Assembly (NCBI RefSeq): GCF_011745625.1
Contig: NW_027191468.1
Location: forward strand, 124,001 to 188,000
DNA length: 64,000 nt
Origin: Cladosporium halotolerans
Taxonomy: Eukaryota
Direction of reading: 5' to 3'
The notes under the pieces are model-generated. The model was given only the letters and a program-made list of their open reading frames with translations. It searched no databases and was not told where the DNA came from. Made by a program: the position numbers and the translations under genes. Of the stretch, positions 1-64,000 are shown in pieces. How positions within the stretch are numbered: position 1 is the stretch's first letter; the number at the start of each line of letters is the position of its first letter.

Positions 1-41
1 CGTGACCTTCCCATCTACACCGCGACGGCTAACCGATATTG

Positions 42-52
42 AAAAGCAAAAA
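42..52 (-). terminator. RNA polymerase III terminator (T5 then T4 on minus strand) downstream of the tRNA-Asn pair
   Basis: A-runs at 48-52 and 42-45 on the + strand; the nearer run lies 26 nt past the 3' end of the tRNA at 79. Confidence 0.7.
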
Positions 53-78
53 GCGAAGTTCGTCTAATGTCAGAGGAA

Positions 79-173
79 CTCCTCACAGTGGGCTCGAACC
101 ACTAACCTTCCGGTATGCTGAGACTCATGAGAGTCGTAACAGCCGAACGCGCTACCGGTTGCGCCAGCGAGGA
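79..173 (-). tRNA. tRNA-Asn(GTT) with 22-nt intron
   Basis: Minus strand reads TCCTCGC TGGCGCAACCGGTAGCGCG TTCGG CT GTT A [cgactctcatgagtctcagcat] A CCGGA AGGTT AGTGG TTCGAGC CCACT GTGAGGA G. Acceptor, anticodon and T stems pair, and the intron is at the canonical 37/38 position. Confidence 0.95.
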
Positions 174-210
174 TGAGAGAAGAAGAAAGAGTGCACACAT
201 GTCGTGGGCG

Positions 211-304
211 CTCCTCACAGTGGGCTCGAACCACTAACCTTCCGGTGTGCTGAGATTCGAAGAATCGTAACAGCCGAACGCGCTACCGGTTGCGCCAGCG
301 AGGA
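211..304 (-). tRNA. tRNA-Asn(GTT) with 21-nt intron
   Basis: Exons are identical to the copy at 79-173; intron is cgattcttcgaatctcagcac. Confidence 0.95.
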
Positions 305-2780
305 TGGTAACTGATGGGATCCCGAAATTGCCCGGCCTCCCAAGTAGCTTTTTCCTACGAGGAAGGGAATATGCGGGAAGAACAATTCCATTCTTGCAAT
401 CATTAAAGACGAAGGGCTTCCACGGCGGCACCTTCAAGGAGAGCCCGAAACCCTCAAGATGCCACACGAGCGGACGTTCTTGTTACCGACCTATATCTTC
501 CATATGCATGCAGTCGCCTGGCCTGAGGCGGACAGCTGCAAATACTGTGGCGTCGGTATGGTGAACGTGTGGGAGCTTCAAGCTGATATCCTGCTCCACT
601 CTGGATAACATGATGTCGCTTGCGATTGATGATGTTGTGTGCTGCGTACGATACGCTGCAGAAAGTGAAAGTTGGGTTCAGTTCAAGGTGCGCGAAGCTG
701 CGCTTTATTGGATGGTGATTGTGCACATGTAAGGGGTAAGATATCTGAACTGGCGACAAAGGAGGCTTTGGGGACTTGGAGAAATTTTGACCCTGCCCCT
801 GGGAGCCGAGGCCTACCTTATCCAACCCTTGTACGGGTCTGCTCTGCCATCGGAGTTGGTACTATCGAAAATGCACGTCTTTCTCATCTAAAGGTCTGTA
901 CTGATAATATTCCAATTATCGCAATGCAGATTTCAGACTGCCACTTCAAGGCAGACGTCGAAATTGGATCTATTCTCGCGCATTGCAGCGCTTCCATTTT
1001 GGCTTTTTGGTCAAATGCCTGCTTATTATCCAGGCTCCCGGTTCGTCAGGCCCGAACCCCTGTCAGCCATCGCGACCTCATGCAGTGAAACGAGGTAGAA
1101 AGACTCTTGCCCATCCTGGGTACGAAAAACCGGTAGCACGTGGAAGCCGCATACGGATGCTCAATCGAAGAACATTCCATCACGAGTAATAACTGTCGGC
1201 CGTTCGAACTGCCTCGTACCGTTCTCGTTTGGAACCGCTTCACCGTACAACGCATGCCGATCTTCAACAATAGCCCTAGCCGCTCCGCTCACAGGGCGAT
1301 TCGCCTGCGCGAAGCGCGGAACCCCATCGGAAATGCAATCCGCTAAAGTTCTTGGTGCGGCGGCGAGCCCACCGGCCTCAACGAATGTACAGTACTGTAC
1401 GGAAAGTCCTCCACCCGCTCAGCCGCTTCCTCTCACACCGGATCGAGGAGCGCAGGCCGGGCGCTCGGACTGAAAATCGAAGATCTCCCGCTCAGGCCCG
1501 CCAACATATGTGACCGCTGATATGGAACCGATAGGGGGCACACAGAAACCGCTGTCGAACGATACGAACGGTGTACGTCGTTCTCGAGGTCTCTGTTTCT
1601 CAACGCGTGAACGGCTTCTTCAAGATTCATGCTCAGTGCCTGCAAAGCAAGCTGAATGAGCTATGAACAGTGCATGCCCCAATGCAATAAGCTACAAGGT
1701 TCTGCAGGTACGAAATGCCGCCGGATTGCCGGTCGCGGCCTCGGGCAGCTGTTGACTATTGACACTCTGAGCCGCACACGGCAGGCTCGCGTGTGGGAGG
1801 AGTCAGGACATACTAGGTAGGTATGCTCTTGCGCCGGCTTCCATCCTGTGATGGATACGGGGCGGCCAAGCAAACCGAGAATAGTATGCGGGACCTGCAG
1901 TAGCGCGCCCAAGATCGCCGCTTTCGCCGCCCATTTGGAGATGGCGTCTTGGATTTGACTCCATCACTCGGCGATGGGAGGCGTGATGTGGCGCGCGGTC
2001 CGCCTGGATATGCGGCTGAATCTATTGACAATGCTCCTTGGAATCCATCAGTCCGCATGTTTCAAGGTACTCCCCTGAACGCTTACGGTGCGTTTTATGG
2101 CTCTCCCATGGTACCGGCTGTTTCGAAGTCATCCACGAAAAGCGTTGCGTAGGGCTAACAGACTCGCACGAATCCACCGTTTGTGGCCGTCGTTCCAGAA
2201 CTCAGCTACAAGATGTCGAAGTAAACATGCTTGGGCCACAATTGACGTGTGGTGCCTCAAGGTGGAGACGAACACCCGCTCGGTGCAATTCGCCTCGCAG
2301 AGGCCACACACCAGAAACCTTATCCCCAGCGCTACGATATGTACGCACGTGTACGGTAACGGAGCAAGCGAGCGTACACATATGCTGTTAGGAGTAACCT
2401 TTTCAAGTCGTGACGTCTCCTAGACCAGGAACGCTTTTACAGCCAACCGGAACAGAGCAGCAGCTACGTCCCGTGAAATCCACAGCCACGAGTCGCGATC
2501 ATATAGACGGGCCTAGTGTTTCCGCAAAAAGATCTCCGGTGAATTGAAGATCAATGTCCGGATCTAGGAGGTGCTGCAACCATGTAGTCCACTTTTGCCT
2601 TTCACTAGAGCAACGAACGGTTTACCCACGCTCGGGTGCATGCATGCCCTGCATCTCCGTAAGGGACTTTACTCAAATCGCATATAGGTCATGGCCTGCG
2701 GCGCCTGCATTTCACGACTTTGCTGCTTAACATCTCTCACACCTTCCTTCGCGTAGTGTTTGCTTGGACAATCGTTCGCC

Positions 2781-4078
2781 ATGCCTTCTTTCAGAGTCAC
2801 AGGCGCCACTCTCGCTCTTCTGTCTCTCGTTCCCTCTGTGTTCGGCGATTGCGAGTCTTTTGGTATCGATTTCACAAGCGGCGGCACATTCTTTCAGAAC
2901 AGCAACTCGACAGACCCTTTCACTGCCCTGCAATCATTCACAGGATGCCAGGACGACACTGCACACAACGTCTTCGTTAACCCCAGCGGTGATCAAAGCG
3001 AATGCTCCGAAACCCCGCTTACACCGGATGACGAGCCTCAACTTGTCACTTGCCAGGACTGGCCGAAGGATCGCCTCTACGATGGAGACTGGTCGCTTCT
3101 GATTATCTCCAACAACGGCGAAGATGGCGAGCCTATTGCATACCAGCGTGATTTCTCCCTTACCGTTGGTACTCAGCAAACAACCACCGTGACACCCACC
3201 GTCACCGTCTCGAACGTGGAGACCCCGGTTCAGAACGTGACCAGCACTGTCACCTCGCTTGCCACCGAGACTGCCGATGCTTCCACCATCACATCTGGCC
3301 GTGGAACCCACACGATCACACCCAAGCCCACAACCATCACCAAGACCCGCGGCCTGATCACCCTCACTCAGCGTACCCAGACATGGCAGGTCATCCCTAG
3401 CACAAAAACCGTTGCGGCCTCTTGCTCCGTCCAGCCGACCCACCACGTCAAGGACCCCATCGCTTCGATCGTTCCCTACGTCCTTGGCGACCTGAACCAC
3501 ATCGTTGAGGACGTGATCAACCTCAACAAGGGCATCATCGGCGGCGTCCTTGACAAAGTGTTCCACCCCTTCGGCAGGAGCAGGTTCAACGCTGGCTTCC
3601 ACTTCAAGCGCGAGATCCTCGCAGGCCGCACTCCGAGTGAAGAGCTCAAGAAGGCGTTCGTCGCCGAGCGTTCCGAGAAGCTGAAGAGAGAGGCTCTTGG
3701 CAAGCGTGCTCCCGACGCTCGCACCAAGACCGTCACCGATGAGACTCCCGTCACCTCGACTGTCGACCTGACCGCGCCCGCGACCACTCAGACTGTCTAC
3801 ACAACTGTCTCTTCGACTACTACATCGACCCCGCCTCCCGTCACTGCTGGTCCCGTCACAACCACCGCGAGACAGATTACCAAGACCAAGCAGATCAACC
3901 TGCCGATCGTCGTGACCACCAACACCAGGACATACACGACAACGTAAGTTTCTTGTCTTTTCACACTAGTGACCAACTCATGGCTAACGCATTTAACAGT
4001 ATTGTCAACACCGCAACCACCACTGCCCCCGGCGCCAAAGAGTCTTGCGCCAAGAAGGGCGGCGTGTTGCTCGACTAG
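2781..4078 (+). CDS. Secreted Ser/Thr-rich protein of unknown function (exons 2781-3943, 4000-4078)
   Basis: Signal-peptide-like N-terminus (MPSFRVTGATLALLSLVPSVFG), Cys-containing N-domain, Thr-rich tracts and dibasic KR sites. The GTAAGT..CTAAC..CAG intron joins in frame to a TAG at 4076-4078. Confidence 0.8.
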
Positions 4079-4617
4079 ACGCCCCAACCAAAAGTGCTTT
4101 TCTTCACACGTATCAGACGTATAGACGCTTAACGACTTTCGTATTTTATATGCATAGATATTAGCGATTATCGCATACTACAATCAATTTGCATTCCGAT
4201 CAGTACATGACACACATGTAGCAGCCGCGTTAATGTGATTCCGATCAATGGCTGATGTGAATTCTGGTCATCGATGTAATAAGGACAACGGTGTACCGCA
4301 TGTATTGATGAGTAGTCGTGGGCAGGTAGACAGTTCTTCGCTGCTCACAGGAACCTGCTTACGAAACTGCATCACATTTCGCAAACCTAATGACTTTCCG
4401 GAATATGCCTCAAGGTCACGTCTTGTCTGCAAGGAGAAATTGAAATGTCGTCCGTATTGAGAGACACGCATTGGTCGACCCACAAACAAAGGTGTCACAG
4501 CCGAAGCCAGCTGCTTCGGCGCTAGCAGCAAACTGCACCTCACGTCAACACAAAACCCGCCGAGACCGCGCACGGAATGCGCTCCACCACCGCCCTGCCG
4601 CACGGCTGACGAAAACA

Positions 4618-5508
4618 ATGCCATGGCCTTCATGGCCATTCTGGCGAACCACCTCTCCCCAGCAGGACAATGACACCGCGCTCCCCGCCCCGCTCTCCAA
4701 GGCGAAAGGCACCTGGTCCGGGTCGCTGAACGCCCGCGACCGCACGCAGTACACCAGCGCGCAGACCATCACCTTCGCCGTCCTCACCTCGGCCACGACC
4801 CTCGCGCTCTACTCCCTCTACAAGTCCTACCTGCGCCGCATCCCCGGCGCCGACTACCTCAAGCCGTCCTTCTTCCGCCGGCGCAGCCTGTTCGGGTACG
4901 TGACGAGCGTGGGCGACGGCGACAACTTCCGGCTCTTCCACACGCCCGGCGGGCGGCTGACGGGCTGGGGCTGGCTGCGCGCGATCGGGCAGAAGAACAA
5001 GAACGGCAAACGGCGCATCGGCGGCACGGAGGGCACGCTGCACGTGCGGATCGCGGGCATCGACGCGCCGGAGCTGGCGCACTTCGGGCGCCCGGGGCAG
5101 CCGCACTCGCGCGAGGCGCTGGAGTGGTTGCGGTCGTTTATTCTGCAGAAGCGCGTGCGAGTCTATCCGTACAGGAGGGATCAGTATGATCGCGTAGTGT
5201 GCACCGTGGTGCGCAGGCGGTTCGGGTTCTGGAAGCAGGATGTTGGGATGGAGATGCTGAAGCGCGGGCTGGCGACTGTGTACGAGGCGAAGTACGGCAG
5301 TGAGTTTGGGAACAGCGAAGAGGCGTACCGGGAGGCTGAGGCGAAAGCGAAGGCGAAGAAGGTTGGCATGTGGCAGGCGCCGGGGCTGGTTTCGAAGATG
5401 CTTGGGAAGACGAACAAACCGTTGGAGAGCCCGAGGGAATACAAGACCAGGATGGCCAAGGAAGAGTCGAATGACTCGTCTGACCAGAAGGGAAAGACGA
5501 AATCATGA
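4618..5508 (+). CDS. LCL3: Probable endonuclease LCL3 (staphylococcal nuclease-like)
   Basis: Motifs VTSVGDGDNFRLFHTPGG, RIAGIDAPELAHFG, DQYDRVV and GLATVYEAK; N-terminal hydrophobic segment. ATG at 4618 lies within ORF 4471-5508. Confidence 0.9.
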   Translation: MPWPSWPFWRTTSPQQDNDTALPAPLSKAKGTWSGSLNARDRTQYTSAQTITFAVLTSATTLALYSLYKSYLRRIPGADYLKPSFFRRRSLFGYVTSVGDGDNFRLFHTPGGRLTGWGWLRAIGQKNKNGKRRIGGTEGTLHVRIAGIDAPELAHFGRPGQPHSREALEWLRSFILQKRVRVYPYRRDQYDRVVCTVVRRRFGFWKQDVGMEMLKRGLATVYEAKYGSEFGNSEEAYREAEAKAKAKKVGMWQAPGLVSKMLGKTNKPLESPREYKTRMAKEESNDSSDQKGKTKS

Positions 5509-5743
5509 GGTATGAAGGACATTGTGTACAGTACCGCAGATTGAAGGCATGCATATTGCCCATACAAAAATACATAATGATTACAGCGAGACTCCACCTT
5601 TGTTAAGCCCGAAGATTGGTATATGAAGAAACACAACACCTTTGAACGCCTTAATGAAATTCCAGGGTATCAGTGCGCAGAATCCCTCTTTGCAGATGGT
5701 CAAAGCAATGGGTATATCAGCGTGCTCTAAAGTGAGAATGCCC

Positions 5744-7630
5744 TTACATCATCCCGTCTGGAGCAAGATTTTGGAACGCAGGGATGTCCTGACTCAAGAA
5801 AAAGTTCCAGTCGAAGTCAGTGTTGTTGAGGTAGTCCATGTTCCAGTCCTCGCCACTGCTAGTCGTCAATGGTCCCTGATCCCACATGAGCTGCTGTTGT
5901 TCGTCCACCATGGGCATGATAGGCTGTTGAAGCGATTGCTGCTGCTGTGGTTGCGGCTGCTGCTGAGATTGCTGCATCTGGTTCATCAAGGGCTGCTGCT
6001 GTTGTCCTTGTCCTTGATGCATTGGCTGAGACGGATTGTTTTGCGACTTTGGCAGCAAAGGCTGTAGACCATCGGGTTGCGCGTCGCCGTCTGCAGAATC
6101 GCGTTTCAAGCTCTTTTCCAAAACGTCGGAGTCCTCGTCTTTCTTCTTCTTGGATAACCGGACCAAGAAGCGTGCCGTCTTCAGTGCTTCTTTCATGGCA
6201 ACCGTGTCGAAACGCTTCACGACCATCTCCAAGGTCCGCATGGCCGTCCCGATGTGAGAAAGAGACTCCTTAGTGTCGATTGCAAGAAAGACGCATATGC
6301 ATTGGAAAGGCACATTAGCAACATGCCACCAGGGCATACCCTTGTTTGCTTGATTTCGTGCCGCCTGCAACCCTGCGAGTCCGATGGCAGTAATCCGGTT
6401 GATAGTCTCGGAAGGTAAATTGGGGTTTCCAAGACGCAGACGGCGGTAGGCACAGAGGCCCAAGTTGGCGCGCGAAAGCTCCATACAATCGTGAGGTGCG
6501 TCGTACTGCTCAAGTTGGCGAAGAAAATCTTCCCATTGCGTGGGCTTGTCTGCATTTTCTGGATCAAGGCAGCAGGAGATGCTGTAAAGCTCGATGTATT
6601 CTCGGGTGAAGTCGCCATCACGATGCACTGGAAGCTTGCACGTGATACCTCTTAGGGCCACTCGATTTCGTCCGTACTCGAAGGAAATCCACGTGTTGAG
6701 TAGTCGTGCTATCCAGAATGTGCGCCGTCTGACTTCGGCGTCGTTCATGTGATCGTTGGTGGGTGGGTACATCACGGAGCTGGTGGATTCTTGCTGCAGA
6801 CCACAAGACTCAATGAGGTGCATGGTGACGCTAGATGCCATCCAGCATGCGTGCGGGTGTCCAGTAGAGCGGAGATAGATCGTCCGAAGAATCCATGATT
6901 GTACGTCGTAGATGGTCGGTGGTTGCATCGTGCTGGTACTCTCGAGTGAAAGCTTCGCTGAATCGACAAGTCCAGGTAAGACAGTGTCGATGCTGCCATC
7001 TCCGAATAATGTTCCAAGAGCGGCGACGCCTGCCATGAGATGGTCAGGGCATTGAACGGGCTTTTGCGAAGAGTATCGCAGCATTATCTGCTTCATGAGC
7101 CACTCCTTATCAAGGATGCCATAAAGCGGATGAGCATTGGTGAAATAGAATTTTGCCATTGCTATCATCTGATCCTGCGTGAGAAATCCAGTGATCGGGC
7201 TTGAAATAGGCGCGCTCGTAGATCCGGTGCCCAGATTCCACCCAAAGGTGAACAATTTCGGACCTGCACTCGCATCCAGCCTCATGCCGAGAAGCTTCGT
7301 GAATGCCATGCCAGAGTTGGCCTCCATAGACTGCATTTTCGACACGTCCTCCTGGGTAGTTTGCTCTTCGTGTGGCGGCGTAGCATTTCGAGTGGGACTG
7401 GCTTGAATGATTCCGTTCTCGACGGCGTCCTGCTCAACGAGCTTTGAGCGCTTGCGCGGGTGCTTTTCGAAGTAGCACTTGTACTCAAATTGAGTACACA
7501 TGTTGCAGGGCATGTTCCCGTCGCATCTTCGCTTGCGCAGCCTACATGGCTCGCACGCTTGTTTGGCGCGCTGGCGTTTCTGCGAGGGTGGGCTGTGTTC
7601 GCCACTGCCGTTAGTTGAGCCTTCTGCCAT
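5744..7630 (-). CDS. Zn(II)2Cys6 transcription factor (RDR1-like), intronless
   Basis: ACEPCRLRKRRCDGNMPCNMCTQFEYKC binuclear cluster, fungal TF middle homology region (RRRTFW) and a Q-rich/acidic C-terminus. Start chosen at MAEGS (7630). Confidence 0.9.
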   Translation of the reverse strand: MAEGSTNGSGEHSPPSQKRQRAKQACEPCRLRKRRCDGNMPCNMCTQFEYKCYFEKHPRKRSKLVEQDAVENGIIQASPTRNATPPHEEQTTQEDVSKMQSMEANSGMAFTKLLGMRLDASAGPKLFTFGWNLGTGSTSAPISSPITGFLTQDQMIAMAKFYFTNAHPLYGILDKEWLMKQIMLRYSSQKPVQCPDHLMAGVAALGTLFGDGSIDTVLPGLVDSAKLSLESTSTMQPPTIYDVQSWILRTIYLRSTGHPHACWMASSVTMHLIESCGLQQESTSSVMYPPTNDHMNDAEVRRRTFWIARLLNTWISFEYGRNRVALRGITCKLPVHRDGDFTREYIELYSISCCLDPENADKPTQWEDFLRQLEQYDAPHDCMELSRANLGLCAYRRLRLGNPNLPSETINRITAIGLAGLQAARNQANKGMPWWHVANVPFQCICVFLAIDTKESLSHIGTAMRTLEMVVKRFDTVAMKEALKTARFLVRLSKKKKDEDSDVLEKSLKRDSADGDAQPDGLQPLLPKSQNNPSQPMHQGQGQQQQPLMNQMQQSQQQPQPQQQQSLQQPIMPMVDEQQQLMWDQGPLTTSSGEDWNMDYLNNTDFDWNFFLSQDIPAFQNLAPDGMM

Positions 7631-8744
7631 TGTTGCAGTTGTTTTCCGATTGGCTATCGGCCCAAAAGCATAGCCATTCAGCCAGATGATGTACTGCGAT
7701 GTGAGATGAAGGAAGACAGTCAAATTGCCAGGGATTGGTTGGACGAGACTCGCAGGCCGAGCGAGCCGAGTCAGCCTGCTGCAACGTCCGCCGCCGATTG
7801 CCATGCCGGAGTGTGGGGAGCAGCCAATGACATGCAACGCCAGCCATGTTTCACGACCGGGATGCACGAGCTTAGCCTTCGAGCTTTTCGTGTCAGAGTC
7901 AAGCCTCGACGAGCTGGATAAGGTACTTTTCGAATTGCAATCATCTTCCATTGATAGCCAAAAATCGCAAAGGGAGGCAAAGGTGGAGTTCCTGGAGAAA
8001 GGCATTCGATTTGTACCGAGGAACTCGAATTGTGATCGTCTTCATTGATCATATCCAGTACACCCTGTTAGCAAGATATATCGTGACAATCCAAGACGGT
8101 AGGTAGGACTTCACACAGGCCTTCGTTTCTTCGAAACGATTTACGTTAGCGAGGGAGTGTTCCACGGTAGAACGAATGGCGTCGACAGTAGTTCCAGAGA
8201 CATTTGCAATCAAGCACATGAGCCTTTCGATCGCTACCCGTGAAATCCCCCTCACAATGACATGTAGATACAGCTGTTGTTTCACACGGGGCTCAAAATG
8301 CCTATATGCTTGCGATCTTGCTATTCGCAGAAGTCATCATTCGAAGTGCCGCAGCACTAAATTTCACGTGTCGGTCAGCTAGCTCGCCGTGAGCAACCCA
8401 TATCGGCGTAGGAGTCATAAGACGATAGTTGTCAAAAAACGGAATCTGGCTCATGGTGGAGAGCAGTGTCTCAGAGAGCTGAGATGATAATGACCAGACG
8501 GTCTACAGCTGACCGGCTGAGGTGGTGACAAAAATGATAGAACGGCAGGCAACTTGTTTTCATGATGGCGTCGCGGACTCCCTAATGTACACTCAAACCC
8601 ATGTACAGTCCGGCAGGAGCATGCTGCAGGCCAGGCCGTTATGTCATGCGTGCATCCTCGCCGAGACGCCAAAAGAGACCCACTAGATCACCCGAGATCT
8701 GTCCAGGTTTCAACGATTCAACAGCAAGCGCGCTTCGAGCTTTT

Positions 8745-9554
8745 TTACTCGACGTCGTTCTTGCTCTCGAAGTTCTCGCCCTCGACCAGCTCGGGTATCT
8801 CATCATCGTCGTCGTCCTTCTTCTCACCCTCAGCACCCTTCTGGAGGCTCTGGTAGCTCTCGGCGAGCTTGCGGAGCGAAGCGAGAGAGTCGGGGCCGAG
8901 CTGGTTAAGGATGCCCGGGACGAGCTCGGTGAGCTCCTTGTCCTCACCGTGGCCGTAGAGGGCGAAGGTGTTGGAGGGGACAGCGGCGTGGACTGAGAGG
9001 TGTTAGTGGGGTTCGAGGGCCGGTATTGTGCGGTAGGTTCGGCATACCCTTAGGGGCGGAGAAGTGGATGACGTTGCCGTCAGACTTGAACATGTTGACC
9101 TCCTCAATCTGAGTGATGGGCTGGACGTTCATCTTCTTGAGGGTGGCCTGGAGCTTCTGGTCGTCGGCGCCAGAGGACCTGTGCACCTTCTTCTGGACAC
9201 GTCTGGGAGTACCCTTGCCGCTGTTCCTCGAGCATTAGCCTGTGTTCATATGCGCATTGCTGTTCCCGTTCCTGCTTCTGGCATTGCCATAGCGCTCCTT
9301 TCCTGCCAAGATCTAGTTCCAATCTCACATGCCCAAGTGTTCCTAGCTCTTCATTTACGTTTCTTCCACTTCCAAGCTCCCAACATTCGCCTCGGAGGTA
9401 CCAGAAATTCGCTAATAGTCTCACTTACCCTGTGGCATTGTCAGCATTGCGCCTCGGCCGATTTCGCAGATTTTCGCAGCTCTGCAGGCGCAGTGTGGGA
9501 GCACTTACCAGTGCGGACGGCATTCTGCATGCGGGCCAGCTTCTCGGTGTCCAT
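8745..9554 (-). CDS. EGD1: Nascent polypeptide-associated complex beta subunit (exons 9554-9509, 9429, 9220-9048, 8992-8745)
   Basis: [23 protein letters not shown]...[30 protein letters not shown]...[23 protein letters not shown] is the NAC-beta signature. Frame requires a 1-nt exon (see findings). Confidence 0.95.
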
Positions 9555-9937
9555 GTTGTCGGCGATGTGAAGATCTGCAACAATGAGTTGCAGCGACGGG
9601 ATATGAGGTTGGAGTGGATGCGAGGGTGTCTGTAGTGGTCGTCTCGTTCGCTAGGGCGGCAACTTCATCGACACACTCAGAAGGCCCGCACGCCGGCTGC
9701 GACGCTGCTCGTCGAATGTGCGCGACCACCGAAGCGGCTAGCTCGGCTGCTCCCGTGGTGTGTGACGCTATGGCCACATCGCGAAGTCTTGGCTTTGGTA
9801 GAGGAGATCAACATGCGTGTTACCTTGTGGGTTGAAATCGATGGTTATCATTGCTATTGTTATAAGAAAAGGTAATTGATACGCATCGTGGTTCAAACTT
9901 CAAAGCCAGACTTTATCATTCCGCGATGCTGCCACCA

Positions 9938-12148
9938 TCAAAATGAAGATGCCATCATGCTGGGATCAAGTAACCAGTCAAGGCCAGGGAAATCGAACTC
10001 CATCGCACCAATGCTTGCATCTACTTCGCCGTCATTGAAAGAGACCAGTGGCGGCGCAGAGCTGTTGCCATGCTCGTCTTCGCCGGCCCATATTGAACGC
10101 AGCGTCCTGATCGTCGAGGCTACATGCGTCCACCAGTGATCGTCGTGCTTCTCGGCATCAGAGAAGTGTTGTGTACTTGTCGCAGCTGGTATTTTTGAGA
10201 TGAAACTGGCGAGACGATCAAGTGTCGGGTATAAGGCAATGATCTCAGCAACGTCAGCCTTCTTCCATCCTGGCTCATCAACAAGCGATATTGCAGACAG
10301 CAACCCTGCGGCATGTCGCATCTGCATGAGTGTGGCGATTGCGATGCCGTTCATTTCTGGGACTGGAATGCTGAAGAAAGCGTCGAACCATTGTCGTGCC
10401 GATCGGACGCAGGCGTACAAGAAACGTGTGCGCTGGAAGGCGGCTTGATGAGGCTTCGTAGGATCGCCACACAGTGCAAGTTCGCAGATGACCATTTCAG
10501 CGGCATGAAACTGGAGCTGGACCGTGGCTAGATCGTAATCAGTAGTATTCAATGCCGTGCTTGTCAGGGGACCAGCTTACCATCTTGCGAAGGTGTATGT
10601 GGCATCGCCGACTTGAACTGGTCAAGTTGGCTAAGCATCTCAAAGGCTATGAGACCCGGTGGGGGATAAAGACTTGGGTTGGATGTAAGATGGGCATCGC
10701 CACTCGCCAAACTCGCGCATCTATCAGCGACGAGCTGCATCTTCACTTGTGCAACAAGGAGTTCGTCAAGCGGGCTCTCAAGTTGCCTTTCGATCGTCGT
10801 CAAGCATTCCTGCATGTGGGCCGTCCAGCGCAATGAATCTGCTCGCTTCAGGGTAGACGAAAGCCTGCACAAAGTCAGCATTACTATGTCAGGCAAACAG
10901 TACAACACCCGGCCGAGATCATCAATCCACGAAGCCACAGCTCAGGCTTCTTGATCACATCTCCACATCTAATGAAAAGGCAACTCACACGAAGCTCAAT
11001 AACCAAGTCCCGAGAACTGCTCGTCGCTCTTCCATGGTATGCGCTGGTCGAGGAGGAGGCCTCAGATGAGGCGGAGGAATGCAAGCAAGTTGTGCAGGTT
11101 CGCTGGCCACCGGCTTGTTCAGGCCCAGGTCGAACACTTGCGCGACCGCAAGCTGCGTGAAAAGGGTGATCGTTGATTTCATCATTCTTGGATGCTTGCC
11201 TTGAAAGTGCGCCCTTGCAATGGAGTCAGCCTGAGATCAGCGGCATCCTTTTCAACGACTCCAGCCTCCTGTTTAGTTTTGTCCATGGGTTTGTATTGGT
11301 AGCTATGTGAGACCGAGTCACAGGCGAGGCAAGTGCTTGCTTACAAGGCTTGCGTGGAGAACTTGGCTTCGCTTAGCTGGCTTACCATTCGATGTAGCAG
11401 AGGAGCCCAAGAAGTAAGTCAATCGAGAATCCATTCTTCGCAGTAGTTTCGATAGATAGCGTCTCCTGAACACAGGAGAGCCGCCCACGCTGTTTCGACG
11501 TCTGCTTCGACGTCACAGCCATAACGCATTGCCACAACAATGGTCTTTGGCTTCGCAACTCTTGTGCAGTCGCCGGGAAGCTCAAGAAAGGAAAGAATTT
11601 CCAGTTGCATTGCTTGAACCTTGCAAGGCTTTCCTCGGCCTCGTCGGGGTGGATATCATTGCACTGGAAAGACCCACGTCAATCAATGCATCCGAGTGCG
11701 GAAGTATATTGACAGCAAGACCAACCAATTTTGAGGGAGAGGAGGCTCTACAATCACTCGCGGATGGCCCTGCATCTTGCTCGGGGGCCTTAAGATAGGC
11801 AACTAATTGATCGAGCTTTCGCTCGACTCGGGTGATGTCTTCCGATTTATTCTTTTCAACTCGAGATGGACGAACACCCTCTGACCTGAGTCGCCTCTTG
11901 CTTGTGGAGGGTTGGCAGGGTTTGTCCAAACGATTGCAGCTGCAAGATCAGCGTTCGTCATTTCCACCTCGTCATTGTTGTGATCATCCAACGGCGCGGG
12001 CGGAATTCATGGGGTCGGGACGGGATTGGGCGATGACTTACCGTTCGCAGCAGCCTGGACGGCCTTGCACCCTCATAGGAACGCATTTGATCTTTGCAAG
12101 AGCACAAGCTTGACATGCAAGGCCATATGGGGCCGACGACTCCTGCAT
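9938..12148 (-). CDS. Zn(II)2Cys6 transcription factor, 6 exons (12148-12042, 11939-11726, 11663-11386, 11213-10989, 10864-10581, 10527-9938)
   Basis: The spliced N-terminus ACQACALAKIKC...CERCNRLDKPC forms the Cys6 cluster; FFPF...LRSQRPLLWQCVMAV, DLGLNKP and EERRAVLG motifs follow. All five GT-AG introns keep frame. Confidence 0.85.
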
Positions 12149-12776
12149 CTCATCGTCTGTTTCCAGCCTCCGGGCTGGAGTTTTCGCGAATGCGACCGTC
12201 AGGAGACGCCGTTAAAGCGTGATCGGACGAAGTTCAAACAATAGGCGCCGAGATGTCGGATCGGCGTTGCGAATCCCGCCCCGGGGCGCAATTGCTCGGG
12301 CCACTCCGATTGGAATGCCCACACCCACGACTCCCCCTTGTTCTCCTGCCACCGTGCGATTCGTCGAACGATGCGTGCATACCGATGCATCTACCACATT
12401 CATGTCCGCTGAGTCACCACTCTTCAATCCTTCAACACTTGATATCTCCGAACACGCCCGTATTCAATCAACATCAACGCGGTGGGCTCAACTGACGGAC
12501 GGGATTCACAATCTCGCCCCGATGCCTCCGAACAATCATCCTGCGAACATGCATGTGAGGCCTTCGCACAGCTTGCAGAGATGGGTGCTACACCAACGAC
12601 GGAACCGAGTCGGAGTCAACGATTAACTCCGCTTCGGATGTAAACATGAGCCATGCTTGTTCCTGCCCTGCTGTTCATATAGTTCGTGCTTTGCGCGTCT
12701 GAGACATCCCTTGTTGACTAGCACGCGACCGTTTCTAAAGTCGACTCCTGTTAATTGTTTCGACGACACAGCCGCA

Positions 12777-14653
12777 ATGGCCTCCTCGCATCCCTCTGCC
12801 CCGCCTGATGAGAATGCCATCCAACCTGCGGACAACGTGAACTCTTGCACGACCACCAGCAAGGTCGCCGAATCCGAAGTCCAGCCCACAATGTCCGACG
12901 TTATGGAGGAGAAGAAACACGACGATGAAGATCGTTGGATCTCGGGGATGCAACTATGGCTTCTGATGATGCCGCTTTGCTTCACGTTCTTCCTCGTTCT
13001 CTTAGATATCTCAATCATCGCGACTGTGAGTATACTAGGGTGTCTCTCGAGGACGACTCAATACTGACCTGCCCCGCAGGCTATCCCTCAGATTACCAAC
13101 GATTTCCGATCTCTACCTGACGTGGGCTGGTACGGCGCCTCATATCAACTCGCAAGCGCTGCGCTCCAACCTCTGACCGGCAAGTTCTACGTCAACTTCA
13201 AGAACAAATGGACCTACATCACCTTCTTCGGCCTCTTCGAATTGGGGTCCCTGATTTGTGGCGTCGCATCTTCGTCGGAAATGCTCATTGTTGGACGCGC
13301 CATTCAGGGCATGGGAACCGCGGGCCTGCAAAACGGTGCTTTCACCATCATCGCTGCCGCGGTTCCGCTTTCACAGCGGCCGGCGTTGGTCGGGCTATGT
13401 CAAGGTGTCGCACAACTGGGCGGAGTCATTGGACCTTTGGTCGGAGGTGCTTTGACACAGTACACAACGTGAGTTGCCCGCGCTTATAATGAGATTCGCC
13501 TGTGTCCTTATTTGCTAACACGAGCCGCAGATGGCGCTGGTGCTTTTACATCAACCTGCCACCAGGTGCTGTCGTCGCCGCTATCCTTTTCATGACCGAG
13601 GTCCCCGACGGCGAGGTAGTCAAGCCTCCGGCTAGGGAAGTCGTCAAAGATCTCCACAACAAACTTGATCTTCTTGGATTTGTTCTTTTCGCTCCCAGCG
13701 TTATTATGCTGCTGATGGCTGTCCAATGGGGCGGTAACGAGTGAGTCGTCTCGTACTACCTTGACGAAAACAGCTCTAACATAATCACCAGATACGCCTG
13801 GGACAGCTCCACGGTCATCGGCCTCTTCTGCGGCTTCGCCGGAAACTTCCTCGTCTGGGCAATCTGGAACTACCGCAAAGGCGACAAAGCCCTCATCCCC
13901 TTCTCCATGGTCGCCAACCTCACCGTCTGGACCTCCTTCCTCTTCCTCGGCTTCCTCATGGGCAGCATGTTCGTCGCCGTCTACTACCTCCCCATCTACT
14001 TCCAAGCCGTCGACGGCGTCACCCCCACCATGAGCGGCGTCTACATGCTCCCCAGCATCCTCACGCAACTCTTCTCCGCCGTCATCGCCGGCCGCCTCGT
14101 CGTCAAAGTCGGCCGCTACCTGCCCTTCGCCCTCGGCAGCGCCGTGCTCATGTCCATCGGCTACGGCCTGTGCTCCACGCTCGGCACAGACTCCACCACG
14201 GGCGAGTGGGTCGGCTACCAGATCCTGTTCGGCATCGGGCGCGGCATGGGCTTCCAGATGCCCATCGTCGCCGTGCAGCACACGCTGCCCGCCGCGCAGG
14301 CCCCGCTCGCCATCTCCCTCATCATGTTCTCCGGCATGCTGTTCGGCGCGCTGCTGCTCAGCTTCGCGTCGACCATCTTCACGCAGTCGCTGCGCCAGCT
14401 GATCCCCGTGCACGGCAACGGCGTGAGCGCCGAGTCCGTCATCGCCGCGGGCGCGACGGGCTTCAGGAAGATCCTCTCGCCGAGCCAGCTGGGGCCGGTG
14501 CTGATTGCGTACGCGAAGAGTGTGGATCGGGTGTTTTACCTGATTACTGCTCTCACGGCCGTGTCGTTCTTCCTGACGTTCGGGCTCGGGTGGCAGGACA
14601 TCAGAGAGAAAAAGATGCCTGAGAAGGAAGTTGATGGTGCTGAGAAGGCGTAG
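12777..14653 (+). CDS. MFS drug:H+ antiporter (DHA2/14-TMS, AflT/GliA-like; exons 12777-13025, 13080-13468, 13531-13740, 13792-14653)
   Basis: [51 protein letters not shown] and [10 protein letters not shown] motifs; three canonical introns. Confidence 0.9.
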
Positions 14654-15317
14654 TCGGATGCCTTATGACGAAGCCGGCACGCGAAGTGAGTTGCTGGACA
14701 ACTAGCGATGGCGGCAGGCTGGGTGAAATCAGAGGAACGGCAAGCGCGCTCTCACCTCTATGTACAGATAAGAAAGGTTTCGACGGCACCGACCGGACAG
14801 GTGCTCATCGGCGAATGAGCGTAATGTGGCACGAGCATACACTAGGGTCGGATTAGAGCGTTGCATTTCGTATGTTAAACAATTTTTCCAAACGCGATCG
14901 TCTCGGCATCACACAGCAGCAGCGCCTGCGGCTGACATGTTCGTGAATGCCTCCCAATTGTGCGCAAGCATCTCAGCGGCAGCGCCTCGTCGCTGACACG
15001 TCGAAGTGTATGATACTAGCATGCAAATTGCATCTGCACACGAAGAGGATTTGTCGGTGCGGTGAGAGAAGTAGTCTTCTGATCTCGATCCCGTGCAGTT
15101 GAGACGAAAACAAGACTGCAGATTGAAGCTTCCTTGCGAAACTGTGAATAGATGGCACCGTCCCTTCAGACACATCCTCGAGTTCATTTGCAGATCCACG
15201 CTGATGTTGCCAGGCCCTGCGAACGGCCCCCTCGCCTTCACGACAGCGCCGTTGCATTTTTCCCTGCAACCGACAAATTCCACCTCAACGACAAGACTCG
15301 GGCAGATTGACAGACTA

Positions 15318-17000
15318 TCACCCCTCCCTAACCCTCAACCGACAAGGCATTCCCCCCCTCGGCTTCGTCGTCCCCCTCTGCACCTGCCACGCCTCCTCGC
15401 CAAACTGCGTCCTCCCCGCATCCCCCCTCGCCTCCCGCCTCCCATACCCGTCGCCCTCCAACTTCCCCAGCTCCGCATACGCCGGCTCGAACTCCCAGCC
15501 CCTCGCCGTCAGCGCGAGGATAACCCGCGCCTCGACCATCGCCAGCTCCTGCCCGATGCAATTGCGCGGGCCCTTGCTGAACGGCGCGAAAGCCGGGTTG
15601 CCCGCCTCGCAGTCCGGGTTCGTCGGCAGGAAGCGCTCCGGGGAGAACAGCGAGGGGTCGGACTTCCAGTTTGCGGGGCTGCGGTGCAGGCCGACGTCGA
15701 CGGGCCAGAGCATGAGGTCTGCGGTGCGGATGGGGGCGCCGGTGGCGGGGTCGTGCAGGGCGAAGGAGGGGGAGCCGATGCGCACTGTGCTGGCGGGGGG
15801 TTGCAGGCGGAGGCACTCTTTGATGACGGCGGTGGTGTAGTCGAGTTTGCTGAGGAGGTGGGGGGTGGCTTTCAGTTGGGCGGGCGCGGTGGTGGGGTCG
15901 GGGCCGAAGACGGCGTCGTGCTCGGCGCGCAGGCGGGCGAGGGCGGAGGGGTGCTTGGAGAGGTAGTAGTAGGCGTAGGAGACTGTGCCGCTGGTGGTGT
16001 CGTGGCCGGCGAAGAGGAAGGTTTTGATGTTGGAGATGGCGGCGGTGCGGAAGGTTGGGTCGAGCGTGGTGACTTTGTCGGGTGGGGTGCCTTCTGTCGC
16101 GGCTTTTTCTTTGAGGTAGGATTCGAGGGCGAGGTCGATTACGTATTTTTGGCGCTTGCCGGTGTTTGCTTCGTCGCGGGAGCTGCGGGTTGAGAAGCGC
16201 TCGTCGAGGAGGCCGCCGATATAGCGGTCCATTGTCCATGTGTTCCAGGCTTGCACGATGTCTATGCGGAAGTCGATGAGCTCCATGGGATTGAATTGCG
16301 CGCCGATGCGTTGCCATTTGGTTTGTGAGAGGAAGGCGTCTACAAGTGCGTTCGGTTTCCGTTGCGAGTTGAGATCGTGGTCTAAGACGACCTTGCCGAT
16401 GATGTCGACGGTGAGGTTCATCGTGGCGGACTCCATTCGGAAGAGCGAGTTGTCTTTGGCGCGCTCCATCATTAGGTTGGAGAAAATGACGGCGTGGTCC
16501 ACGATGCTTGGAACGAGAGTCATGAGGTACGCAGCGCTAAAACCTGGGTTGAAGGCTGACCGCCATTTTTTCCATTCCGGTCCTTCAGACGAGACGAGGT
16601 TGCCCTTACCGCCAAAGTTGTGCATGAACTCGTGAATCACAGGGTGCTTGGGCATGGATTGCTTGACAGTGAACTCATTCATCATCTCAGGCGAGAAAGT
16701 CACGAGGAATGCCGGGCCAAAAGGCCAAGGGTCGCACACGAACCAATCACCCAGGTTGAAATGGTTTTTAATGAGAAGTGGGAAGGTTTGCGGAGCGGCA
16801 CTTGCAGGTTGCTTCGATATGACCTCGCCCATTGAGATCAGAGAGCCGAACAGGTAGGAATGGGGCGGACCTGGGAGACCTCTGACGAGACCTCTACGGT
16901 AGTGCAGCTGCTGCCAGAATCGCAGCACGGCAGTGACAATGATGATGCCAGCAGCCCATGCCAGGCGAGGGCCTGTGAGGAGGTCGAAAGTGGGAGACAT
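15318..17000 (-). CDS. Cytochrome P450 monooxygenase (resembles StcS/AflN-type), intronless
   Basis: N-terminal membrane anchor, AGHDTT I-helix, KECLR (ExxR), PERF, and heme motif FSKGPRNCIG. Subfamily is an impression only. Confidence 0.93.
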   Translation of the reverse strand: MSPTFDLLTGPRLAWAAGIIIVTAVLRFWQQLHYRRGLVRGLPGPPHSYLFGSLISMGEVISKQPASAAPQTFPLLIKNHFNLGDWFVCDPWPFGPAFLVTFSPEMMNEFTVKQSMPKHPVIHEFMHNFGGKGNLVSSEGPEWKKWRSAFNPGFSAAYLMTLVPSIVDHAVIFSNLMMERAKDNSLFRMESATMNLTVDIIGKVVLDHDLNSQRKPNALVDAFLSQTKWQRIGAQFNPMELIDFRIDIVQAWNTWTMDRYIGGLLDERFSTRSSRDEANTGKRQKYVIDLALESYLKEKAATEGTPPDKVTTLDPTFRTAAISNIKTFLFAGHDTTSGTVSYAYYYLSKHPSALARLRAEHDAVFGPDPTTAPAQLKATPHLLSKLDYTTAVIKECLRLQPPASTVRIGSPSFALHDPATGAPIRTADLMLWPVDVGLHRSPANWKSDPSLFSPERFLPTNPDCEAGNPAFAPFSKGPRNCIGQELAMVEARVILALTARGWEFEPAYAELGKLEGDGYGRREARGDAGRTQFGEEAWQVQRGTTKPRGGMPCRLRVREG

Positions 17001-18123
17001 GTTCGCAACGGGATGTCTCCCAGCGGGGAGTATGAGAGGGGAGGGAGCGGGGGGAAGTTGATACTATGGACAAGGAAAGCGTGCTCGCCGGGATGGTGAT
17101 ATAGAATGATCTTTAGGACGGAAGTTGATCCATCCGGGGTGAGCTCCACACGCAAGGCTTGGTTAACCCATGGACGCTCGCGTAGAACATGAAGCAGTCC
17201 TGGACGCGGGGTTGTCTACCTTAGTGCAATGGATGCTGGTATAGATTGGAGCAGGCTATGGACGCCACCATGTTACATTGGCTATCCCAGGCGTGAGCGA
17301 TTGCAGGCTCGTGATAGTGGGTCGTGTTGGTGGCTGAAGAGCAGAGCAAGAATGTCGTGAATTTGATTGATGACGTTGTGGACACCAGCCTGCGGCGGCG
17401 TTTGCTCTTGCTGCAGTTGCTGAAGAGGGCGGCAGACACGTGAACACCTGCCGATAATGCTGCTGCTTGCCCTGCCGAACAAGCACTGCGACATGCACCC
17501 CCAGCATCTGCCGGAATACGACAAACGAGGGCGGCTCAAGCGAGGCAGAGCAAACGACAGGCACCAAGGCATGTCAAAGTCGCTGCAGTCTCCCCCGGCG
17601 TAAGCGAGCAATGGACGCGTCTGGGCGGCGGGTTGCCGATCAGGCCCGCGGCGCCAATCAGCAGGCCCAGCGCCAGCCCTCCGCCATCGCCAGCCAGGCC
17701 GGCGCTCTGGGGCATGACGACGAGCTGCTGCTGCTGCGCTCCGCCGACGCCTGGCGCACCGTTGGCGACGACACGCCCAGGAACCGCAACTCTACCCACA
17801 ACCACACCACAACAACATCCTCGCCGCTACCCCCTGCTGTCTTACAGCCGCCACCTCTCTCACCTCCACCCTCCACCGCGCCCGTTCACCCAACCCTAGC
17901 CCAACCCGAGCTTGACGCAGCAAGCTCCGATCCAGATTCCGACTTCGAGCTGGTCGATCCAGTCCCACCTTCATCCGTCGACGGGCCTGCTGAGGGCGCC
18001 TCCAGGAAATACGCATATATACCAACAGCGCTGCGAGGGCAATCGCGCAAGATCAGAAGACCATCACACCCGCTTTCAGACGACAGCGAGGACTGGAACG
18101 CCGCACGAGGCGCCCGCAACACC

Positions 18124-19505
18124 ATGGAGCCTGCCAACAACTACGACGACCCGGAGTGGCAGCAGGCGGGGCCAAACGCTGATGCTCAGGATCTGTCGGG
18201 ACCAGGCGAGCACGGCAAGCTTGAATGCACGGTCACCAAGCCGCAGAAGGAGGGCGAGGGCACACAGAACGTCTACACATCGTACCTTGTAACGACAGAT
18301 GTATGTATGTTCCGACGCAATAATTACCACAGCCACTGACCTGCCAGACCGACTTCAAATCCTTCCAATCCTCCCACCAAACCGCCCGCCGCCGATTCAC
18401 CGACTTCGTCTTCCTCTACAAGACCCTCGTCAAAGAATACCCCCAATGCGCCGTCCCACCCTTACCAGACAAGCACAACATGTCCTACGTCCGCGGCGAC
18501 CGCTTCAGCCCCGACTTCACCGCCCGCCGCGCACACTCCCTCAGCCGCTTCCTCAAGCGCCTGACGCTCCACCCCGTCCTCCGTCGCTCGACGATCCTCA
18601 CCCTCTTCCTCGAAAGCAACGACTGGAACGCGACAATGCGCAGCCGACCGACCCGCGGCCTCAGCAGCAGCGACGGCGCGTCCGGCGGCGTGCTCGAAAC
18701 CTGGACCGACTCCTTCCTCAACGCTTTCACAAAACCCCACAAAGCCGACCGCCGCTTCACGGAAGTCGAGGAGCGCGCGAAGAAGCTCGACGACGACCTC
18801 GGCACCGTGTCCAAGACCGTCGCGCGCGTCGCCAAGCGCGAGTCGGACCTCGAAACCGACTACGCGGATCTGGCCCAGCAGTTCCAGAAGCTGTCCGCGC
18901 TCGAGCCCGGCGTCACCTCCGAGCTGACCAAGTTCGCCGCCAGCCTGCAGGACAGCAGCGAGGCCTGGAAGGCCCTGCGCGACCACACGGACCAGAGCTA
19001 CCTGGGCTCGCTGAAGGACATGGAGGCCTACGGGCTCAGCGTCAAGTCGCTGCTCAAGACGCGCGAGCAGAAGCAGCTCGACTTCGAGGCCCTGACGGAC
19101 TACCTTGCCAAAGCGGCCGCCGAGCGCGACGCCCTGGCCTCGCACGGCGGCAGCATGGGCGCTTCGGGCTTCCTGCGGCAGAAGATCGAGGACGTGCGCG
19201 GCGTCGACCACGAGCAGGCGCGGCGCGAGCGGCAGCGCAGGCTCGAGGTGCAGATCCAGCGGCTGCAGACGGAGGTCGAGGCGGCGAAGAAGACGAGCGA
19301 GGCGTTTGATGAAGAGGTCGTGAAGGAGGTGGGGGATTTCGAGAGGATCAAGGCGGTCGAGTTTAGGGATGCGCTGGAGGGGCTGGCGGATGCGAATGTC
19401 GAGTTCTTCCGCGGGAATGTGGAGGTTTGGGAGAGGTTTGTGAGGGAGATGGAGGGGTTGGAGAGGGAGAGGAAGGGCGCGGCGGGGGCGCAGGTTGCGG
19501 CTTAG
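18124..19505 (+). CDS. SNX4: Sorting nexin-4 / Atg24 (PX-BAR; exons 18124-18300, 18348-19505; start may be upstream at 17611)
   Basis: YTSYLVTT|TDF...RRRFTDFVFLY...PPLPDKHNMSYVRGDRFSPDFT is a PX domain; the BAR region contains REQKQLDFEALTDYL and DVRGVDHEQARRER. Confidence 0.92.
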
Positions 19506-20038
19506 TGGTGGGAGGGTGGCTGCGGAGTCGAGATGGAATAGAAGTGGATTAATTTGTAACGAACCATGAAGAATCGATACGCTTAGATAGAGGACCTGAA
19601 CCGTCACAAAGCTGCCTTTTTTCTGAAAGTGTGTGAAGGCTCGCGGATGCGTTTCCCAATGAGTCTGTCTGTACACCTGCGATTATTTTGATGGCTTGGA
19701 GGGAGTCGATCACTTGGCCATCAATCCAAGCGAAACTTCCAGTCCTGTGATTCCGGCAATCCGTGCTCTTAAAGGTCGTTCCAAAAGACGACAATAAACA
19801 TGTCTTTCCCACGACTATGCCATCTTGATAGTCCAAACTTCAACAATCCACCACACCTCTCGGCCCCAAGCCTCAAACAAACGAAATCCGGACCCGTTGT
19901 ACTCCACATCGACATCCACATCGACATCCACCCCTCCAACATCACCCCTCCAACAACGCCACTCCCCAAAACAAAACTCCCGACGCCCGGTAAACCGATC
20001 ACCAACCCCTCCTGCCTTTCTATTCCACGCCAGCAAAA

Positions 20039-20644
20039 ATGGCCACCCAAGAACCCCCCTCCACAAAAGAGCAACCCTGGCACGCCGCCTTCCCCGCGCC
20101 CCGCCTCACCGCGCCCCTCATGCCCGCCTCGCGCGCGCAAATGGTGCTGTCAATGAAAATCGCCTCGCTGCTCATCGTCGACGTGCGCCGCACCGACTAC
20201 GACGGCGGCGCCATCCGCGGCAGCCTGAACGTCCCCGCGCAAGGGCTGTGGTGGAATCGCGGGATCCTGTGCGTAAACCCATCCTGTCCCACTTCGTTTC
20301 CTCTGGTGCTAATTGGGCCTTTTTTTTTTTCAAGGTATGAACTCGCGTACAAAGCGGACATGGAGTGGGTTGTTTTCACGTGCGCGAGCTCGTCCGAGGG
20401 CGGGCGGGCGCGGCGGTGCGCGGCGTGGTTTCTGGAGCATGTGCGGGAGGTTGCGGGCGATGAGGACATGCAGGTTATGGTGCTGGAGGGGGGTGTGAAG
20501 GGGTGGGTGAGGGGTGGGGAGAGGTTCACGGGGTTGATGGATGGGTTTCGGGAGGAGTATTGGAAGGAATTGTTTGAGGGGGAGGAGGAGAAGAAGAAGA
20601 AGGAAGGGGAGGGGGAGGGTGCGGCGGTGGTGGCGGCGGCGTGA
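20039..20644 (+). CDS. Rhodanese/Cdc25-like small phosphatase or arsenate reductase (Ych1/Ibp1/Acr2 family; exons 20039-20268, 20335-20644)
   Basis: PWHAAFPAP, VDVRRTDYDGGAIRGSLNVPAQ, VVFTC..R..AAWF and VLEGGVKGW motifs; 66-nt GTGCGT..CTAAT..AAG intron. Confidence 0.82.
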   Translation: MATQEPPSTKEQPWHAAFPAPRLTAPLMPASRAQMVLSMKIASLLIVDVRRTDYDGGAIRGSLNVPAQGLWWNRGILCVNPSCPTSFPLVLIGPFFFSRYELAYKADMEWVVFTCASSSEGGRARRCAAWFLEHVREVAGDEDMQVMVLEGGVKGWVRGGERFTGLMDGFREEYWKELFEGEEEKKKKEGEGEGAAVVAAA

Positions 20645-21379
20645 GGGGTGAGGGGATCGGTGAGTTGGGGGGATGGTTGTTTTGGTAGTGACCAACGAGC
20701 GGCTGCTAGCTAGCCTACATTGAATCACTCCCTGCTGTGGAAAAAGAGGCGGTATATCGCCTTGGAAGATGAAAGCCAATCGATTAAAAGAAAAGAAAAA
20801 AGATACATCGATCCAACCAGTCACGCCCCGTACGCCATTCCGTTCCAGAGCGCTCAACTGCTGGTAATTACGCCCGCTCGCTGATACGGCTTGCTTTGAC
20901 TGTACATTGGCCCTAGGTTTTCCCCTTTTCCGTTTGTGGAATTTCCCTTCACGTCCGCAGTCCGTCCGATCCAACCCTATTCGAGCGAGAATAATACAGA
21001 ATGTTTAGACTAGGATTGCAGCCTTGGTTGAGCAAGTTCGTCCAGTTCCGGTCCAGAGGTAGTCGAATGGCGGAATAGACTGGACGGTGAGTGCATAAAA
21101 GTTACAAGCCACCGCTTCTCTGTGACCTCGGATGCTGAGGACGAGAGGAGCTGGAAACGCTGTTGAGAGACAACATGCTGGCTTCTTGATCAGCACCTGA
21201 CCGATTGAGAGCGTCCACCAAACGGTTCAGGCACCGAAGTCATCCATACGGCGAGACCTCCGATTGCAAAACCAGGCAGCCCCAGGCTAAACATAAACCA
21301 AGCAATGAATACATCGAAAGAAAAAGGAGTTGTGCCCGCAGATGATTCGCAGACAGGGAGGCAACCAGGTCAGGAGACC

Positions 21380-22602
21380 TTAGTATTCCGGCTGATGTGC
21401 GACGGAATAGCCAGCGAAATCTGTGGCGCCTTCGGACGAGGGGTCCATGGGGTTACCGAGAGCGCCGTGATTGGAGCCGTCGAAAGCGACGCCTTCTTCC
21501 CCGGCAGCGCCGGGCTGACCTGGGCGTTGGTGTTCGCCTCTAGCGACGAGGTTCTTTAAAAGTCAGCGACTGAAGTCGGGCTTTGGTCCTAACTGTTTAG
21601 GCTCACCTCTCTGTACCTAGCGAGGTAGATCTTCAGCGCTTCGCCATAGTTTTCGAACCCGAGAGATGTCATGGCGAAGAGGATGTCCTCGCCGTTGACG
21701 GTCTTGCGTTTTTCTTGATGGCATTTTTCCGAGGCTGGTGGTACAAGTCAGCGCATTTGCTCAATATTGAAGTAGATCAGAAGATCCACTGGTAGGTCTC
21801 CGCCAAGTACATACCTTCACTGGTGATGAACGAGATGAATTCAGACACGCACTCTTGCATGCATTCCTTCGCCTCCTTGGCGATTTTGGCGTTTTCCGGC
21901 AGAGCCGACTTCATAATTCTCGCGACTGGAGCAAAATTTTGGATGTTAGCGTCCGTCTGCTGCAGGGATGCCGCCTTGGAGGCGTGCTTGGAGGCGCCCG
22001 AGGCGGAGCGGTGCTGTGGCGGCGAGGAGGAAGGCTGTGGAGAGGGAGAAGGCATTGCGATTCGCGCCTCGCATCGCCCGGTCGCGCGAGTCGGAGACTG
22101 CAGATGGCTGGCTTCAAACGAGGCTCTGATTCGACACAGACCGGGGAAGGACCAGATGCGCGCACTGCAGGCGTTATAAAGGCGGTGGCGAGAGCCCGAG
22201 CTGCGACATGGTCACGGCAGCGGGCCTTTGCAGGTGTCAAAGAGGACATTGGAAGCACAGAGACTTCCATGGAGGGGATTTGCCCAGGATGACGGGGTGA
22301 GAGAGCCAGTGATTTGCGAGCGGCACAAGCAAGGCACGCACCGGGTCATGTGACGGGGAGCGTCGAAAAGGGCGTAAATGGGGATGTGAGGCGTGCGATG
22401 GAAGGGAAACGGACGGGGAAGGTTACGCACCATTGGCAATGGGCAGCCATCGGTCTTGCTCCTTGACTTCAAAGTCGTAGCCCAAGTCGAGCTCGGGTCT
22501 GCTCATATCGCCAGCATCGCCCTCTTGCTGCTGAGGGACATCGTCGGCGGGGGACTGGTCCGGCTGTTCAACGTCGCCGTCGTCGCGGGGGCTTTGTGAC
22601 AT
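21380..22602 (-). CDS. HAP3: CCAAT-binding complex subunit Hap3/HapC (NF-YB; exons 22602-22431, 21925-21815, 21734-21607, 21553-21380)
   Basis: [80 protein letters not shown] is the histone-fold motif. Confidence 0.96.
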
Positions 22603-24843
22603 ATTGTATCCGGCGGGTCGCAGGCTCGGGGCCTAGCGTCAGTAGCTGAGTTGGCAATTGATTCGCTGGCAGAACACGTCACTTCCAGAGTAGGCTGACC
22701 GTCTTTGCGGCCTGGCCCGAAGCAGATGGCCTGCCGCAGAGGGCGCTGGACGCGGTGCGACGTCGTTCCCGCGCAACGATGCAGGGCGAGACGACTGCCG
22801 ACGCCAACACGCCGCCGTGAGCACGCCGACGGGGCAGCTGGACGCGGGCGGGCAAGGCGGTGAAACGAGGCGCGGCGAGGGCGGCGGTATGGCCGTCCGA
22901 GCGCAGCAGACGTCGCAGGCAGACTCCACTGCAACTGGAAGCAAAAGCACTGCGGCGATGCGCGCAGAGCACGATTGCGCCTCAGTGGCTGCGGCAGCGG
23001 TGAGCGGCGACAGGGATGCGGCACACCCACGCTGGAGAGCTAAGCTGGTCGTGCTAAAAGGCCGGACGAGTCAGTCGGGCGACGGCGGGTGAACTGCGCG
23101 CGGGCAGCAATGGGCGACGAGGCAGCTGGGCAAGGCCGCGAGAGACACAGGGCGGGCGATGCTATGCAGCGGGCGGCGCAGGTGCAGGTGCAGGTGGATG
23201 GCGGGCGGCGGATCGGGAGTCGCAAGGCCAGCGCCAAGCGGAGGTTGGGAGCGCGTCGTCGTGAAGAGGCGGGCGGGCCTCGCCAAGCGCGGCGCGGAGC
23301 AGACACCAGACGCAGGCGCACGACGGCGGCGAGCGAGCGGTATGCCTGCCCGACCAACAGCGACAACGCGCGCACTTTCACGTACCTTGGGGATGCGGCG
23401 AGGCGCCTCGTCGAGGTGCAGCTTCGACGCCACAGCAACGACGACGACAACAGCGCGGCGATGCGGCGATGGGGCGCGTCAATGGTCCGATGCGGGCAAT
23501 GGGCGCGCGCCTGGAGCGGGTGCGGAGAGGTGTGCGGACGGAGTGCGTGCAGCAGTAGCGGCGAAGGTCTAGTTCATCAGACGACAGCGATATACGGCTC
23601 GCTAGCGAATTGATGTTGCGGACGAATGACCGCGACGACGCGCCTGATGAACGACGCCGCGGCACCGCCCGATTTGCTCAGCAACGCCCGTCTCCACCGC
23701 CGTCGCTCTCACTGGCCCGAGGTCCTCGCTCTGCCATTGGTGATCTCGCACCTCACCATCACCTCGTCACTTCAATCTCCCGAAACTGGCCAACCGGGCA
23801 CGGCTTCCAGTCCTCCCGTTGGCCGGGTTCGCTCGACGGCGCCAACGCGAGCGGTATCCATATCCGTCTCTGCGTCTCGGCCCTCCGCCGCAGCGTGTCA
23901 TCCTGCAGCAGCCGGAAGAAGCCAGCTCCAAGCATGCCAGCCCGAAGTCCAACACGAGACGACCCCCGGTCACTCGAAAAGCAACTCACGAACATGACAA
24001 ATGGTACAGTATGACTCCCGCCGCAAGCTCGCCCCAAAAGCCCAGCCAATGCGCTGGCATCCTCATCGCGACATCTCTCCACGCACACGTGGTGTCTCAG
24101 CCCTGCTTCCGTCGAAAGCTTCACCACCAGTTCCACGCTCGAAAGACATGAAGTCCAGCTCGTCCACTCCCTTCGCCTCCGTACCTGACATCGTGCCCTT
24201 CGCCTCGGGACTCCAATCACCACGTCACCCGCAGCCTTCGGCCTCGTGTATTGGGCCGCCGGCCAGCGAGCTACTGCGCGTCCAGCGCATACCTGCGTCA
24301 GTTCGGGCCTTCGCGCTAGCTCGTGGGGCCAGCCCGGTGGGGGAAGGCTGTGGTTCGCTTCGGGGTGGTGTCGCGTGGTGAGTGTTTGAGGTTGAGGGGC
24401 GAGCCGGTTCGTCATCCGGGTTTCTTGTGCGAGCGTGGTGTCTGTGTCATTTGCCGCGCTGCAGGGGCGTCTGGTCATGTGACTTTTGCCTGGGCAGTGG
24501 GATGACGTGGGGGGTTTGGAGGGATGGGTTGTTGCAACGGTGCATTTCCCTTTACAGGGCACTGGAGAGAAATAGACGTCATTTCCTCGGTGCCTGACTG
24601 ACTACGTAGAGTGCTATGTTCACAGTCAACCTGGTCACAGGTCGATTACGCCACAAAGGCTTTGATCTGCTCGTTGGTCTCATCAACGTCCATGATGTCC
24701 AGCACATCTTCTTTGGTTTTGGCCTGATCTGCCATGCAAGACTTAGTCCTGCAATTGTTGGATTGACCAGTCCAGCAGATGCTATGCATCCCGCGCTCTC
24801 TCGATCTTTCTCATCCACCATAAACATCCAATCCCCCAACCCC

Positions 24844-25737
24844 TTACTGCTGCACGACCTGAATCTTATTCTTCTTCTGTAATCACAACAATCGTTAGCC
24901 GTTGCCCCCCTCCACAAGAAAAGAAAAAAAAAAAAAATTCCCGAACTCACCTTCCACTTTTCCATATCGTCCTGCTTCGTCTTGTACTGCTTCGCCAGCT
25001 CCTCGAGCACCTTGTTCATGTTCTCCGCGTTCGACTGCAGCTGCGGCAGCACGTCGCCCACCGTCCGCTCGACCAGCACGCCGTTGACCATGCGGAAGCA
25101 CTTGCGCGAGGCCGGCAGCGGAGTCAGCGTTTCGAGCACGAGCCTGTGGGTGGAGAAGGGGTTGGTTAGTGCGGGATGCGGTTTGGGTTTGCCTTGCTTT
25201 TGCTCAAAGGCTTTTTGGTTTTTCTGGGGTGGATGGGTTGAGGGTGGGATGCGGTCGGGGTGGCGTGGGGAGTGGTATCCCTGCTGTTAGGCTGGTGGGT
25301 GATATGGAGGGGCTGAGGGTTGGAAGGTTTGTTTTGCGTGGCCAGGTTGAGCTTGCAAATAGATGGCGACGCTTTTCTGGCGGTGACTCGAAATTAAAGC
25401 GTGTTTGTCGTGGCATGATCTCCTGCTGAGGACTTTGGGTGGCGGTGACGGACCGCCTTTTGGCATAGGCCGGGATCCTGTGTTGCGAAGTGGGGGGTAC
25501 ACTTTCGGAAAAAAAGAATAGAATCCTATTCGAAGGGAAGAAGCTGACACATACTTGTGCTCGTCGACTTCTTGCTCGACATTGCCGATCTGCGAGGCGA
25601 TGTTCTGGAGTGTGTCTTTGAAGTTGGAATACTGCATTTGCAGCTCTGAGGCGAAACGTCAGCATTTGTCTAATAAGATGGAAGTGGATGCATATTTTAC
25701 CCTGCTGCTTCTTCGCAGAAACCTGTTGTTGCGCCAT
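24844..25737 (-). CDS. GIM4: Prefoldin subunit 2 (exons 25737-25701, 25645-25555, 25143-24951, 24876-24844)
   Basis: LQNIASQIGNVEQEVDEHK|LVLETL...RKCFRMVNGVLVERTVGDVLP...WK|KKNKIQVVQQ; three canonical introns. Confidence 0.93.
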
Positions 25738-26011
25738 GTTGGTCGCTACGCTTGTCCCAAAATGTTTCAATCGAGTAAGTCCCGTGATCGCACAGTGCTT
25801 CGCCAGGTCCAGCAGTCCCACCACTTGTTTCCGTGCTCTGTGAATTGGAACTTCAAAGCCCGGTGGTCGGCGGACCCTGCAGACGCCGGGCGACGCCACG
25901 TGATGATCGTCCGTCTGGACTTCTTGCTTCAATAATTAATTCCCCATTCGCTCGTTACCTTGCAACAGCCTGACCTACCTGCGCCTACCTCTGCCATAGC
26001 TGTCGCCCATC

Positions 26012-26323
26012 ATGCATCCTCACTTGCACACAAAAGACAACGTCGGTGCGTCTCAAGCCTCACTGCGGCTTTCATTCCCTCCCAGTCCATGACGCTAACG
26101 ACTTCCCACTCCAGGCTGCGAAGAAATCATGACGGCGCTGGACGAATGCCACGCGCGCGGTTTCATGTGGAAAGCGATGGGCATGTGCACGAACCTCAAG
26201 CACGATGTCAACATGTGCTTGCGCGCGGCGAGGCTGGAGAGGACGGCGAAGAACCGCGAGCTGGCGAAACAGAAGAAGGAGAGGGTGAATGCGCGCTGGG
26301 CGGAGATTGATGAGAACAGCTGA
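26012..26323 (+). CDS. CMC2: Mitochondrial COX assembly twin-CX9C protein (exons 26012-26045, 26115-26323)
   Basis: MHPHL N-terminus with C-EEIMTALDE-C and C-TNLKHDVNM-C twin CX9C; divergent from GIM4 across 274 bp. Confidence 0.88.
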
Positions 26324-27787
26324 ATGGAGCTGGAGTCGAGGATGTGAAAGGATCAAGATATGGATTGGACGGAATGCTGCTTCAAAGAACGCAGTAAGAA
26401 CGCTCGGCGCATGCGATGCGCCGCAAGGGAGCCTGCCACGGACGGAGCTTGAACATGCCGCCGCTGGGAGTATGGCAGCATTGTGCGAGTGTGGTTGGAC
26501 TCCCGCCCATGAACTATGGCAAGACTTGTGCGGGGGTCTCTGCTCCGAGATGGAGGTACATCTCGACGCGCTGGATGCGCGCAGCTCACTTCAGGAATTC
26601 CGCCCTTGGGGATGTGCGCCACATAAGCAGACTTTACGACGTGGATTCGACAGGCTCCTGATACGTCTTCTTGTACAAGACCACCCCGTCTTGAACCAAC
26701 GGGAAAGACCTGGGCAGAGAGAGTGGTGGGGATCGCACTTAGGTAGTGACGCAGATCATGAATCGCATCTCAACTCAATTCCCCCAGATCAGATACCCAG
26801 TTGGGAGTATGGAGCGGATTGTAGCAGCTACAGCACCCTCTTCCCACCGAGAGAGCGACCTTGCCTGTTCGCTTGCGAATGGCTCAGCGCACTTGCCTGA
26901 CGCGCGATGATTGACGCGAGTGCAGCGCCTGTGTTGTGATGTGGTGCATCAATCCTGTTTGTCGATGAGAGTGGCTTGAAGAGCCTCTTTCACTGGTCAC
27001 CAAAGAAGCGAAGAAATGCGGCTACGTTACTCTCTGAATCCTTACGATTATAGCCTTCGCGGCCAGCCTTCAAAGATTAAGGCGAGATTCAAGTACTGGG
27101 TTGGCGTCTTGAGAATGCTTCGGAGGAAAGCTGAGCTGGGCCCAAAGTTGCATTGAATTGCCCTTTGCTGATGCAGCAGTCTTCAATCTGTGTTGTGTTG
27201 ACAATGGGAGGGACTACAGAGACGAGGATGCTTACGATGCATGCGAAGACCGGGCTTTGTTGGTATTGACGTTTACTTACATGCGTATCTCGAGGAACCT
27301 AGAGGACATTGAATGGCAGGAGCACAGGAACGGTAGTGATATGGTGCATCCGAAGCCTGATTTTTGTCTGCATTCGTGGTAGCTCACTAGCCTTGACTAC
27401 CAATGAACCACCCTTGAGTTTCCACTCAATACTGTCCAACGCTCACAATTGCGTGAGCACGTATCTCTCGTGCTTCTGTTCGATATAGCACTGTGGTCCT
27501 GTCTTCTTCCAACTTCGTCAGAACTGGCAGTGAAAACCTCTCCCTCAAAGACTCTTGGCCAAGCTCATGCTTGAGGTATCCTTCTCTGAGGCACATTATC
27601 TGTGCCTGGAGGTCCTTTGAGACAACTTAGTCAAGGCTGTCCTGGACCGCGCCTGTGTGCCTCTTGCTAAACACGCTCGTGCAAGACGGGCAGGCTTCCA
27701 CCTCGCAAGCTCATGTGGGTGTGAATTGCTTCGTAAAAGAAGCTGTGCGTAACATGTTGCCCTCGTCAAAAGAGCAGCCAGATTCGC

Positions 27788-28996
27788 TCACGCAATCTTC
27801 CTTCCGACGTTGCCAACGCCCTTGCCAACAACGCTGACCATGACCTCGCCCTCCTCGTCACCATCCTTCAAACCCCATCCAGCCATGCCAAACGTGCGCA
27901 GATCCCTCGCCAGCTGCACAATATTCTCCGAAGCCAGCACATCTCTGCCAATAGAGATCCTGCCCACGTCCTCGCTGCCCATAGCCATGAGCGTCAGCAC
28001 TGTCGAAGCCGCAACCTCACTAACGCATCCTCCCTGCTCAATAGCCTCTAGCAGCTGGAACGCACACTTTCGGCCCAGCTCCTCCGGTGTTACGCCTCCT
28101 TGCGGCGGACTCGCCGTGTCGGCCGAATACATGACATAGCTGTTCGTCTCCGCGACCAAGCTCAGTCCAAAACCCAACCCCGTCTTGACCTTCGCATTCG
28201 GGTTTCCCTTCTCCGGCGCCGGCACAAGTGGTGCGCCGCTCATGTCGGAGAAAATGTACGTGTCCGGCACGAATTCGTTCAGCACGCCTCTCGCCGCCTC
28301 GATGATCCTCGCATTGTTCGCGCCTGCCACGCCCGTCGCATAGGCCACACCGCGGATCTTCTTCACGCTGCCCGCACTCATCAGGTGCACCGTCTTCGGC
28401 AACCGCACCTGCTGCCCGAACACCAGCTGGACCTCTCCGCCTCCTCCCTTCCCTCCACGGCCGGGGTTCGAGCGCTTGAGCACCCGCACCTCAATCTCGC
28501 GCTCAATCCCAAAGCTCTTAAAAACCGGCAGCACAGCCGTGCGGACCGTATCGACGCTGACATCGCCGTGCTCCGTCGCACTCGTGATAACGCCGGGTCC
28601 CTTAAACAGCACATTCACCTGCGCCTTCGCAAACGGCGCGAGCAGACACAGCGGGATCAGAAAGTAGCTCAGGCCCCTCGTGTTGTCCGCCGGCAGCTCG
28701 TGCGTGACGACACCGCCCGCGGCGCCGTAGCCCGCCGCGGAGCCCGCGATCAGGCCGGGCTTGTAGGCGACGGTGGTGCCGGTGTAGGAGAACTCGATCT
28801 GCGAGCCGTTGGTGATGGCGTCGAGGAGGCGGAGCAGCGATACCTCGTGCGGGGCGAGGCCGGGGGCGGTGTGAGAGGAGGCGCGGATCTGCGAGATGCG
28901 GACGGTGCGGCCGGTGAGGGTTGCGAGGACGAGGCGTTGCGCGAGGTGCTTCGAGCCTGTGAATTTGAGGGCTGGAGGGCCGGTTGGGGCGGCCAT
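27788..28996 (-). CDS. RCL1: RNA 3'-terminal phosphate cyclase-like protein (18S rRNA biogenesis)
   Basis: RLVLATLTGRTVRISQIR, PGLAPHEVSLLRLL, TNGS.IEFSYTGT, GGGEV, GFGLSLVAET and GSEDVGR motifs; ends G.GVGNVGRKIA. Confidence 0.95.
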   Translation of the reverse strand: MAAPTGPPALKFTGSKHLAQRLVLATLTGRTVRISQIRASSHTAPGLAPHEVSLLRLLDAITNGSQIEFSYTGTTVAYKPGLIAGSAAGYGAAGGVVTHELPADNTRGLSYFLIPLCLLAPFAKAQVNVLFKGPGVITSATEHGDVSVDTVRTAVLPVFKSFGIEREIEVRVLKRSNPGRGGKGGGGEVQLVFGQQVRLPKTVHLMSAGSVKKIRGVAYATGVAGANNARIIEAARGVLNEFVPDTYIFSDMSGAPLVPAPEKGNPNAKVKTGLGFGLSLVAETNSYVMYSADTASPPQGGVTPEELGRKCAFQLLEAIEQGGCVSEVAASTVLTLMAMGSEDVGRISIGRDVLASENIVQLARDLRTFGMAGWGLKDGDEEGEVMVSVVGKGVGNVGRKIA

Positions 28997-29455
28997 GGTT
29001 GTGTGTATGCTGACGGTTGGCGGGGAGGTGTCGTAGCCAGAGGAATTATGTCTTATTCCAGTAATTGTGCCGTAGAAGTATTATTAGTGAGGTCCTCGGC
29101 CCGCAAGAACGCAGCGCATCGGAAATGGTGGAAGTAGTGGTCTTCGGGGATCTTCAAGAAAGTCGCAAACTTCACGCTGTACCCCAGAAAAATCTCAAAA
29201 GCTTCCCGCGCTGCGAGACACCGAGCCGAGGAAGGCACGTGAAAGGCCGTCAACAAACCAGCGAATAAGCTTATATTTACTGCAAGTGTTCACTTCCGCA
29301 CACTGCAGCTTGCTGAACAACACGAACAGCAAGGGACACGCCATCACGTCCGCACACTGCAAATCTCAAGACGCGCTTGCCACGCCGTCCAAGAGAACAG
29401 ACTCGCATCTCCAGTGGAAGATTCGTGCCTACTATATGAAGTCGACGAGCACTCT

Positions 29456-30110
29456 CGTCATCGTCGCACGCAACTGCCACTTGCTTGCAGAGAAAACTCT
29501 TACCAGGACACTGAGTTCAGTGAGCGCTCACGCCGGCATCACCAAGCAATTGCCACTTGCTTGCAAGGATTACCATCGCAGGACATCGATGAAGTTGATG
29601 AACGTTCTCATCATCGTCGGATACAACTTCACCTTGCTCGGGAAGGCAACAAAATATGACTGCCCTCGGCGGCATCGCAAGCAACTGCCACTTGCTCGCG
29701 AAGATCACAACTCCAGAACACTGATGAAGTCCATGACCGCTGTTGTCATCGTCTCCCGCAACTGCCACTTGCTCGCGAAGACAATGACATAAGGTCACCG
29801 AGACCGCTGAAAGTCTTTTCGGCGTCGCAAGCAACTGCCTCTTGCTCACGACAGCTGCAATCTCAGGACACCTGTGAACATTAGATCGACGATAGACCTG
29901 GTCAGCGTCGCATGCAACCACCGCTTGCTCGCGACAGTCGCAATATCCGAACGTGACTGGATGATGAAGTCTTGGTTATCACCGCATGCAACTGCCACTT
30001 GCTCAGCGACGATGACCAAGACCTTTCTTCATCATTCGACCAGGACATCTACGAACCTTTGGTCGACGAACATACTCGCTGGGATCGCATGCAACTCCCA
30101 CATGGTAGCG
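29456..30110. repeat. Degenerate array of nine ~30-bp palindromic repeats (core CAACTGCCACTTGCT) with variable spacers
   Basis: Core starts at 29471, 29547, 29624, 29682, 29759, 29832, 29915, 29989 and 30092. Spacings are 76, 77, 58, 77, 73, 83, 74 and 103. Confidence 0.85.
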
Positions 30111-30577
30111 TATCGCGGGCATGCTCCCGATTGCGTCTTAGGTAGTGACAGCCAACGGCCAACAACCCAAAGACTCCCTCGGCTCACAACTCCATCACCG
30201 GACCGATTGGTGAAGCAAAGGGTTTGTCATTCTGAGCTAGCTTTTCTGGCCGGAAGAAAGGAAATTTTTTCAATGCAGGATCTTCTGCCTGCCTTCGCCA
30301 TCCGCAACTGTCGGGTATCTCGAGAAGACGCTTCTGAAACTCAGCTCGCTCCGAGTGTCCTTCCGTGGGAGCAGCCAGACTCTCCGCAAATCATGAATTA
30401 AAAGCAACGCACACGCAATCATTTGTATCCCTCGGTCTTGATGGCTGTCTAGCTGCCCTCGCGGGCAACCAGACATCTCCCTTGCGAGGGATGTTGGCGA
30501 CTTGTAGAGGAAAGCCAGTGTAACCGGTCGAGTTGACGGTCGGGTTGGGTTGATGAGGGTAGGAGCTCTGTCGCTCT

Positions 30578-31420
30578 TTACCAGCCACCGCCGCCCTGCT
30601 GGCCCTGGTAGCCGCCCTGCTGGCCGTAGCCGCCCTGGCCTGGAATGTGTCAGCTGGCTGTCCCGTGCAGGCGTTGGTCGAACGAGAAGATCGTATGATG
30701 CTCACCCTGGTAGCCTCCAGTAGTAGTGCCACGCCAATCGTTGGAGCCGCCATAGCCTGTAAGTGGAGTTTAGTATCCGTGTCGCGGAGATCAAGATGAT
30801 GAGGACCATCTTACCGCCGCCCTGCTGGTAACCACCGCCACCGTTGTAGCCGCCCTGGGACTCATAGCCGCCCTGGCCATAGCCGCCGCCGTAACCACCG
30901 CGGCCGCGACCAGAGAATCCGCCTTGGACAGTATCAGTGCCTGTTGTTCGCTCAAGTAAATTTTTGAACATACCACGAGAGCCGCCGAAGCCGCCACCAC
31001 CGCCGGTGCGCTCGGATGCCTTGTCGACGCGAATGGTGCGACCGTCGAACCTAGTAGATGAGCAAGTCAGCAGTGAAGTAAGGCGACGGTGACTGAGCGC
31101 ACTCACTCGACATTGTTCATGCTCTGGATCGCGGCATCGGCCTCGGAGTCCTGAGCAAAGCGGACAAAGCCAAAACCACGGCTACGACCGGTGTCGCGGT
31201 CCTTCACGACGATCTGTACTTGTCAGCGATGCAGGTGCAATGGCGAGTGAGGGATACGCACAGCCTCCTGGACCTGGCCGAACTCCTCGAACTTGGAGCG
31301 CAGGGTCTGATCGTCGGTGTGCCAGGCGAGGCCGCTGGTGTGGTGCGTTAGCTTGCAATGAATCGTTTCGGCCGCGCCGTGTGATGGCGAGGAATCGCAC
31401 CCGATAAAAAGCTTGGACAT
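30578..31420 (-). CDS. Glycine-rich RNA-binding protein (RRM plus GGY-rich tail; exons 31420-31401, 31334-31262, 31213-31107, 31050-30974, 30922-30815, 30756-30706, 30639-30578)
   Basis: RNP2 KLFIGGLAW, RNP1 [10 protein letters not shown] and [10 protein letters not shown], followed by GGY/QG repeats; six canonical introns keep frame. Confidence 0.94.
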
Positions 31421-34006
31421 GTTTGCGAAACTTGCGGTCCCTGTAAGGACAGTAAAGAATGCGTAGGTAAGTGTGTGAACGGTGGCGATCTGCGCACGCG
31501 CTCGCACGGGTTGTCTTGGTATATGGGGTTGAGAGGTGTCGCGGGAAGAGGAGGGTGTTGGTGTCGAGGACCAAAGGTGGGTGTGTGTGGTGACGTTTGG
31601 TCAGCTTGGGAACGCGGCGGGCGATAGATTACTTCCAGCGGCGCGAGATCACATGCGCCGGCACGCTATCGCGCAACGAGGCCAGGCGGCAGTGGTCGCA
31701 CGCACGTGGAAGCTCCGCTTTGGCCTGCGACAGACAGAAGGCACGATGCGGCAAACGGTGGCTCAACGGCGGCCTCCCAGCATGTGCTGCGTGGACGGCA
31801 CAGTACAGGCAGGCGCAAGGCGCAGTGAATGCGAACGACGGAGGGGGCAGGCGAACGGTGCGTGCTCTGGCTGGAATGATGAGACTCTGAGACTCGGAGA
31901 CTCTTGACTTTCTCACTCTCTGACTTCGACGCGCACCGCGGACTGGACTGGACAGAGCCGAGGACGAAGCTTTCTGGGGACGATGTGAGGAGATCTAGAC
32001 GGCGGCGCGATGGAGGGGCAGGCAAATGTTAATTACTAGGTAGCTCACCCAGCTCCCGATTGCCCACCCTGCCGCCCTTCACTGCCCGCTGCCCCTCACT
32101 TACCTTGCCTTACTCACCGGGCAGGCTGGCACATGCTTTCGCGCGCGATGCGCTGAACCCTACCGCAGAGCGCATGCAGGTGCGGACGAGGCGTCCATGG
32201 CAGTTGTCCAGCGCGCCGCTAAGCACGCCTGCCGTCGCTGCCTGCCCGCTGGTCTGCCTGCCTGCAGCCGTCGTGCCACGCAGGGCAGATAGCGGACCTC
32301 CATGCGGCCCTCCATGCGTGCTGATACAGCCGCAGCGTGGTGAACAGATACGGACGAGCACCGATGCGGCGGAGTCGTAGCTACATTGGCGATCGCCCGC
32401 TCCGCTGTGGGGAGGAGTGATGGGGCAGCAGTTCTACTGGGACTGGCAGTACAGTAGTGCTCCCTGCTAGTACGCTAGACCGTCGACCAGCTTGCGCCAT
32501 CATGGCAAAGTGGCCCCCGGGTGGTCGCCGTCTCCGCAAGCGAAAGAATGCCGGCCCAGCGCGCGGCGTGAGTGGACCGGCGGCAATCAACGATGCCCGT
32601 CCGTCGGCAAATCACAGCCCTCCACCGCTCTCCATTTTGCATTTTCCACCACCGCCAAACGCATCTTTAGATTGCGCTGTTTTCCTTAGCTCGTCCCGTG
32701 TCCTGATTCCCATGCGGGCTCGCGCTCTTGCTGCAACCCCATCACCCTAGACCTCCACTTCGTCCAATCTCACTCCGCCCGTCGCCGCAGCCATTGGCTT
32801 GGCCGACCCTTGGGCCGGCAGCTAGCAGATGCGAGCATCGCAAAGGCTGCACCCTCCCACGGCCGGATGCAGCTGGCCTGTCGCCGGGCGAGAGAAGTAT
32901 GCACCCAGACGACATGCAGGCCGGCCCAATGTCTGGTGGAGGATAGATGCCTAGGCGTCTTTCCTTGCAGGGGAGCGCTAGACGCGAGGCGTTCACACCA
33001 GGATCCATGATCGGCAATAATGAAGTAGTTCGAACCACTTCGGCGCGAGATGTTTGGTGCATGCGATGCCATGCTATGCCATGCCAGCCATTCCCGAACT
33101 CTTGCTCGGGGAGCCGCTACGTCCGGTATCACCGCCTACTACCAAACGACTGGCTTGAGCGCATGGCGGGCAAAGCGAGTTCGCATCCCTGCAAGGCCAC
33201 GATCGGCGCGGTTCGAGTTTGTGCACGTCTAGGTTCTTACATAAGGTACTGTACACATATACGTAGGCATGATACCCGGGGGGCTCGCGTTTCATCCTCC
33301 AATGAATACGCGAGCTCTCGTGAGCTGTTCAATGCTGACAGAAATCCTTCTCAACGCAATACACGTTGACTACCACGCACGTCTGCAGACTGTAATTCTG
33401 TAAAGTAGCGGCGTACCTCTCTGCCTAGTTAGATATCAGGCCATGGTCGTGGGGGCGCACCGCAGCTTATGCCGAACACTCTCACTTGCGATCTGCCGGG
33501 CATGCTGGACTTCGGTATACCAGTAGAATCAGCAGGGCTTTGGCACATGATTCACCTTGATCGTCAGCCTGACTACTCATTCACGGATATAACGCAGAGA
33601 CAATGCGATAATGACATGGATGCCTCGGTCGTCGTGTCCGACTACATGCCATGTCGTCCCATCTACCTCGAGTCACAGGGTGACAAGGAAGGTGCGATGA
33701 CCGCCAGCTTGGCTTCAACCTCACCCGGTCGAATCCCCCGACTCCGCCATCCAGCAACACCAAACCCATTGCCCGTATACGTACACCGTTTGCAGGCCCA
33801 GTAGCTAGGCTTGAGCGCCCTCTTCCCTGCTGCTGTGCGACTCGACCAGGGATTCGCAGGCGGTGAACTCGATCCCCACACACCGACCGTCCCAATACTG
33901 CAGCCTCAACCGTCCTGAGGCCCTGCGACCACACCAGCACACGAACCCCTCCGGCCGGCTATGCAGCGTGAAGCATCCCCGGCCGTCCAGAGCGTGATTG
34001 ACAAGC

Positions 34007-36268
34007 ATGGATGTACAAGGCTGGCTGCAAGGTATCGCCGACAGGGCACCACCACCAAACCCCTCTGACGGCCTCGATGCGCGTCCATCCCACTTCGCTC
34101 TCCCAGGCGTCGAGGCAACCACTAGGACGGATCGTCGCCGCAAGAGACGACGTCGCGCCAGCGATAGCTCGATCATCGCACCGCAGCCCCGGCTACGTGA
34201 ACCGGGAGGCTGCTCGCAAAACACCGGGGAGCACCGGCATGTGGGAAGATCTGTGCCACGTTCGGATTCGGCCGGCCGGCACGACGCTCGTAGTCGAGGC
34301 TCTGCGAACAGCAACATTGAGAGTCGACGCAGACGCGTTTCTCGCAAAACTTACGAGAAACGCGCAAGGCACAAAACTAAGGCTGATCGGTATGAGCTCA
34401 AGGGTCGAAAGACCAAAAACGTGCCACGTGACGAGACGGGTGATGATCATGCTTCCAACCTACGTCGCCACCGGAAGCGCAGGGGCGACGATGGCAAACG
34501 CACAGAGAATCTGGTTCAAGGGTTTCGACTGAAAAATGGCCCGAAAAACAGTCGATTGACGGTAGGTCCAATCTGCATCGACGATGTGAATTAACGTTGA
34601 CATGCGAGCCAGCTCAAACCCGATGTGGGTACAGGTTTGTTCAAACATGGACGTGCGTCAGCTCAATTGGCTGGCAGAGGCAACGGATGTGAGTGCTTTT
34701 CCCAATTGCTTCTCGATATTGCGATTTTGTTGACTCGTGAGTCAGTACCTGATCTTGCCTTCAACGAGCTCAGATTTTTGCAAGATCACAAAGGGCACCA
34801 GGATGAGCCTCACCAAGGTGCAAATGGCAGGCCTAGCAAGAAAGAACGCAAAGCAGATGCTGAACGCGACGAATTCTCGGCGTACTTCTCCAAGCGTCCG
34901 GCTCGGGAAACTTCACGCCAGCCACGACAAAGCACAGGAGCAGTAGGTATCCCACGTCCAGTACGAGGCAATTCACCCAACCGCCGAAGCCATGCACGTA
35001 ACGTTGGCAGCAGCCCGCTTTTGTCAGACACGGAGCTACCTGCGGTGCCTTATCTCGGCTTCGGGAGCAAAGGCAACATCAATCAGGGGGGTCAACCGCG
35101 TTCTCCTACCACGAGTTACCTCACGTGGTCGGAATCTGTCGTGGGCAATGTTCCTCCCGTGAATGGCGAGCGGATGTCAGAGGATGTGCTCAGGGCCAAT
35201 CAGCCAACAGCACCTCAAAGACGTGATGAACCTTCGAAGCGGAGGACTCCATTGATCAGATCCACCGTCGAACTTCCGCAAACCAATAGATCTGGCGAAG
35301 GACTGCAGAAACGTCCGAAGCGTGCCCGAGGTAAAGCCCATTTCGAAACCTACAACGACCAGGATCATTGCGACACTGAGCCAGCAGACGAGACCTGCAG
35401 ACCAAGTGACGAGGCACCACCCTCACTCCCCAATGTGCCTCCCAAAGCTGTGGCTCAGCTTGAACACACTGGAAGTCGCAATCAGCAGGTACCGACCTCA
35501 AGCTTCAACACCTCCGACATTCTGGATATTCGCAAAAGGCTGGACGAATTGGCAGCAGATGCGCCACTAAACACCAAGACAAGCAACCCACCAAATGATA
35601 ACAAAGAGAACATGTCGCCCCCACCGCCGCCCTCCTCGCCAACCACGAAGGCTCTCCGAGTTGCACAGGAAGCGATGGCACAGAATCACAGAGATGCTCT
35701 TCGGAAGCCTCCGATGGTTGCGAGGAGGGTCTTGGGCCATCTGGAAGGTGGCGCATTCGAACGCACATCTCACCATACGCCTTGGCCTATGCAACGCCAG
35801 CCTCTCATATCTCAGGTGCAGGCGTCGAACAGGCACGAAAGCCCATGGTCTCGGCACCGTGAGATTCCACTGCAGTCCGACTATGCCATTGACCAGCAGC
35901 TCTGGCAGAGCGACTTTGGTGTACCAAACGGGGTTGATGAGGTTGCGGTCGACGAGATGGAAGCCTACCCTTTAAGTGGCATGGTCCACGGTGCTAATGC
36001 AGGCAACACAGCAGACTTCGCCTTCGCGATTCCGCGTGCTTTCTCCAGACACCAGTCAACCACGCGTTCGGTGTCGTACAGAAGCGATAACCCAGAAGCA
36101 CTTGCACGGGACTCGTCGTGGCCCCAAGGCGCTATGTCAAACGTGAGGGGTGAATCTTCGCAGTTGGAGTTTGCAGGAGAGAATGGGCGGTTGGAGGCTG
36201 TTATGGGTCACGATGATGGATTCGAAGATGAGCTTGCAGGGTTCTGGAGGCCTAATCGCCTATATTGA
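34007..36268 (+). CDS. Uncharacterised, largely disordered fungal protein (exons 34007-34561, 34613-34688, 34746-36268)
   Basis: Long ORFs joined by two GT-AG introns. Motif-like islands are YEKRARHKTKADRYE, RLTLKP..GLFKHGRAS, PDLAFNELRFL and the C-terminal FWRPNRLY. Confidence 0.75.
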
Positions 36269-36718
36269 GAAGACAGAGCGGCATTGATATGGCGGAAATG
36301 TGTTAATGACTTGAACGAGATGGAACCAATGTGTCTTTTCTGTAATTCGGGGAGTGGTAGAGTCGTTGAAGCACTCATCCATTGTTGATCCATCAATGTA
36401 CGACTTCTCAATCACGTAGCACCATCGCCGCCGCGGCATGTCTCCAACGCACTGACGTGATGTGTTGTACCGCACCGCATGTACGTGCACCCGCCGCGGC
36501 TCCTAACGACAGCCGAGCGGCACGAAAAACGGACGGGAGGAGGTGTGGCAACAGGGGATCTGCAGGCTTCACGATTCTCCACCGTCACAGAGCCTCGCCG
36601 CCGCCACGCAGACACTCCTCATACCTAGGCAAAAGGCAGAACCCGCATACCCTCGGCCTGCGCCGCCCTCAGCAGTCCCGGCCAGCCTAGCTAAATTGCC
36701 CTCTGCGCCGCCCACCTG

Positions 36719-38077
36719 ATGCCGGCCGCGCGCGCCCTCACCGCCCTGCATCCATTGAGGCCCCAGCCAGCCCGAGCCCTCCAGCGCGCCCCGTTTCACC
36801 ACCGCCCGGCCGCGCTCGCCGTGACGCTTTCTACGCTGGCGCCGCATCATCAACCCCCACGACCGACTTCAACGACCCCTCGCTGCCCCACCACGCCTGC
36901 CAACGCCGACAAAATTCCTGCCAACACACCCTCTTCGCGCGCGGCCCAGCTGCGTCGTCACCTCTCCTCCTCCTCCTCCATCGCCAACTCCGATTCTTCC
37001 AAGAACACCGGAATCACCGCAGCCATGGCCCAGACGATGTCCAACGCCCCGAGCGTCTTCACCCCGCGCAAGATCGGTGCTCCCCACACCCTCGAGCACC
37101 GCATCTACATTGAGAAGGATGGCGTGCCCGTCTCGCCCTTCCACGACATCCCGCTCTACGCCAACGAGCAGCAGACCGTCCTCAACATGATCGTCGAGAT
37201 CCCCCGCTGGACCAACGCCAAGCAGGAGGTGCGTAGCAATAGGACACCCTGTTTGCCGCCGTGCGTCGGCAACGCAGACCGACGCCAATGGCCATTGAAG
37301 TGAGCTCCAGCTGACCGTCAACACCCGCAGATCTCCAAGGAGGAGCCCCTCAACCCCATCAAGCAGGACACCAAGAAGGGCAAGCTGCGCTTCGTCCGCA
37401 ACTGCTTCCCCCACAAGGGCTACCTCTGGAACTACGGTGCCTTCCCCCAGACCTGGGAGGACCCCAACGTCACCCACCCCGAGACCAAGCAGAACGGTGA
37501 CAACGACCCCCTCGACGTCTGCGAGATCGGCGAGCTCGTCGCCAAGCCCGGTGAGGTCAAGCAGGTCAAGGTCCTCGGCGTCATGGCCCTCCTCGACGAG
37601 GGCGAGACCGACTGGAAGATCATCGTCATCGACGTCAACGACCCTCTGGCCCCGCGCCTTAACGACGTCGAGGACGTCGAGAGGCACCTGCCCGGCCTCC
37701 TCCGCGCCACCAACGAGTGGTTCCGCATCTACAAGATCCCCGACGGCAAGCCCGAGAACCAGTTCGCCTTCTCCGGCGAGTGCAAGAACAAGAAGTACGC
37801 CATGGACGTCGTCCGCGAGTGCGCCGAGGCCTGGGAGAAGCTCATCTCCGGCAAGACCCCCAAGGGTGACATCAGCCTGTAAGTCGCAGTTTTGAAGAAG
37901 ACACTACAACATGACCCTGCAGCTAACAATGTTCGCAGCACCAACACCTCTGTCGCTCACAGCAACGACCGCGTCGAGGCTTCCACCCTCAACATCCCCA
38001 AGGGTGAGGAGAAGGCTCCCGCCCCGATCGACCCGTCTATCGACAAGTGGTTCTACATCTCCGGTGCCTCTGCTTGA
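36719..38077 (+). CDS. IPP1: Inorganic pyrophosphatase (exons 36719 or 37025-37228, 37331-37878, 37939-38077)
   Basis: [46 protein letters not shown] and DEGETDWK motifs; ends IDKWFYISG. Confidence 0.97.
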
Positions 38078-38555
38078 ATTTCCAAGCCTACGGCTGTGCT
38101 GTAGACTTATATACAAAAGGTCGGCTGCAGCACGAATGCGTTCTCAAAAGGTATACATGGAAAAGAAATATGGCGGGGCGAAAATTGCAGATCTGTGGTG
38201 CGTAAGGCGGCATAGATAAAAGCTTGCAATGAACGAAGGCATGTGAAACCAATTTCTAGTGTCACCGATGTTTAGTCATGCGTGCAAGTGTGTGTTTGTG
38301 TAGAACCGTCTCGCGTCCGCCGATATAGGAGAGCTCGCAGTTGCCCTGCCCCACCACTTCCACCCAGTCCCGTGACTTCGCGTCGCGCGAGCGTCGAAGC
38401 TGACGCGAACGCCGGACCGCGAGCTTCAAGTCCAATGTCCTTGCTTTCACCCACGATTGCGCCTAGCCACCCTTCTACTCTCTCACCGCCACAAGTGGCC
38501 CAAAACCAGCGAGCACGTTCGCTCAAACATAGGTAGGGCACCAGCAGCGCTCACC

Positions 38556-38954
38556 ATGCCGTCCCTCCGCCGCAACGCCGCCCCGCTGCTAAGGCAGGTC
38601 AACGGCAAGCCGCACGCTACAGAAGACAACCACGAAGTCTCCGCTCTGCCCACGCCGCCTGCTTCAAACGGCAGCAAAGCGATCGGGACTACGGCCGGGT
38701 TCAGGAAAGCTGCGGGCGCAAAAGAAAAGCAGCGGGAAGAAGACATCTACGCGGACCCCGCCTCGAGCAGCGACGAGGATGCGGATGCCCACGAGGAGAA
38801 GGGCACTGCTGTCCCAGAGAAGCCGAGTTCAAAGCAGAGCGAACTAGCCAGCAAGCCGCCCTCCGCGGCCCCTACGACCAAGTTCCTAAAACCCGCGAGC
38901 ACCAAGCGCGCCGCCAGCGACGAAAACGACGACCCCGCCGCTCCCAGCGGCTCA

Positions 38955-38989
<35 letters not shown>

Positions 38990-40100
38990 CATGATTTTCA
39001 ACTCCTCGCAGGCCTCGCAGCAGCGCAGGAAGAAAGCGCGCAGCGGCGCCGGAGGAGGCCCAGCGACGGCGAACATCCACGCGCCGCCGCCGGGCCGCGT
39101 CAAGACGTACGGGAAGAAGAGGATTCTGACGCCGAAGGACCGGAAGAAGGGCGGGTTTCAGGTTGCGAGGGGGCCGGTGGCGGGAGGCTCTGCGGCGGCG
39201 GCGGCGGCGGCGGCGAAAGGGCCGACGTTCAAGGTCGCGAAGGGCGCGGATATGTTTGCTTTCGGGGCGGAGGAGAATCCAGAAGGGGAGACTGGGTCCA
39301 GGACTGTCGAAGGCGCTGCTGATCCGGACTCGCCTGAGCTTAGCGAGCTGAGCGAGCTGGACAGCGGGGTGGAAGAGGTCGACCCGCGGACGCTGGACTT
39401 GCCCGAGCCGAAAGAGTACGTTGCGACAACGGACTGCGCGATCTGCGGCGCGAGCGTGCCGGTGCTGCTCAGGCAGGAGTTCGAGGACAGGTATAACCAC
39501 GGCAAGGCGCTGAGCTACAAGTGGCAGCAGCGGTTTTGCCGGCATCACAAGGCGGATGCCGCGAGGCGGATATGGAGCGAGCGGGCGTATCCGGAGGTTG
39601 ATTGGGAGGGTCTCGATGGGCGCTTGAAAGCTCAGCATGGGCGCCTCGTGGATGTGATGGAGGGTCGGGCGCCGTCGGTTTACAGGGAGAGGCTGCAGAA
39701 TCTGGTCAACACGAAAACGACGAGGTCCGCAGTGTCGGCTTTCAACGAGGCTGGTGCTGGGAAGAAGGTGGAGGATGAGCTACAGGTCAAGCCTGGGTAC
39801 TATGGGCCCAGAGGCGAGAAGATGATGACGGAACATATCCTCGGGCACTTCGCCGCAAGGCTGCGCGAGCTGGCTGTCAGCGATCCTTTGATTGCAGCTT
39901 CTGGCGTTGCTGGAGGCGTCTCTGGGTTCGTGCAGGCGGTGCTTGTACCAGAGGTTGCTGTGGCTCTTGTGCAGGAAGACATGAAGGTCGGCGCGAAGGT
40001 TGCGAGACGACTGTTGGCTGAGAGTCTGGAGGTGGGAGAGCTGCTGAACGAGGAAGCTGATGAGAAGGTAGAGAGCGTCGAGAGCGAGGAGGATGATTAA
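38556..40100 (+). CDS. RTC4-like domain protein (restriction of telomere capping 4 family)
   Basis: Disordered N-half, then CAICG...QQRFCRHHK...W..RAYPEVDW...PGYYGPRG...FVQAVLVPE...EDM...ES..VGELLN. Confidence 0.78.
38955..38987 (+). repeat. (GAC)11 trinucleotide microsatellite encoding poly-Asp
   Basis: Perfect GAC x11 in frame within the RTC4-like CDS. Confidence 0.95.
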
Positions 40101-40545
40101 GCATGATCCGCCAATACACATGTGGGTGGTTCAGGCTCATTTTTGACGAAACGAGGTTTAGCGACGTTTGTTGATACCCTTTATGTTTGTACAAATTTAG
40201 CTTTACAGTATAATCGAGCCATCGATGCTCGGGCCGTAAGTTCTTCCTGAACAGCGGTTCACGATCCGCAGTCCTCCTCCACCTTGTGAATCGGTCCTTG
40301 CTTCGTCTGGTTGGAAGCACCTCTGTCTAAGAAGCACGGCAACCAAGCTCCGTGCCATAGCAGTGAAGCCCAATATCGATTCCCGCCGATCCATCCCTAA
40401 ATCCCACGCGCACGTTCTGTATTCCCGCGCGATGACTTCTCGTCTCTCAGAGAATGCAGGCATTGCAAACCCCGATGCCTCCGTTCCTCACAACACGCCT
40501 ATTCCACTTCAATGTCTTTCGATCCAGACGAAACTTATTATCCCT

Positions 40546-40908
40546 TTAACCGTTAAGCTCTTCCTGTCTCAGCAGCGTCCTCGAATGCCTGTTGACCTCG
40601 GCCTGAATGTCCTTAATCTTCATCTTCTCCAAGTCCAGCTTCATTTCCTTGCCGTCCTCTATTGCGTCCAAGTTAGCCAGTCATCCTCCGCTGTTGGTAT
40701 TGTAGGGAAAGAAGATCAACATACTGAACTTCAGGTCCAAACTAGCAGGCTTGTCCTTTTGTGCCTGGTTGAGCAGCTTGACGTCGATAGCCATGGTCGT
40801 GCGGGCATTGGGCGGCAGCAGGGCAAGGAAGTTGCGCGCCGTCTTGCCGGATTTCGGGTTGAAGGGCGAGAAGGCCGTGGCGACCGAGGTGAGGTATTTG
40901 GTGAGCAT
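40546..40908 (-). CDS. MRPL44: Mitochondrial ribosomal protein mL53 (exons 40908-40725, 40658-40546)
   Basis: MLTKYLTSV..AFSPF...GKTARNFLALLPP...LKF|KDGKEMKLD...EVNRHSR.L.RQEEL. Confidence 0.9.
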
Positions 40909-41186
40909 CTTGTTGGCGGCGTCTAGGGTTTATAGTGCCGGAGGGTGCAAGTGTTTCGGGAGACGATTGTCGGAGGTTTGGCTTTGGCTTTGCGGAGGAG
41001 AGAAGTTGGGATGGCCGAATTGGGAAGGTTGCGACTCGCTGGCGGCCGTTCACATGCTTGAGACTTTGGCTTGAATTGCGCTCTTCTCGCTCGCCCTTTA
41101 CACACAACCTACCTCACATATCCTCGTGCTCAATCGGCTTCCACCCGACCCTTGAAACCAAACAGTCTAGAGGTTGCCAGGCCATC

Positions 41187-42726
41187 ATGAAGAAATCTAC
41201 ATCACAGCGCCGCGTACCGCGCAAGATCGGTGGAGAAGACGACGACGACGAGCCCATGGGAAACAGCACAGGCAGCGGTTCAGCACCAACAGGTCAGTCA
41301 GTCACCAGCGTCCTTCTGCTACTTCTTACCAAAATCTCTGACGCGTCCCAATCTATAGCCCGAACCCCCCGCTGACCTCACAGCAACAGAATCCGCAATC
41401 AAGCGACCGAACAAACCACGCAAATCCACCAACCTGCGCAAATCCTTCGGCCCCTCCGCCCTCCAAACCGACGAAGACGACACCGCCGACTCCGACCCCG
41501 CCTCAGTCATAACCCCCAAGCGCTCCACGCTCTCCAAAATCGCCGTCCAGCGCAACGCCTCCGCCCGCTCCTCCTTCCAACCCTCCGACCTCCCCAGCGA
41601 AGAGCCCGCCGACAACGCCCCCACCTACTCCGCCGCAGACCTCCAGGCCCTGCGAGCCAGCACCCCTTCCACGCCCCAGAACCCGCCCTCCGACACCGAC
41701 AGCGTCACCGCAAACACGCAGGCCCTAGACCTCAATTCCAAATTCGGCTCCTCGCTCGCCCGCTACCAGGCCTCCGCCCAGCAGCGGCCCTCCGCCATCC
41801 CCTCCGCGACCGAAATCGCCGAGAAAAAGGCCCGCCGTGCGCGCCTCGCGCTCGAAGCGCAGGCCGACGAGTTCGTCTCGCTCGACCCGGACGAGCCGGG
41901 CTTCGACGAGGACGAGGACGGCAACGTCGCGCGGGACGAGAGCGGGCGGCTGATCCTGCGGCCGAAAGACAAGTATGGCGCGGCGGAGAGCCGGCTGGCG
42001 CGCGACGACGAGGACGTCATGGAGGGGTTCGACGAGTTCACGGGCGAGACGGGGGCGCGCGTGCGCATGGACGAGAGCACGCGGGGCGGCGAGAGGGAGC
42101 GGCGGAAGGCGGAGATGGCGGAGCGGATAGCGGCTGCTGAGGCGGAGGAGGCCGGCAGCGAGAGCGGGGACGAGAGCGAGCGGGAGCGGAACGAGGCGTT
42201 CGAGGCGGCGCAGACGAGGCATGGGGCTTATGGGGCTGGGGCTGGGGCTGCGGGGCGAGGGGAGGAGGAGGGGAGGCCGCGGACGCCGCCGAAGATCGCG
42301 CCGTTGCCGAGTTTGGAGGGGGTTATTGCGAGGTTGAGGGCGCAGTTGGAGGGGATGCAGACGGCGAGGATGGAGAGGGTTGGGGAGATGGAGGCGCTGG
42401 CGAGGGAGAAGGTGAGGATTGGGGAGGAGGAGGTGAGGGTGCAGAAGGCGCTGAGGGAGACGGGGGAGAAGTTTGAGGCGTTGAGGAGGGAGAAGGGGAT
42501 TGCGAGTGGGGCTGCGACGAAGGAGGGGACTCCTGCGTTGCTGGAGGCTGGAAGGGGTTTGGGATTCTTGGGGAATGGAGGTGCTGGCGAAGATGGCGAG
42601 GACGAAGAGAGGCCTAGACTTGGTCTGGGTATGGCTGGCAGGGGACTTGAGAGTCTGGGAGCCTCTGGTGCTGGCACGCCGGTTGGAGACTCGAGTGACC
42701 AGGCGATGGATGACAGAACGACATGA
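41187..42726 (+). CDS. NTR2: Nineteen-complex-related protein 2 (spliceosome disassembly; exon 1 41187-41292, exon 2 from 41384 or 41390)
   Basis: RRVPRKIG N-terminus, IPSATEIAEKKARRARLA, FVSL, ESRLARDDED.MEGFDEF, AFEAAQTRHG and TPPKIAPLPSL, then a coiled coil. Confidence 0.82.
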
Positions 42727-42900
42727 CGGAATACCCAGTTCATACAATCAATTGTGATAATAATTGAAGGCGAATTTCGTCCCTGTATCCTGTGGTCTGA
42801 GTTTGTGTTCGTGATGGTACATCTATCGATTGCTTTTGAGCTCGCTTGGGAACGCCAATGCTATCCTTTGCGCTTGGTAAAGTCTCCGGGTATATCTGCC

Positions 42901-43501
42901 CTAGTTGATGAAGTTGACGCAGAAGAAGTGTAATATCATGCTGCCAAAGATGAAGTCCGCAAATGCTCTGTGGGTGTTCGTCAGTCTTTAGTTGCCAGTG
43001 TATTCGACATTGATACGTGCATACCGCTCGTGTGAAATGCTCTCAAAATCCGCCTTGTTCTCCGGGTTGGTCTGGATGCGCAAGCTGACAGTGAGGACGA
43101 ACTGGCCAACGGTCGCCGAGAAACCAGAGAGGAAAGCGTTGAAGGGCTAAAATATCTTGTCAGCATGATCCTTGTCACCTCCAGCAAATGCGCATATCCA
43201 AACTCACAAAGTTGCCAGCAATCACACAGTACACGAACTGCCACATCCCCACGGTCATCAGGAACACCAGGAAGGCGTCCAGCAGCTTCACCCGCTGCGG
43301 CGTCTTGTCGACGTAGTTGTTCCACATCCCCACGGCGATCTCCTGCATATCCTGCGCATTGCGGATATCTTTTGTCGAGGGCTTGTTCGCGGCTTTGGTC
43401 GGCGTGCCAGAAGCAGAGGTGACGGCGGCGGTCGGTTTGGCTGCGCTGGGAGGCACGGCGGCCGGCGAGGGAGAGGCGGCGGCGTTCTTTTTGGGTGCCA
43501 T
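42901..43501 (-). CDS. OST2: Oligosaccharyltransferase subunit Ost2/DAD1 (exons 43501-43208, 43146-43025, 42967-42901)
   Basis: [12 protein letters not shown]...[36 protein letters not shown]...SHER|AFADF...[10 protein letters not shown]. Confidence 0.96.
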
Positions 43502-43885
43502 TGTTGTGTTGCGGATGTGGTGTTGCTGCGGGAAAGGAGTGTGGTTGGAGTTGCGCGGCGATTCCAATGGTCATTGGCGGATCGTGAAGTCGTCGCGGCC
43601 AAGCACAAGCTCCAGGTGGCTCTTCGGTGGTCGGTCCCTCGTTCTCCACGAACGCCGAAACGTCGTCTCTGCTGGCTCGTGCGCGCAGCTGCTGGAGCTG
43701 CCAGCCGCCAGCCCTGGGAATAGGTGGTGACGGAGGCAGCCGGCCGAGGTATACCGTAGCTCCAATGCTGACCGGCGCATTGTTGTCTGATCTAACAACA
43801 ACATCACGCGATCTTCGAAAAGCACTTCTCGACAGACCGTAGCAGCACACCGTTCTTGATACAACACCAGAAACAATCAATCAAA

Positions 43886-44268
43886 ATGGTTCGCCTCCCA
43901 ATCCTCTCACAATCCCAGTCCCTTCCTAACCCTACCCCTCCCAGTCCCTCTCGCAAACCGCCTTCCTCCTCGCGACCCTCACCGCCGGCGGCGGCACCAT
44001 GGGCTACATCCGCACCGGCAGCATCCCGTCCGTCGCGGCAGGCTGCACGGTCGGCGCTCTCTACGCGCTCGGCGGCTACCGCATCCAGCAGAAGCAGCAG
44101 TACGGCGTCGAGCTCGCGCTGCTGGCCTCCGTCGTGCTCGCCGGCAGCAGCATCCCGCGCGCGATCAAGACGCAGAAGACGCTGCCGATCGGGCTGAGCT
44201 TGCTCGCGGGCTTTGGGCTTTGGACGTTTGGCACGGCGATGAGCGAGGGGAAGAACAAGGTGCTTTAG
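43886..44268 (+). CDS. TMEM14 family small membrane protein (ATG-only first coding exon 43886-43888, then 43945-44268)
   Basis: LTAGGGTMGYIRTGSIPSVAAG..VGALY...YGVELALLASVVLAGSSIPRA; GTTCGC..CTAAC..CAG intron immediately after the ATG. Confidence 0.88.
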
Positions 44269-44418
44269 GGTTTTTAGCGGACGGGATGGGGTTGCGTTGT
44301 GTGAATATGGGATGGATGGACGAGGGCGTAAGGGCGGATATATCAGTCAGTCAAGTTTAACTAACGGTCTACCTCTGCGATGATATGGCACACACGGCAA
44401 ATGTACTTTCTAGCTAGA

Positions 44419-45601
44419 TCACAGCCGCGCCTTCTCCCCGGCGCCCACGATCTGCCGCTTGCAATCCTGCACCAGCTCCCAGCCCAGCTCGCCGTACGGC
44501 TTCATCTGCCTCGCGTAGTCGCCCGCCTTCTCGCTGCTCGCCTGCCGCTGCGCGAACCGCGCCGCGATCCCCTGCATGATGATCGAGCCCCTGTAGATGT
44601 TGAAGGCCTCGCCCCACGTGTACTCCTTCGCGGGGTACTGCCAGCCGACGACCTGCGCGTACCAGGCCTTGCACTCGGCCTGCGAGGGCAGGCCGGGCGT
44701 GGCGCCGGCGACGAAGGCCGGGTTGGCGCGGTCGGCGGTGCGGGCGCGCGAGGACGACGCCGTCGTGTAGGGCATCATCAGATTGGTCAGGTCGGACAGC
44801 GGGTGGCCGATCGTGCTCATCTCCCAGTCGAGGATGCCGATGACGCGCGGCTCGGTCTTGTGGAAGACGACGTTGTCGATCTTGTAGTCGCCGTGCACGA
44901 AGGTCGAGCGGTCCGCCGGCTGCGTCGCGCCGTCCTTGAAGAAGTCCACCATCTCGTCGTAGTGCGGGATCTTGCCCACGGGCTCCCCGGTGTCCTTGTC
45001 CTTGGCCTGCGCCTGGCTCTCTGAGATGGTTGCGAATGTCTTCAGCTGGCGGTTGTAGAAGCCGCCGTGGCGGCCGAACTTCTCCAGTCCGACGCTCGCT
45101 GGGCTCACGCGGTGGAATTTGGCGAGGGTGGTGACGGCGGAGTACCACATTTCTCTGCGGTGCTCGGGGCTAACGTCTGGGAGGGCTGGGTCTTCGAAGA
45201 TGCGGCCGTCGAGGAAAGACATGATATAGAAGGCTGTTCCGACCACGGACTCGTCTTCGCAGAGGCAGTAGGTTTTGGGTACAGGGACGTCGGTTTTCTC
45301 TAGAGCGTGGAGGATGCGGTACTCGCGGTCGACTTGGTGGGCGGTCTTGGAGAGCAGCTTTCCGGGAGGCTTCTTGCGCATGACATACTTGTTGCCGTCT
45401 GCGGCTTTTAGCAGGTAGGTGGGATTACTTTGTCCATAGCCAAACTACGGTGGTGGGTTAGCCGAATCGTGGCTTGTCATGAGATCTTGCTGTGCAGCCC
45501 ACCTGCTTGACGTCCAGCGGCGTCTTGATCTCGGGGACGTTAGCGTCGAGGTAGCGCTCAAGCGACTTGAGGTCGATGGGTTGTCTAATACGGCCTGCCA
45601 T
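44419..45601 (-). CDS. APH-like phosphotransferase (ACAD10/11 N-terminal-like; exons 45601-45503, 45444-44419)
   Basis: MAGRIRQPID...VKQ|FGYGQSNPTY, RKKPPGKLLSKTAHQVDREY, VHGDYKIDN and ILDWEMSTIGHPLSD. Confidence 0.92.
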
Positions 45602-46605
45602 GGTGGGACAGTGCTGGCATTGATCCTACATGGCAACTGCGCTCGGGATGGGAAGCGGTGGTGTATGGAGGCAGTGGGTGTGTCGAATGCGGAGGGCAGA
45701 TGCCGAGGTTGGAATCGGCAGGTGGAAGCTGTCGCTGTGGACTGGCCGACTGGCCGACTGGGGGAGCAGAGCTCTGGCGCCGTGGAAGCGCAGGGCAGAG
45801 AAGCGCCTGCGACTGCCTCCTCCTGCACTATTCCCGGGTTGCAGTCTGGTCTGAGGGCGAGATTATCTCGATCAGCACATGCGAGTCCCGTATAATTGTC
45901 TTGTAGCAGCCGCAGACAAACGCCTCGCGATATCACCTTGTGTCGACGAACCGCCTCAGGCCTCCGTCTGCAGACCGCCATCGTCATTGCGAACGCTCTG
46001 TTCACCCAGCGTCTGCGCAGGCTGAGCGAGGCCCAATGCCGGAATCGCTCATTGTTGGATCAAGCACGCCGTGTCGGCGGCATTCTCCCGTAATCTGGTC
46101 GGCCGCAGACACGGATCATCAATGCCAGTGTGCTCGTGCAAGCGTGCCGTGTGCCTGAGCGCCCGCTGTCCGGTCCTTGCGCGCTGCTCGCCTCGCCGCA
46201 GGCATCGCGCCGCCACGTGAGCCCGCGTACACCGATACCTGGTCCGTCCCACTTGGGCAGAGAGGGCCGCAAATCACGACGGACGCCCGGCCTCGCCAGC
46301 ACCCACCAACCGTTCATGCCAGAAAAAAACACATCATCGACAAGCTGCTCCGCCCCCGGCCGTCTGCCTCTCGTCTCACATCATCATCAGCAGCATCACT
46401 CGCATCACATCACATCACAGACAACCTGCAAGAAGCCGCTCCCGAGATCTCACACAGGCGCGCCCGCGCCGCCCAATCCGCTCCCAGCACGCCTAATCCA
46501 CCCGCCCACACGCGGTTGACTCCCGACTCCGCGCCGTCACGCCCGCAGCCTCCCTCCCACCCGCCGTGATCCCTGTCCCCGCGCCCAGCGCGCCATACCA
46601 AACAC

Positions 46606-48929
46606 ATGTCTGCCTACCACAACCGGACGACGCCCAAGCAGCAGCTTCGCTCCGCCACCTCGTCTGCCGCCCTGCAACGCTCTGGAATCCGCAAGGCGTC
46701 GGCCTCGTCGCCTTCCCTGCGCTCCTCCGCTGCCGATATCAACCGCAAAGCGTCGCTGCTCGCGTTGACCGGCAACATGCCTGCGACGCCTTCTGGTGTT
46801 GGGGCGGGGTTGGAGGTTGGAGATGCGGTCAATGTGCCTGGGGATATGTATGGAACAGTGCGATTTGTGGGCAGTGTGAGAGGGAAGACGGGGCGGTTTG
46901 TGGGCGTTGAGCTGGATAGGGAGTTTGCGGCGAGGGGAAAGAACGATGGTGATGTCGATGGGTATGCATGAGCGCGTAGAGACATTCGCTCACTGAAGGA
47001 CACCACGCTGACAGGAGGGATCACAGCACTCAGTACTTCCACACGACCGTCCCTGGCGCCGGCATATTCCTACCCGTCCACCGCGCAGAGCGACGCTCAC
47101 CATCCGCCGGCACCGATTCGTATCCTGGCACGCCTCAGACACCATCGCACAGCACGTTCAATGGAAGGAGGACAAACAAGGGATACACACCGCCCACGCC
47201 CGCCTTGCCTGCTAAGTTCTCGCAATCGGTCGGGCCTGGCGCGAGGCCGTCTAGCCCCTCATTGAAGCCAAAGCGACCCTCTCTGCCTAGACCAGAATCT
47301 CCGCTCAGAAGGCAGCCAAACCTCGCTCCCACGCCTGCTGCGAAAGGGCTCTCACAAAGCGTCAGGGGAGGCCGCCCGCCGCTCGGTACCACCCCAAGCA
47401 AGCAATCCTTGAAGGCATCCACCTCTACTCGCCCTCCTGGTGGCCCTACTCCACGCCCATACTCGCGCACAGGCTCAAGAATCGGACACCGAGGCGACGA
47501 AGACGGAGCCGGCCAAAACGGCCGCATGATGAGCGGCAGCTCCGCCGCCTCTTTCTCGCAACCCCAACGCTCGCCCTCAAGACTAGGCAGCGCGCACGGC
47601 CAGGACTCCGAAATCCCCAAGCTCAGATCCCAGCTCGCGGAGCGCGACCGCCGCCTCGAAGAGCAGGCCTCGCACCTGGCGGAGATGGAGGCCAGCGTCA
47701 AAGAGCTGTCGGGCCTGATCCCCGCCGACGGCGGCGGGCTGACGCCTGGCGGCGGCCGCGCGTCGTCGGAGGACGACGACAAGAACACGCCGCAGCTGCG
47801 GCAGGCGCTGCGCGAGAAGAACGAGAAGATCTCGATGCTGACGGCCGAGTTCGACGCGCACCGCGCCGACTTCCGCAGCACGCTCGACAGCCTCGAGATG
47901 GCGTCCACGGAGACGGAGCGCGTTTACGAGGAACAGAAGAGGGACCTGCTCGCGCAGATCGCCGAGCTGCAGGACATGCGGCAGAACCAGGAGGACTTCG
48001 AGGGCGTCGCCGAGCAGCTGAAGCAGCTTGAGGAGCTGGTCGCGGAGCTGGAGGAGGGGCTTGAGGAGAGCAGGAGGGGCGAGGCTGAGGCGCGAGGGGA
48101 AGTCGAGTTCTTGCGCGGTGAAGTGGAGAGAGGGCGTTCGGAGCTCAGGAGAGAGCGCGAGAAAGCCGCCGCCGCGCTGAAAGACGCAGGCGGCAGCGTC
48201 GCTTCGCCGAAGGAGCTGGAGGCCAAGGACGACGAGATCAGAGGCCTGAAGGCCATCATCCACGGCCTCAGCGACGGCCACGCCGCCCCCGCCGCCGCCG
48301 CTGCCGCCACAAACGGCAGCTCACCCGCCGACCCGGAAGAAGTCAAGCGGCTCCAAGACGCCCTCGACGAATCCCGCTCCGAGCGCGAAGAGCTCGAGAA
48401 GGAACTCGAGCAGCTCCGCCGCGACACCGCCTCCGCCTCCGCCTCCGCGAAGCCCAACGGCCACGCGCGCCACGAGAGCGAAGCCACCGAGAAAGCCCTC
48501 CCCATGCGCCCGCGCCGCGACACCGTCAAAGCCGCCGCGCCCAGCGCCCCGACGCTCGAGGAAGAGACGTCCGCCGCCGACGAGGACGAATCGCACAGCG
48601 CCGCCGACGCGGTCTTCTGCGAGCTGTGCAAGAGCGCCGAGCACGACACGCTGGACTGCACGTCGCTGCGCTCGATGGCATCCGAGGCGCGCGGCGGCGA
48701 TGACGGGGACGACGAGCGCGAGCGCGAGCGCGAGCCCGCCGCGATGCCCAAGCCGCTGAGCCTGGGCAAGGAGAACGAAGACTCTGCTGCTGCTGCTGCG
48801 GCGGCGGCGAAAAAGCAGGCCGAGGCCCTGCCGAAGCCTGCTGCTGACGGCGTGGACGACGACAAGTGGTGCGCGCTGTGCGAGAAGGACGGCCACCTTG
48901 CTTTCGATTGTCCGGAAGAGCAGTATTAG
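46606..48929 (+). CDS. CLIP-170/Bik1/ClipA microtubule plus-end protein (exons 46606-46961, 47027-48929)
   Basis: CAP-Gly domain (FVGVEL..GKNDGDVDG), long coiled coil, two CCHC knuckles (FCELC...HDTLDC, WCALC...HLAFDC) and a C-terminal EEQY (EEY/F-like). Confidence 0.9.
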
Positions 48930-50529
48930 TTCTGTTGTTGTCGCTGGGCTTGAGTGCGTGGACGCCGCTTGCCTTTCGCGAATGGCGGGGCGGGCGAGCG
49001 AGGGGCGGCGTGCTACTACCTGTGGTATTCATCATGCATTGGGAGGCGGGGATGCTTTTTTCTTTGTATGTATGTGTTTGGTGAGGATGGAGGGGGAGGG
49101 GAGGGGAGGGGAGGGAAGAAGGGGCGGTTAGAGGGCTGGTTGTTTCTTTGGCCGCGCCGCACGCTCTATACCCACTTCGCGTATTTGGTATCTTGAATGG
49201 CATGATTTTTTTTCTCCGTCATCTGAGTAGGCATTGGTTTTCAGAATAGTCGATGATCGAGGCCATCTCCTTGCTACTCTTCGTGATGTCTGATGGTAGA
49301 TGTGGGAGAGAGAGACGTCTGCTTCCGACATAAATCGCTCTCAATCATCCTGTAAGATAGCTCAAGCCCCAGAATGTCCAATCCCTCTCAGATAGGCGAT
49401 GAATGCTCGGTTATGCGCCAACGCGGCGGGTGAGGTGCGTGCATCCCCGCGAGACGCACCGACGCCCTATAACGCTGCACGTCGTCTAGACACCTGCAGT
49501 CCTGATGCAATGCACCTCAATGGCAGCCAGCTCTGCGGGGACTTCTGTATCATTACGGTCAATGATGAACTACCGTCTGACATACACGCCTTCGATAACG
49601 ACGTCGCAGGCTGCAGAATGCCGAATCCCCCTCACCTCCTCGCATCCTCACATGCCAACTCTGGCTCGCCGGTGAATGATGCGCTCACCGCCTGCGATGG
49701 AAGGGCACTCCTTGCGTGTCTCGCGACACACTTTTCCTCGAAACCCTACCGCTAAAGACAAACTCTCGCGGTCCAGCAAGCGGAGCATCCGCACCTCTCC
49801 GTGCGGGTCGCAGGCGGCTTGTTACATAGCGACAGCGATAAGCCGATAACAACCGCCAAATGCGGATGACGCCTTCCCCGCGGCACCGCACGTGTCGATG
49901 GCGCCGGCTCTGCTTTGCCGTCACATGCCACCACCGGCTCGCGGGCTGCGTGGGCTGCTTGGGCTTGCTTTGACACACAGCTTGACCTTTCTGCCACGAC
50001 AGACCGCCTCAGCGCGCCAGTCGCCACGATTACAGTAGATCCCCCCCGGACCAGCCTGCCAGCCCCAAACATCGGTGCTGCCTCCCCGGGGCCCGGTGGG
50101 TCTGCCGCCTCGCTCCCCGGCCCTTCTTGAACCCAATCCTACGCCCTACACGCGATTGATAGAGTCACCCTCGTCTGCGTCTTGCCTCCCTCTCCCCGTG
50201 TCATCATCTCCCTCCCACGACACCACCACCACCTCCACCCCTACCTCCCTATTTGACATCCTCGCGTGGGGTGTTGCAAGCCAGTCCGCATCGACCAATC
50301 CTCTCGTCCCGTCTGCTGCCTTTTTCCCACAACTACCCCCAAGCCCTAGCCGCGTGCTTCGACCGAAACGGCAAGTCGTCGTGGGATCGCGCGTGGGATT
50401 TCTTGAACGCCTCGATCCAGCCATCCATCCATCCAATCTTTCGAACGGCAGGCCAACGATCCAATCAGACGGCCGATTGCTTGAACTATTTTCTCGCACC
50501 CTCAGGCTCATTGGCTCTCGTGCTACGCC

Positions 50530-52270
50530 ATGGCTCCTCCCGCGGCCATCGACGTCTTGCCCGAGTCCGACACTTCGACCTTCACTCTGCCGGACCGCTT
50601 GACGATCCAGAGCGTTGCGAAGCGTAGGGCGGCGGAGGGCAGGCTTGTCGCGGGCGTTGCTGCTATTGCTGATGTTGATCGGTTCAAGGGCAGGAATGTG
50701 CACGCCCACAAGTCGAAGGCGAAGCGGTGGGATCGTAAGTGTAGCGTTCCTTGTGTCGCGTCGTGGATCGGATCGGATCGCGTTGCACAGAAGATGCTTG
50801 CGCCTATGTTGATCATGGACTAACGTGATCCTTGCAGATCGATTCAGTCTCGAGTCGAGCACCAGACTGCCAAGCTCCCTCAAAGGCGCGGCGCAGTATC
50901 TCAAGAACCCTGGCATGATCTCTTTGGGCGGCGGCCTGCCCTCGAGTGAATATTTTCCATTCGAGCAGGTGAGCGTCAAGGTTCCGGATGCTGGTTCTTT
51001 CGACACCAAATCAAACTATTCAACGGTATCCGCTGGCAAGCACGATCTCGCCGAAGGCATCTCCGACTTTGATATCGCCACGGCGTTCAATTATGGTCAG
51101 GGCTACGGCGCTGCTCAGTTCCTGCGGTGGATCGTCGAGCACACGGAGATCATCCATTCGCCCCCGTATCAGGACTGGAGTTGTACCATGACCGTCGGTT
51201 CGACGAGTGCGATCGATATGGGCCTCAGGATGTTCACCAAACGCGGCGATTGGATCTTGAGCGAGGAGTTCACGTTCCCGACCGCCGTCGAAGCTGCAGC
51301 CCCAATGGGCGTCAGAGTCGCTGGCGTCAGCGTCGACGCCGATGGTCTTCGCGCCGACGCTCTCGATGAAGTTCTCACCAACTGGGATGAGTCTGTCCGC
51401 GGAGGAGCGAAGCCTTTCATCCTGTACACCGTCCCAACCGGGCAGAATCCGACAGGCTCGACTCAACCGTTTCAACGACGGAAAGACATCTACGCCGTCG
51501 CGCAGAAGCACGACCTCATCATCTTCGAAGACGAACCCTACTACTTCCTCCAAATGGACCCCTACACCGGCCTCGACTCCCCCGCCGCCGCCCCTCCAGC
51601 CTCCCACGCCGCCTTCCTCCAATCCCTCGTCCCCAGCTACCTCTCCCTCGACGTCGACGGCCGCGTCATGCGCCTCGACTCCTTCAGCAAAGTCATCGCG
51701 CCCGGCTCGCGCGTCGGCTGGATCACCGCCTCGGAGCAGATCGTCGAGCGCTACCGCCAGCACGCCGACGTCTCCACGCAGTCGCCCTCCGGCATGTCGC
51801 AGCTGCTCCTCTTCAAGACCCTCGACGAGCACTGGGGCCACGCCGGCTACCTCGACTGGCTCATGCACATCCGCGCCGAGTACACGGCGCGCCGCAACGT
51901 CCTGCTCGACGCCTGCGAGCGCCACGTGCCCCGCGCCATCGCCTCCTGGTCCCCGCCCGCCGCCGGCATGTTCCACTGGTTCCGCATCGACTACGCCCGG
52001 CACCCGCAGTTCGCGTCGAAAAGTCGCGCGCAGATCGAGGACGAGATCTTCCACGCCGTCGTCGCGCGCGGCTCCCTGCTGATGAAGGGCTCGTGGTTCT
52101 GCCCGGAGGGCCAGAAGGATGGGGATGCGATGTTTTTCCGCGCGACGTACGCTGCTACCCCGCTGGGCGATATCAAGGAGGGCGTGAGGAGGTTCGGGCA
52201 GGCGCTGAGGGATGTGTTTGGGCTTGAGGGGGCTAACGGGCATCCGAATGGGTCGAATGGGCACTCGTGA
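50530..52270 (+). CDS. ARO8: Aromatic amino acid aminotransferase, class I/II PLP (exons 50530-50734, 50838-52270)
   Basis: ISLGGGLPSSEYFPF, YTVPTGQNPTG, EDEPYYFLQM, PLP-lysine motif DSFSKVIAPGSRVGW, and FFRATYAA. Confidence 0.9.
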
Positions 52271-52718
52271 TTTGGTCGGAGGGAGCTGAAGGGTTTTGGG
52301 GGGATTGGATGAATGGGTGGGCGGTTTGGGTTCGTGTGCGTTTTGGTTCGAGGCATGTCTCTTTGGCTGAGTGAGCGCTTCTGCTGTTGGTCGGATTGGA
52401 TTTTGATCGGGTTTTCGGTATCTTCGTGAATCAAATGATTTGATGCTCCCAATTTTCGCGAGAAACTCTGGGGAGAACTGCACAGGCACGTTTCTAAGGA
52501 TCTCTACGTCTCACTCGAAAGATTATTAGCGCATCAGGCTGCCGAGCGAGATCCTAGTTTTACTGGATAGTTCGGGGGATACTTCGCAATCTCGCACTAT
52601 CGTTCTATAATTCAAGTCTAAAAGAGGCATCCACCATAACAGAACCTAGCATCCCTCAGACTCCCGGAAAGCCCGTACTCTAACACCAAGAAGCATATGC
52701 ATCACCCGCCCCTATGCT

Positions 52719-54328
52719 CTATACCTCAACCTCGCCAACCAAGTCCGCCCCCTTCTTTCCCACCTCCCCATCCACCCTCTCCTTCAACCCCGCCATCGAC
52801 CTCCCCAACTTCCCCGCCAGAACCCTCGCCCTCTCCGCCTCAAACTCCACCCCCGCCCTCTCCAGCTCCCCTTCCAACCTCCCCCTCGCCTCGCAATCCC
52901 CCAGCGCCCACGCAGTATTCAAATAAGGCCCCATGAACGTCGCGCCCAGCGGCCTGAAGCGCGCCGTCTCCCGCGCGAGCGCGACCAGCTCGCTCGCGAA
53001 CGCCCAGCCGTCGCTGCTGCTGCTGCCGCCGCCGTTGTGCGCGCGCGCGAGCGCCGCGTCCACGATCAGGCCGAGCGTGAGCGTCAGGCCGTAGCTGCGC
53101 AGCAGGCGGAGGTAGGGTTTCGCTTCTTCGGCCGCGGCGGGCGGGGAGAGGGGTTGATTCGGGGGGGAGGGGAGCTGGGCGCGGAGTTGGTCTAGGCGGG
53201 CGCGGTGGTCGTGGGCCAGGTGGGAGAGGCTTGCGTAGTAGGTGAGGGCTTCGGGCCCGGGGTTCGGGTGCGAGAAGAAGCGGGAGAGGCCGGTGACGAG
53301 CAGGGAGATCTCGGAGAAGAGGGCGAGGTCCGGGTCGATTGTGGGCCGGGGGCTGGTGGTTCGGTTCGTGTAGAGGGTGTAGAGGGGCCAGCAGCGGCTT
53401 GTGGGGGAGGGGGAGAGGGTTGGGTCGAGGAGGATTTCGGCGTTCTAATAAGTATGATTGCAGGGTCAGGCGGAGGGTCTTCTGGTTTGGTGGGAAAAGG
53501 GCAGAGTTCCCTACCATGATGGAACAGAGGATGACTATGAGGCTCAGGTCGAAATCATCGCTTGGATTGAACTCGGCTGAGGGGTTGTTGAGCATGTGCG
53601 AAAGGCCGGTTACATGTACCCCGATGTCTTTCGGTGCTCCGATCTTATCCTGAGTCTGATCAGACGATGATACATGGATCGATATTGGATAAAAGGGGGC
53701 CACGGGAAGATGTCTACATACCTGACACAATAGTAGGAAGTACGCCGCGCACATTGTGTCGATGCTATTGGATTGAAAGGGATCTGCAAGAGCCAGTCGC
53801 ATCGCTTCAAGCGCTTCAGTGTAGCTGTGCAAAGCATGCGCTTGTGGCTGTCTGCGAGCATGAGTACTTGGTGGTAAAGTAAGCGTCAAAGCCGTCGTTG
53901 CAGCGTCCAAAGCATCACTGTGTCCCAGTCGCTTGGGGATGTCGCTCATGAGAGGTCCATAGGCCCACACGATGTCGTATCTCAGGTCCTTCACCGAAAG
54001 CTTGCTGATCAATAAAGCGAGTAGCGAATCATGCGCATTGGGAGCGATTGCTTGCATAGGACCCTTCAGGTACACGGTACGGTGTCGATTCGCCTGTCTG
54101 GGCCTGGGCTTGCCGCCCATCTCGTCTACGAAGATGAATCGCCGCACGCCTCCACCAGTACAGGACAGGCCTAGTCGGGCGCACCTCGAACATGAGGGCT
54201 GCATCTGGTCACACTAAACGACAACGAGTCAGTGGGAACTCTTGTCTTGAGCGTCGTACTTGTAAATTGACCTTCTTGCGCTGCTTCCGACAGGCTTCGC
54301 AGCCACGACTGGTGGGAACACCTGGCAT
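52719..54328 (-). CDS. Zn(II)2Cys6 transcription factor (exons 54328-54272, 54213-53722, 53649-53515, 53444-52719)
   Basis: MPGVPTSRGCEACRKQRKK|CDQMQPSCSRCARLGLSC cluster, then IPKRLGHSDALD and RFRPLGA motifs; three introns keep frame. Confidence 0.85.
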
Positions 54329-55775
54329 CGCGAGATGTGACTTCAATGGGAAACATGCTCGCCATGACAGTCAGCAAAAGGATGGTGCGTTCTTAAACCG
54401 CGATGACAAACGTGGTGCCACTGCAATCAGTCAGCCCCAGGGCTGAAGCCCAGGAACCGTCTGTCATAAAAACACCTTTCCGTTTTAGGCAACATGGCGC
54501 GCTCGGGAGTATCCATCTCACATGGAGGCTCGGCACGTTCGAAATCTAGATGCCTACATGAGGACTCTTCCCGTTAAGCCTTGATTTGGCCAATTGAAAT
54601 ACGAAGTGAGACAGCTGCTTGTCCGAAAGATGGTGGTGTATCGCCTCTCGGATTGATGATGTACTTCGGAAGTTTCAGAGAATGAGACAGTGCACTATGC
54701 GTCCCCTAGGCGGCACGAATAGGTCGGAAAACAACCGCCAGAGCCTGTTCAGCGTTCACCTCTGATTTTGATTGATTCCAAGCGGCGAATAATAACGAGG
54801 GATGAGAAGCGGAGCTCAATTTGTGACACTTTGTCCAGTCTGTGATACTCAGCAAGAGGCTTTGTTAACAGTGGATCTTCCATGAAGAACATATCACGCA
54901 TCAGCATCGCTAGGCTACAACTACCTCATGACTGTGCGAAGGTCCGGGTATCAAAGTTGGCCACTTCTGCTTGTTCCGGAACGTGTCCTAGCGAAGACGG
55001 CTTTTGTATCCAGAGGTACTCGCGAGGTAAGACTACACGTAAGATGACGACTCAGGGGACGTAACAGTAACATCCACTGATATCCATGAAGATCATTTGA
55101 TGACTGATGCGACGCAAGCCATAGGGATGAGACACGCATGAGAATGTTGTAGATGGATGAATTTTGCCACCAAAGCAGCGTAAAGCATCCTGACGCTAAG
55201 GGGTATCTGCAGAGGCGATTGTGGGTCAGCATTGTCCAGTCGTTCGAGTTGTCCTGTCTTGTCACACATCACAACACGTGGCTCTTGCACTGTTAGCTCA
55301 TCTGCATGTTCTTGATGGGCGACGCAGTTGTGGTTCCTGAAGGAAGTCAAGATCTCTGGAGCGTATGAGAATGGCAAAAGACTTCCAGGACGCAAGGGCA
55401 GCTGACTCCCGGTCAGGCTCATCCTACCGATGCGATTATTATGGCTTATCGCCGTGTCGCTGAAGATAAAGTTCACGAGCAGGTGTTCAGTCCACCCTTT
55501 CTTGAGCTGGAGACCGACGTGCGTGGAGCATGCTGAGATGTACGCCGCGTGGGCTCTCCACTTTCCGGTGTTGCTTTCAAGCCACCGGCTATTTGACCGG
55601 CGGTCTTTGGTGGGCGAGCTGGGATGGATAATCTAATGCCGATGAGTGCTCTACGAGCCCGCCGTGCTAGGCGCCTTAAGAACTCCACGCAAGCACTCTC
55701 ATAAAATAAAGGTCTTGCGTTCTCCTACTTTCCGTTCAGTTCAGTACTATCTCCTGCATATCCCTTCCCTTCATC

Positions 55776-56691
55776 ATGGCCTCTCAAGATGATCTCAGCG
55801 CTGCTTCCCTCTTCAACATCAAAGGCTGGGTCGCCGTTGTCACTGGCGGTGGCTCAGGTCTTGGTCTTGTGACTGCAAAGGCTCTCGCTGCGAACGGTGT
55901 CAAGGTCTACGTTACTGGCCGCAGGGCCGACAAGCTGAAGGAGGCTGAGTCTCAGCACCCCAGTGGTGGCTCCATCATTGCTCTTCAAATGGATGTTACG
56001 GACAAGGAGAGCATCCAGGATGGTGTGGACGCCATTGCTAAGAAGGAGAAATTTGTCAACTTCCTCGTCAACAATGCAGGTGTCACTTCGGGTAGGTCGT
56101 CGAGAATGCCATTCTTCATCGCCAGCGTGTACTGATTTTACAGTGAACTATGGCCCCAGCGGAAGGCCGCAAGGATCACCCGCTGAGATCAGCAAGACCA
56201 TGATGAACAACCAAACTTTCGATGACTGGACCTGGATCTACAAGGTCAACGTGGCAAGCTACTACTTCACATCCGCCGCTTTCCTGCCTTTGCTTTGCGC
56301 TGCCAGAGACAACGGGTACCCGGAAGCTGGCTCCATCCTCAACATCAGCTCCATTTCCGGTATCACCAAAGAGAGTCAGAACGGACAGTTCTCCTACAAC
56401 GCTTCGAAGGCTGGCACGATCAGCCTGACAGAGCAGCTTGCCGTTGACTTCAAGCACCTGGAAGTCCGAGTGAACACTCTGGCACCTGGCTACTTCCCTA
56501 GTGAGATGACGCCTATTGAGGCTGACAAGGGTAACGAGAAGAAGCACTTCCAAGAGAAGTGGGGAATTCCGTTTGGCAGGGCTGGTCTGCCCAGGGATTA
56601 TGCGCAGGCGGTCTTGAACTTTGCAGTGAACCAGTACGTGTCCGGCTCGACGCTGGTCATCGACGGTGCCTACTTGCTTGATCACGCGTAG
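55776..56691 (+). CDS. Short-chain dehydrogenase/reductase (exons 55776-56091, 56144-56691)
   Basis: TGGGSGLG, LVNNAG, catalytic YNASK and RVNTLAPGYFPSEMT. Confidence 0.92.
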
Positions 56692-56740
56692 AGAAGAGTG
56701 AAGACAAATGTGAACGTTTTCGCATTCTACCATGGCTATC

Positions 56741-57544
56741 CTACCAAGGCTCCGTCCCCGTCTCATTTACCATCAAGCAATGCACGTCTTCCTTTGCACC
56801 TGTGGCACATCTGATCAACGCTTTGGCGCCTTCTCTCGGATCTTTGAGACCAGAGTAGTAGTTCAAGTTGGTAGCGCAGTAGCCTGGGTTTGATGCACTG
56901 ACAATAAAACCCTCGTCTTGAAGCTGCTTCGCGTACTGGACCATGATCATGTTCAGGGCGGATTTTGTGGACCTGTACAACACGTATTGCTGGGTGGCGT
57001 TAGCATGCATTCTGAAATTGCTGATGAGGCGTGCGAGACTTACGCCTGGGACAAGATCATCCTCGGTTGCTGCATGAAGCGAGCCCACCGATGACGACGT
57101 GAAGGCAAGGCGCTTCTCACCCTTCCTCAGCAGCGGGATGAAAGCCTCCGCAGTGATGGCGGTGCCAAAGACGTTGGTCTCATAGTGTTTCCGGTAGAGG
57201 TCTCTCAGAGCGGGTCCCGAGATGCGAGCATCTTCTTCGCCTGTGAGAGCGACTGCAGCGTTGTTGAGCAGGATGTCCAACTTTCCGTACTTGTCTTCAA
57301 CGGTCTTTGCAGCCGCGGCGATGGATGAATCGTCGTTGATATCAATCTGAATCGGCTCGAGGTCTTTACCATCAACCTTGACCGATTCGTCCTGGATCAG
57401 GGATTGGATTGCCTTCTCGGCTTTGCTGAAATCACGGCTCCCAAGGAGGACGTGGTATTTGCCTTCCGCTGCGAGTTGCTGGGCGGCGTAGTAGCCCAGA
57501 CCCTGGTTGGCGCCAGTGATGAGAATGATAGTCTTGGATGTCAT
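56741..57544 (-). CDS. Short-chain dehydrogenase/reductase, carbonyl-reductase-like (exons 57544-57044, 56989-56741)
   Basis: TGANQGLG, LLNNAA, TNVFG, catalytic YRSTK and PGYCATNLN; 54-nt GTAAGT..CTAAC..CAG intron. Confidence 0.9.
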   Translation of the reverse strand: MTSKTIILITGANQGLGYYAAQQLAAEGKYHVLLGSRDFSKAEKAIQSLIQDESVKVDGKDLEPIQIDINDDSSIAAAAKTVEDKYGKLDILLNNAAVALTGEEDARISGPALRDLYRKHYETNVFGTAITAEAFIPLLRKGEKRLAFTSSSVGSLHAATEDDLVPGVSLARLISNFRMHANATQQYVLYRSTKSALNMIMVQYAKQLQDEGFIVSASNPGYCATNLNYYSGLKDPREGAKALIRCATGAKEDVHCLMVNETGTEPW

Positions 57545-58197
57545 TTCGAATTTTGATGGTCTTGAACACAATGTACTTTCACAGTTCGCTAGGTCTTATA
57601 TGTAATATAGCCTGCGTCATTAATGTTGTCTGCTGCACCGGAGTTTCGGTCAAGTCGAGCGTTTAACCCCGATGTGGACATAATCCACCAGCCAAACCCC
57701 GACCACACCTTCGACCTTAACAATGCGTGGAACCGACCGATAGGATGCATTCTGGTTCTCCAGATTAGAGTTTGATTTTGAATGTCTACTGGGGAGGATA
57801 GTACGTCGCTCGTCTTCGTAGAATTCGAAAAGCCGGAAGTTGTGGATCATACCTCTACATCATGGTCCCAACCGCAAAAGAGCCCGGCATGTGTGGGATC
57901 GTTGGAATGATCGATCGAGACGTGCAAAAGAGAGTTCGCGGAAGCATGATAAATTGCATGGTTGGAGATAGGTCTATACTCGAAGGCTTCACTTGCCCCT
58001 CCGATGCAAATGATGCCTGAAGATCCCAAAACACGCTTGAGGAATTGAACCCATGACCTGTTTCCACCTGGAGAATGTGAAGCGGGCCATCGGGGAACGG
58101 GCAGATCACGTGAATTTGCATCACGTGATGTTGTGTGAAGCCGGCAAAATTCTGCTCGATCCTCACTCCAATCGATCTTTGAGGACAACAAAAACAT

Positions 58198-58281
58198 TGG
58201 ACGCTGTGGGAATTGAACCCACGACCATCTCCAAACCCACAGAGGTGCGAAGAAGATATCATACCCCTAGACCAAGCGCCC
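58198..58281 (-). tRNA. tRNA-Ala(CGC) with 12-nt intron
   Basis: GGGCGCT TGGTCTAGGGGTATGATA TCTTC TT CGC A [cctctgtgggtt] T GGAGA TGGTC GTGGG TTCAATT CCCAC AGCGTCC A. It has the G3:U70 alanine identity pair and a T5 terminator at 58190-58194. Confidence 0.93.
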
Positions 58282-59375
58282 TAATGGTGGTGATTCAACA
58301 TACCATTGTTGATTATATTGTCACGCTGGGGTGGAATCAGACCTTGATTAGCCCTCTGGCCCTCAAATCGGACGCAAACGTGAAAGCCAGACGAAATCAA
58401 CCCAGGAAATCGATCCACAAAGTATCCAGCGTTTGTATTCTTTCGATCAGCGGTTTGCTCAAAGATGCTTATTGCCACCAGACGTCACTCTTTCGCGCGG
58501 AATTCACGGAGATGGCAACCTTGCCTTCTTTCCTGCATGGTGCAGGTCCAGCGAACCACAACGAACCGTTTACTGAAGTCCACACGATTCCAAAATGCTA
58601 CACTTTGACAATTTTCACTGATGCATGGGGCTAGATGTTAGACCATTGGCCGTTCGGGTCTGGCTTCAATAGTTTCACGTGTACCGAGGTCCTTCACGAC
58701 GCCCAATGTCTAATAGAGGCGAATACAATGCCTTGCAATCGTGGATAACAAGATGTGTTGTGGATCAATCGGACAAATCTTCGCGGCTGACACGCCCCAA
58801 CAAGCTATGCGCCCTACCGTCATTGAGGTCAGATTCACGAATCAATAATGACAGCGAATGACACATAGATCATGAGACCGGTCATATGAAGATATTAATA
58901 TTAATGTCAACATAACATCTATCACGTCTACGGGTTTTCTCCCAGTCTCGGAAGCCTGCGAATCAGTATGAATGATGTTGGATCCTAACCCAGACCCTAA
59001 CCCTACTTACCCCAACGTCTCAGCGCTGCGGATGCCAGCCATTGGATCCAGACGCCGGAGGTCTATGCGATATCTCTGGAAAAGTGTTCGATTTACATCA
59101 TCTCTACTCTTCGAAGAGAAAATGAACATCAACGTGCTACCTTCTCTCCAAGTTGTCGAACCACAGGTCTCACTCAGAGTTTCTCTCGACACACGTGGTT
59201 GTCTACAAATTCTCGCGTGAGCGGTACGCACCCCTCGAGCTTGTTGACATACTTGAAGTTTTCAGTCCGAATGGCGCATCTTGTTTAACATTACAACAAA
59301 AGCTAGGGTAGTCTACATATGAACGTCTAAAAGCTAGCGAAATTCCAAACTCCAGGCAGTGGTCCTCCTTATCTG

Positions 59376-60782
59376 TCAAGCCCAGCCGCGGCTTCTGCTA
59401 CGACTGCCACCGTGCGTCACATCCTCACCAATGGATTGCCTCTGAGCACGATCCTTTAATCTTCCCAGTCGGTTGCTGCCCGGTACGTTGACGCTATCCG
59501 GAAGCGCATCTCCCAACATAGTGAAGTCGGTGGGGCGGAGCAGCACTTTCGTCGCTTCCAGTCCGTATCTTGTCTTTTGGTACCTGCGAACGCTGAACGG
59601 GAAGACCACGACGAAGATGCAGGAAGCGACAAATATTGGGACTGCAGACCACAAGTACCACACTGGCCTCCACTCGATGTTCTGGATGCCGAAAATTGAA
59701 GCCAGGAAAGACACCGGCAAGAACAGCGTAGCGATGACTGCGAGAAAAGAGCTGTCTTCGCTTTGGTCGGCGTTCTGAATGTTGAATTCGAGGTCGAGGA
59801 GGTTGAGAAAGCGCTCTTTAAGGTTGTCAAGCGAAGAGTCGAACTGATCCAAGTCATCCACGGTGTCCTCGATTTCATTCCAGAGATGATGTTCCTGTCG
59901 GTCTTGGGAAACGCTCTGTCTGAGCTTTGCGAGCTTCCTGAAAGAGCGAGAGTGAAAGCGAAGGTATTCTTGAAGCTCATAGATACGGTCAACCTCGATG
60001 TGCATGGTCCTGGTTCGAAGCTTGACAGGGAAGTAACGCCCGCTGGAATTGATCTCCGCTTCGTCGAGGCGAGCTATCACTTCTCGAATGACGTTCTGCC
60101 AGTTGCTGAGCAACCAGTACAGGCGAGAAAAGATCCAGCATATGCCCTCTGGATCGTCGCGGGGCTGATTGAAATCATCTTCGCCGTATAGCTCCTTGAA
60201 CAAGATGTTGCTGACGATGTGCTCAGGGACGTCGCATGGGCGAGTGAAGATCAAGGTAGTGCTGATCGAGCGATTAAACTTGCAGGCGCCTTTCTCGCAA
60301 AACCAGACCCCTACCCTCAACCGATATTGCTGAATGATCGGTATTCCTCGCCTGTGGTTTTCAGGCGGTTCAAGGCCCACCGACCAGAAGTAGACTTGGG
60401 GCACATTCATTTGATCCATGATGAATGTCCAAGGTACCGATTGACCGCTCTTGGATGCTCTTTCCGGAAACTTTGCAGTCTCAGCGAACTGAAGCTCACG
60501 ACTGACCTCGCTAATGGGCTCCCAGGAGGCGTCGAAGCATGTGCACAGAATGTCCTTCAGCCAAGGCTGGTGGCCGTTTATTGAGACGATGAGTGGATCT
60601 TTCGGGCGCAGGCACGTCTGTTCATCGATGAGGCGCGCGAGCCGGCTGCCATCTTGTGCGCATGTGACTTGGATCTCGCTGGATCCCCGTGGATGCCGGC
60701 GGCTGCCAACGCGGATGGTGATGGGCGTGTCGGTCCCCTCCCAAGTGCGCCGGCGATTACGTCGAGGGCGGTGTTGAGCCAT
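59376..60782 (-). CDS. CorA-like (2-TM C-terminal) divalent cation transporter family protein
   Basis: Long helical stalk, then FLAVIATLFLPVSFLASIFGIQN and a second hydrophobic helix; intronless 468-aa ORF. Confidence 0.78.
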   Translation of the reverse strand: MAQHRPRRNRRRTWEGTDTPITIRVGSRRHPRGSSEIQVTCAQDGSRLARLIDEQTCLRPKDPLIVSINGHQPWLKDILCTCFDASWEPISEVSRELQFAETAKFPERASKSGQSVPWTFIMDQMNVPQVYFWSVGLEPPENHRRGIPIIQQYRLRVGVWFCEKGACKFNRSISTTLIFTRPCDVPEHIVSNILFKELYGEDDFNQPRDDPEGICWIFSRLYWLLSNWQNVIREVIARLDEAEINSSGRYFPVKLRTRTMHIEVDRIYELQEYLRFHSRSFRKLAKLRQSVSQDRQEHHLWNEIEDTVDDLDQFDSSLDNLKERFLNLLDLEFNIQNADQSEDSSFLAVIATLFLPVSFLASIFGIQNIEWRPVWYLWSAVPIFVASCIFVVVFPFSVRRYQKTRYGLEATKVLLRPTDFTMLGDALPDSVNVPGSNRLGRLKDRAQRQSIGEDVTHGGSRSRSRGWA

Positions 60783-61154
60783 TGTACCGAATCACGGACA
60801 GAAGTGTTGCAAGTCCCGAAATCTTTGCCAGGTCGAACCTGTCAAGGTAGGGGCGTAGTTATGCTGCCACGCTGTAACAGGTGAAGTCATGTTAAGCTTA
60901 CCACGTCGTCGATCGCGCCTTCCTTTGTGGAACAACCACACAGCAAAGGCAACCATAACAGTCCGAGCTAGGACTTGAGCTACTTCCTTGAATGCATTCA
61001 TTGAGCACTTGGTACATGGTAGTACTTGCCTGGTGAGAGGAATATGCATTGGTGGCAGACATGCGACTCGAGACGGGGAATGGGACGAAGTAGTAACGTG
61101 TAAAAAGTCGTTCGATATAATAACATGTATCTATGCGTGTATCATGAGCAGCGT

Positions 61155-62981
61155 CTAGTGACCGAATCTCTCCTCGGTAAGACCAACGGCGGCCTTGGCC
61201 CTGTTGTCATCGATGAAGACCTTCTTGAAGCGGAAGGCGCAAAGGTCGGCAGTGGTCTCCTTGATGTTCCTCAAGTTCTCAGCGACGATCTTGCTCGTCG
61301 GCTGCTCGAAGATGAGATCAATCTCCTCAAGAGTCTTGCCCTTGGTCTCAGGCATGAACAGAAGCTGGTAGATCCAACCCAGGAGTGCGATACCTCCGAA
61401 GAAACCCATGCTCAGACCCTGCTTGGTCATGGCCTCTTGCATACCACGGAAGTTGTACGTGATGATGAAGGAGCACAAGAACAGGAATCCAGACGAGGTA
61501 GTCATACCGTAGGAACGCAGGTAGGTCGGGTAAGACTCCGAGGGAACGACCCAAGTGAGGGTGGCGTAGCAACCAAAGAACAGCATGTACATGATCATGC
61601 CTGTGAAGTAGAGACCGAGTCTGGCAGTCTGACGCTCCTCAAATACGGAGAAGTAGGAGACACCGGTGAGCATCAGTCCAACGAAGAATCCAGGCATAGT
61701 AACGGTGGCCCAGAAGCGACGACCACACGACTCCATCAGGAAGGCAGCGGGAATGGTGCCGAGGAAGAGGGAGCCGCCGCCGACGAGGGACATGTAGTTG
61801 GCTTGGATGGGGTCAAAGCCAATTTGGTTCATCAGGGTGCTCATGTAGTACATGATTGCGTTCACGCCTGGTAGAGCTGTTAGCACATAATGAAGGGCAA
61901 ATCTGAGTATTGTGAACATACCGGTGAATTGGCCAAGGAAGATCATGATGTTGGCGTAGATGACGGCACGGCGGGCTCTGGGCTTGGTGAAGAAGTCCAA
62001 CCAAGGCATGCTTCGAGATCCAGAGCCAGCAGCAATCTCTGCGTGTTCTTGCTCCATGCCAACTTTCATGATGAAAAACTCCTCGCGGGCCTCAATGCTT
62101 GAGGTGCCTCTGATGCGCTTCCAGACCTTGAAAGCGTCGAGGACGCGACCTTTGTGCAACAAGTAACGGGGCGACTCAGGCATGTAGAGCATGCCAATGC
62201 CCATGATGGTCGAGAAAAGCAGGGAGCTGCCAAGGATGTAGCGCCAATTGCCCTCTACCCTGATGAAGATTGCAGCCACCACGTAGCCAAGGACTTCACC
62301 GAGGGCAATGTTGACCTGGTAAAGCGACACCAAGTTACCACGGATCTTGCGCTCGACAGTCTCAGCAACGTAAACAGGGACAGTGCCACCCTCGAGACCA
62401 ACACCAGCGCCAAGGATGAGACGGGCGACAACGATCATTGCAAAGTTGATCGAACCAGCGCAAAGGGCGCCTCCAATGGTGTAGAGGATGCAGGAAATCA
62501 GGATAGCCCAGCGGCGACCAAAAAGTTCGTTGCAGGGAGAGATAAGCAGAGCACCACCGATAGCGCCGAGAGGCATGGCTGCGTTGACCAAGCTGTTTTG
62601 ACGTTCATCCAGACCAAGATCGTCAGGAAGGAACAAGTTAGCGCCAGAGATGAGAGACTGGTCGAGACCGGAAAGGAGACCACCCATGGAGGCGAATGTG
62701 ACGAGGAACCAGGTAAAGTATTTGGGATTGGCGAACTCGATGTCGAAAATGCCTTTCTTCGCGCCTTCTCTTTCGACTTCTTGCTCGAGCTCTTTGATCA
62801 ACGCATCTGCTTCCCAACCACCATTTTTGGCAATGTCGATGGCGTCCGCGGTGTTGGTGACGTGAGCTGTGCTGCCTGAGCGCACTGCCATTTGAATATC
62901 CTCGCCATTCTTGACAATGCTGGACCCGCTGTCCTCGATGTTCTCGGTGTGAGCATCGGCCTTGTGGTCGGTCTTCGACAT
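61155..62981 (-). CDS. Sugar porter family MFS transporter, Fsy1/Frt1 fructose:H+ symporter-like (intron 61921-61868)
   Basis: FASMGGLLSGLDQSLISGA, FGRR, RGNLVSLYQ, PESPRYL, GQFTG|VNAIMYY and PETKGKTLEEID motifs. Subfamily assigned from recalled similarity. Confidence 0.9.
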   Translation of the reverse strand: MSKTDHKADAHTENIEDSGSSIVKNGEDIQMAVRSGSTAHVTNTADAIDIAKNGGWEADALIKELEQEVEREGAKKGIFDIEFANPKYFTWFLVTFASMGGLLSGLDQSLISGANLFLPDDLGLDERQNSLVNAAMPLGAIGGALLISPCNELFGRRWAILISCILYTIGGALCAGSINFAMIVVARLILGAGVGLEGGTVPVYVAETVERKIRGNLVSLYQVNIALGEVLGYVVAAIFIRVEGNWRYILGSSLLFSTIMGIGMLYMPESPRYLLHKGRVLDAFKVWKRIRGTSSIEAREEFFIMKVGMEQEHAEIAAGSGSRSMPWLDFFTKPRARRAVIYANIMIFLGQFTGMFTILRFALHYVLTALPGVNAIMYYMSTLMNQIGFDPIQANYMSLVGGGSLFLGTIPAAFLMESCGRRFWATVTMPGFFVGLMLTGVSYFSVFEERQTARLGLYFTGMIMYMLFFGCYATLTWVVPSESYPTYLRSYGMTTSSGFLFLCSFIITYNFRGMQEAMTKQGLSMGFFGGIALLGWIYQLLFMPETKGKTLEEIDLIFEQPTSKIVAENLRNIKETTADLCAFRFKKVFIDDNRAKAAVGLTEERFGH

Positions 62982-63085
62982 GATGGAAGGTTAGGCGCTT
63001 TGGCCAAGATTTAGGAGGTAGGGTAAATGGGCAGATCGGATGAGAGAGCACAGGAAACCTGCCTGACGAGCGCCACCTGCAACTC

Positions 63086-63202
63086 TTTATACCTCGCATC
63101 CGCACACAGTGGGAACAGCGTGACACGCTTCCGGGACCTCCACCGGCACGCTCCACCCTCCGGGTGCTCCAGACGCTCCAGACGCTCCAGCGCGCTCCCC
63201 GC
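63086..63202 (-). promoter_or_regulatory. Sugar-porter promoter: TATA box plus six CreA/Mig1-type SYGGRG sites
   Basis: TATAAA (minus) at 63086-63091; SYGGRG (minus) at 63138, 63151, 63167, 63176, 63185 and 63197. Confidence 0.6.
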
Positions 63203-64000
63203 GGGCAGCATCGTGCGGGATCCCTCGTGTCGTTGCCAAACGTGCCGTCACCCTACCGTGACTGGCCGAACAATAGGCGTCGCGCCACCTGATAGTGGGC
63301 TCCACACCAAGCTTTCGGACCGATTAGAGTGTGGAGCTTGTTTTTGTTAATCTTGCTTAGCGCGTTCTTCGCTCTTCTTAGTGTCTTCCTTGATGTGCCG
63401 CCACGAGCTTGCGGGCTTTCTGGGAGCTTCCTTGATACTGAAGCACTCGTCATCGTGGCCAGCCACAAGCCAGACGCGTCCAGATGACACTCGGCGAGAT
63501 GAATCTAGCTTATGCCCGGCTCATGCGGCAACGTCCATGGACGTCGAAAGAGGCTGATGACATGCCGACGTTTCAACGTGCCGCAAGCGAAGCCGGTGCC
63601 GGGGATCGTTCAGCCCTGCCCACTTCCATTGGGCGACGCGTCTGACGGCCGCGAGAACATCGGCTTCCGGCTTCCATCGCGCGTTCACCAAAGCATCGGA
63701 CATCCAAGCTTTCGCCGCTCCGCTGCCGGACGTCGAGCTACCAACCTCAGTAGCCACTTGCAGAGCCGCCTCCGACGACAGTAATGGTCCATGCACACAC
63801 CTCCATGTGCTCCATTTCCGTTGGGGATGGAGATTCATGGAGAACTCCACAGAATCTGGGCACGGCTGGCTTGTCACGCTTGTGTCTTTAACAAGGGAGG
63901 CTTGGCTGCAGGCTTGTGTCGGGTGTCCACTACGCCACTGAGGCATCGGTCGTCTTGGTGCGTACAAGCAAGACACGGGCAGAGACGGCGCATGGCCGCA

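Follow-up and report, generated by a model that had tools for sequence, protein, structure and literature searches.

A single-nucleotide exon in the NAC-beta gene of Cladosporium halotolerans and its conservation among Pezizomycotina

The NAC-beta gene of Cladosporium halotolerans, which encodes the beta subunit of the nascent-polypeptide-associated complex (EGD1/BTF3 family), carries an unusual second exon. The gene lies on the minus strand of the window, i.e., the whole stretch of 64,000 nucleotides that was analysed, and encodes 155 residues in four exons. With high confidence, the second exon consists of the single G at 9429, placed between two ordinary U2-type GT-AG introns that both fall within one glycine codon. 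The mRNA junction, the correctness of the underlying DNA and the conservation of the internal signals (branch .. YAG/G/GTRNG, where slashes mark exon boundaries) are demonstrated. The layout of the gene is as follows, with contigs taken from the sequencing runs X7, X8 and X5 described below.

9555..9687, minus strand: 5' untranslated leader of the NAC-beta mRNA; the RNA contigs end at 9660 (X8), 9683 (X5) and 9687 (X7)
9509..9554, minus strand: coding part of exon 1, 15 residues plus G 9509 as the first base of the Gly codon; RNA contigs are unbroken from 9508/9509 upward
9430..9508, minus strand: intron 1, 79 nt, phase 1; leaves no trace in the spliced RNA contigs of three runs
9429..9429, minus strand: single-nucleotide exon (very probable), G, the middle base of Gly codon 16 (G-G-C)
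9221..9428, minus strand: intron 2, 208 nt, phase 2; missing from the mRNA contigs
9048..9220, minus strand: exon 3, C plus 11 residues...HFSAPK plus G; start of the NAC domain
8993..9047, minus strand: intron 3, 55 nt, phase 1 (GTATGC .. CACTAAC .. CAG); the joint from 8992 to 9048 is present in all three RNA runs
8745..8992, minus strand: coding part of exon 4, TC plus HAAVPSNTF...ESKNDVE, with the stop codon TAA at 8747-8745

The family assignment is based on the NAC domain PF01849, found in the exon 3 translation with an E value of 2.4e-15 (Pfam), and on the 86-89% identity of the exon 3 product to named NAC-beta proteins of Dothideomycetes and Aspergillus. Exon 1 opens with the ATG at 9554-9552, and its last full codon, ACT (9512-9510), is followed by G 9509. 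Exon 3 opens with C 9220, then GGC AAG GGT ACT CCC (G K G T P). The 3' untranslated region reaches about 8545, as the RNA contigs extend 143-157 letters beyond 8700. Intron 1 has the donor GTAAGT (9508-9503), a branch-like GCTGAC (9445-9440) whose A at 9441 lies 11 nt before the AG, and the acceptor CCACAG (9435-9430). In intron 2, the donor is again GTAAGT (9428-9423), a branch-like GGCTAAT follows (CTAAT at 9238-9234, A at 9235), and the acceptor is AACAG (9225-9221).

The one-base exon was proposed from a problem of reading frame. If the outer donor is joined straight to the outer acceptor, the result is ACT G/C GGC, which is one base short and out of frame, because, of the three bases of the glycine codon, exon 1 supplies one and exon 3 only the third. 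The 288-base gap between the two contains GCTGAC, CCACAG, the lone G 9429 and GTAAGT (9445-9423). The original prediction had read these elements as a second set of splice signals enclosing an exon of one base, and its coordinates for the splice sites proved correct at every site on the minus strand. It was also right that the other nearby AG (9228-9227) does not mend the frame; its use adds 6 nt and leaves the wrong frame unchanged. In shuffles of the 288-nt piece, the pentamer AGGGT arises in 36%, and the fuller pattern (branch motif, YAG, G, GTRNG) in 0.6%. Because of this chance level, the window sequence by itself is suggestive, and it is the RNA contigs together with the conservation that make the case solid.

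A search for sequencing runs gave 24 runs, four of which (X7, X8, X5 and X3) were compared with the locus. X7 is RNA-Seq cDNA on record, while X8 and X5 are RNA by the tool's guess only. The runs X6 and X9-X14 were kept outside the RNA count; they hold 0.54-0.55 of the words, as spliced RNA would. The RNA evidence consists of assembled contigs, in which presence and the main form are visible and minor isoforms, strand and order are hidden. In each of the three RNA runs, which come from three studies, one contig spans the NAC-beta gene. The joint from 9220 to 9508 skips 287 bases in X7, X8 and X5, with one ambiguous letter, whereas 288 would be lost in a plain GT..AG excision. The mRNA thus reads ACT GGC GGC AAG (T-G-G-K), and the mature message equals the direct join plus exactly one base. 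The junction sequence is ACTGGCGGCAAG, also given as CGCACTGGCGGCAAG; this is the junction that had been predicted from the DNA, and the RNA contigs of all three runs match it.

The sequence of the message fits three positions equally well. G 9508, G 9429 and G 9221 would each yield an identical mRNA, so that the message alone cannot choose between them, and the kept G was identified by comparison with other genomes. This ambiguity also leaves room for a single non-canonical intron removed in one step, either TA..AG (9507-9221) or GT..CA (9508-9222), with the extra G taken from the start of the supposed donor or the end of the supposed acceptor, for which the internal AG-G-GT would be irrelevant; the aligner itself sets the joint at 9220/9508 with one ambiguous letter. 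TA..AG and GT..CA are not known to be used by either spliceosome. The conservation described below bears on this alternative as well.

A frame that is off by one base is the classic sign of an indel error, and a base lost at 9509 or 9220 during sequencing or assembly would turn the locus into a real gene with one ordinary intron. The independent run X3, in which 8700-9700 is covered unspliced in five contigs, speaks against such a loss. It differs from the window at five bases (9246, 9302, 9417, 9418 and 9586) and by one inserted A behind 9021, its sole indel; all of the differences lie outside the splice signals, with neither a gain nor a loss of bases at 9509, 9429 or 9220. Since X3 is free of indels at the splice sites, an assembly error was rejected. 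The same 5-nt direct join recurs in 41 other distinct genomic sequences from many assemblies, and the probability left to a lost base is negligible.

For the comparison with other genomes, metagenome contigs were scanned with an alignment of nine NAC-beta proteins. This gave 80 loci, or 81 with the window. The layout G/GT..YAG/G/GT..YAG/N-GGN was found in 52 of the 81, all genomic. Another 25 have no intron at the glycine codon; 18 of these are cDNA-like and seven are genomic with the later intron still present. The remainder comprises one locus with a single phase-1 intron only (L018), two that are cut inside the gap (L015 and L045) and one divergent cDNA-like copy without the KGTPRR motif (L037). 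The 52 layout-bearing loci represent 42 distinct sequences in 25 groups, and the intervening sequences have no blastn similarity between groups. Nevertheless, the lone G between YAG and GT is invariant in all 42 distinct genomic orthologs. At the level of groups, none of the 25 departs from the internal YAG, the G, the GT or the G at +5. An A at +3 is shared by 24 of 25, and across the 25 groups the internal AG follows a YTRAY branch motif. The counterparts of intron 1 (53-305 nt) and intron 2 (66-302 nt) are both present in every group. The original prediction had pointed to CAG-G-GTRAGT as the pattern to look for in orthologs; the form recovered in the 42 distinct genomic sequences is the slightly wider YAG/G/GTRNG.

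These signals were compared with chance expectation by shuffling (2000 shuffles per group). AGGGT was observed in all 25 groups against 3.7 expected. The branch motif followed by YAG/G/GTRNG was observed in 25 of 25 groups against 0.06 expected, for a pattern that was chosen after the data had been seen. Intron 3 of the same loci served as a negative control, and AGGGT occurred in only one of its 37 distinct copies. As the groups have a common ancestry, the counts speak for retention under selection and not for independent origins. On this comparison of sequences, the internal splice signals are conserved beyond chance and under selection. A single non-canonical intron gives no reason for the conservation of internal signals within introns that are otherwise unalignable, nor for their near absence from intron 3, and is thus very unlikely. 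The need for a one-nucleotide exon, as originally claimed, is borne out by both lines of evidence, namely the skip of 287 instead of 288 bases in the RNA contigs and the internal signals in every group.

The cDNA-like contigs lead to the same junction. In all 18, the VR-I/T codon and KGTPRR are separated by six bases (GGN GGN), never by five. One of them, L005, reads GGTGGC; the genomic loci L021-L026, with which it shares 96-98% identity, would give G+TGGC, only 5 nt, by direct join.

The base usually found after an acceptor is G. Among the 25 group representatives, the exon base after intron 2, in third position of the glycine codon, is T in nine, C in eight and A in eight, and never G. The absence of G at this position may merely reflect codon usage. 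The divergent copy L037 (positions 1-700) is a NAC-beta-like cDNA contig (ARTGGKGTPRQKQRRNVNRGG...) in whose first 120 bases scrambled pieces of its coding region recur; it probably represents a paralogue affected by an assembly artefact.

To name the 25 group representatives, script-built exon 3+4 proteins were compared with named proteins (blastp). Summed tblastn pieces were too noisy for naming loci because the public models read through introns. The NAC-beta protein is very conserved and the labels are those of the nearest named protein, so that the class labels are approximate. With this reading, the layout-bearing groups fall into the following classes.

Lecanoromycetes: nearest named proteins from Parmeliaceae at 95-97% (L027, L057) and Pleopsidium at 99% (L063)
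Eurotiomycetes: Penicillium at 95% (L035), Thermoascus at 96% (L036) and Knufia at 93-96% (L043, L052, L071)
Dothideomycetes: Pyrenophora at 97% (L051) and relatives of Teratosphaeriaceae
Leotiomycetes: Monilinia at 94% (L041)
Pezizomycetes: Terfezia at 96% (L049)
Sordariomycetes: 92-93% (L046), with an exon 3 that is 98% identical to that of Gaeumannomyces

Judged from this distribution, the one-base-exon layout would have been present at or near the root of Pezizomycotina, and at least in the common ancestor of the sampled classes. The seven genomic loci without an intron at the glycine codon (L040, L069, L073-L076 and L079) share the later intron position after APK. Their best named protein match is only 86% identical, and their N-terminus reads ...LQAQAAAVRIGG.

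The unusual exon has left its mark on public gene models. The correct junction, R-I/T-G-G-KGTPRR, is present in only 17 of 149 named NCBI models, 6 of 78 in the NAC-beta protein list and 11 of 71 in the Sordariomycetes list; 17 additional named models without the KGTPRR motif were excluded from the 149. It had been anticipated that gene predictors would mis-annotate this gene, and these counts agree. Forty-three named models read R-I/T-G-x-G-KGTPRR, where x is I, T, D, E, N, S or H, and ten have a single G at the junction. The others have long insertions or an altered N-terminus. The G-x-G models are as expected from a predictor that mends the frame by splicing at the first donor's +5/+6 GT (GTAT, GTAC, GTGA etc.). 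Among the unnamed sequences, G-x-G and the single G are both absent, and G-G is found in 43 of 67. The usual wrong repair of NAC-beta models is thus the addition of one residue (G-x-G) or the replacement of the N-terminus, and the gene could serve annotation pipelines as a test case for the detection of one-base exons.

The frequency of G-x-G among named models raises the question of whether the cell itself might mend the frame in this way, by splicing from the +5/+6 GT of the first donor. This would add four bases and one extra residue (T-G-N-G-K in the window), and the window does have a GT at 9504-9503. The RNA contigs of the three runs, however, join 9508 to 9220 and not 9505 to 9220, and G-x-G is found in none of the unnamed proteins, which are largely transcript-derived, and in none of the 18 cDNA-like contigs. 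Given the contig joints at 9508/9220, the +5 donor was rejected as the main form in the window, and its use as the explanation of the frame is highly improbable.

The very probable single-G exon leads to a simple model of how the transcript is processed. The signal sets of introns 1 and 2 are complete, each with its own donor, branch site and acceptor, and lie one base apart. Each intron would be recognised separately, by intron definition, a mode that stwintron work has established for filamentous ascomycetes, according to the passages available from that study (PMC5587772). Removal would take place in succession, because a spliceosome completing intron 1 at its acceptor and a U1 snRNP bound to the intron 2 donor would overlap on a few bases. 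Either order of removal should leave the signals of the remaining intron intact. The process would resemble recursive splicing with one base kept, and the inclusion of G 9429 appears to be constitutive.

Recursive splicing is known from the ratchet points, or zero-nucleotide exons, of Drosophila and vertebrates, in which an acceptor abuts a donor and the first splice sets up the second. Such sites contribute no base to the mRNA and break up introns of great length. As in NAC-beta, the first splice places a donor beside the upstream exon; unlike ratchet points, NAC-beta retains one base and has short introns. A zero-nucleotide recursive site was therefore rejected for this gene, as one G stands between AG and GT and is kept in the mRNA.

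The stwintrons of Pezizomycotina offer a further comparison. In the passages available from Fekete et al. 2017 (PMC5587772), they share with NAC-beta two consecutive U2 reactions, abutting introns and intron definition, and the intron positions are likewise one base apart. A stwintron, however, has its inner intron lodged within the donor or acceptor of the outer intron, and no base between them is left, whereas both NAC-beta introns are complete and one base is kept. There is no split outer donor, because the base after the first acceptor (G 9430) is G 9429 and not T, and no split outer acceptor, because the base before the second donor is G and not A. A stwintron of the [D1,2], [D2,3] or [A2,3] type was rejected, since no donor or acceptor is interrupted. 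The original prediction had set the locus apart from the D1,2 and A2,3 geometries, rightly so by the definitions in those passages (PMC5587772).

Traces of intermediates were sought in the contigs. Among the compared runs of the window organism, no contig lacked just one of introns 1 and 2. In X7 and X8 there is zero cover within both introns, a lack of cover that is itself no evidence. X5 holds a separate 151-nt contig wholly inside intron 2 (9244-9394), at a depth of 9.9 against 129 for the mRNA, and leaves intron 1 uncovered. This contig touches neither end of intron 2, so that no splicing order can be read from it; it could be lingering intron-2 RNA or a lariat. No Rfam family was found within 9244-9394, and a scan of 9150-9600 on both strands for an intronic RNA gene gave no matches at E up to 1. 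In the metagenome set, L018 (160-270) has a 96-nt GT..AG intron exactly at the position of intron 1, followed by ...CAG/GC GGA AAG, and no later intron. Its protein matches Colletotrichum models at 99% identity, and each of these five models has an aberrant junction. L018 is either partly spliced RNA from which intron 2 has gone first or a species in which intron 2 has been lost. The original prediction had taken the two steps to be ordered; as hints on the order of removal, the intron-2 contig of X5 and the locus L018 are weak and opposed, and neither settles it.

Exons of one base have been described before. In Arabidopsis thaliana, APC11 has a constitutive one-base exon (A) between two GT-AG introns (Guo & Liu 2015, PMC4674806). 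The passages available from that paper show several parallels with NAC-beta: GT-AG introns on both sides, a mis-annotated database model, and authors who likewise propose intron definition with removal of the introns one after another (PMC4674806). The differences are also clear. The APC11 exon base is A instead of G, and the exon is not conserved, as both rice paralogs have no introns (PMC4674806), whereas the NAC-beta exon is kept across at least six fungal classes. The APC11 exon was proven by mutagenesis (PMC4674806), whereas the NAC-beta exon is based on RNA contigs and conservation.

The second example is fungal. CYP621A of Fusarium has an AG/G/GT one-nucleotide exon with 20-24 orthologs, confirmed by public RNA reads, and its authors present it, in the passages available, as the second such case overall and the first from fungi (Nelson & Syed 2026, PMC12940212). 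In CYP621A and NAC-beta alike, the core is AG/G/GT, the lone base stands in the middle of a glycine codon within a conserved motif, and a phase-1 boundary meets a phase-2 boundary (PMC12940212). CYP621A, however, is described there as a rarely expressed P450 of unknown function in one genus (PMC12940212), whereas NAC-beta is a highly conserved housekeeping gene in which the exon is far older. A long-read annotation of the basidiomycete Coprinopsis cinerea, moreover, counts 13 one-base exons in 13 genes; its available passages give the count without gene, conservation or mechanism (PMC12230235). One-base exons are thus not unique, and the earlier statement that they are very rare needs to be tempered by this annotation (PMC12230235).

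With its presence confirmed by RNA, the NAC-beta exon is remarkable for its age, its housekeeping host gene and the scale of its mis-annotation; that one-base exons exist as a very small class was already known. Among nuclear genes, NAC-beta would be the third for which a one-base exon has been described, and the first in which such an exon is found in a universally expressed housekeeping gene and kept over a subphylum rather than a genus or species. In the library searched, no literature was found that connects NAC or BTF3 with micro-exons or stwintrons, and no further nuclear one-base exons were found under other wordings; papers beyond that library may describe some. In Aspergillus, Fusarium, Trichoderma, Pyricularia and Colletotrichum the gene models are aberrant, which suggests that such moulds carry the layout. 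If Aspergillus, Neurospora and the like do so, they would offer a natural system, in tractable moulds, for the handling of a one-base exon by the spliceosome.

A role for the exon as a regulatory switch, which the original prediction had added, is a separate matter and would be compatible with a single G exon between two ordinary introns. Skipping of the G would shift the frame, silence the message and so tune NAC-beta output. The skipped product would have 45 residues, and its stop codon would lie about 80 nt before the last exon junction, which makes the message a plausible target of nonsense-mediated decay, and the layout has been retained although losing either intron would not harm the protein. 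On the other side, no skipped form (288-base skip) was found in the three RNA runs or the 18 cDNA-like contigs, in which minor forms would be hidden, and the retention of 5'-proximal introns in highly expressed genes requires no switch role. A regulated switch is on balance unlikely. A wider proposal takes the NAC-beta exon to be older and more widely kept than any other known single-nucleotide exon, derived from the ancestor of Pezizomycotina and selected for forcing a two-step, recursive-like path. Failure of this path, through skipping, frameshift and decay, might then tie the amount of this ribosome-associated chaperone to the condition of the splicing machinery. As a whole, this proposal is speculative and seems doubtful.

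Some further observations concern the introns and the surroundings of the gene. In an alignment of the window with three close relatives (L012, L013 and L050), intron 1 is clearly better conserved than intron 2, where the similarity is confined to the ends. The stretch TGCGAAAT is common to intron 1 of the window (9460-9490) and of all three relatives. The leader of the mRNA contains an upstream ORF of five codons on the minus strand (ATG 9668 .. TAG 9651), which lies within the X7 and X5 contigs. The X8 contig begins at 9660 with a loose end that resembles a cDNA-synthesis oligo, so that some NAC-beta transcripts may start downstream of the upstream ORF. Upstream of NAC-beta, a 212-codon ORF at 9941-10576 has no Pfam match. 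On the other side, the neighbouring ORF at 5747-8041 on the minus strand (765 codons) carries a Zn(2)-Cys(6) binuclear cluster (PF00172) and a fungal-specific transcription factor domain (PF04082).

Follow-up and report, generated by a model that had tools for sequence, protein, structure and literature searches.

Terminator sites T1-T10 of the mouse rDNA spacer, the ~18-nt Sal-boxes bound by TTF-I, are located downstream of a highly transcribed unit. Tandem repeats of yeast promoters are reportedly unstable (Vinces et al. 2009, 'Unstable tandem repeats in promoters confer transcriptional evolvability'). Fuzzy tandem repeats of murine Rbl2, Ncoa1 and Klhl26 contain p53 response elements, which match the consensus of a known factor and have demonstrated binding and gene regulation (Simeonova et al. 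2012, PMC3386156).

Here we describe a repeat array found in a 64-kb window (the whole stretch of DNA analysed, 64,000 nt) of the fungus Cladosporium halotolerans. The original prediction, made from the sequence, presented it as a CRISPR-like row of palindromic repeats with variable spacers, though not as a true CRISPR. According to the data described below, the array is probably (we would put it at about 0.6) a lineage-specific degenerate higher-order tandem repeat, i.e. a minisatellite, of an Ascomycete.

Results

Anatomy and genomic context of the array

The array (677 nt) occupies positions −440 to −1116 relative to the ATG codon of RCL1, between this codon (28996) and the poly(A) end of the mRNA of a glycine-rich RRM gene (~30221), both genes being encoded by the minus strand (Table 1). 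RCL1 clusters belong to Eukaryota, Ascomycota being the commonest, and spliceosomal GT-AG introns are removed from the flanking genes in RNA contigs, five of them from the RRM mRNA. The predicted context was correct, with 460 nt to RCL1 and 468 nt to the RRM stop codon. A tRNA search of 29000-30600 gave none. A 12-nt inverted pair with arms 939 nt apart was registered and is likely a chance one.

Table 1. Coordinates of the array, its constituents and neighbouring features within the 64-kb window
Feature	Position	Strand	Details
Whole array	29436..30112	+	nine head-to-tail units, ~58-103 nt each; nhmmer unit profile
Units 1-3	29436-29506, 29512-29585, 29589-29656	+	nhmmer
Units 4-6	29656-29720, 29724-29797, 29801-29870	+	nhmmer
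Units 7-9	29880-29953, 29958-30018, 30058-30112	+	nhmmer; unit 9 is an odd-class unit without partner
Core of unit 1	29470..29485	+	16 nt, GCAACTGCCACTTGCT
Starts of all nine cores	29470, 29546, 29623, 29681, 29758, 29831, 29914, 29988, 30091	+	
Dimer 1 (units 1+2)	29436..29588	+	153 nt
Other dimers	29589-29723, 29724-29879, 29880-30056	+	135, 156 and 177 nt
ATG-initiated ORF	29436..29792	+	118 codons, units 1-5; TAA 29790-29792
Extended palindrome around unit 8 core	29958..30037		~80 nt within 95 nt folded; −38.9 kcal/mol, z −5.98, 0/200 shuffles
Patch abutting the last unit	30114..30179		64-66 nt, resembles ~100-copy sequence
RCL1-upstream blocks collinear with congeners	29182..29443		CCCCAGAAAAA 29182, AAGCTTCCCGCG 29199, GCAAGGGAC 29329, TATGAAGTC 29435
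RCL1 (RNA 3'-terminal phosphate cyclase-like) coding sequence	27788..28996	−	single exon, 402 aa; RTC 7.8e-32, RTC_insert 4.1e-22
Glycine-rich RRM gene 3' UTR	30222..30580	−	stop codon 30578-30580; mRNA end ~30221/30222; RRM_1 found

The profile of the unit matched all nine copies with E from 2.3e-18 to 5.6e-12, a match by construction, as it was built from the same units; its next match (E 0.054) lies on the minus strand inside the array and the best one outside has E 0.37. Whole ~75-nt units fit this single profile and abut head to tail in the same orientation, which is the arrangement of a tandem repeat. Since they align contiguously, the “spacers” are diverged parts of the units. Thus, the number of nine repeats was predicted correctly, while the repeat-plus-spacer layout is contradicted and the array bounds, originally set at 29456..30110, have moved to those of the unit profile. 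The last unit, expected to be the most degenerate, is indeed such by whole-unit score, whereas by core mismatches it is unit 3. The array is absent from the output of Tandem Repeats Finder.

Allowing up to 3 mismatches, GCAACTGCCACTTGCT has 10 matches in 64 kb, all of them inside the array (eight plus-strand units and two minus-strand readings of units 2 and 4), against 0.73 expected by chance; 10 matches were reached in 0 of 100 shuffles. The core of unit 3 has more than 3 mismatches and was therefore missed by this search. Four of the nine cores are identical, two have one mismatch, two have three and one has four, and 26-nt copies around the core retain 73-85% identity to the reference copy. 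The core can be read as a 15-bp near-dyad GCAAnTGnCAnTTGC, self-complementary at 6 of 7 pairs like homodimer sites, with its asymmetric positions conserved as well as the symmetric ones.

Core-to-core spacings (76, 77, 58, 77, 73, 83, 74 and 103 nt) and their alternate sums (153, 135, 156 and 177, every one a multiple of 3) are exactly as predicted. So is the division of units into two classes: ungapped identity of leaders is 47% within the odd or even class and 28% between classes, the latter being no above chance. The odd-unit leader ATGAAGTC...CATCGTC shows 54-75% identity among odd units, and the four ~150-nt dimers align over their full length. Alternate units are, in leaders and dimers, more alike than neighbours, as in a higher-order repeat.

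Uneven conservation inside the units and its possible functional reading

Within-class pairwise identity is 87% in the core and 58% elsewhere in the unit. At non-CpG columns mismatches to the consensus were registered in 5 of 116 core cells and in 61 of 271 cells outside, so that the 16-nt core is ~5 times better conserved than the rest. An explanation of this difference by CpG hypermutability was rejected, the excess persisting at non-CpG columns, and no RIP-like transition bias was seen there (32 transitions versus 29 transversions). The excess conservation of the core is not predicted by neutral decay alone and counts against the minisatellite reading. The original prediction would have accepted a neutral minisatellite if, besides being untranscribed, the array proved unconserved and its cores had diverged as much as its spacers; lack of conservation was found in relatives (see below), whereas the divergence is unequal.

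Every core variant occurs only once, a pattern equally compatible with purifying selection and with exchange between units. Several short words are common to neighbours of different class: units 7, 8 and 9 all have GCATGCAAC directly before the core, TTGCTTGCA follows it in both units 1 and 2, and CGACAG..GCAAT is common to units 6 and 7. Trailers of adjacent units are identical at 45% of positions versus 34% for non-adjacent units of the other class. These few sites suggest that short tracts may have been exchanged between neighbours.

A sibling lineage, ~96% identical, keeps all nine units on a DNA contig of 29,870 nt, which spans the array at single-copy depth. Its detailed indels are −2 at 29741, −11 at 29946, −1 at 29962 and −1 at 29964; together with three further indels they make 42 gap letters over 28826-30179. 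None of the detailed ones has the size of a unit and the copy number does not vary between sibling and window, although such variation between close lineages is characteristic of minisatellites. Equal copy number in two lineages means that the array is not a visibly unstable minisatellite. Sibling substitutions in units 1-7 hit 3 of 112 core nucleotides and 12 of 382 elsewhere; the cores are not lower.

The best functional rival remains a bank of candidate protein-binding sites, in view of the much higher conservation of the cores. In that case nine GCAAnTGnCAnTTGC elements and four CRE-like ATGAAGTC boxes of the fuzzy repeat would recruit a dimeric DNA-binding protein, and the array would serve as an upstream activating region of RCL1 or as a zone of termination or insulation separating RCL1 from the highly expressed RRM gene. 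Core conservation, the homodimer-like symmetry and the position upstream of RCL1, directly behind the RRM poly(A) site, all argue for it, as does the precedent of species-specific fuzzy repeats with p53 response elements (PMC3386156). However, the candidate motif has no known factor assigned to it, recent substitutions strike cores as often as spacers, and the asymmetric positions are kept as well as the symmetric ones. Moreover, none of the 26 relatives has the core in the corresponding promoter, nor does the core recur elsewhere in the 64 kb; therefore it is not an established control element of RCL1. On balance we consider such a bank possible, though unlikely.

Absence from related RCL1 loci and age of the array

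Relatives were represented by 26 RCL1 loci with 62-97% amino acid identity over the N-terminal 180 aa, of which 19 retain the RRM gene upstream of RCL1. None of the 26 aligned to 29010-30221 of the window, none contained two or more words resembling the core when up to 3 mismatches were allowed, and neither the unit nor the dimer profile gave anything in them at E<0.1. Sensitive blastn of their intergenic regions registered one 26-nt match only (E 0.16). The block 30222-30370 of the RRM 3' UTR is kept in relatives, and at the 11 loci where it could be placed the RRM-RCL1 intergenic distance is 511-790 nt, as compared with 1225 nt here; the excess approximates the 677 nt of the array. The array has roughly doubled the distance from the RRM poly(A) site to the RCL1 promoter.

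Four-fold sites of RCL1 differ by 56-65% from every relative (12 loci), while non-core identity of the dimers is 58%, so the age of the array appears consistent with its gain after the split from these relatives. Between these species neutral sites have come close to saturation, so that an old array evolving neutrally would escape detection in the relatives, and it is the length argument alone that supports its absence there. In a more distant relative a contig joins RCL1 to 30306 with ~686 nt between them; given the short side of this joint (22 nt, 80% likeness) it is counted only as consistent with the other evidence.

Several blocks upstream of RCL1 are collinear with congeners, and the last of them, TATGAAGTC, coincides with the first bases of unit 1. 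In 8 of the 11 relatives the intergenic region has a single ATGAAGT, at 368-576 nt from the RCL1 ATG; in the window this word has four copies, every one inside the array. These collinear blocks suggest that the array may have originated in situ, and a box present at one collinear place in relatives and multiplied here also speaks for the bank of binding sites. Beyond a 9-mer, the search for a progenitor unit in relatives gave nothing. Short CATCATCG-type repeats near the RRM 3' end of three relatives were considered as a seed and rejected, the likeness being not significant.

A gapped pattern of two cores had no loci in either metagenome or viral contigs. Its one locus in prokaryote genomes belongs to a bacterial tandem repeat with a period of ~65 nt, in which the similarity is confined to a 16-18-nt word; it was treated as chance, since a tandem repeat of such period having the first word also has the second. 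In the literature on Cladosporium minisatellites no such array appeared among the matches listed, as judged by their entries.

Coding potential

The 118-aa ORF is publicly annotated, its exact sequence being present in NCBI and UniRef. Plus-strand frame 0 has only two stops in 436 codons (29091-30399), at 29790 and, 18 nt further, at 29808 (TGA 29808-29810), versus ~17 expected by composition. No frame is fully open, as was predicted; for frame 0 this has to be qualified. Two stops instead of ~17, as well as dimer lengths that are all multiples of 3, look like past coding constraint and go against the minisatellite reading. Together with the ATG AAG that opens odd units, they also favour a young protein-coding gene born from the repeat, whose 118-aa ORF would be expressed, perhaps from TATATTTA at 29272.

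Other properties of the locus make this gene quite improbable. Paralogous dimers are under no coding constraint: pN/pS among them in the open frame 0 is 0.70-1.22, not below other frames. Core copies fall into two reading frames (RNCHLLA and KQLPLA), and further downstream the open frame runs antisense to the RRM 3' UTR. The sibling has frameshifts and an ORF of only 73 aa, a form found on 24+3 contigs, and its eight substitutions within the ORF, read by position, comprise 2 synonymous and 6 replacement ones. The ORF has no Pfam family and no homologs elsewhere: among 1.84 billion representative proteins only four matched, each of them an ORF called either at the locus itself or on the adjacent high-copy patch. 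Neither purifying selection on an open frame nor homologs elsewhere, the two signs of a repeat-protein gene or its pseudogene, were thus observed. The decayed repeat-protein gene proposed originally is not supported either, having no intact or broken ortholog outside the locus, and its supposed HRRxQLPLA frame is not the open one. Most likely the annotated ORF is a by-product of the repeat.

RNA structure and transcription

The originally suggested multi-hairpin non-coding RNA, or else a small-RNA precursor transcribed from the array, including the long hairpin of unit 8, would be in line with the folding of the whole array, which is better than that of shuffled sequences for either strand (z −4.73 and −4.38; none of 20 shuffles in each case), and with the stability of the unit 8 palindrome (Table 1). 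Single units, however, are no more stable than their shuffles (z from −1.5 to +0.44; 16 to 131 of 200 fold as well). Because the excess stability is present on both strands, it is a property of DNA palindromes and inter-repeat pairing. The predicted inverted repeat does exist, with 68.9% of cells paired, but it is weak, no unit standing significantly above shuffles: 3 of its 10 pairs are (near-)invariant and 7 leave the consensus only by mispairs. Covariation over the units amounts to one compensatory cell, a level reached by 341 of 500 shuffles. Rfam at E <=10 (28900-30700 and 30080-30240) offered only archaeal sR44 with E 1.1 and 15 bits versus the gathering value of 45. Thus, the array has neither the compensatory pairs nor the curated family match by which a structured RNA is recognised, and the arms of the unit 8 palindrome are not kept in the sibling, being altered by the deletions at 29962 and 29964. 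Reading GATGAAG/CTGA as a box C/D snoRNA was rejected: the full C-box-like word is present in unit 8 only and is buried in a long stem.

RNA contigs of two studies end the RRM mRNA at 30221 and 30222 with no loose ends, which weakly contradicts the idea that the array is an extended 3' region of this transcript and also disfavours a hairpin RNA derived from it. No RNA contig of these studies covers 28874-30113; RCL1 is equally uncovered, hence they are uninformative on transcription of the array. Four other RNA runs contain 0.16-0.19 of the words. Taken together, these data leave very little room for a multi-hairpin RNA.

The high-copy patch

The patch abutting unit 9 is present once in the window. 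In two DNA data sets its contigs are tiny and have depths of 850 and 2740-2950, versus 8.8 and 23.8 for single-copy contigs; DNA contigs break at 30114-30179. The patch was also found inside a 265-nt RNA contig with flanks unlike the window and in another context on an 8903-nt contig, and it aligned to 0 of the 26 related loci. The array might accordingly be inserted foreign or repetitive DNA (a mobile element or an rDNA spacer with sub-repeats) with the ~100-copy patch as its visible end: the patch adjoins the last unit, and relatives align with neither. This reading is highly improbable, since the high-copy likeness begins sharply at 30114 and ends near 30179, the flanks of the other context are unlike the translation of the window, no high-depth contig falls on the array itself at >=80% likeness, terminal repeats and target-site duplications are lacking (save for the inverted pair mentioned above), and viral contigs have no match.

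Discussion

On the preferred reading the array is neither a structured-RNA gene nor a protein-coding gene. If it is a minisatellite, its history may be imagined as follows. Some 75 nt of intergenic DNA upstream of RCL1 would have been duplicated, the segment probably beginning at the pre-existing ATGAAGTC box. The resulting ~150-nt dimer may then have been amplified ~4.5 times by replication slippage or unequal sister-chromatid exchange, and the copies presumably drifted apart via point changes and small indels in a nearly neutral manner. The better-kept 16-nt core could result from short-tract exchange between neighbours (concerted evolution), possibly with an addition of weak cis-regulatory constraint.

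A stronger version of the latter possibility, which has to be regarded as speculative and rather unlikely, assumes that the ATGAAGTC box and the new 15-bp dyad GCAAnTGnCAnTTGC, amplified nine-fold, became a multi-site control region of RCL1 or a roadblock/insulator behind the strongly expressed RRM gene, with selection holding the cores while the rest drifts. If true, a species-specific fuzzy repeat has rewired RCL1, a housekeeping gene of ribosome biogenesis, and, were the cores bound, the locus would be a clean fungal case of regulatory novelty acquired via repeat amplification beside an essential gene. As a lineage-specific minisatellite, the array as it stands is one more of its kind and of little weight. 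It demonstrates, nevertheless, that a CRISPR-like look in a eukaryote can arise by uneven decay of a tandem repeat, and that public annotation carries a “protein” that is most likely such a by-product. Uneven conservation within units, as here, is a cheap flag for candidate cis-elements.

Comparison with known systems

With CRISPR arrays the likeness is superficial: short, partly palindromic conserved cores follow each other at roughly regular spacing with variable sequence between them. CRISPR arrays belong to prokaryotic or viral genomes and combine near-identical 23-50-nt direct repeats with unrelated acquired spacers, whereas here the host is a eukaryote, the sequence between the cores shows homology from unit to unit, good preservation is limited to a 16-nt core, the cores are non-identical and the units are paired into dimers. 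The two neighbouring genes are RCL1 and the RRM gene, not cas. In rejecting a true CRISPR the original prediction was right.

The terminator boxes of rDNA resemble the array as repeated boxes amid variable sequence, and the array is located just past a strongly expressed gene and beside a patch similar to ~100-copy sequence. However, it lies outside rDNA and is likened to them by layout rather than by sequence, which makes this parallel a lead only.

The array may also be compared with the fuzzy repeats with p53 response elements. In both cases a short dyad-like element is preserved amid drifting sequence, conservation between species is poor, and the repeat is non-coding and situated beside a gene (PMC3386156). 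The murine repeats reside in a mammalian intron and are bound by their factor, whereas the fungal array is intergenic and its sites are candidates.

In anatomy the array resembles fungal intergenic and promoter minisatellites: head-to-tail units of tens of bases on the promoter side of a gene, restricted to one lineage and probably produced by slippage or unequal exchange; the two-level periodicity of monomer and dimer adds a likeness to higher-order tandem repeats. From the promoter repeats of yeast, which are defined by instability, the array differs in its equal copy number in two lineages, in the far greater divergence of its units (58% identity outside the core) and in having a single 16-nt block far more conserved than the remaining sequence.

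Architecture and genomic setting of the array

The nine cores named in the original prediction were all found on the + strand, each close to GCAACTGCCACTTGCT, with the spacings it gave (76, 77, 58, 77, 73, 83, 74 and 103 nt) and the same sums over alternate units (153, 135, 156 and 177 nt). When up to three mismatches were allowed, the 16-mer core had 10 matches in 64 kb, every one inside the array (the core of unit 3, having more than three mismatches, is absent from them), while ~0.73 matches were expected and 10 or more were reached in 0/100 shuffles. Blastn of 29000–30420 against the window gave no significant match beyond the region, and Tandem Repeats Finder did not report the array because its copies are too diverged. 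A unit-derived profile registered nine whole units, mutually abutting from 29436 to 30112, with E-values of 2e-18 to 6e-12, a match by construction, since the profile was built from those same nine units. Its alignments span the unit length and leave no unrelated spacers between units. Odd units (1, 3, 5, 7 and 9) have a common leader, ATGAAGTC...CATCGTC, with 54–75% identity among themselves, while the likeness of leaders between odd and even units is at chance level (28%). Since there are two unit classes, and alignment of the four dimers (odd plus even unit, 153, 135, 156 and 177 nt) is full-length, the array, judged by its sequence, is a degenerate higher-order tandem repeat and not the repeat-spacer array suggested by its CRISPR-like layout.

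The array lies at −440 to −1116 relative to the ATG of RCL1, whose nearest clusters are ascomycete. RNA contigs from two studies represent spliced mRNA of the glycine-rich RRM gene, with five GT-AG introns removed, and both stop at 30221/30222 with no loose ends, a weak hint that this mRNA may end there, ~110 nt short of the array. Thus, considering also the position of RCL1, the array separates the end of one transcription unit from the next promoter.

Coordinates of the array and of other features in the window
Feature	Position	Strand	Remarks
Two tandem 95-nt tRNA genes	79–173; 210–304	−	131–132 nt apart; one called tRNA-Arg(ACG), the other unassigned; both long enough for an intron
RCL1	27788–28996	−	RTC and RTC_insert domains
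RCL1-proximal short blocks CCCCAGAAAAA, AAGCTTCCCGCG, GCAAGGGAY, TATGAAGTC	29182–29443		collinear with relatives
18-nt direct repeat TCACTTCCGCACACTGCA	29290–29307; 29344–29361		94% identical, 54 nt spacing; just upstream of the array
118-codon ORF	ATG 29436, to 29792	+	exact product in NCBI and UniRef, i.e. publicly annotated
Cores (starts)	29470, 29546, 29623, 29681, 29758, 29831, 29914, 29988, 30091	+
Extended palindrome around the core of unit 8	29958–30037		~80-nt hairpin, −38.9 kcal/mol, z −5.98
64–66-nt patch	30114–30179		directly after the last unit; single copy in the window
Glycine-rich RRM gene	stop codon 30578–30580	−

Conservation of the core

Pairwise identity within a class amounts to 87% for the 16-nt cores (167/192 comparisons) versus 58% for the rest of the unit (386/669). 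Because the core was selected after the fact as the block with the highest conservation, any test is inflated; the contrast is nonetheless large. CpG decay was considered as its cause and is visible in the CpG-rich leaders, yet it gives no explanation because the difference holds at non-CpG columns, with 5/116 mismatches to consensus in the core versus 61/271 outside. Two explanations remain: short-tract exchange between neighbours or selection acting on the core because a protein binds it. Immediately next to the core, neighbouring units of different class have variants in common: units 7, 8 and 9 all read GCATGCAAC, units 1 and 2 both read TTGCTTGCA, and units 6 and 7 both read CGACAG..GCAAT; trailers of adjacent units are 45% identical versus 34% for non-adjacent units of the other class. 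If the core were a protein site, the fuzzy tandem repeat would be a putative site bank, employed in RCL1 control or in termination or insulation behind the RRM gene. In the 15-mer GCAAnTGnCAnTTGC, 6/7 pairs are self-complementary. Between the window and the sibling lineage, a close relative known from contigs of public sequencing runs, 3/112 core positions differ in units 1–7 versus 12/382 others; these numbers are small, and recent divergence, as read from the compared sequences, does not favour selection on the core. We rank the site bank second and consider it rather doubtful.

Coding potential and RNA structure

The earlier statement that no stop-free frame spans the array stands, but it overlooked + frame 0, which is almost free of stops: from 29091 to 30399 it is interrupted only by TAA at 29790 and TGA at 29808, while composition predicts ~17 stops. 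Dimer lengths that are all multiples of three, combined with this open frame, are mildly odd; for the lengths alone we estimate the chance at roughly 1–4%. The annotated 118-aa hypothetical protein consists wholly of repeat units 1–5, and translation of the core gives RNCHLLA in odd units but KQLPLA in even ones. The pN/pS among dimers in frame 0 is 0.70–1.22, that of the other two frames being no higher. Deletions in the sibling (2 nt at 29741, then 11, 1 and 1 nt further on) are accompanied by an ORF that ends after 73 residues, a form present on 24 contigs, while 3 others have a variant of it; two of its 8 substitutions inside the ORF read as synonymous. Pfam gave no match. Past 30222 the open frame overlaps the conserved RRM 3' UTR. 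A full HMMER pass of the read-through translation against 1.84 billion representatives returned four proteins: two are ORFs called on the array of the sibling, one comes from the strand antisense to the RRM 3' UTR in congeners and one from the patch following unit 9. The annotated protein most likely represents a false gene prediction, and the birth of a gene from the repeat is improbable.

In the proposed hairpin 68.9% of cells are paired, just 3/10 pairs are (nearly) invariant, and 7/10 leave the consensus pair solely through mispairs. The covariation check gave one compensatory cell, a level reached in 341/500 shuffles. Folded singly, the nine cores have z from −1.50 to +0.44, with 16 to 131 of 200 shuffles equally stable. 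On either strand the whole array is more stable than its shuffles (z −4.73 and −4.38), which is expected of repeated partial palindromes in DNA and is not strand-specific. Unit 8 with its extended palindrome is an exception; in the sibling, the arms of this hairpin have lost a single base at two places and have two replacements. Rfam gave a weak sR44 match and nothing else, and an RNA precursor produced from the array appears very unlikely.

In two DNA runs, tiny contigs that match the patch beside the array have ~100x the depth of single-copy contigs (850 vs 8.8 and 2740–2950 vs 23.8). The patch is also met within a 265-nt RNA contig with flanks unlike the window, and in a different context within an 8903-nt contig, flagged by its source as an unverified contaminant in a plant assembly, where an ORF runs across it (protein hit P0006). 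It was not found in Rfam and may be a captured piece of rDNA spacer or other ~100-copy sequence; that an inserted repetitive or foreign fragment accounts for the array is scarcely probable.

Distribution and origin

Half of the words of the stretch were found in 13 public runs from eight studies, and contigs of two of these runs were compared. The sibling lineage is ~96% identical across 28826–30179 (49–50 letters changed), and its contigs traverse the entire array with small indels only. Region 29137–29317 has no listed substitution, only a 1-nt insertion at 29315.

Searching metagenome contigs with the RCL1 N-terminus (180 residues) revealed 26 loci (62–97% identity), 19 of which have the RRM gene upstream of RCL1, as in the window. 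None of the 26 aligned to window 29010–30221 or had more than one core-like word at three mismatches, and unit and dimer profiles gave no match to them at E<0.1. A bacterial ~65-nt tandem repeat (L027, prokaryote MAG contig, 250–440) was rejected as chance: it has the core's 16–18-nt word only, the rest being unrelated. Four-fold degenerate sites of RCL1 differ by 56–65% between the window and 12 relatives from at least two clades, and neutral sequence is therefore near saturation. Missing alignable sequence alone is no proof that the array is absent, but the intergenic length points that way: the RCL1 ATG lies 511–790 nt from the conserved block at the 3'-UTR end in 11 loci (those with a placeable block, exact duplicates L013 and L015 left out) versus 1225 nt in the window, a difference close to the array length. 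The 58% non-core identity among dimers means less divergence than that of RCL1 four-fold sites from relatives, and would fit gain of the array after the split from them.

Unit 1 opens with block TATGAAGTC. Because the intergenic region of 8/11 relatives has a single ATGAAGT and the array has four, the latter may have grown in place from a segment beginning at the TATGAAGTC box, a lead drawn from a 9-mer only. The collinear blocks persist in congeners (L003, L005, L007, L012, L023–L026) despite saturated neutral divergence; CCCCAGAAAAA, AAGCTTCCCGCG, GCAAGGGAY and CRE-like TATGAAGTCAT are candidate RCL1 promoter elements. Short CATCATCG/TCA-type micro-repeats are present just past the RRM 3' end in L003 (543–582), L005 (536–558) and L026 (502–519; intergenic coordinates). 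They occupy about the same place as the array in the window, which suggests that the spot beyond the RRM 3' end is prone to repeats.

The best reading, to which we give a probability of about 0.6, is a lineage-specific, essentially neutral higher-order minisatellite. For a bank of protein sites, the closest precedent is provided by species-specific fuzzy repeats with p53 elements (PMC3386156).
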